The notes under the pieces were generated by a model. The model was not told where the DNA came from, ran no database searches, and saw only the letters and a list, made by a program, of their open reading frames with translations. This document shows positions 1 through 32,000 of a DNA stretch of 32,000 bases, piece after piece. The first letter of the stretch is position 1; each line of letters starts with the position of its first letter. The position numbers were made by a program, and so were the translations under genes. The DNA is from Methanocaldococcus sp. FS406-22 (GTDB lineage: Archaea > AGJL01 > Methanococci > Methanococcales > Methanocaldococcaceae), in NCBI RefSeq assembly GCF_000025525.1, contig NC_013887.1, positions 1,626,871-1,658,870 on the forward strand, in the 5' to 3' direction.

Positions 1-94
1 TCATAGCCACAGGGAGTTTATTAACTAATATATGGACTGCCTGGGCAATAGGTATTAATTCCTTTGCTTCAGAATTTTCAGATATGGTTATCAT
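1..94 (-). CDS. 5' end of an unidentified protein gene running off the left edge (MITISENSEAKELIPIAQAVHILVNKLPVAM...)
   Basis: ATG at 94..92 on the minus strand. AGGTGA SD-like motif (complement of 99..104) lies 4 nt upstream. The frame stays open to position 1. Confidence 0.4.
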   Translation of the reverse strand, partial: MITISENSEAKELIPIAQAVHILVNKLPVAM

Positions 95-153
95 AATTTC
101 ACCTAAAAATCTTTAAGTAGTAGTTCAATAATTTTAACTTTAAAAGATTATTC

Positions 154-161
154 TATATAAA
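154..161 (-). promoter_or_regulatory. TATA-box candidate (TTTATATA on minus strand) for the leftward partial gene
   Basis: Exact match to the archaeal TATA consensus, about 60 nt upstream of the ATG at 94. Confidence 0.35.
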
Positions 162-232
162 CCGTTATGCTAATCTACTATAAAAGATTACTACTTATCA
201 TTAACTTTAATTTTACTTAATGCTTTGCTTAT

Positions 233-327
233 TATAGGACTTTCACAGTTTATATGCTAATTTGGAGCTTTGACGCTCAAAGAATGTTGAATATTAATAG
301 AACGTCCATTTCTACAAAAGCCTTATA
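233..327. mobile_element. MITE-like palindromic element, family A, degenerate copy
   Basis: Left end TATAGGACTTTCACAGTTTATAT nearly matches the 8272 copy. Right end is CTACAAAAGCCTTATA, a decayed inverted repeat. Central hairpin CTTTGA-cgc-TCAAAG. Flanked by TTAT on both sides. Confidence 0.55.
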
Positions 328-349
328 TTATTAACAATTAGGTGGTAAA

Positions 350-1252
350 ATGGAAAAGATTACATGTATAGGACATACTGCCCTTGATTATATTTTTAAT
401 GTAGAAAAATTTCCAGAACCGAATACTTCAATTCAAATCCCTTCAGCGAGAAAGTATTATGGTGGAGCAGCGGCAAATACAGCAGTAGGAATAAAAAAAC
501 TCGGTGTTGATTCAGAGCTTTTATCATGTGTTGGATATGATTTTAAAAACAGTGGGTATGAGAGGTATTTAAAAAATTTAGGTATAAATATTTCTAAAAT
601 TTACTATTCTGAAGAAGAAGAAACACCAAAAGCGTGGATATTTACGGATAAAGACAACAACCAAATTACTTTTTTCTTATGGGGGGCGGCTAAGCACTAT
701 AAAGAGCTAAATCCTCCAAATTTCAATACAGAGATTGTCCATATAGCTACTGGAGACCCAGAGTTTAACTTAAAATGTGCAAAAAAAGCTTATGGAAACA
801 ATTTGGTATCTTTCGACCCTGGACAGGACTTGCCTCAATACTCAAAAGACATGTTGTTGGAGATAATTGAGCACACAAACTTCTTATTTATGAATAAGCA
901 CGAATTCGAAAGGGCTTCTAAGGTACTGAATTTTGAGATTGATGACTATCTGGATAGAGTTGATGCCCTTATAGTAACAAAAGGTTCTAAGGGTAGCACA
1001 ATATACACTAAAGATAAAAAAATAGAGATTCCATGTATTAAGGCAGAGAAAGTTGTAGATCCAACAGGTGCTGGAGATAGTTACAGAGCTGGATTTTTAT
1101 CTGCCTATATTAAGGGTTATGATTTAGAGAAATGTGGTTTAATTGGAGCTTCAACAGCGTCTTATGTAGTTGAGGCAAAGGGATGCCAGACAAATTTACC
1201 AACATGGGATATGGTTATTGAGAGATTGGAGAAACACGGGTATAAATTATAA
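350..1252 (+). CDS. PfkB/ribokinase-family nucleoside (carbohydrate) kinase
   Basis: 300-aa ORF with SD AGGTGG upstream. It has the GGAAANTA motif and the DPTGAGD PfkB signature. It resembles the M. jannaschii nucleoside kinase (from memory). Confidence 0.85.
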   Translation: MEKITCIGHTALDYIFNVEKFPEPNTSIQIPSARKYYGGAAANTAVGIKKLGVDSELLSCVGYDFKNSGYERYLKNLGINISKIYYSEEEETPKAWIFTDKDNNQITFFLWGAAKHYKELNPPNFNTEIVHIATGDPEFNLKCAKKAYGNNLVSFDPGQDLPQYSKDMLLEIIEHTNFLFMNKHEFERASKVLNFEIDDYLDRVDALIVTKGSKGSTIYTKDKKIEIPCIKAEKVVDPTGAGDSYRAGFLSAYIKGYDLEKCGLIGASTASYVVEAKGCQTNLPTWDMVIERLEKHGYKL

Positions 1253-1315
1253 GTGTTTTTCAAAATATTTTAGAATATACTATTAAATTAAATTTTAATA
1301 AATCTTGAAAACACT
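1252..1315. repeat. Family B palindromic element, short (internally deleted) copy
   Basis: AGTGTTTTTCAAAA at 1252..1265 pairs with TTGAAAACACT at 1305..1315. These are the same termini as the 9565 and 10250 copies. The copy fills the kinase-stop to nadA-SD spacer. Confidence 0.5.
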
Positions 1316-1333
1316 AAAATTGAGGGATATACC

Positions 1334-2254
1334 ATGGATATAATAGAAAGAATAAACAAATTAAAAGAAGAGAAAAACGCAATAATATTGGCTCACAACT
1401 ACCAACCAAAGGAAATTCAAAAGATAGCTGATTTTTTGGGAGATTCTTTGGAATTGTGCATTAAAGCTAAAGAAACAGATGCAGATATAATAGTATTTTG
1501 TGGAGTAGATTTTATGGGTGAATCAGCAAAAATTTTAAACCCAGATAAAAAGGTTTTGATGCCAGAGATTGAAGGGACTCAATGCCCAATGGCTCATCAA
1601 CTACCTCCAGAGATTATAAAAAAATATAAGGAGCTATATCCAGAGGCTCCATTGGTTGTTTATGTAAATACAACGGCAGAGACAAAAGCTTTAGCTGATA
1701 TAACTTGCACATCTGCAAATGCAGATAAAGTTGTTAATTCTTTAGATGCAGATACTGTTTTATTTGGTCCAGATAATAATTTAGCTTATTATGTGCAGAA
1801 AAGAACTGATAAAGAGGTTATAGCTATTCCTGAAGGAGGGGGCTGTTATGTGCATAAAAAATTCACCATAGATGATTTAAAAAGAGTTAAAAGTAAATAT
1901 CCTAAAGCAAAAGTTTTGATTCATCCAGAATGCTATCCAGAACTGCAAGATAATGCCGATTACATTGCAAGCACAAGTGGTATATTGAGGATAGTGTTGG
2001 AGTCAGATGATGATGAGTTTATAATCGGCACTGAAGTTGGAATGATAAATAGATTGGAGATAGAACTTGAAAAATTGGGCAAAGAAAAAAAGCTTATTCC
2101 ATTGAGAGAGGATGCCATTTGTAATGAAATGAAAAGAATAACCTTAGAAAAGATAGAAAAATGTTTATTAGAAGAGACGTATGAAATTAAATTAAGTAGT
2201 GAAGTTATTGAAAAAGCTCGAAAAGCCATTGAAAGAATGTTAAAAATTAAGTAA
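1334..2254 (+). CDS. nadA: Quinolinate synthase
   Basis: 306 aa. The N-terminal ILAHNYQ motif and overall NadA-like sequence are recognisable. SD GAGGGA upstream. Confidence 0.92.
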   Translation: MDIIERINKLKEEKNAIILAHNYQPKEIQKIADFLGDSLELCIKAKETDADIIVFCGVDFMGESAKILNPDKKVLMPEIEGTQCPMAHQLPPEIIKKYKELYPEAPLVVYVNTTAETKALADITCTSANADKVVNSLDADTVLFGPDNNLAYYVQKRTDKEVIAIPEGGGCYVHKKFTIDDLKRVKSKYPKAKVLIHPECYPELQDNADYIASTSGILRIVLESDDDEFIIGTEVGMINRLEIELEKLGKEKKLIPLREDAICNEMKRITLEKIEKCLLEETYEIKLSSEVIEKARKAIERMLKIK

Positions 2255-2263
2255 GGGAGATAT

Positions 2264-2629
2264 ATGAGGGTAGAAGAAACAGAAGTTTTTAAAAAGTATT
2301 TTAAAAATTTAACTGATAGAGAAAGGGCAGTATTTGAGGGAGGGATTACATTAGGAGCTCTATTTCATCAATTTGTTGGTACTCCAGTAAGCAAATACAA
2401 CAAAGAATCCTTAGAAAGGGCTATAGAAGAGGCTATGAAAAATCAGCCATGTGTTTATGATATAAAGGTAAAAATTAAAGATGTTGGAGAAAAATATGTT
2501 TCTTTAGATGGAAAGATGTTAGATGTCGATTTAAAAATTAAGATAAATAAAACAGTTGCCCATTTAAAACTTGAATACATCCCAGAGATTGACTATCCTC
2601 TCATGTACGTCAAAAAGTTTGAGGAATAA
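2264..2629 (+). CDS. mptD: Small protein resembling archaeal-type dihydroneopterin aldolase (MptD family)
   Basis: 121 aa with SD AGGGAG. The sequence and its position after nadA match my memory of MJ0408. Not verifiable here. Confidence 0.5.
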   Translation: MRVEETEVFKKYFKNLTDRERAVFEGGITLGALFHQFVGTPVSKYNKESLERAIEEAMKNQPCVYDIKVKIKDVGEKYVSLDGKMLDVDLKIKINKTVAHLKLEYIPEIDYPLMYVKKFEE

Positions 2630-2686
2630 ATATTTATTTTAAAACTTAATGATTATTTTAATATAGAGGGTATTGAGGTGGAGTGG

Positions 2687-4795
2687 ATGAAAAAGTTTAT
2701 TTTTGTAGTTTTACTACTTGCAGTAATTAGCTGTTCTTACTCATCAAATTTGAATTACAAATATGCAAGCTCAATTCCTATAGTATTCGTTCAATTATCT
2801 AAAATTAAAAGTATAGATGAACTTAAAGAACTCTTAGATGAAAATAATACTTTAACCATATTTTGTATGGACAGTCAGTCAATTAATAAGGACATATTAT
2901 GCTACTTAGGGATAAAAAAATACACTCCATTGAAACTTCCAGATTATGGGAATTACACATATATTAATAAAAATGGGGTTATTGTAGTTTATCCAAAATA
3001 CAGTGTTTATGAGGAAAATGGAGCTTTAATATATAATCCACCAAAGGAAGAGAATTATAGCAAATATGAATTTGTAAAGCCATATAAAATAAAAGTTCTA
3101 AATAATTCAAAAATCCCAAATTATGATGGATATGTATTAATAGAAAATTCAACCTTTATCCTCTACCCAAAAAAATACATAATTAGAGGAGATAATGGAG
3201 AAGTTTATTATATTCCTCCAAAAGAAAGTTCTGATAGATATTATTATAAGTACTCCTATGACCTTCCAGAAAAATACATTCCCGATTATTACGGTTATGT
3301 ATTTGTTGATAACAGCAGTGTTTTCATAATATATCCAAAAAAATATATTACAAGAAATGATGATGGAGTTTTAATATTCAATCCCCCAGCAGATGTTAAA
3401 GAAGTTCCAATTTATAAAATTAATTATAAGAAAGTAGCTGATGGAGTCTATGAAATTAAGAAAAATAAACTTCTTTTTCTGTATCCTACAACTCTAAACA
3501 ACAAATCAACTCTTGATATTATTGGTGAATATATCGCAAAAAATGGAGGAATTTTTGCATATATAAACAAAGTTCCACCTTATTATAAGCATATCCTTGT
3601 TTCAGGAGTCGCAATAGATAAAGTAATTCCAGATGAAAATGGAGATTATGCTATAGATGTTGCAGGAAGGAAGATTAAAGTAGATATGCTGGATAATAGT
3701 ATAATAGAAAAAAAGTTGGGAGCCATAAAGGCATTGAGAGCATTTGGGATAAATGTAAGTTACATAGTGACAGGTAGCGAAGGCATAGATATTGTCGAAA
3801 AATCTAATGTTAATATGAATGAACTTGAAGATTTATATAACTACTACTGGTTTAAAAAATGGTGGCAGCAAAATTATACTCATCTATATTTCAATCCAGA
3901 AAAAATGCAAGATATTAATTGGGAAGATATACTCGCTTTAAGTTATTATCCTTTAATCTATGTGGATAAAGCACCAGAAACATTTAGAAATGACCCCATT
4001 GGTGGATACTACCCTAAGGTTATAAGTTATGAGGGAACAAAAGAGTATGGTTACTGGGAAGAAGGACCTAAAAGTGAAAATATTTATTATCACTTAGATG
4101 ATGGTGAACCATACTGGGAGGGAAAAGCTAAAGAATCATCAAAATGGTATTATGAAGGAGAACCGGTTTCACCGGAAAATGAGAGCGAAATGTGGGATAA
4201 ATACAAGTATTTCAACCACTGGTTTGTTAAAAATTATGCCTATGCATTAGCAAATGGTTGTCATGGGTTGTTCTTAGAAAGTTCAGATAAATACTTAATA
4301 GATGCAATTTTTGGAAAAGATAATGATGAGTTGGATTGGAAATTAGATTTAAAAGATAAGGTTGATTATGTGGTAATTCCTGGAAATAAAGGATTTGAAA
4401 CATATGATGGAATCCCAATAGTCAGAATCCCTTCACCATTAAAAGAGATTTATGGGATAAATGTTGTTAGCACATTATACATTCCGCCAAAAGATGAAGA
4501 CTTTGGAGTTTATATTGCAGATATTAGGAACTTTAGTGAAGATTTACTTATCAAACTAAAGGAAAATGGAACAGCAATAATATCATTCAAGGATTTGGCT
4601 AACTGGCTTGATAAGTATAATAAGAACAATATTCTATATAATGGAACTGCTATAATTATAAAAGATAATAATGGGATAAAAATCACCATATTTAAAAAGA
4701 ATCTTAACGTAAGTAATTATACAGTTGAAGAATTCGACAAAGAACATTGTAAATATGTAATAGCAAATCCACCGAAAATAATTCCTTTGAACTAA
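2687..4795 (+). CDS. Large secreted or lipid-anchored Tyr/Asn/Lys/Trp-rich protein with N-terminal tandem repeats, function unknown
   Basis: ATG at 2687 follows SD GAGGTGGAG; the ORF-track start at 2678 is GTG. Signal peptide [16 protein letters not shown]. Three repeats of about 55-59 aa ([10 protein letters not shown].., [10 protein letters not shown].., [10 protein letters not shown]..). Confidence 0.7.
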
Positions 4796-4814
4796 AATAA
4801 TTTTTGGTGATATA

Positions 4815-5606
4815 ATGAGGATAGGTTTTTACAATATTCAAGGGGGAACTGGAAAAACTACTATTGCTGCAAATTTTGCATACCTACTCAGTCAATCAGT
4901 AAAAACAATATTGGTTGATTGTGATATATATGGAGGGACAACTGCCGTTTTATTTGGTCTTGAAGATAAGAAGCATAACCTAAATACTTATCTTGCAGGA
5001 GATTCTGCAATTGAAGATATAATATACCATTATGACGATTTGGCTATTATCCATACTGATGTTTCTTCTAAGGTTTTTGGATATAAATCTGACTTAAATA
5101 GATTCGAAACTTTAATCAAAGAATTGGATGAAGAGTATGATGTTATAGTCTATGATTTTCCACCCAACATTACTGAAGATAACCCACTGATAGGTTATGT
5201 TGGTGAATTTGAACTCGTTAATAAGGTAGTTGTAGTCGGAGAGGATAGTATCCCATCAATTGTAAATTCTCTAAAAACTATAGAACTTATAACGGACTTA
5301 AGTATAGGACTTACAGGGATAATTGTAAATAAATATAGGGGACTTACTGATATTAGTGAGATAATAGATGACGTTGTCGGGGTTCTACCCTACGACCAAA
5401 ATGTAGAAAGGCAGTGGGTAGAGAGCACACCAATAGCAAAAATTAAAACAAAATTTACAAAGGAACTTACCAAATTAACTAATGAAGTAGCAAGTATATA
5501 TTTAGAGAAGGATTTAGCATCATTAAGAGCTTTAAAATTAGCAAAAGCTATTTCAGAATTAACTGAAGAAGAAAAAGTTGAAAGAGACTTTGAGGACTAT
5601 TTATAA
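4815..5606 (+). CDS. ParA/MinD-superfamily (SIMIBI) P-loop ATPase with atypical Walker A (QGGTGKTT)
   Basis: 263 aa with SD GGTGAT. The N-terminus MRIGFYNIQGGTGKTTIAANFA and the hydrophobic strand plus Asp (VIVYDFPP) fit the family. It starts 19 nt after the preceding gene. Confidence 0.75.
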   Translation: MRIGFYNIQGGTGKTTIAANFAYLLSQSVKTILVDCDIYGGTTAVLFGLEDKKHNLNTYLAGDSAIEDIIYHYDDLAIIHTDVSSKVFGYKSDLNRFETLIKELDEEYDVIVYDFPPNITEDNPLIGYVGEFELVNKVVVVGEDSIPSIVNSLKTIELITDLSIGLTGIIVNKYRGLTDISEIIDDVVGVLPYDQNVERQWVESTPIAKIKTKFTKELTKLTNEVASIYLEKDLASLRALKLAKAISELTEEEKVERDFEDYL

Positions 5607-5675
5607 TAATTATAATAAAATAATAAAAATAAATATTAATAAATATTCAAATTCAAAAAAATATAAGGGATAGTG

Positions 5676-6494
5676 ATGCTAACAAAAAGAATTATTCCAT
5701 GCTTAGATATTAAAGATGGAAGGGTTGTTAAAGGAACTAAGTTTTTGAATTTGAGAGATGCTGGAGACCCCGTTGAGTTAGCCCAGTACTATGATAATGA
5801 AGGAGCTGATGAACTTGTATTTTTGGATATAACTGCTTCAGCTGAAAAGAGAGATATAATTATTGATGTTGTAGAAAGAACAGCTGAAAAGGTATTTATT
5901 CCATTAACTGTTGGTGGTGGAATTAAATCAATTGAAGATTTTAGAAGAATATTAAGGGCTGGGGCTGATAAGGTTTCAATAAATACTGCAGCAGTAAAAA
6001 ATCCAGATTTAATTAAAGAAGCAAGTGAAATATTTGGTTCCCAGTGTGTTGTTGTTGCTATTGATGCTAAGAGACATTATGTTAATGAGGATGAAATAGA
6101 TAAGATAAATAAAAATGTTGTTAAGGTAGAGGATGGTTATTGCTGGTTTGAGGTTTATATATACGGAGGGAGAAAAGAGACAGGTATAGATGCTATAGAA
6201 TGGGCTAAAAAAGTTGAAGAATTGGGTGCTGGAGAGATTTTATTAACAAGTATAGATAAAGATGGAACAAAAAGTGGCTATGATTTGATATTAACAAAAG
6301 AGATTTCTAAAATTACAAAGCTCCCAGTTATCGCAAGTGGAGGTTGTGGAAAACCAGAGCATGTTTATGAAGCTTTTGTTTATGGAAAAGCAGATGCTGC
6401 ATTAATGGCTGGAATACTGCATTATAGAGAATATACTATAGAGGAAATAAAGAGATATTGTGCTGATAGGGGAATACCTATGAGATTGTTATAA
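5676..6494 (+). CDS. hisF: Imidazole glycerol phosphate synthase cyclase subunit
   Basis: [17 protein letters not shown]-terminus and a HisF-like (beta/alpha)8 sequence throughout. ATG at 5676 follows AAGGGATAG. Confidence 0.93.
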
Positions 6495-6521
6495 CCTTTT
6501 ATTTCGTCTTTATTTTTTATT
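6495..6521. terminator. T-rich spacer between convergent hisF and the ABC ATPase gene (oligo-T termination candidate)
   Basis: The sequence ccttttatttcgtctttattttttatt contains several T runs on the plus strand. Archaeal termination commonly uses oligo-T. Confidence 0.3.
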
Positions 6522-7313
6522 TTAAAATTTTAAAGATTTTAAAACCTCATCCTTCAATATATTTAATATTTTCTTCCTATATTCAAGAAATTCTATACTT
6601 GTTCTATCTCTTGGTCTCTCCAAATCAATTTCAACAATCTCTTTTATCCTCCCAGGTCTTGCAGTTAAAACTACTACCCTATCTGAGAGATAAACAGCCT
6701 CATCGACGCTATGAGTAACAAAAAATATAGTCTTCTTTTCTTTTTCCCATATTTTTAATAATTCGTTCTGCAAGATATTCCTTGTTTGTGCATCCAATGC
6801 AGCGAAAGGCTCATCCATTAAAACAATCTCTGGGTTATTTGCCAAAGTTCTTGCTATTGCAACTCTCTGTTGCATTCCTCCACTTAGCTGATAAGGATAG
6901 GCATCTTCAAATCCTTCCAATCCAACCATTTTAATGAATTTTTTGGCTATTTCTATCCTCTCGTTTTTAGGAATTCCTTTCAACTCTAAACCAAATGTAA
7001 CATTTTTTAGAACAGTTCTCCATGGCATCAATGTATATTGCTGAAATACAACCCCTCTATCTGCCCCCGGTTCTCTAACTTCTCTTCCATCCAACAAAAC
7101 TCTCCCTTCAGTTGGATAATCTAAACCAGCTATAATTCTTAACAACGTTGTTTTTCCACAACCACTTGGCCCCATAACTGTTAAAAACTCATTCTCATAA
7201 ACTTCCAAATTAATGTTGTCCAATGCCTTAACTCTATTCCCATTAAATTCAAAAATTTTTGTTAGATTTTCAACTTTCAGCTTTACTTTCATCCTATCAC
7301 TCAATGAATGCAT
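6522..7313 (-). CDS. ABC transporter ATP-binding protein (nitrate/sulfonate/taurine NitT/TauT-like family)
   Basis: Walker [10 protein letters not shown], signature LSGGMQQR, Walker B VLMDEPF. Alternative start at 7292 (MKVKL). Confidence 0.9.
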
Positions 7314-7322
7314 TATTTCATC

Positions 7323-7403
7323 TATTTCCTCCCCATAGGGGCTATGCCCCTATTGGTACACCCCTAACACCTCCTCGCTTACGCTCGGAGGTGTAAATTA
7401 AAA
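7323..7403. mobile_element. Family C GC-rich double-hairpin insertion between the two ABC genes
   Basis: Hairpins ATAGGGGC-tat-GCCCCTAT (7335..7353) and ACACCTCC-12nt-GGAGGTGT (7367..7394). Flanked by the exact 11-bp direct repeat ATTATTTCATC (7312..7322 and 7404..7414). Confidence 0.6.
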
Positions 7404-7404
7404 A

Positions 7405-8214
7405 TTATTTCATCATCTTTCTCCATACAAAGTATTTGTCCTCAATATATCTTAGTCCTCTATCCAATACAAGCCCGATTAATCCAATAATTATCATGCA
7501 AGCGATAACAACATCCATTCTGCTCAGTGAGTAAGCATACATAATTAGATACCCTAAACCAGCGTTACTTGATGGAAGCATTTCAGCAGCAACAACACAC
7601 ATCCATGCAATTCCTGCCCCAACTCTCAGCCCAGTTAAGATACTTGGAGATGATGCTGGAATAACAACTTTTATTAGAATATCCCTTCCTTTAGCCCCTA
7701 ATGTTAAAGCCGCTTCAATCAAAGGAGTTGGGACACTTTTAACCCCGGATATTGTGTTTATCAATATTGGGAAAAATGCTCCAATAAATATAATGAATAT
7801 CATTGACATCTCTCCTAATCCAAACCATGCTAACGATAGAGGAACCCAAGCTAATGGTGGAATTGGTCTTAGCAGTTCTATTAATGTGTCACATAAGCTG
7901 TTTATTGTTCTATAGTAACCCATCAATATTCCTAAGGGTATTGCTACAGCTGAAGCTAATAAAAAACCACCTAAAACCCTTTTTATACTAACTATTGTAT
8001 TGTCTATTAAGCTTCCAGTTCCTAAAATTCCTTCGAATGGATGTGTTAAGACATTAACAACGGCTTCAACCCTTGGTAAGATGACGGGATTATTTATATA
8101 TATCGCCAAAATCTCCCATGCAACAACAACTGCTATTGGAAGAACTGCTTTTAATATTAAATCTTTCGAACTTATCTTCACAGTATCCCCTTTTATGATT
8201 TCATCTCTTAACAC
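7405..8214 (-). CDS. ABC transporter permease (NitT/TauT-like, binding-protein-dependent family)
   Basis: 269-aa polytopic protein with the EAA-loop-like EAALTLGAKGRDILIKVVIP. GTG start at 8214. Confidence 0.85.
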   Translation of the reverse strand: MLRDEIIKGDTVKISSKDLILKAVLPIAVVVAWEILAIYINNPVILPRVEAVVNVLTHPFEGILGTGSLIDNTIVSIKRVLGGFLLASAVAIPLGILMGYYRTINSLCDTLIELLRPIPPLAWVPLSLAWFGLGEMSMIFIIFIGAFFPILINTISGVKSVPTPLIEAALTLGAKGRDILIKVVIPASSPSILTGLRVGAGIAWMCVVAAEMLPSSNAGLGYLIMYAYSLSRMDVVIACMIIIGLIGLVLDRGLRYIEDKYFVWRKMMK

Positions 8215-8271
8215 ATAATTAAGATATTAACAAAACTTTAAAAACATTATGAAGTATTTAAATTTTGTTAT

Positions 8272-8367
8272 TATAGGACTTTCGCAGTTTATATATTGAT
8301 TAATGCACTTAGATGCCTTTAGGCATCAATCTTCCTTATAAAAAATTTTTCCTGCGAAAGTCCTATA
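8272..8367. mobile_element. MITE-like palindromic element, family A, intact copy
   Basis: Perfect 16-bp terminal inverted repeats TATAGGACTTTCGCAG (8272..8287) and CTGCGAAAGTCCTATA (8352..8367). Central hairpin GATGCC-ttta-GGCATC. TTAT on both flanks. It abuts the RNA ligase stop codon. Confidence 0.7.
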
Positions 8368-9543
8368 TTATTCCCAAAGTGTTCCATTTAAATAACTTAT
8401 AACTTTATCGTTAGTTTTGTTGTATATTTTTCCAATCAACACCTTAATTTTAACTCCTTCGTTGGTATTAATCTCTTCAACATTTTTTATTGTTATAACC
8501 ATTTTCATCTTTCTCATAAAATCTAAAAACTCCTCAAAATCATCTTCACTATCAAATATTAGCTCAAAATCCTCAGAAATCCTCTCTCCATCAGCTATTT
8601 TATTAATTGTCTCAACCATTGGCAACAAAATTGCCTCTCCCAAATCTTTAGCCCTCTTTTTTCTCTCCTCTTCACACTCTTTAAACTCATAGCTCATAAA
8701 TCCTTCTCTCACAACCCTACTAAATAAAAAGTCCATTCCCAAATCAAAGAAAAATGTAAAGGCTGATTTTAAGTCTTCACACTGAGTATAGTGAGTTGTA
8801 TATTTTATTGGAGGAACAGCCATATCTGGGTCTTTTAAAACAACTCCCTCTCTCCCTTCTTCGTTTAGCTTTTCAATAATCTTCCTTACGTGTATATGGG
8901 CATTATCCTTATCGACAATTGCCAACGGCTTAACATAAGGTAAGTTATATTTCTCACATAGATTTATCCTCTCTTTTATTGGTAGCGATTTGTTTGTCTC
9001 CCTCTCTTTTATATCAAATATATAAAATCCGAGATTTTCATAACCTCTATCAACCTCTTTATAATAATAAGGTGTGTAGGGGTTGTTTAGACCAATCATT
9101 TCTCCACATAACATATACTCACTGTAGTCATCTAAAATTTCCAAATTTAAGAATTTTTTAACCTTTTTTGTTGTAAAGGGGCAGATATAACCACTTCTTG
9201 TTAAAGCATAAACTTCTCCATCTATTTTAACGATTCTTATGTTATAGCCGTTCAGTTTCTCTTCAATAACAACCTTATCAATGAAATGTTTTTTTATTGT
9301 TGGGTATAGGGTTATAGCCCTGTATGTTTTTGGATATCCCCTAACAACATCGAGGTTATCGTTTAGAAATATAACTGTCCCTTTCTCTACCCCTTTAAAT
9401 TCTTTTTTAAATAGTAATGTTTTTGTTTCTTTATATTCATCTTCTCTTAAAATTTTCTTGTTAAATGCTTTATTTAAATCTTTTATAGATAAATTGAGTT
9501 TTTCCGCTATTTTATTTAAGTCATATGTTAAGACCTTCATCAT
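8368..9543 (-). CDS. ATP-dependent RNA ligase, archaeal Rnl3-like (nucleotidyltransferase superfamily)
   Basis: Ligase motif I EEKLNGYNIR (KxNG). The sequence resembles the archaeal homodimeric RNA ligase family (from memory). Start chosen at ATG 9543 after GAGGTTGATA; the ORF track starts at a TTG at 9558. Confidence 0.7.
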   Translation of the reverse strand: MMKVLTYDLNKIAEKLNLSIKDLNKAFNKKILREDEYKETKTLLFKKEFKGVEKGTVIFLNDNLDVVRGYPKTYRAITLYPTIKKHFIDKVVIEEKLNGYNIRIVKIDGEVYALTRSGYICPFTTKKVKKFLNLEILDDYSEYMLCGEMIGLNNPYTPYYYKEVDRGYENLGFYIFDIKERETNKSLPIKERINLCEKYNLPYVKPLAIVDKDNAHIHVRKIIEKLNEEGREGVVLKDPDMAVPPIKYTTHYTQCEDLKSAFTFFFDLGMDFLFSRVVREGFMSYEFKECEEERKKRAKDLGEAILLPMVETINKIADGERISEDFELIFDSEDDFEEFLDFMRKMKMVITIKNVEEINTNEGVKIKVLIGKIYNKTNDKVISYLNGTLWE

Positions 9544-9564
9544 TATCAACCTCATCAAAATCTA

Positions 9565-9670
9565 TAGTGTTTTTCAAAACTTATTAAAATTAATAAGGAA
9601 TATTTGAATGTCTCCTTTGGAAGGCATTCATCAGTGCCTTAGTTATTCCAACATATTTTGAAAAACACTA
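9565..9670. mobile_element. MITE-like palindromic element, family B, intact copy
   Basis: Perfect 15-bp terminal inverted repeats TAGTGTTTTTCAAAA (9565..9579) and TTTTGAAAAACACTA (9656..9670). Central imperfect hairpin GAATGTCTCC-tttg-GAAGGCATTC. Confidence 0.7.
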
Positions 9671-9757
9671 AGTTATGGTAAAGTTATAAATAACTTATTA
9701 ACTATAATTATGATATTATTATTGCCGTCTAAATTATGGTAAAGAAGTGGGATAAAA

Positions 9758-10246
9758 ATGAGACGATTTAGAGTACTGGGAGGGGTTATGTTATTTGCTA
9801 TAGTTAGCTTGGTGGTGTGTGGTTGTATGATAATACTTCCAAAAAAATATCCTGACGTCCTATATAAAGAATATGATGTAATAAAGATCGAAAATAGGAC
9901 AATAAATGGTGTAAAAACAGCTATAGTATATCAAGTAAAGACAGAAATTGGAGCAAGGAGTAGTCCATATAGTTTAGATGCTGATAGCAAAAAAGATATT
10001 GGAGCAATAACATATTATGTTTTTAAGAATACAGATGTTGAGGAGGTGCAGATTATATGCTACTATGCAGGAGGGGGAGGGTTCCAACCCTACTACAAAT
10101 TTAAGATAAAGAGAAGGGATGCTGAATTGTCTGGACTTTTAAATGTTTCGGAAAAAGAACTACCTTCTGCAGTCTTATATTATATAGATAAGCTGATATC
10201 TTTAGGAGATATTTGGGTTAATAACAGGTTACCAGTAACAAAATAG
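9758..10246 (+). CDS. Hypothetical small exported or lipobox-like protein
   Basis: 162 aa with SD GTGGGAT. N-terminal hydrophobic segment ending VVCGC. No recognisable catalytic motif. Confidence 0.6.
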   Translation: MRRFRVLGGVMLFAIVSLVVCGCMIILPKKYPDVLYKEYDVIKIENRTINGVKTAIVYQVKTEIGARSSPYSLDADSKKDIGAITYYVFKNTDVEEVQIICYYAGGGGFQPYYKFKIKRRDAELSGLLNVSEKELPSAVLYYIDKLISLGDIWVNNRLPVTK

Positions 10247-10249
10247 CCT

Positions 10250-10366
10250 TATAGTTTTTTGCAAAAGTTATTAAAACCATATTATATGGAAAATTGAACA
10301 TCTCCTATTTGGAGACATTCATAAGTTGTCATTATTCATTCCAAAATGTTCTGCAAAAAAACTATA
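10250..10366. mobile_element. MITE-like palindromic element, family B, variant copy
   Basis: TATAGTTTTTTGCA (10250..10263) pairs with TGCAAAAAAACTATA (10352..10366). The interior is homologous to the 9565 copy, including the hairpin GAACATCTCC-tattt-GGAGACATTC. Same orientation as the 9565 copy. Confidence 0.65.
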
Positions 10367-10384
10367 ATAGTGGGGGAGGTAAAA

Positions 10385-10957
10385 ATGGTTCGTGTAGTTC
10401 CTTTAACTGATGAAGAAAAAATGAGTATCGTCTCTGGATTAAGAAGTTCAGTGCCTGCTACAAAGTTAGTGACATTGAGAAAGTTACAGGAGATTGCTGA
10501 AGTTAGACCAGAGGCAATCATATACTTGGATACTTATGATAAGGTAACGTTGAATGAAATTATTACGTTACTAAATCAGATAATCGAATACGACCCTGAT
10601 GAGATTCTAAGAAGAGAGGCAATGATAACTCTTGAAAAAGTTAAGAAAGCATTAGGTACTAAGTTTTCAACATTTGTTCCACTCTGTAATTCATGTAAAT
10701 CTCCAATTGACTTGGGGTGGAATTACTGTACTAACTGTGGGGCGGAAATTAAAAACATGACGTTTGAAGAGGAAATAGAGAGATGTAAAAACTGTAATAA
10801 TTACATTTCAGATTCTTGGAAATACTGTGCTCACTGTGGTGCAAAGTTAAAAGAAGAGGAAGAAGAGGTTTTAAGATGTCCAAACTGTAAGAGACCTGTA
10901 CAACCTGAGTGGATTATCTGTCCATATTGTGGTTATAGACTTAAAAGAAAGCCCTAA
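10385..10957 (+). CDS. HEAT-like N-terminal domain fused to three CxxC...CxxC zinc ribbons
   Basis: ATG at 10385 follows the strong SD GGGGGAGGT; the ORF-track start at 10346 lies inside the repeat element. Cys pairs: CNSC/CTNC, CKNC/CAHC, CPNC/CPYC. Confidence 0.7.
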   Translation: MVRVVPLTDEEKMSIVSGLRSSVPATKLVTLRKLQEIAEVRPEAIIYLDTYDKVTLNEIITLLNQIIEYDPDEILRREAMITLEKVKKALGTKFSTFVPLCNSCKSPIDLGWNYCTNCGAEIKNMTFEEEIERCKNCNNYISDSWKYCAHCGAKLKEEEEEVLRCPNCKRPVQPEWIICPYCGYRLKRKP

Positions 10958-10960
10958 ATT

Positions 10961-11674
10961 CTAAATGTTTAATTTTCTCCTCACATTTTTCACAACTTTG
11001 CTATATAACGCTATATTATACTTACTTCCCAACTTCCCATAGTGCCATCTTGTTTTCCATGGATTTTTTAGTAAGTTGGATTTTGCTTTTATTAACTCTT
11101 CAGTTTTTATTTTTAATAAATTTAAGAACTCCTTTGGTGACAAATCATCTGGTTTTTCTATATTTAACTCGCTAAATTTTGTGTATGCATTTCCAACTTC
11201 CCATATAAAATGGGCGTCACTTCCAAAAGCCATTGCAAAATCATATTTTTCAGCATATTCTAAAGCTTTTAAGTTTGGTTCTATACTTCTACATCTACTA
11301 TTAAAAACTTCAACAATATGGACGTATTTTAAAAACTCCCTCTCTTCTAACACATTAAATTTTGCCAAACTCCTTCTCCTACTCATGTCAAAAGGATGTG
11401 GAAGGTAAATTAAAGCCCCCTGCTCTCTAACTCTATCTAACGCTTCATACAAATCTAAATTTGCTGGGATTTCTTCAGTTAGGAATAAACCAATAAACTC
11501 TCCGCTATTTGTTGCTATCTCCTCTCCAGGTATTGCAAAATCTAACTTAGTTAGTTTATTGTGGTCACAAATAGCTGGGATAATATTTCTCTTTATACAC
11601 AATTTTTCTAAAAGACCTCTTGGATTTAAAGAGCACTTACTCACTATAGAATGCATATGCAAATCTACTTTCAT
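10961..11674 (-). CDS. PHP-domain metal-dependent phosphoesterase
   Basis: N-terminal VDLHMHS motif plus later HPF and GSDAH motifs, typical of the PHP family. ATG at 11674 follows GGGGA; the ORF-track start is a TTG. Confidence 0.75.
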   Translation of the reverse strand: MKVDLHMHSIVSKCSLNPRGLLEKLCIKRNIIPAICDHNKLTKLDFAIPGEEIATNSGEFIGLFLTEEIPANLDLYEALDRVREQGALIYLPHPFDMSRRRSLAKFNVLEEREFLKYVHIVEVFNSRCRSIEPNLKALEYAEKYDFAMAFGSDAHFIWEVGNAYTKFSELNIEKPDDLSPKEFLNLLKIKTEELIKAKSNLLKNPWKTRWHYGKLGSKYNIALYSKVVKNVRRKLNI

Positions 11675-11775
11675 TGATGTCCCCAATGTATTTTATAATA
11701 AAGTTTTTAATAATAATAACTCAACATGACTTATAAAAATTTAATCATGACTTAAAACTAAATTATAGCTATTAT

Positions 11776-13434
11776 TTAATAATCAAAAAACTCAAAACCG
11801 GCAACTGTAAATAAAAATACTGACGTTAAGAGATATCTCTCTTCCTGAGCAACCCAAAATAAGGGCATAATTAAAAATACTACTGCAAGGGTTAGGATAT
11901 AATATTTAAATGAACTGTTTTTAATGATTTTTTCTCTTTTAATGATAAAAAGTGTTAATAATACAGTTATTGGGAAAGCAATGTCCATTAAAAATTTGGG
12001 TAGATAAAATATAACATTTTTAATAAAAATATCTAATGAAATTCCTCCTTTTGTAGAAATCTCACCAACATAGCCATATATTTCTCCTCCACTTATAAAA
12101 AGCAAAGTAAGATACAACACAATCGATAACATTAAATATAATAATGACTGCTTATTTTTTTGATAAAAAGCATATATTAAAGGAATAGCTAAAGAATGAA
12201 CTCTAACCAAAGCTGAAATTGAAGTCAATAGAGATAATATAATGATTTCTAAATTTTTGCCTTTGAAATTTTTTAAAATATGCAAGATTATCATTAAAAA
12301 TGTTAAAAATGTTAATTCAGTGGAAAACATTAAAATATATTTTTTGAATAATGGAATTCCTAAGAGTATTAACATCACAATCAATCCTAAAAACTTCCTT
12401 TTGAAATAAAGAAATATAAATCCAACCATGATAAAGAACATATAGATTTGATAAAACACAATGCTTTCCAAAGATGGTTTAAAAATATGAAACCAAACAT
12501 ATAAACAATAAGAAAGACCACAAAAGCTTCTTCCAGAGATTATCGTTTCATAATGTCCTAAATATAGGAGAGATAATGCCCCATCCAAATAAACAAATAG
12601 TGCATCCCAAACAATACCAAAGTCATACTTATGCCAAAAAATCCATAATGCAGAGATAATTAACGCAACTATATAATAAGGGCTTCTAATATAATAGTAA
12701 AATATTGCAGAAGTAATCAACAAAATTATAAAGAATAAGAGTAAATCATTAAATTCGTAAGTTATATGTTTTGCAAATAGTCTCCCAATAGTGCTAGGCA
12801 AATTCTCATCACTGCCAGTTATATAGAGAGTGTTATTATAATAAATAACTGCTGGACAAAAAGAGACAATATATGGCAGTTTAATATTCCAATTATCCCT
12901 CATTTGTGGATTGTTATTAATATTTCCAACATAAATGACTGTTTTATTTCCATGATGGTCTTTTTTTAAAGAATAATATATAAATTTAGACCATTTTTTT
13001 GATATTGGGCTATTTCCTTCAATTATTATCCAGTTTCTTTTTTCAATTATTGTTTTTAATATTAACTCCTTTGATGGGTAGAATATTAAATTTCCACTAC
13101 AATTAATATTATAGAAATTGGATAACACCAAATAGGCGGTTTCAACCCTATCCTTTCCAGCAAATCTTTTATAATTTCCAATATTAAAACATTCAGGAAC
13201 TGAATATTTTCCACCAATAATGATTATTTCTGTTGCGTTCAGATTTTTTAATTCATTAACATATTTTTCATCTGTTGAACCCCAAGGAATTATAAATGGT
13301 GTTGCATTCAAATGTTCAGAAAGTTGATAAACTAGTGTTTTATCTTGGTCAGAGCCAACAACAACAGTTTGTGCAGAAGAATGGTTTATTATTAATGTAA
13401 GGATAATGAAAAATAATATTAAGGGTTTTTTCAT
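11776..13434 (-). CDS. Polytopic membrane protein with an N-terminal extracellular CWB2-like (cell wall binding repeat 2-like) domain
   Basis: Signal peptide. IIIIGGKYSVP and KRFAGKDRVETAYLV resemble the CW_binding_2 consensus. About 10 predicted hydrophobic helices follow. The start is 1 nt after the upstream stop. Confidence 0.6.
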   Translation of the reverse strand: MKKPLILFFIILTLIINHSSAQTVVVGSDQDKTLVYQLSEHLNATPFIIPWGSTDEKYVNELKNLNATEIIIIGGKYSVPECFNIGNYKRFAGKDRVETAYLVLSNFYNINCSGNLIFYPSKELILKTIIEKRNWIIIEGNSPISKKWSKFIYYSLKKDHHGNKTVIYVGNINNNPQMRDNWNIKLPYIVSFCPAVIYYNNTLYITGSDENLPSTIGRLFAKHITYEFNDLLLFFIILLITSAIFYYYIRSPYYIVALIISALWIFWHKYDFGIVWDALFVYLDGALSLLYLGHYETIISGRSFCGLSYCLYVWFHIFKPSLESIVFYQIYMFFIMVGFIFLYFKRKFLGLIVMLILLGIPLFKKYILMFSTELTFLTFLMIILHILKNFKGKNLEIIILSLLTSISALVRVHSLAIPLIYAFYQKNKQSLLYLMLSIVLYLTLLFISGGEIYGYVGEISTKGGISLDIFIKNVIFYLPKFLMDIAFPITVLLTLFIIKREKIIKNSSFKYYILTLAVVFLIMPLFWVAQEERYLLTSVFLFTVAGFEFFDY

Positions 13435-13435
13435 T

Positions 13436-15865
13436 TTACCACTCTTTGCTTAAATAATCATTTTTAATTAGTTCTTTTATTTTATCTAAGGCCTTCTCTT
13501 CACCATACATATAGCTATATACTTCATAAATATCCAATAAAGCCGCTAATGGTTTAATTTCATCTAAAGAATTATATTGACTAACTATTTTTTCTTCTTC
13601 TTTCGCTTTTTCTTTTAATCCTAATATATAGTAAATAAACATAATCTTCGCATAGGTAGCTTTTGAGTATTTATACTTATATTCGTCTTTTAAATAGCCG
13701 TTATCTCCTTCATAATCAATAATATACTCAGCTGATTTATTTATTGCTTCTAAAACCCTTGTGTCATTAGATAGTTTGTAATAGGCTCCTAAGCTATAAG
13801 CTACTTGAATAGTGTCAGATATTGACCTTCCCCATTTTCCATCTTGTTTTTGCTCTTTTAAAACGTAATTGATGTAATCGTTAAGCTGACTCCTATTTAT
13901 TAAATTTAACTCATAGAGGTAAGGAATTAAAGAAGCTACTTCAACTACGTCTTCTTCTTTATTGGTTGTTATGTTATAATCTATCTCTGAAACTTCCTTT
14001 TTTATATAGGATATAGCTTTATTCTTATTTTTGAAATTCATGTTTATTATCGGCTCAAGAACTCTTACAGTTGTTAATACGTCTTCTTTTGGAGGAATTC
14101 CAGTTACATAAGCACCATCCTTCATCTCTTTATATGCCAACCATTTTAGTAAATAATCCCTTCTCTCTTTAAATCTTGAATCATTTGTTTTCTTGTAATA
14201 CATATCATAAATCTTACAAATCTTTGCATTTAATACGAAGTCTGCTTTGTATCCTTCATCAAAGTCAGCGTAGTTATACCCTGTCCAGAATTTTTCAAGG
14301 TAATTTACTAGAGGGTCGTTATATCTTATTTCACCTTTATTTTTTGGCTCTAAGGTTGCATTTGGGATATATTTATAGATTTCAGAATTTCCATTAGCAA
14401 ATAGTAATTTAAAGTGAGTGTCATAAGCGACATACTCCGAAAGTCCATGCTTTATTATTCCATAGTTTCTTATTGTCTTATCTAAATAGACATATGAGAC
14501 ATTGTACTTCTTTAGTAAATAATAAGTTCTCTCCTTATCGACTTCTCCAAACATTGCAACCAAGTCAGAATATGCCATCATTACATCTCTCAAACTTGGT
14601 GGTTTTCCCATAAAGCCTTGATAAACCTTCATCCAAGTTAATATATCCCTTCTATGAGTGTTTCCTATGAGTAGATATCCTGTAGTCCACCAAGTTAGAA
14701 ATACTGAATTTTCAGGAGTATTTTTCTTAATCCAATCAAATGCTTCTTTATCTTTTACTGTTGGTGGCTTTATGAATAGATACGCTCCAGATACACCTTG
14801 AGTAGTAGAAACCAAGATAAAAATCGACAATAGTATTGCATATATTTTCTTTTTATTTATTTTAAATTTAAGTTTTAGGTTATTTAAGCTCAGTTTTATT
14901 TTTTCTACCCATCCTGGGAGATTCATATAGATATATTCAGAGGCCATTATTGATAATGGAAAGGTTGCATAAGGGTCTCTAAATCTAAATGAAAAACTAC
15001 CTATTGTCAAAAATGCCAAAGCCCATAGTGCAATACCTTTTTTTAGGTTATCTCCTCTTAAATACATATTAAGTGCTAAAAATCCAAATATTAGTTGAAC
15101 AACTCCTATCCATTTAAAGTATCCTAATAAACTAACTTCAGATTTAGGGATTCTACTTATTGCGTTAGATATCATTCCACCATCTACAAAGAATAATGCC
15201 ACTATTCCAAATAAGAAAACCCCCATCAAAATTAACATATACTTCGTATATCTTCTTGTGTATTCATACAAATAAGGGAGTGACATAAAGAATCCTGCCA
15301 ATACAAACATTACCCATCCTCTATGGGTTACCATATAGATTGGTAGTAAAATTATTAGTAATCCCAAATACTTCCAATTCTTTGATTTTAAAAACCTTGT
15401 AAATGTAAACATAGATAGGGTAAATAACAACAATCCTAAATTTTCAGGAATGTAGAGAGAACTTCTATATATAAAATTTGGAGCAAATGCAAAGAATAGT
15501 GTTGAAAGTAAGGCCACTTTTTCATTACTTACAACTTCCTTTGCAAAGTAATAATAAACCAATACTGTTAAAGTCCCAATAATTGCAGGTAAAATAAAAA
15601 AGACATAATCACTTGGAAATAGCTTATAACATAAAGCTCCAATAATATGAAACATTGGTGGATAGCTATAAGCTTTCAATCCAAGTAGGGAATATATATC
15701 TTTTGATATTACACCAAACCCCTCATTAACTATCCTCAGCGTTATATCTCTATGTAAATACTCATCATAAGTAGCTAGGATTAGATTTCTGTGGGGGATT
15801 AATCTAACTATGAATGAAATTATTAATAGTAGAATGAGAAATATTTTTTCAGATTTTGAGCTCAT
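13436..15865 (-). CDS. GT-C fold glycosyltransferase, STT3/AglB-like paralog with degenerate WWDYG (WWTTG) and a helical-repeat C-terminal domain
   Basis: 809 aa with SD AGGTGAT. First-loop motif YDEYLHRD (15746..15769) and LTWWTTGY (WWTTG at 14678..14692). About 13 hydrophobic helices. C-terminal QKQDGKWG-type repeats. Confidence 0.6.
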   Translation of the reverse strand: MSSKSEKIFLILLLIISFIVRLIPHRNLILATYDEYLHRDITLRIVNEGFGVISKDIYSLLGLKAYSYPPMFHIIGALCYKLFPSDYVFFILPAIIGTLTVLVYYYFAKEVVSNEKVALLSTLFFAFAPNFIYRSSLYIPENLGLLLFTLSMFTFTRFLKSKNWKYLGLLIILLPIYMVTHRGWVMFVLAGFFMSLPYLYEYTRRYTKYMLILMGVFLFGIVALFFVDGGMISNAISRIPKSEVSLLGYFKWIGVVQLIFGFLALNMYLRGDNLKKGIALWALAFLTIGSFSFRFRDPYATFPLSIMASEYIYMNLPGWVEKIKLSLNNLKLKFKINKKKIYAILLSIFILVSTTQGVSGAYLFIKPPTVKDKEAFDWIKKNTPENSVFLTWWTTGYLLIGNTHRRDILTWMKVYQGFMGKPPSLRDVMMAYSDLVAMFGEVDKERTYYLLKKYNVSYVYLDKTIRNYGIIKHGLSEYVAYDTHFKLLFANGNSEIYKYIPNATLEPKNKGEIRYNDPLVNYLEKFWTGYNYADFDEGYKADFVLNAKICKIYDMYYKKTNDSRFKERRDYLLKWLAYKEMKDGAYVTGIPPKEDVLTTVRVLEPIINMNFKNKNKAISYIKKEVSEIDYNITTNKEEDVVEVASLIPYLYELNLINRSQLNDYINYVLKEQKQDGKWGRSISDTIQVAYSLGAYYKLSNDTRVLEAINKSAEYIIDYEGDNGYLKDEYKYKYSKATYAKIMFIYYILGLKEKAKEEEKIVSQYNSLDEIKPLAALLDIYEVYSYMYGEEKALDKIKELIKNDYLSKEW

Positions 15866-15901
15866 TTTATCACCTTAAAAGTTATTTATTAAGTGATAGC
15901 A

Positions 15902-17011
15902 ATGGAAGCAATAAAATTAATAAAGAAGTTGGATGTATTTCATCCAATTGTTATTATTATTATTGGACATTTGGCAATTTTTATTCTGTCTCTACCATAT
16001 TTACATAATTTTAAATTATCTTTGTTATTAAAAATAATCGCAATTACTTTATTATATATCTCTGCATACTCACTTCCATTTGTATTTAATTTTAACTTCA
16101 AAGATTGTAAAATGTTGAGTTATTTAGCATTATTTTTATCATCATCTCTTGCATTATTTGGGGCTTTTAAGGTAACTGGCTCTCTAATTTTTGCAGTAAT
16201 TTATTGGTTATTTATCATAGCTGTTGTAGAGGTTTTTATCAGATATTATAATAAAAAGGTATTTACAGACTTTTTGTTTGTTGTTGGTATTTTATCATTT
16301 ATTTTGATTCTGTTGAAATATGGAGCGATACCTATATTAGATTATGATGTGAGAATGAAAATTAATTCAGAGCCGTTGAGATTAATAGCTACAGGAGCTT
16401 TAATTTATGCAAGCATTGAGAATAAAATTTATTTTATAGTGGCGTTTATACTGCTAATCTTACTTGGATATAAAGCGGGCGTATTAATGCTATTTATTGC
16501 ATACTTTGTTTATAGGAGGAGATCTTTAAAACATCTTATATTTTATTATATCGGATTACTAATTTTCTTAGGGATTATGGGAAAAATTATTCTGCTGTCA
16601 TCCAATCAAAACTGGAATTTAAATCCAATAGAACTTTTATGTTATAGGGCTTATTTTGATTTGTATGTTCTTAGCAAGATTATTGAAAGCAATATATTGA
16701 CCCTTGGGAAAATTACCCTAACTCCTAATGGAGAGCACCTTATAGGCGAGCTACTTTTTAGGTATCCTCATAATATTACAACAACTTTATTTGGAACGAT
16801 ATATCTTGATTTTGGGATTTTTGGAATCTTGTTTGCTATACTATTGGGAGCTGTATCAAAATTTATATATGAGGGTGATAAAAAGCTCTATGCAATATAT
16901 GCCTCTTTATTGTTAGCTTATTGTGATATAGGCATAAACTACGGATTTTTAATAGTTTTATCTTTATTATTTTATATAAATGCAAAGTTAAAAACACTTA
17001 AAGAGGGATAA
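15902..17011 (+). CDS. Polytopic membrane protein, possibly Wzy-like oligosaccharide repeat-unit polymerase
   Basis: About 10 or more hydrophobic helices with no soluble domain. Divergent from the GT-C gene. The family assignment is a guess from architecture and context. Confidence 0.4.
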   Translation: MEAIKLIKKLDVFHPIVIIIIGHLAIFILSLPYLHNFKLSLLLKIIAITLLYISAYSLPFVFNFNFKDCKMLSYLALFLSSSLALFGAFKVTGSLIFAVIYWLFIIAVVEVFIRYYNKKVFTDFLFVVGILSFILILLKYGAIPILDYDVRMKINSEPLRLIATGALIYASIENKIYFIVAFILLILLGYKAGVLMLFIAYFVYRRRSLKHLIFYYIGLLIFLGIMGKIILLSSNQNWNLNPIELLCYRAYFDLYVLSKIIESNILTLGKITLTPNGEHLIGELLFRYPHNITTTLFGTIYLDFGIFGILFAILLGAVSKFIYEGDKKLYAIYASLLLAYCDIGINYGFLIVLSLLFYINAKLKTLKEG

Positions 17012-17013
17012 AC

Positions 17014-18069
17014 ATGAAGTTTATAATAAAAACTCAAAAAGGTTTTGAAAACATTGTTGTAAATAATCTAAAAGAAATTATTGATAATTTTAATTATATC
17101 GTTTCTCCTGATGGTTATCAAGGGATTGTTATAGTTGAAAGCGATGAAGATATAGAAGATAAAATCTTGGAGATTCCTGAAGTTGAGAGGGTTTTAAAAG
17201 TTTATTTTGAGACAGAGACGGATTTTGATAAAATAGTTAATTTAGCTGAGAAGATTAAAGATTATATAAAAGAAGATGAAACTTTTGCTGTTGAAACTAA
17301 AAAAAGAGGAAAACATGATTTTAGCTCAACAGATATAAACATTGTGTTGGGAGCTAAGATTAAAGATTTAACAAATGCTTCAGTTGATTTAAACAATCCA
17401 GATAAGGTTGTTCATGTTGAGGTATTTAAGAATAAAACTTATGTATCAATAACTTCTGGAGAAAAATTCAAAAAATACACTAAAGAGAAGAGAAATGCAA
17501 GGGAGTTATTTAAAAAAGTTGTCATTGTGCAAATGCCATATTTAGGGGAGAAAATTGTCTGTAAAAGGTTTGGAGAGGCAATTGGAAGAGCAGCTCAGGG
17601 ATTTGAAGTTAAAGAGCTGATTATAGCACCAAAAGAAAAAGTTGATGCCTATGAGTTGATGGAGTTTATTAAAGGGGTTAAAATTGGGCAACATTCAAGA
17701 TATGAGATTCAAAAGAGGGCATATCCATTCGAGATTAAGTTAGTTCCAGTGACTGTTCAAGATTTATATCAGGTTGTTAGAGATAAGAGAAGAGATAATA
17801 GGTTGCTAATAATTACCGACCCAAAAGGAGATGAGTTATCAAAAATTAAGGATAAGTTAGCTTATGACTTAAGAAAAAAGAGAGAAATTATTGTATTTTG
17901 TGGTTCAAGGGAAGGTATTCCAAGGGGATTGTTTAGATTTGCAGATTATATAGTAGATTTAGCTCCTCATATGACCTTTGCTACTGAACATGCCATTCCT
18001 GCTGCTTTAATTGCACTATGGGGAGTTTATAGCCAATCTTCAAATCATGAAGATTTGAATAATGAATAG
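17014..18069 (+). CDS. THUMP domain fused to a SPOUT-like (alpha/beta knot) methyltransferase domain; predicted RNA methyltransferase
   Basis: The N-terminus has a THUMP-like pattern (TFAVETKKRGKHDFSSTDI...VDLNNPDKVVHVEV). The C-terminal IIVFCGSREGIPRGLFRFADYIVDLAP..TFATEHAIPAALIALWG resembles SPOUT motifs. Starts 2 nt after the upstream stop. Confidence 0.6.
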   Translation: MKFIIKTQKGFENIVVNNLKEIIDNFNYIVSPDGYQGIVIVESDEDIEDKILEIPEVERVLKVYFETETDFDKIVNLAEKIKDYIKEDETFAVETKKRGKHDFSSTDINIVLGAKIKDLTNASVDLNNPDKVVHVEVFKNKTYVSITSGEKFKKYTKEKRNARELFKKVVIVQMPYLGEKIVCKRFGEAIGRAAQGFEVKELIIAPKEKVDAYELMEFIKGVKIGQHSRYEIQKRAYPFEIKLVPVTVQDLYQVVRDKRRDNRLLIITDPKGDELSKIKDKLAYDLRKKREIIVFCGSREGIPRGLFRFADYIVDLAPHMTFATEHAIPAALIALWGVYSQSSNHEDLNNE

Positions 18070-18070
18070 A

Positions 18071-18095
18071 TATAGAAGCCCTTTGGGCTTCTATA
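18071..18095. repeat. Perfect palindrome TATAGAAGCC-ctttg-GGCTTCTATA immediately after the stop codon
   Basis: 10-bp perfect stem seen directly. It shares the TATAG...CTATA termini of element families A and B. Confidence 0.6.
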
Positions 18096-18235
18096 AATAC
18101 CTTTAAATGACATAAACATTTGAAAATTGACTAATAGTGGAGAAGACTCAGAAAATAGCTCTGAAGAAGAAAAAACAGAACTTAACTCAAATGATGAAGA
18201 GCTTTAATCTTTAAATTTTATTTTGATAGTTTGCA

Positions 18236-18292
18236 CTGCACCCACTATGGGGTGCAGTAAATATATACACCCTACCTACTTTGAGGTAGGGT
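18236..18292. repeat. Tandem GC-rich hairpins (family C-like architecture), candidate small RNA or repeat element
   Basis: CTGCACCC-6nt-GGGTGCAG (18236..18257) and ACCCTACCT-actttg-AGGTAGGGT (18269..18292), joined by a spacer containing TACACCC as in the 7323 element. Confidence 0.5.
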
Positions 18293-18395
18293 TTAAAAAA
18301 CAGTGATTAACTATCTTCATTTATCAATTTTTTATCTTATTTAAAATTTTTGGTTATAGCTCATAAAAATTTTTAATTGGACACTTCAGAATTAT

Positions 18396-19220
18396 TTAAA
18401 ACTTAATTTCATTCAATCCTAAAACATCAAATGTATTGTAGATGCCTTCTTTTTTGTCAGCAATAAATCTTATAGCCAAGATAACTCCATTTACAAATGC
18501 TTGTCTACTACTTGCTCTGTGAGTTAGCTCAATCCTCTCTCCATCTCCAGCAAAGATGACTGTATGGTCTCCTACAACATCTCCTCCTCTTAGTGCATGT
18601 ATCCCTATTTCTTCTTTCTTTCTCTCCCCAGTCATTCCATGCCTTCCATAAACAAAAACGCTCTCAATGCCTCTATTTGCCTTTATAATTTCAGCCGCTC
18701 TTAAGGCAGTTCCAGAAGGAGCATCTTTTTTATGTCTGTGGTGCATCTCTATAATTTCAATGTCATAATCTCCCAATTTCTTTGCCAAAAACTCTAAAGT
18801 TTTAAAGAATATATTAACCCCAATTGCAAAGTTTTGAGATATTACAGCAGCAACTTTATTTTCTTTTATCGCTTTTTCAATCTCTGCTTTTTGCTCTTCA
18901 GTGAAACCAGTAGTCCCAATAATTAGCTTAACTCCATTTTTAGCAGCTATTTTAACATTCTCAACACATGCATGGGCTATGGTAAAATCAACCAATACAT
19001 CTGGTTTTGTTTCTTTCAAAACTTTATCTAACTCATCTGCAGTTGATAATGGAACGCCAATTTTTCCAATGCCTATTAATTCTCCAACATCCTCTCCCTT
19101 TTTTGGATGATTTGGAACTTCAAAGGCACAAACAACTTTCATATCATCTTGCTGGCAGATAGTTTTAATTATATTGCTTCCCATTCTTCCCAAAGCTCCA
19201 GTAACTGCCACTTTAATCAT
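18396..19220 (-). CDS. dapB: 4-hydroxy-tetrahydrodipicolinate reductase
   Basis: N-terminal VAVTGALGRMG NAD(P) fold and the EMHHRHKKDAPSGTA signature. Confidence 0.93.
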   Translation of the reverse strand: MIKVAVTGALGRMGSNIIKTICQQDDMKVVCAFEVPNHPKKGEDVGELIGIGKIGVPLSTADELDKVLKETKPDVLVDFTIAHACVENVKIAAKNGVKLIIGTTGFTEEQKAEIEKAIKENKVAAVISQNFAIGVNIFFKTLEFLAKKLGDYDIEIIEMHHRHKKDAPSGTALRAAEIIKANRGIESVFVYGRHGMTGERKKEEIGIHALRGGDVVGDHTVIFAGDGERIELTHRASSRQAFVNGVILAIRFIADKKEGIYNTFDVLGLNEIKF

Positions 19221-19338
19221 ATCATCACCATAAAATTTTCTTAGATACTTTTTTTATTGCTTAATCATTTATAAATAGTTGATGTATATAAATGCTGTAG
19301 GCAAATTATTATAATCTACAAACAGCATTATAAATGGG

Positions 19339-20682
19339 ATGGTTATGTTTGTGAATAGAAAGGAGGAGCTTGAATTTCTTAATAGAAAATGGAAAGAGGA
19401 CAAAGCCAACCTAATAATCATCTATGGAAGGAGGAGAGTTGGAAAAACAATGCTTATAAAAAAATTCCTTGAGAATAAAAAAGGCATTTGTGTCTTGCTA
19501 ACCAATGACTCCATGAATGAAAATCTAAATGAGCTTAAAAAAGCATTTTCAAATTTAACTGGAAAGGAGTATTTTAAAAATTTAGATGTTGGTTTAGTGG
19601 AGCTTTTTAGATATTTAAGGGATGAGATTAAAGATGATAAGGTTGTTATAGCACTTGATGAATTTCAATACCTAATGCAATTAAATAAGGGAATTTTAAG
19701 CATCTTTCAAAAGATTTGGGATGAGATTTTGGCAGATACAAAAGTTTTTTTAATAATTTGTGGTTCAAGTATTGGAATGATGGAGAGTATCTTAGAGTAT
19801 AAAAGCCCTCTTTATGGAAGAAGGACTGGGCAGTGGAAATTAAACCCTTTTAATATTAGAGGAGTTAGGGAGATGTTTCTAAGGAAAAATTTTGAGGAGT
19901 TGGTTAAAATCTATGCTACATTTGGGGGAACTCCTTTTTATTTAGCTCAAGTTGATGAAAGTTTGAGTGTTGAAGAGAATATAAAACAAAAAATCCTTAG
20001 AAAGGGAGAATTACTGTATGAAGAGCCAGAGTTCTTGTTAAGGGAGGAACTTAGAGAGCCAAGGGTCTATAAGCTGATTTTGAAGTATATAGCCCTTGGC
20101 TATAACACCTTAGGAAAGCTTGCTGATGTTACTGGATTGGATAGGGGGAATCTGTCAAAGTATATTGAAACTCTGGAACGTCTTGACATTTTGGGCTATT
20201 GCCTCCCATATAAAAAGAGGAAGAGAGGGATTTATTACATCAAAGACAATTTTATAAACTTCTGGTTTAGGTTTGTCTATCCAAACATGGGAGATTTGGA
20301 AATTGGCAATGTAGATGATGTTTATAACAAAATCTTGGACTCTCTAAATGAATATTATGGAAAAATGTTTGAAAATCTTGTATTTGAGATGCTTAAACTT
20401 AAAATTATTGATTTTGGACAGAAAGAAGTAGCTAAGTGGTGGCATAAGGGGGAAGAGATTGATGTTTTAGCTTATAATGATGAGAAGATGATAGCCTTTG
20501 AAGTAAAATGGAAGGATTTGAGTTTTAAGGAGGCAAAAGGAATTTTGAAGGATTTAGAGAGAAAACTCAAAATGGTTGATTTTGATGGAGAAAAAGAGTG
20601 CTATGTTATAGCAAAGAGTATTGAACGGAAAGAAGAACTAAAAGCCCTTGATTTAAAAGATTTAGAGAGATTTATTTGTTAA
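19339..20682 (+). CDS. Archaeal AAA-type ATPase with a DUF234-like C-terminal (PD-(D/E)xK-like) domain
   Basis: [19 protein letters not shown] Walker A and VIALDEFQY Walker B. Central wHTH-like segment. C-terminal [19 protein letters not shown]. Confidence 0.75.
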
Positions 20683-20735
20683 TTTAAGCATCTTTTATGC
20701 TCCTCAATATCAAACTCAACTTCGTAATATTTGTT
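20679..20735 (-). pseudogene. Remnant duplicate of the 3' end of the adjacent 180-aa gene ([18 protein letters not shown])
   Basis: By my hand count, 39 of 50 aligned nt are identical between 20686..20735 and 20759..20808. It translates to a paralog of ...[20 protein letters not shown]. An in-frame TAA lies upstream. Confidence 0.6.
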
Positions 20736-20745
20736 TTATCGATAT

Positions 20746-21288
20746 TTAATTCTCACTTAGGCATCTTTTATGCTCTACTACATCAAAATCGATTTCATAA
20801 TATTTATAAATTTCATCTGCAAGGTTTTCAGCAAATTCTTTAGCTTTATCTTTGCTTTCAAACCCTAAAACCCAAATTCCCCACATCGTCTCCCAGTTAG
20901 AAGATAGCTTACAACTCTCTTTTATAGGATTTTTTCCATTAAATTTGTGGATAACTATTTTTTTGTTCTTCCAATCGATATATAGGGCATAGTTCTCTCC
21001 TTCTATTTTAACATTTTCAATATTCTCTCCATAAGCTTTATTTTTAACATTTCTCTCTAAGTAAGTTTTAATAAATTTATTTAATGGCAGTCTTGAGATT
21101 TTAACCCTAACATTTTTAAAAATCTCTTCTAAAGTTTCTTCAATCTCCTCTTCTTCAATCCAGTTTAGGGTTGTTGGGGTTAGAATGGTTATATATCTAT
21201 CTCCATCAATTTCTACATCTAAGATTTTTAAGTATTCATCAGAAATGCCAAACTGCCTTAATATCTTTATTAATTCTTCCATAATCAT
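20746..21288 (-). CDS. Hypothetical acidic protein, no recognised domain
   Basis: 180-aa ORF whose ATG overlaps the upstream stop (ATGA). Confidence 0.6.
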
Positions 21289-21755
21289 TCCTCTAACATT
21301 ATATATAGCTTTAAGAGTTTTTCAATAATCTCAAGCTTCTCAATGATGATTGCTATAAGTTGGTTGTGTCTATAGCTATAAAGCTCTTGCCTTAATATAT
21401 GCAAATAATGGAAAAACTTTAGCTTTAAATAGCTCTCTTTAAACTCCTCCCAATGTTCTTCATAGTGCTTTCCATGCTCTATCCTTGGAGATAATATATA
21501 GTCAGATGCATGCCTATAAAGCTTTAAATCCATTAAGAAGTTTCTAATCTTTTTGCTAAAATGGGCATATCTCTCCTTATTGTGCCAATCCTCAATGTTT
21601 TCTCTAATATAGAATTCAAATGCATTTAATAAATATAGCATCCCATAATAAAATCTCGACACAAAAGTCCTTAAATCAAATTCTTTTAATGCGTTAATAC
21701 AACTGTCTAAAAAATGAATGCACTCTTTTAAATAAGTGTTATTTAGGTTATGCAT
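21285..21755 (-). CDS. Helical protein, possibly HEPN-like
   Basis: [18 protein letters not shown] and LYRHASDY resemble the HEPN helix-2 and R-x4-Y/H motifs by eye. Start chosen at ATG 21755 after GGGTGATGGG (8-nt overlap with wecC); the alternative ATG is at 21776. Confidence 0.35.
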
Positions 21756-23025
21756 TCTTCCCATCACCCAAGACATAAACTTTAAAGCCCTCTTCCTCCC
21801 ACAAATCTCTCTTTAATATATTTTTAGTGTCAAGGATTAATTTATTGTTTACCTTTGAGGCAATCTTCTTTATATCCTCTTTATCAAAATTTCTGTATTC
21901 ATCATGTTCAGCTAATACCACAATAATATCCGCCCCATTAATAGCTTCCTCTAAACTATTTAAAGGATAAATAAAGTCTCTTGCATATTTATCATAGCAT
22001 TTAACTTCAAAACCTTCATCTATTAATTTACTAACAACCTTTTCAGCAGGACTCTCTCTTGTGTCATCAACATTTCCTTTATAAGTTACCCCAAATATAG
22101 CTATTTTTCCATTATCTTTTTTAATTATTTTTTTAATCTTCTCAACAACAAACAACGGCATGGAGTCGTTTAACTCTCTTGCAGTTCTTATAAGTTTGGC
22201 ATTTTTTGATTTTTCAACAATAAACCATGGGTCTATGCTTATACAATGCCCTCCTACTCCAGGCCCTGGTTTTAGAATATTTACTCTCGGGTGCTTATTA
22301 GCTAACTCTATAGCCTCCCAGACGTTGATGCCAATCTCCTCTGCAATCTTTGCAAACTCATTAGCTAGGGCAATATTAACATCCCTATATGTGTTTTCCA
22401 TTAACTTAACCATCTCTGCAGTTTTTGCATCAGTTAAATAAATCTTTCCAGTAACAAAGGTTTCATAAATCTCCTTAGCCATTTCAGCAGATTTTTCGTC
22501 AACTCCACCTATAACTCTGTCGTTCTCAACAAGCTCCTTCAATATATTTCCAGGCAGAACCCTCTCTGGACAGTGAGCTAAATAAATTTTTTTATCCTTT
22601 GAGAGTTTTTTGTAAATCTCATCTGTTGTTCCGGGAGGAATTGTGCTTTCTATAATAATTAAATTTCCATCTTCAAGACAGGGCTTTATGCTTTCAATAG
22701 CTTTATTTAGGTAATTTAAGTCACATTTCTTTTCTCCGTTGCATTCAATACAAGGAGTAGGAACGCAGATAATAAAAACATCCGCCTTTTCTGGCTTTGT
22801 TTGCACTTTTAAGTTTCCAGAATTTATGGCCCCTTTAACTAATGTCATTAAATCTTTTTCTGTTGTTTTAAAGCTTAGCTCTTTAATTTCCTTAACCCGT
22901 TTCTCGTTAATATCTACCCCAATAACATTAAATCCATGTATTGCTAACATTGAGGCAGTTGGTAATCCAATATATCCTAAACCAATTACACATATCTTCT
23001 TCCCATTACCATTTTTCTTTGCCAT
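21748..23025 (-). CDS. wecC: UDP-N-acetyl-D-mannosamine (nucleotide-sugar) 6-dehydrogenase
   Basis: [15 protein letters not shown] Rossmann motif and catalytic-Cys motif GGHCISIDP. Start chosen at [10 protein letters not shown] (23025) after GGGATAGG; the ORF-track extension to 23079 is unlikely. Confidence 0.85.
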
Positions 23026-23142
23026 CCTATCCCAATTTAGTGTTTTAAGATTCTTTATAGCCAGAGTATATAACCACAAACTACAAAAACCTTAAGGTTA
23101 TAATTATCTCCACACCTATAAAATTATTTGTGAGGGATTGTC

Positions 23143-24330
23143 ATGGAAAGAATAGCTGTTTTGGCATACTCTGGAGGGTTAGATACAAGCTGTTGCTTAA
23201 AGTTATTGGAAGATAAGTATGGATATAAGGTAGTTTCTGTCTGTGTGGATGTTGGACAGCCAGAGGAGGAAATAAAGGAGGTTGAGGAAAAAGCTAAAAA
23301 ATTGGGAGTTTTAAAGCACTACACAATAGATGCAAAGGAGGAGTTTGTTAAAGATTACATATTTAGAGCTATAAAGGCAAATGCAATGTATGAAGGCTAC
23401 CCACTATCAACTGCTTTAGCAAGGCCTTTAATTGCTTATAAAGTTGTTGAAGTTGCCTTAAAAGAGGATGCTGAGGCAGTTGCTCATGGATGCACTGGAA
23501 AAGGTAACGACCAGTTTAGATTTGAAACAACCATAAGGATTAAAGCTCCACATCTAAAAATTATAGCTCCAATTAGAGATTTAAACTTAACAAGGGCTGA
23601 AGAGATTGAATATGCCAAAGAAAAAGGCATTCCAATTCCAACTGAAAGCAAAAAATATAGTATAGATGAAAACTTATGGGGTAGAAGTATTGAAGGTAGT
23701 GAATTGGAAGACCCTAACTTTGTTCCACCAGAAGAGATATATGCATGGACTAAAAATCCAGTTGAAGATAAAGAGGAGGAGATTGTTGAGATTGAGTTTA
23801 AAGAGGGAGTTCCAGTAGCTATAAATGGAGAGAAATTAAATCCTGTTGAATTAATAAAGAGAGCTAATGAGATTGCTGGAAAGCATGGTGTAGGAAGAAT
23901 AGATATTATTGAAGATAGAATTATTGGCTTAAAGTCAAGAGAAAACTATGAATGTCCAGGGGCTGTTTTATTATTAACTGCCCACAAGGCGTTAGAGCAA
24001 TTAGTTTTGACAAGGGATGAACTTAGATTTAAGGAGATTGTTGATAGTCTTTATGGAGAGCTAATCTATAAAGGATTGTGGTTTGACCCATTGAGGGAGG
24101 ATTTAGATGCCTTTATTGACAAAACACAAGAGAGAGTTACTGGAACTGTTAAGGTTAGGTTATTTGGTGGAACTGCAAGGGTTGTTGGTAGAGACAGCCC
24201 TTACGCTTTATACAGCAAAGAGATGGTTTCGTTTGATGAAAAAGAGATTGACCAAAAGGAGTTAGCTGGAATGGTTAAGTATCATGGATTACAGGCAATG
24301 TTGTATGAGATGAGAAAAAATAGGAAATAA
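23143..24330 (+). CDS. argG: Argininosuccinate synthase
   Basis: [11 protein letters not shown]-loop and full-length ArgG-like sequence. SD GAGGGAT. Confidence 0.95.
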
Positions 24331-24340
24331 AACTCTTTAA

Positions 24341-24973
24341 TTAAAATTTTTTATTTTTTATTTTTTTATTATGATTGTCTAAATGGATTAAAGAAGGCAT
24401 TACTGTTTTTTGATAGGTATATTTAGAGCTTTTCCTCTCTGAATAACCAACATCTGCTGGAGATAACAACTTGCTAAATATTAACTGCCCAATTCTCTGA
24501 TTTTTATATAAAATAACTGGCCTATCAAAAGCTACAATCTCCAAAGTTATCTTTCCCTTAAAACCAGCATCAATCCATCCAGCAGTTTGGTGGGAGGTTA
24601 AAAAAACTCTTCCTAAACTACTTCTACCTTGGTATTGGGCACATATATCATTTGGAAGCTCAATATACTCATTTGTTGTACCTAAAACTCCTCCTTCAAC
24701 AACGTAATCAACATCATATTTCTCTTTAAAATAGTTGATTTTTTCTTCAGTTAAATTGTAGTTTAGAGGGCAAACTAAAATAGAATTTTTTATCTTTATT
24801 CTTTTGTAATTTAGCTCTTTTGACAAATCATAAACTTCATCATCATAGATTATAAATTCATCTCCTAAGGTTACATCGTATGAGCAAGGCCCTACGAAGT
24901 CTTTGTTAAATGGCTCAATAATAATCCTTTTTGATGTAACATAGTCAATAATGTCTTTATCGCTTAGAATCAT
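24341..24973 (-). CDS. dcd: dCTP deaminase family (the M. jannaschii homolog is the bifunctional dCTP deaminase/dUTPase)
   Basis: MILSDKDI N-terminus, GWIDAGFKG motif and a size of about 200 aa. Confidence 0.9.
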   Translation of the reverse strand: MILSDKDIIDYVTSKRIIIEPFNKDFVGPCSYDVTLGDEFIIYDDEVYDLSKELNYKRIKIKNSILVCPLNYNLTEEKINYFKEKYDVDYVVEGGVLGTTNEYIELPNDICAQYQGRSSLGRVFLTSHQTAGWIDAGFKGKITLEIVAFDRPVILYKNQRIGQLIFSKLLSPADVGYSERKSSKYTYQKTVMPSLIHLDNHNKKIKNKKF

Positions 24974-25129
24974 AAGTTATCACCAAGAAGTATTTTATGG
25001 AGATTACATTTGTTTGGATATTAAACATAATATTAATTTTTAAATTTTCTTTATAATAATGTAACTATATATTTAAATATTTGGATGTTATTAGTAACAA
25101 AAAGAAATAAATAAACTTGGACATAATTA

Positions 25130-25366
25130 TTATGGATTAAGCTCATTAGTTACCTTACTTAGATTTCCTATAAACTTATTTGCTGTTTGATTTATAGTTT
25201 TTGTAAAGTTTTCAGACTGATTTCCAGCTGCTTTAGCAGCTGTTCCAACATTTTTTACATAGAAGTATGCGGCAATTATCGCAACTAATACAGCAGCTGC
25301 AACTAAAATACCAACTTCCATTGATAATTGCCCTTTCTTTGACAATAATTTCTTTAAAAGTTTCAT
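25130..25366 (-). CDS. Class III signal peptide (type IV pilin-like, DUF361/EppA-substrate type) small protein
   Basis: MKLLKKLLSKKG-QLSMEVGILVAAAVLVAIIAAYFYV: a basic leader, G at -1, Q at +1, E at +5, then a hydrophobic helix. SD GGGTGGAT lies before ATG 25366. Confidence 0.75.
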   Translation of the reverse strand: MKLLKKLLSKKGQLSMEVGILVAAAVLVAIIAAYFYVKNVGTAAKAAGNQSENFTKTINQTANKFIGNLSKVTNELNP

Positions 25367-25495
25367 CGTATCCACCCATTTATAGTTCGTTAATAATTTC
25401 CCGATGTTTTAATTATATGTTTTAAACCACACTTTATTATCTTAATATATTTGTTATATATACTTTTTGATTTCTTTGTATTACAGAGATAGTAG

Positions 25496-25741
25496 TTAAT
25501 CTACAAGTTTAACTGAATTATTTAATAATTTTATGTATTGAGATGACTTATTGTTGGTAACATTTATAAATTCTCTTGCCTTTTCTCCAGTTTTGTTCAT
25601 TTCATGACCTAAATCTTTTGCAGATAGTACAAAAAAATACGCCATAATTATAGCTACCAACGATGCTGAGCTTGCTAATATAATAATTTCCATTGATATC
25701 TGTCCTTTTCTGGACAGTGTTTTCTTTTTTATTGATTTCAT
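25496..25741 (-). CDS. Class III signal peptide (type IV pilin-like, DUF361/EppA-substrate type) small protein, paralog
   Basis: MKSIKKKTLSRKG-QISMEIIILASSASLVAIIMAYFFV. SD AGGGGAG upstream of ATG 25741. Confidence 0.75.
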   Translation of the reverse strand: MKSIKKKTLSRKGQISMEIIILASSASLVAIIMAYFFVLSAKDLGHEMNKTGEKAREFINVTNNKSSQYIKLLNNSVKLVD

Positions 25742-25761
25742 AATTGACAACTCCCCTAGCT

Positions 25762-25838
25762 ATTAACAAAATTAACATAACAAACACTAAAATAACATAA
25801 AATGCTTAATAACAAATCCAAAAAATTTAATAACAACA
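25762..25838. promoter_or_regulatory. Array of six (A/T)TAACA(A/T)A motifs between the wHTH gene and the first pilin-like gene
   Basis: TAACA occurs at 25764, 25773, 25778, 25793, 25810 and 25831 on the plus strand, with similar flanks. This is far more than expected in 80 nt. Confidence 0.4.
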
Positions 25839-25851
25839 TTTGGTAGTAAAA

Positions 25852-26130
25852 TTAAGATTCTATATTTTTTGATAATTGTAAAATTTCGTATATATAATTT
25901 TTGAATGCAACCCTGCCTTTCTTAGTAATTTTAACTATTGTTTTAATTTTACCTTTTATTATTGATTTTTTTATTTCTATAAATCCACTTTCTTCCAATT
26001 TCTTTAAATGATGCTCCAAATTACCATCAGTTAAATTTAATTTTTCTTTTAAATAGCTAAATTCACAGTATTCCAAACCATACAATAAAGCCAATATTTT
26101 AACCCTAACAACAGAGTTAAATATTTTCAT
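25852..26130 (-). CDS. Winged helix-turn-helix transcription regulator (ArsR-like)
   Basis: VRVKILALL...FSYLKEKLNLTDGNLEHHLKKLEESGFI...KKGRVAF is a typical wHTH. The ORF-track N-terminal extension to 26244 is low-complexity and contains promoter-like sequence. Confidence 0.7.
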   Translation of the reverse strand: MKIFNSVVRVKILALLYGLEYCEFSYLKEKLNLTDGNLEHHLKKLEESGFIEIKKSIIKGKIKTIVKITKKGRVAFKNYIYEILQLSKNIES

Positions 26131-26193
26131 AATTTCACTTTTCTTTACACATAACCAAATTTTATTTATTTTTTGTCCGAATTGATTCATTAG

Positions 26194-26220
26194 GCATATT
26201 TTTGCATATTTTGCATGCAT
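26194..26220. promoter_or_regulatory. Direct repeats GCATATTTT(T) x2 plus GCATGCAT just downstream of a TATA candidate; possible operator of the wHTH gene
   Basis: The minus strand reads TTTATATG (26224..26231) followed by ATGCATGCAAAATATGCAAAAATATGCC. This places the repeats over the expected transcription start. Confidence 0.3.
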
Positions 26221-26340
26221 TTTCATATAAATCCTTATACGCATCAGATAAACCGAAAAACTTATAAAGTTAGAATCAAAAACATGCTAAATGTCGATTC
26301 CAATTGTGGTGATATAAAATGATTGTAGAGGTTAAAGTTG

Positions 26341-26480
26341 CTGTATTCGAATAAAGTCCCCACGTCAGGGGACGTGAATGTGATAACTAATCTAATAACT
26401 CACATTTAGGCAACCTCTGCCCTCCTAAATGGACGGTGGAGGTTGGTCTGTCCCGTTAAGGGAGCGGGTGCTGATGAAAA
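26341..26480. ncRNA. GC-enriched multi-hairpin island, candidate structured ncRNA of unknown family
   Basis: Hairpins: GTCCCC/GGGGAC (26356..26373), TGAATGTG/CACATTTA (26375..26408), CAACCTC...GAGGTTG with inner pairs (26411..26445), and a weak TCCC-gttaa-GGGA (26451..26463). Non-coding in all frames. Confidence 0.45.
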
Positions 26481-26505
26481 CCTATTCAGATTATGTCGGA
26501 AGTAA

Positions 26506-27063
26506 TCATTTGGAATGTTTGATATGATTTGGATAGGTTTTGAAGCACCTCAAAAAACATAAAGCAACTAAAAACTGAACAAAGGCAAAAATTAAAAACT
26601 GATATTCGTGAAATATAAACATTGGGATTGAAGAGAGCATCATTAACAGTCCTAAAATTTCTCTTTTCCTTGATTTAAATAAAATTCCATCGATATTTAA
26701 TAATAATCCAAATATAATGGCAATAGAAACTCCAGAAATTTTTGGATAAGTGTATAATGTAATAAAAGATAAAATAATAACTGCAATCATCCCATATCTA
26801 ACAATCCTCTCAAAAATCTTATCAAAATAACATTTAGTTTTTTTATAGAGCTTTTGTTGCCTAACAATCAATATACCACCAATGATTAATAACAGTGAGA
26901 TTATAAACAAAATATTGAAACTCCAGTATTTTATAGATATATAAATTAAAACAAAAATTAATGAACTCAAAAAATAGGAAATAAAATAGACTTTGTTTTT
27001 GTAATCTACATCTTCTGATGTATAGCTCTCCTCAACTAATTCTAAGATTTCCTTAGCATTCAT
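26506..27063 (-). CDS. Hypothetical membrane protein (about 5 hydrophobic helices)
   Basis: 185-aa ORF with SD AAGGGAT, 16 nt downstream of the GGCT-like gene. Confidence 0.6.
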   Translation of the reverse strand: MNAKEILELVEESYTSEDVDYKNKVYFISYFLSSLIFVLIYISIKYWSFNILFIISLLLIIGGILIVRQQKLYKKTKCYFDKIFERIVRYGMIAVIILSFITLYTYPKISGVSIAIIFGLLLNIDGILFKSRKREILGLLMMLSSIPMFIFHEYQFLIFAFVQFLVALCFLRCFKTYPNHIKHSK

Positions 27064-27079
27064 AAAAATCCCTTAAAAG

Positions 27080-27400
27080 TTATTTTCTTAAATAAATGTA
27101 AGCTTCATACTCCTTTCCATCATTCCCTATTGCAGTAGTTTTCTCTCTAATGTAATAAACATCTAAATCCTCATAATCATCAAAAATCTCTAATTCATTA
27201 TCTGTAATGTCTAACAATATAATGCCATCAATATAACTTCCTTCCTTTTTCCTTGCCCCATAATATCCAATTGTTTCATCAAAAAACTTCTCATAACCAT
27301 AAACTCTACCTTTAATCATCTTTGGCACTCTATTTATCAACTCCAACAATCTCTCCTTCTTCATCAACTCCCCATAGGCAAATACATTATATGTTGGCAT
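27080..27400 (-). CDS. Gamma-glutamylcyclotransferase-like (AIG2/GGACT fold) small protein
   Basis: The N-terminal VFAYGELM, the internal GYE, and the C-terminal YIREK...EAYIYL pattern are typical of the family. SD GAGGGGTGG. 14-nt overlap with tgtA. Confidence 0.6.
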   Translation of the reverse strand: MPTYNVFAYGELMKKERLLELINRVPKMIKGRVYGYEKFFDETIGYYGARKKEGSYIDGIILLDITDNELEIFDDYEDLDVYYIREKTTAIGNDGKEYEAYIYLRK

Positions 27401-29360
27401 CTTTTATTCCACCCCTCACTTTAACAGCCAATCCATAATTAAATTCTCTCAGCTCAATACCATTTAATATAACTGTCCCATAAGCCAATAGTTCATCATC
27501 TTCATTAACAACTAAAACCTCTTCATAAGGCCTTAACTCCTCATCACAATCAACAACAAATTTGGCAAATACATTCCTTCCCTGTCTTGCGAATTCCTCT
27601 GCCTCTTTATTAACAACAACTCTGTATCTTGGAAATGGAATCTTTTCCCATAACAATTTAGCTCCCTTCTTAGAAGGTATTAAAAAGTTGTCATTACTTC
27701 TAACTGAGAATAAAATATCTCCATTTTCATCTAAAACCTGCCTCAATCTACCAGTGGTTTTACTTCTAACAATCTCTATTTTACTCATTAGTTCATCATC
27801 AATTATATCAAAGCCATACTGATACTGCAACATCTTCCTAATCCTTAAAGCATCAGCATTAACTTTTTTGGTAGCAGAGAAGTAGTTTATATAATAATTG
27901 TAGGTCATTATATCCAATATATTGTCTTCTCCAATTTTTTTCTTCAACCAATCAATAAACTCATCAATAAACTTTTTATTTATCTCTTTTTCATAATCAA
28001 AAAGTTCTGGAATTTCATGTTGAGATAGTGGGTAGATAGTGTCTATATAGTATGGAATAAATCCAAATACGGGGTCTTTAATTAGGATATCGACATCTGT
28101 CTCAACTACATTCAAATACTCATGATATGGCTTTTCTATTGAACTTGAGACAGTTGTAATATAAACTTTTTCATATTTTATTCTCTTTAATCTCTTCTTA
28201 TGCCTTAAAACTTCTGGTCTAAACATCGATTCAATGCCAGAGTAGAAGAAAGCAGATTTTTTAGTTACCGGGTCAAATTTTTCTATGTAATCCATATACT
28301 TCCTAACAACTCTATACCCTTCTAAAAGCTTTGGATGGCATCTAACCCTCTCCTCAACTAACTCCCACAAACTTCCCTCTTTTATTGCCTGTTTTATTCT
28401 ATTTATCTCTTCAAAAGTTATATATAAGTTGTGTTCAGCTAATAATCTCTCTCTGTCCTTTTTATTTAAGCCTGCCAACTCTTTTGGCGTATAACTTGAG
28501 CAAACAGGACATGAGCAAGGAAATGCTTTTAAATCTTTAATCTCCTCTAAGTGTAAAGTGCCAGTTTCAGTTAAATATCTGTCATCTTTAGCATATAAAG
28601 CATAAGCGGCAGAATCAAACAAATCACATCCTAAAGCAACAGCTAAAGCAAAGAACATTGGATGCCCACAACCAAATAAATGCACTGGCTTGTTTGTAGG
28701 CAGATACATCTTTGAGTTTATTATGATTTCAGCAACATCTCTGTATCTGTACTGCTCCATCAATGGAACAACAGCCCCTATTGGATAGATATCAAAGTCC
28801 AACTTAGCCATCTCTTTAGCAGATTTTTGCCTCAAATCTAAATAAGTTGAACCCTGAACAGTTCCATTTAATAATAACCTAAATCCTTTCTCTTTCTTTA
28901 ATTCTATGGATGCCTTAGCCCTCTTTAAAGTTTCTTCCAATTCTTTCTCAGCCCTTTCCCTTTCAACATCTGGTGGTGTTGGAATATCCAAGATAGTTCC
29001 AACATCTACTCCTATCCTCTCCTGAAACTCTACAATCTCCAACGGCTCAACTTCAACATCTCCATAAACTCCCAACTGAAAAGAACCACTATCTGTAACA
29101 ATTACTTTATCAAAGCCAATTAATTTGTGAATCCCTTTTTCTTCAGCAATCTCTCTTAAATGTTTTGTTCTGTAAGTTATGTATGAGTTTGTTATAATAA
29201 CATCTGCCAATTTGTTTATTAAATCCATTGAAACAATCTGTTTTTTTGGATTTGGATGAACAACCGGCATTATTGTAGGAGTTTCTATCTTTTTGCCGTT
29301 TATATTTAAAATTCCTATTCTTCCCATAGCATCTCTATGTTTTATCTCAAAGGTCATCAT
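27387..29360 (-). CDS. tgtA: Archaeosine tRNA-guanine transglycosylase (ArcTGT) with a C-terminal PUA-type domain
   Basis: 657 aa. TIM-barrel TGT sequence with Zn site CSCPVCS and a long archaeal C-terminal extension. SD GGAGG. Confidence 0.92.
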   Translation of the reverse strand: MMTFEIKHRDAMGRIGILNINGKKIETPTIMPVVHPNPKKQIVSMDLINKLADVIITNSYITYRTKHLREIAEEKGIHKLIGFDKVIVTDSGSFQLGVYGDVEVEPLEIVEFQERIGVDVGTILDIPTPPDVERERAEKELEETLKRAKASIELKKEKGFRLLLNGTVQGSTYLDLRQKSAKEMAKLDFDIYPIGAVVPLMEQYRYRDVAEIIINSKMYLPTNKPVHLFGCGHPMFFALAVALGCDLFDSAAYALYAKDDRYLTETGTLHLEEIKDLKAFPCSCPVCSSYTPKELAGLNKKDRERLLAEHNLYITFEEINRIKQAIKEGSLWELVEERVRCHPKLLEGYRVVRKYMDYIEKFDPVTKKSAFFYSGIESMFRPEVLRHKKRLKRIKYEKVYITTVSSSIEKPYHEYLNVVETDVDILIKDPVFGFIPYYIDTIYPLSQHEIPELFDYEKEINKKFIDEFIDWLKKKIGEDNILDIMTYNYYINYFSATKKVNADALRIRKMLQYQYGFDIIDDELMSKIEIVRSKTTGRLRQVLDENGDILFSVRSNDNFLIPSKKGAKLLWEKIPFPRYRVVVNKEAEEFARQGRNVFAKFVVDCDEELRPYEEVLVVNEDDELLAYGTVILNGIELREFNYGLAVKVRGGIKDANI

Positions 29361-29435
29361 TTTATCCTCCTATGAATTTTTAAATTTTGATTTAGAAATT
29401 TTATAAAATAAAAAATTTTAATTGCTAAATTTTAA

Positions 29436-29675
29436 TTATTCATCTATTCTTTGAGTTCTTCTAACTGTGAAAGCAAATAAAGCTGGTAAAATAGCTCCTC
29501 CTAATATTGCTTCTGTTAAAGCAACATCTGGGGCTAACAATGCATAGTATAAATAAGCCATACATAAACCAGCAAAGCCAGATAATATAATACATTTAAT
29601 TAAATCTTTTTGTAAGAGAGATGCTAAACTTGATAACAGTGTCATTACTATAACTATGTAATGTATAATTTCCAT
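29436..29675 (-). CDS. Small membrane protein resembling the DUF4040/MnhB-N-terminal type subunit of Mrp/energy-converting hydrogenase complexes
   Basis: 79 aa, two to three helices, with the motif LLAPDVALTEAILGGAI. Strong SD AGGTGA 7 nt upstream. Confidence 0.55.
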   Translation of the reverse strand: MEIIHYIVIVMTLLSSLASLLQKDLIKCIILSGFAGLCMAYLYYALLAPDVALTEAILGGAILPALFAFTVRRTQRIDE

Positions 29676-29757
29676 TTTGGCTCACCTACAAATTTATTTC
29701 ATAAGTAATAATCTTATAACACAACAAATATAAAAAATTCTATACTGGGGGATTTTT

Positions 29758-30903
29758 ATGGATTACTATGTAACACTATCACCGGGACTTGAAAAAATAT
29801 CTAAAAATGAGATAGATGAATTTAAAGGAAAAATTAATGAGATTAGAGAAAACAGGGGTAGAATATTTTTTAGTGGTGATTTAGAACTAATTCCTAAGAT
29901 TAACTATCTCTCAAGGACTATAGAAAGATTAAATATCCTACTATATAGGGAAGAGATTCCAAACATATCCCTAGATGATATCTATGAGAGAGTTTATGAT
30001 ATTGATTGGACAGAGTGGATAAAAGAACATCAATCTTTTGCTATTAGACCATTAAGAGCTGGAGAACATAACTTTACATCAATAGACATTGGGAGAGTTG
30101 CTGGAGAGGCATTGATAAAATCTTATCAGAGAGATAAAAATGTGAGGTTGAAGGTTAATTTGGATGAACCAGATGTTATCGTTAGGGTTGAGGTTATATT
30201 TGATGAGTTAATTGTTGGTATTGACACAACTGGAGATGTTGCATTGGATAAGAGAGGTTATAGGGTTTTTAATCACCCAGCACACTTAAATGCCACTATT
30301 GCATCGGCATTAATTTATTTAAGTAATTGGAAGGATGATGAGGTTTTATTAGACCCGATGTGTGGTAGTGGCACTATCCCAATAGAAGGGGCTTTGATGA
30401 AGAGGAACACCCCACCAGGAAAGTTTAGAGAGGAAAAATATGGATTTAAGTTTGTTGATATTTTTGGTTATGGGCTTTTAGATAAAATAAAAAAAGAGAT
30501 TGTTGAGAATAAAAATATCTATAAAATAATTGGATTGGATAAGAATCAAAAATACTTAGATGGAGCTAAGGATAATGCTAAAAGTGCTAATGTTTTAGAT
30601 ACTATAGATTTTATTTGTGGAGATGCAACAAAACTGCATGAGAGATTTAGCAGTATTGATGTGATTATAGCAAATCCCCCTTATGGTATAAGAATGGGTA
30701 GCAAAAGAGCAGTAAAAAAGCTATACAATGAATTCCTATCCTCTGCAAAAAATATTATGCATGGCTCTTCCCGGTTGATAGTTATAACTGCTGAAGATAA
30801 ATTGTTTAAAGAGGCAGTAGCAAAAAATAACTTTGAGGTTAAGGATGAGTTCAATGTTATGTTTGGTGGTTTGATGACAAAAGTGTTTTATCTAACTTTA
30901 TAA
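29758..30903 (+). CDS. trm14: THUMP-domain tRNA (guanine-N2)-methyltransferase, Trm14-type
   Basis: N-terminal THUMP. SAM motif DPMCGSGTIPIEGA and NPPY motif ANPPYG. Matches my memory of M. jannaschii Trm14. Confidence 0.85.
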   Translation: MDYYVTLSPGLEKISKNEIDEFKGKINEIRENRGRIFFSGDLELIPKINYLSRTIERLNILLYREEIPNISLDDIYERVYDIDWTEWIKEHQSFAIRPLRAGEHNFTSIDIGRVAGEALIKSYQRDKNVRLKVNLDEPDVIVRVEVIFDELIVGIDTTGDVALDKRGYRVFNHPAHLNATIASALIYLSNWKDDEVLLDPMCGSGTIPIEGALMKRNTPPGKFREEKYGFKFVDIFGYGLLDKIKKEIVENKNIYKIIGLDKNQKYLDGAKDNAKSANVLDTIDFICGDATKLHERFSSIDVIIANPPYGIRMGSKRAVKKLYNEFLSSAKNIMHGSSRLIVITAEDKLFKEAVAKNNFEVKDEFNVMFGGLMTKVFYLTL

Positions 30904-30918
30904 TTTTAGGGTGAAATA

Positions 30919-31095
30919 ATGGCTATAAATTTCTTAAGGAAAGAGCTTGCTACAAAAGAGGATATTCTATTAGTAAAAACTGAATTACTTGGTGAAATAA
31001 AAATAATAAAACTATGGATAAAAATCTTAGTTGTTTTGATTGTTATTTTTCCATTCATACCAGAAGTGTTAAAGAATATAGTATCTAGTTATTAA
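30919..31095 (+). CDS. Unlisted 58-aa protein: short coiled-coil-like head (LATKEDI) plus one C-terminal transmembrane helix
   Basis: ATG at 30919 lies 6 nt after SD GGGTGA. Translation: MAINFLRKELATKEDILLVKTELLGEIKIIKLWIKILVVLIVIFPFIPEVLKNIVSSY. It falls below the ORF-track size cut-off. Confidence 0.5.
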   Translation: MAINFLRKELATKEDILLVKTELLGEIKIIKLWIKILVVLIVIFPFIPEVLKNIVSSY

Positions 31096-31117
31096 ATGAA
31101 ATAATTTGAGGGAAATA

Positions 31118-31921
31118 ATGATTCAGGAAATAAAAGAGTTTATTTATAAATATTACATTGAACCAGCTGAAAAAGGGACTGGCTATAATATAGTCCAAGA
31201 AATAACCTACGGGATTATTTTAGCTTTAGCACTATATTTGTTTTATAAAGCTTTAAGGAAGTTAAATATAAACATTGATGAGAGATTTGCCATTCCGGGA
31301 ATTGTTTTTACTGTTTTAATTGCTCTAATGAGGGCTTTAGTTGATTGCGGCTACATAGAAAGAAGTTTTTTAACTATAACTCCGGGAATAGTGTTTTTAA
31401 TTGGTGGGTTTTTTATAGCAACGATTTTAATTACTGGGGTGGTATTTAAAGAGAAGTATTATAAAGTATCTGCAGTTATTGGGTTAATTCCATTGTTGTA
31501 TTTTTTTGGTATATTTCTTCAACACATAACTCATTTAGAGGCACTTCTATATGTTATAATTTTAGTAACAGCATTTTATTATTTAGTTAAATTTATTGAT
31601 AAAAGCTTAAAATTAAATATCTTACAGTCAAAGATTGATAGTTATGTTATAGTTGGGCAGTTAATTGATGCCTCTGCAACAACTATTGGCATTGGCATCT
31701 ATGGATATTGGGAACAGCACCCAATCCCAAGATTCTTAATGGAGACGTTTGGAGTTTATAGCTTTATCCCATTTAAGCTTTTGGTAATTTTATTAGCCCT
31801 CTATATCTTAAATAGAGAGGTTAAGGATGAAAACATAAAAAATATTATAAAACTCTGTATAATGGCTCTTGGATTAGCTCCGGGGCTTAGGGATTTGTTT
31901 AGAACGGTTATGGGCGTATAA
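31118..31921 (+). CDS. Polytopic membrane protein (possibly DUF63-like)
   Basis: ATG at 31118 follows SD GAGGGA; the ORF-track start is a TTG at 31106. About 7 hydrophobic helices. The family name is from weak memory only. Confidence 0.55.
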
Positions 31922-31949
31922 ATGCTATAAAGGCACAATCTATTTATTT

Positions 31950-31977
31950 ATACCTCCGAGCGTAAGCGAGGAGGTAT
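31950..31977. repeat. Second copy (inverted orientation) of the family C hairpin
   Basis: ATACCTCC-gagcgtaagcga-GGAGGTAT is the reverse complement of 7367..7394, except for a paired C-G to T-A change in the stem. The element is truncated by the window end. Confidence 0.6.
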
Positions 31978-32000
31978 CAGTTTTGATGAAACAGAAAGCT

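Follow-up and report, generated by a model that had tools for sequence, protein, structure and literature searches.

A probable STT3-derived GT-C glycosyltransferase with a C-terminal (alpha/alpha)6 toroid, adjacent to a Wzy-like gene in Methanocaldococcus

A single 809-aa protein of Methanocaldococcus sp. FS406-22 (WP_012981261 / ADC70359) bears two names, "Oligosaccharyl transferase STT3 subunit" in GenBank and "glycosyltransferase family 39 protein" in RefSeq, and the question is whether either is apt and, if not, what the protein may do. (The sense of the RefSeq label is that of an enzyme of the PMT type.) Neither is apt: the protein is not a bona fide STT3 subunit and not a GT39 enzyme, and the annotation is corrected here. 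Very probably it is an integral-membrane GT-C enzyme, an offshoot of the STT3/AglB/PglB lineage in an uncharacterized family of its own, and is not an orthodox N-oligosaccharyltransferase.

The gene lies in a window of 32,000 nucleotides, the whole stretch of DNA analyzed, to which all coordinates refer. Retranslation reproduced the open reading frame of the initial annotation (13436..15865, minus strand) and its motif positions, with YDEYLHRD at 15746..15769 and WWTTG at 14678..14692, as well as its C-terminal motifs MKDGAY (aa 581-586), QKQDGKWGRS (aa 672-681) and EGDNGY (aa 720-725). The protein has three parts, a module of about 11 membrane helices, an extracytoplasmic core unit of STT3 type and a C-terminal (alpha/alpha)6 toroid. 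The AF2 model is of pLDDT 89.9 and pTM 0.83, and the helix number comes from its DSSP assignment together with a crude hydropathy count, in which one bona fide AglB has about two more; the number typical of AglB is 13. The features of the membrane module and core unit, with the evidence for each, are as follows.

13436..15865, minus strand: gene of the probably STT3-derived GT-C glycosyltransferase, 809 aa (open reading frame, AF2 model, nearest folds)
15746..15769, minus strand: first external loop motif YDEYLHRD, aa 33-40 (family alignment, hhalign)
15440..15451, minus strand: IPEN, aa 139-142 (family alignment, hhalign)
15314..15328, minus strand: THRGW, aa 180-184, family-specific, with H181 and R182 invariant (family alignment)
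15104..15184, minus strand: aa 228-254, an external loop located where STT3 has EL5, of low model confidence (AF2, hhalign)
14969..14992, minus strand: SFRFRDPY, aa 292-299, the most conserved signature of the family (family alignment, hhalign)
14321..14776, minus strand: extracytoplasmic unit of alpha/beta type, aa 364-515, a homolog of the central-core unit of STT3/AglB (profile, AF2, hhalign)
14675..14692, minus strand: WWTTGY, aa 392-397, positional equivalent of WWDYGY (hmmsearch, hhalign)
14645..14665, minus strand: GNTHRRD, aa 401-407, with G401, R405 and D407 invariant (family alignment)

A separate family within the STT3/AglB/PglB lineage

The suggestion that the protein is STT3/AglB-like was well founded, in that profile, Foldseek and hhalign comparisons all favor STT3 over PMT/ArnT. 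When the family profile was run against PDB sequences with hmmsearch, STT3 chains were matched at 1.4e-11 to 6e-8, over two stretches that cover the TM region and the WWDYG region, versus 0.15 for PMT. The first 17 ranks of the Foldseek search of the PDB with the AF2 model are all taken by STT3/AglB/PglB (E 1.5e-12 to 7e-8), followed by DPY19, ArnT (rank 22, 5.5e-6), ALG12, AftA and PMT4 (rank 30, 1.4e-3). With nine bona fide archaeal AglBs, hhalign of the family gave a probability of 100% and an E of 4e-66 over 474 columns, with significant homology along both the TM module and the first extracytoplasmic core unit. In a search of 1.84 billion proteins the family profile reached bona fide AglBs at 4.6e-30; these carry WWDYGY, and no AglB of the WWDNG type was among the proteins retrieved. 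The nearest relatives are thus STT3/AglB/PglB, and the WW segment falls in the columns of WWDYGY.

The distance from that lineage (CAZy GT66; PF02516 and PF21436) is nevertheless large. WP_012981261 has no match at E<=1 to either Pfam model and is far below the curated threshold of TIGR04154 (archaeo_STT3; 27.3 bits versus a cut-off of 450), and PF02516 is matched by only 7 of 54 family members. The family is small, archaeal and separate, with members mostly in Thermococcales and otherwise in a few Methanococcales, Methanobacteriales and Aenigmarchaeota. In the search of 1.84 billion proteins none of its full-length members falls below 440 bits, and none of the next full-length proteins exceeds 136. 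Other archaeal GT-C proteins of about 490 aa, likewise unannotated and consisting of a TM module and a core-like unit, match positions 1-496 of the family profile in one stretch (1e-28 to 1e-16), and share with it D-x-Y-x-H and W-x-x-x-N-T-P...[DE]xG[HY]...R[KR]; they differ in lacking the toroid. The motifs THRGW and SFRFRDPY are absent both from these and from AglBs. The corresponding arCOG is presumably 00566 or 00563. Literature searches brought up no paper that characterizes the family, PF01901 or DUF6798, and no experiment on any family member.

Motifs retained, altered and lost

Conservation was counted over 54 members, and also in sets of 22 and 87 sequences, and the active-site equivalences with AglB are those of profile alignment. 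By hhalign with the nine AglBs, D34, E141, the R294 region and WWTTGY all fall on matching AglB features. D34, E141, H181/R182, R294, R296, D297, R405 and D407 do not vary among lineages only about 30% identical to one another. The reading of YDEYLHRD as the acidic motif of the first STT3 loop holds, with D34 on the EL1 Asp of AglB GMDPYFHFR, and D34 is the putative catalytic Asp. Both D34 and H38 are present in 54 of 54 members, and Y36 and D40 in at least 90%; E35 is not conserved, being S, A or P in other clades. E141, likewise invariant, is aligned by profile with the last residue of the STT3 DxD/DxE motif. The first Asp of DxD/DxE/DxH is absent, the family having [IVLM]-P-E, with Ile139 or a gap at the aligned position. 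The R294 region aligns with a conserved Arg segment (ARISF) of AglB, and SFRFRDPY is a candidate phosphate-binding site.

The loop at aa 228-254 is about 80 residues shorter than EL5 of AglB, whose SSIAEHQP lies in the resulting gap of the hhalign. Most members have a Glu at 242/243 (E243 in WP_012981261), and those of the Methanothermobacter type have none there; no acidic residue of the loop is invariant family-wide, and equivalence to the Glu of TIXE/SVSE is ambiguous in sliced local hhalign.

In the core unit, where Pfam DUF6798 matches at aa 373-391 (a model that also matches bona fide AglBs), the register W-I-x-x-N-T-P...WWxxGY...G-x-x-x-R is common to WP_012981261 and AglB/STT3/PglB. 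WWxxGY matches column for column the WWDYGY of eukaryotic STT3 (hmmsearch against the PDB) and of the nine archaeal AglBs (hhalign), as the by-eye alignment of the initial annotation had it, and the G and R downstream of WWDYGY have their counterparts in G401 and R405. As for conservation in the family, that expected of YDEYLHRD was found, and WWTTG proved to be restricted to the clade of WP_012981261 (9 of 87 sequences). Thermococcales members have WWD[VLM]GY at this position and the remaining members K[DE][DE][AGS] or WKEEG. Position 394 is Asp or Glu in 85% of aligned members and otherwise N or T. In oligosaccharyltransferases the position of the two Thr residues is that which binds the +2 Ser/Thr of the sequon, and the Ser/Thr pocket is formed by a kinked helix bearing the DK/MI motif. 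Across the family no DxxK or MxxI pattern is conserved in aa 456-480, where the hhalign is gapped; together with the variability of position 394, this suggests that the sequon pocket has been lost.

The C-terminal toroid

13439..14320, minus strand: C-terminal (alpha/alpha)6 toroid, aa 516-809, 12 helices (domain model, Foldseek, profiles)
13832..13852, minus strand: QKQDGKW, one of three QW-like repeats in the toroid (family alignment)

In place of the beta-rich IS/P1/P2 peripheral units of AglB/STT3/PglB, from which the C-terminus had been thought to differ, the last ~295 residues of WP_012981261 fold as a 12-helix, six-hairpin barrel (domain model pLDDT 93). All 54 members have Q672 and G676, and at least 90% have W678, which is invariant in the set of 22 sequences; the three residues make up a QxxxGxW repeat of the kind usual in alpha/alpha toroids. 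The proposed likeness to terpene cyclases and prenyltransferase beta subunits is real, and extends to six-hairpin glycan enzymes. Foldseek matches include GH76, AGE epimerases, PssZ and polysaccharide lyases and, on the terpenoid side of terpene cyclases and prenyltransferases, drimenyl-PP synthase, MstE, SHC and GGTase beta, all with TM-scores of 0.5-0.58 and E of 3e-4 to 5e-3 and with no subfamily favored. The family profile matches SHC at 5e-5, and among family members Pfam GH127, Pec_lyase, GH88 and C5-epim_C are matched as often as SQHop_cyclase.

The barrel and the QxxxGxW repeats are shared with class II terpene cyclases and prenyltransferase beta subunits, but the toroid of WP_012981261 has no DxDD, and no Cys or His that could be a Zn ligand is conserved at 80% or more in aa 505-809 across the family. 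By STT3 topology the toroid would be extracytoplasmic, and its fusion to a GT-C module and this predicted location set it apart from other (alpha/alpha)6 systems, including GH76, AGE and cellobiose epimerases, the GH8 enzyme PssZ, and C5-epimerases such as archaeal Agl32, with which it has the barrel in common. A terpene-cyclase function was rejected because of the missing DxDD and the inferred topology. The acids E524, D534 and E769 are conserved, as are many aromatics, and given the three acids the role of the toroid may be catalysis and not binding.

Neighboring genes and possible function

15893..17011, plus strand: divergent neighbor, PF01901 (O_anti_polymase, Wzy-like) membrane protein (Pfam match)
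11776..13434, minus strand: mem552, 552 aa, downstream partner, 1 nt past the GT-C stop codon (open reading frame, domain searches)

The database version of the PF01901 protein starts 3 codons downstream of the start of the open reading frame. A PF01901 gene adjoins the GT-C gene in 16 Thermococcales loci (where the PF01901 genes were found by iterated HMM search, plain tblastn of neighbors having missed them), in 9 loci of Aenigmarchaeota type, in one Methanobacteriaceae locus and in other Methanococcales. It is absent from most Methanobacteriales loci and from the locus of one further member (P0008, L046); for another (P0002, L043) none is in the upstream flank, and the downstream flank ends with the contig. 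Makarova et al. 2015 (PMC5898192) had already drawn attention to the co-localization of PF01901 with predicted 'PMT-family' glycosyltransferases. The Aenigmarchaeota operon has the order GT-C, GT4, PF01901, Wzx-like flippase, CWB2+wHTH protein and PF00953 initiating transferase, so that there the GT-C gene is inside a complete Wzx/Wzy-type cluster; in the window PF01901 is the one gene of such a cluster beside it.

In the product of mem552 a signal peptide and an N-terminal domain with weak likeness to CWB2 are combined with a C-terminal half that is polytopic, and no curated family is matched. In a second locus (L049), where the triad PF01901, GT-C and mem552 recurs, the mem552 homolog lies after the GT-C ortholog and in the same direction. 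The idea that mem552 is a fusion of a TrmB_EBD-like secreted protein and a paralog of the PF01901 protein (PF01901-A) was dropped since similarity to neither was found.

What best explains the whole is an STT3 offshoot whose donor is a dolichol-linked glycan and whose acceptor is not a sequon, a reading put forward tentatively, with confidence a little short of even; its functional part taken by itself, the extracytoplasmic transfer of such a glycan to such an acceptor, is a shade more tentative. The enzyme would act at the outer face of the membrane on a sugar or glycan linked to dolichyl phosphate or diphosphate, with R294/R296 holding the phosphate and D34, with E141 and D297, activating an acceptor other than the Asn-X-Ser/Thr sequon. 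A different surface glycan is probable because hallmark motifs have been lost, a helical barrel has been gained and a polymerase-like gene adjoins. Most likely the acceptor would be a glycan or glycoconjugate of the cell surface in whose synthesis the neighboring Wzy-like PF01901 protein takes part, and the GT-C enzyme would therefore be either a terminal transferase ('ligase') or an extracytoplasmic elongating or branching enzyme, with the toroid holding, or possibly trimming or modifying, the glycan chain. As Thermococcales members keep WWDxGY, a sequon-type acceptor is possible for them.

There are two groups of functional analogues. WaaL and PglL are terminal transferases that partner with Wzx/Wzy, a pairing to which that of the Aenigmarchaeota GT-C gene with Wzx-like, Wzy-like, GT4 and PF00953 genes is comparable, while the mycobacterial Emb/Aft proteins are GT-C arabinosyltransferases with an appended extracytoplasmic glycan-binding domain and act on polymers. 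The likeness is functional only: neither group has a specific sequence relationship to WP_012981261, the fold of WaaL/PglL differs, and the appended domain of Emb/Aft is a CBM rather than an (alpha/alpha)6 toroid, AftA being nonetheless among the Foldseek matches. A narrower version, on which rather less confidence is placed and which is unlikely as worded, is that the family is an STT3-derived 'ligase' that transfers a dolichol-linked glycan, polymerized by the Wzy-like PF01901 protein, to Ser/Thr of envelope proteins, to a lipid or to another glycan, the toroid gripping or processing the polymer.

Three other explanations have been weighed against transfer to a non-sequon acceptor by an STT3 offshoot. 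An enzyme of the PMT/ArnT/AglS type (GT39/GT83) would move a single sugar, not a glycan en bloc, from a dolichyl-monophosphate sugar to protein Ser/Thr or an exported glycan. The N-terminal GT-C module is indeed shared with such enzymes, PMT_2 matching WP_012981261 at 2.2e-8, above its gathering score (34.9 versus 26.1 bits), and 45 of 54 members, and PMT just exceeding its cut-off (23.0 versus 22.7 bits). However, the PMT_2 match is non-discriminating, because a bona fide AglB (P0120; Pfam STT3 1e-31) is also matched, at 7e-8. D34-E35 resembles the DE motif of PMT loop 1, but its Glu is the residue that other clades replace. The missing first DxD Asp and the lack of an invariant EL5 Glu would fit non-oligosaccharyltransferase chemistry, and decoration of glycans by extracytoplasmic GT-C enzymes is well documented (e.g. 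PMC11127046). Weighing on the other side are the much poorer showing of PMT chains with the family profile and in structure rank, a Pfam search that found no MIR domain in WP_012981261, and the retained STT3-type core unit with WWxxGY, and this explanation is considered rather unlikely.

Less likely again is what the GenBank name implies, a genuine second N-oligosaccharyltransferase, an AglB paralog of altered sequon or glycan specificity. Clear AglB homology over the TM module and core unit, the WWD[VLM]GY of Thermococcales members, and the report of more than 30 archaea with multiple AglB copies having variant WWDXG motifs (PMC5131992) are in its favor. It is rendered doubtful by Thr-Thr at the site that binds the +2 Ser/Thr, the absent DxD Asp, the short EL5 without its invariant Glu, the lack of a conserved DK/MI motif and the failure to match Pfam STT3 or approach the TIGR04154 cut-off, and also by the canonical Methanococcales AglBs carrying WWDNG and the MI motif (PMC5131992). 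Very improbable is a catalytically dead STT3 relic that would serve as scaffold, chain-length factor or export co-factor for the PF01901 polymerase, the toroid being the sole functional part (for glycan binding, hydrolysis or epimerization). Loss of the classical oligosaccharyltransferase motifs and the conserved toroid acids would suit it, as would the precedent that toroids can be glycan enzymes without recognizable catalytic residues, such as Agl32 (PMC13308652). However, invariance of D34 through D407 at about 30% identity is unexpected in a dead membrane module, for which reason the relic is disfavored.

The preferred reading is accordingly that the enzyme passes a dolichol-linked glycan on to a non-sequon acceptor, and the interest of this reading derives from the gap that it might help to fill. 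To our knowledge, nearly all that is understood of the glycosylation of proteins and surfaces in Archaea concerns AglB, and we know of no enzymes identified in Archaea for AglB-independent or O-linked glycosylation, or for polymerized surface glycans. The STT3 scaffold was very probably re-used in Thermococcales, Methanococcales, Methanobacteriales and Aenigmarchaeota with its sequon-recognition and metal-binding motifs relaxed, an extracellular (alpha/alpha)6 domain added, and genomic coupling to a Wzy-like protein, and the gene set GT-C plus PF01901 (plus mem552 in Methanococcales) is a candidate for a second extracytoplasmic glycan-transfer step. Were the 'ligase' proposal true, the family would be the archaeal counterpart of the WaaL, PglL and LCP enzymes, belonging to a previously unrecognized surface-glycan pathway, and it might be what carries out O-linked or AglB-independent glycosylation in Archaea.

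Kinship with oligosaccharyltransferases

Translation confirms the ORF of the protein, here called GT-C, and the motifs that the initial annotation quoted for it:

13436..15865, (-), GT-C gene, an ORF of 809 aa
15746..15769, (-), YDEYLHRD of GT-C, exact by translation
14678..14692, (-), WWTTG of GT-C, exact by translation

Membership of the GT-C / STT3 superfamily is already in the databases, where an exact-sequence look-up (ADC70359.1 / WP_012981261.1) finds "Oligosaccharyl transferase STT3 subunit" in GenBank and now "glycosyltransferase family 39 protein" in RefSeq; both names are inaccurate. Among all PDB sequences, the best matches of a profile of the family (GT-C plus full-length archaeal relatives) are eukaryotic STT3 (1.4e-11 to 6e-8), in two stretches, the TM region, where E141 coincides with the Glu in D-N-E of STT3, and residues 368-405, where the WWxxGY of the family lands exactly on WWDYGY. 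In a representative search, WWDYGY-bearing proteins match the family HMM at 4.6e-30 and below, and those scanned are bona fide AglBs, e.g. P0120 with Pfam STT3 at 1e-31. Profile-profile alignment with nine AglBs (family 1-509 against AglB 20-635; probability 100%, E 4e-66, 474 columns) sets D34 opposite the Asp of AglB GMDPYFHFR, E141 opposite the Glu of D-K-E, the R294 segment opposite the conserved Arg segment, and EAFDWIKKNTPENSVFLTWWTTGYLLIGNTHRR of the family opposite EALNWIKRNTPEDSVILAWWDYGYWIQTLANRR of AglB. The AlphaFold model is confident (pLDDT 89.9, pTM 0.83), and its Foldseek ranks 1-17 are STT3, AglB and PglB (1.5e-12 to 7e-8), followed by DPY19 (1.7e-7), ArnT (5.5e-6), ALG12, AftA and PMT4 (1.4e-3).

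The proposals that the protein is STT3/AglB-like and that WWTTG is the equivalent of WWDYG are thus upheld, the latter by both the STT3 match and the AglB alignment. Placement in the ArnT/PMT family, with the WW segment off WWDYG, was looked for and, given the alignment of these features with AglB, not found.

Family extent, the WWDYG-equivalent motif and alternative readings

A search of 5.8 billion proteins yielded 86 relatives, comprising one JGI sequence at 88% identity, a further clade at 55-58%, ~40 Thermococcus/Pyrococcus proteins at 45-53%, one other Methanocaldococcus protein at 46%, Methanobacteriaceae/Methanothermobacter members at 33-38% and Aenigmarchaeota members at ~31%. When 1.84 billion representatives were searched exhaustively with the HMM, only ~10 50%-identity clusters of full-length members emerged, at 440 bits or above; below these the score falls to 136 bits or less, so that the family is small and sharply bounded. 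It is a distinct, uncharacterised archaeal family, and an experimental study of any member was not found in the searchable literature. Also seen in the representative search were >100 50%-identity clusters (P0118-P0244) of essentially unannotated ~490-aa proteins with an STT3-like TM module and core-like unit, without toroid, bearing D-x-Y-x-H-x-R and W-x-x-x-N-T-P...[DE]xG[HY], and with weak PMT_2, EpsG or Chlor_Arch_YYY matches only; together they may represent a large family related to AglB that has been overlooked.

At the place of WWDYG the family has a degenerate motif:

WWDYG-equivalent motif by lineage
Thermococcales members: WWD[VLM]GY
three sequences: WWN[LV]GY
Methanobacteriales members: x-K-[DE]-[DE]-[AGS]-Y
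Aenigmarchaeota members: WKEEGY
GT-C's own clade only: WWTTGY, invariant in 9/9 sequences that are 55-88% identical

As 85% of aligned members have Asp/Glu at position 394, Thr-Thr is a derived, conserved, clade-specific change in an already relaxed motif.

What such a protein does has several possible answers. That it is a PMT/AglS-like single-sugar transferase, which is unlikely though the best placed of the alternatives, would accord with single-sequence scans, in which PMT_2 matches at 2.2e-8 (aa 69-222), PMT is barely over its cut-off and Pfam STT3 has no match. Those scans are ambiguous, and the PMT_2 match underlying the RefSeq name is not discriminating, since AglB P0120 also has one, at 7e-8; against the family profile, PMT chains reach only E 0.15 among all PDB sequences. 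A true second N-OST, for which the kinship with AglB would speak, is less likely again. GT-C is below curated thresholds (NCBIfam archaeo_STT3 27 bits against 450, Agl23 25 bits against 126), in place of the first Asp of the AglB DxD/DxE motif there is Ile or a gap, TM helices are apparently ~11 rather than 13, and, whereas canonical Methanococcales AglBs have WWDNG and an MI motif (PMC5131992), no conserved DK/MI motif was recognised across the family sequences. Opposite AglB EL5, with its TIXE-type Glu, the family has an ~80-residue gap; the loop at that position (aa 228-254) is the lowest-confidence part of the model, most members have a Glu at 242/243 and Methanothermobacter-type members none, and a sliced alignment left the Glu equivalence ambiguous. 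GT-C is not an orthodox AglB. Least probable is a non-catalytic scaffold, with which a degenerate motif might be reconciled; in the 54 family sequences D34, H38, P140-E141, H181-R182, F293-R-F-R-D-P-Y299, W378, G401, R405, D407, Q672 and G676 are invariant, and Y36, W184 and W678 are kept in at least 90%.

The C-terminal toroid

The initial suggestion of an alpha-alpha toroid at the C-terminus holds for aa 516-809, where a domain-only model (pLDDT 93) has 12 helices in six hairpins. Its Foldseek matches are generic (alpha/alpha)6 ones only (E 3e-4 to 5e-3, TM 0.5-0.58), including drimenyl-diphosphate synthase, C3d, GGTase beta subunits, MstE and LanCL2, as well as GH76 mannanases, AGE/cellobiose epimerases, PssZ and a polysaccharide lyase. 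Single-sequence scans give hints only (SQHop_cyclase_N 0.07, LANC_like 0.19); the family profile matches squalene-hopene cyclase at 5e-5, and Pfam matches among 54 members are SQHop_cyclase_C (24), GH127 (21), Pec_lyase (21), GH88 (9) and C5-epim_C (5). The toroid lacks DxDD, and none of its Cys or His residues is conserved; the acids E524, D534 and E769 are, as are numerous aromatic residues. By STT3 topology it would lie outside the cell, which makes glycan binding or processing more plausible than terpenoid chemistry. A precedent is archaeal Agl32, alpha-helical and modifying glycans without recognisable catalytic residues (PMC13308652).

Gene neighbourhoods and proposed role

The gene just 3′ of GT-C, separated from its stop codon by a 1-nt spacer, is probably translationally coupled to it:

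11776..13434, (-), mem552 gene (MFS40622_1687), 552 aa

In its product, a signal peptide and a weakly CWB2-like N-domain precede a polytopic C-half of ~320 aa, and neither Pfam nor NCBIfam has a family for it. Just 14 proteins form the mem552 family; they come from Methanococcales-type MAGs and Palaeococcus, and one of them bears the annotation 'cell wall-binding repeat-containing'. Divergent to GT-C is a PF01901 'O-antigen polymerase' (Wzy-like) gene (1.3e-61). The two start codons are only 27-36 nt apart (15866..15901), the database PF01901 protein beginning at an ATG 3 codons past the GTG of the ORF finder; with scant room for two archaeal promoters, leaderless or overlapping arrangements are likely. 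In L049, PF01901, a WWTTGY-clade GT-C and mem552 follow in that order, co-directional.

M. bathoardescens is syntenic with the window, its slot, like that of M. maripaludis, instead holding the 'typical' triad of a TrmB_EBD-like secreted protein, PF01901-A and PF01901-B, so that FS406-22 has an alternative cassette (11700..17011, against L047 5234..8125 and L048, respectively). Within a conserved frame (PHP_C ... PF01901-B, THUMP-SPOUT, DapB), the TrmB_EBD_N-like protein and PF01901-A of relatives stand where FS406-22 has mem552 and GT-C, on the opposite strand. The site has the look of a variable locus for surface glycans. A UDP-glucose/GDP-mannose dehydrogenase family gene (21748..23079, (-)), ~6 kb from GT-C, is also at the syntenic M. 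bathoardescens position and hence outside the variable cassette; for a 705-aa ORF at 2678..4795 (+), Pfam gives no family at E<=1e-5.

The divergent pair recurs in Thermococcus, and iterated HMM search found PF01901 with GT-C in 16 Thermococcales, 9 Aenigmarchaeota-type and 1 Methanobacteriaceae loci; co-localisation of PF01901/arCOG03206 genes with predicted 'PMT-family' glycosyltransferases has been described (Makarova et al. 2015, PMC5898192). The Aenigmarchaeota operon (GT-C, GT4, PF01901, Wzx-like Polysacc_synt, a CWB2+wHTH protein and PF00953 initiating transferase) is a complete Wzx/Wzy-type set. Within such an operon, the protein encoded at L037 13842..14789 joins a CWB2 domain to a TrmB/MarR-type winged helix at its C-terminus, reminiscent of both mem552, with its CWB2-like domain, and the 'arCOG03414 / TrmB-like secreted protein' of Makarova et al. 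In Methanobacteriales the conserved neighbour, directly upstream and co-directional in 11 loci (L015-L019, L021, L023-L025, L029, L038), is a geranylgeranyl-reductase-family gene (GGR_cat 1e-24), which may reflect polyprenol/dolichol carrier saturation or merely inherited synteny. No glycan genes lie near the family member in L046, or upstream of that in L043, whose downstream flank is limited by the contig end.

GT-C is STT3-derived; it retains the external-loop Asp and a core unit whose WWD loop is degenerate, and an (alpha/alpha)6 toroid is fused to it. On the outer side of the membrane, it would use a dolichol-linked donor and transfer to a non-sequon acceptor, which most likely belongs to a surface glycan that the PF01901 protein helps to make; the toroid would handle the glycan. 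As such it offers a well-defined candidate for a step of archaeal glycan transfer that has gone unexplored.
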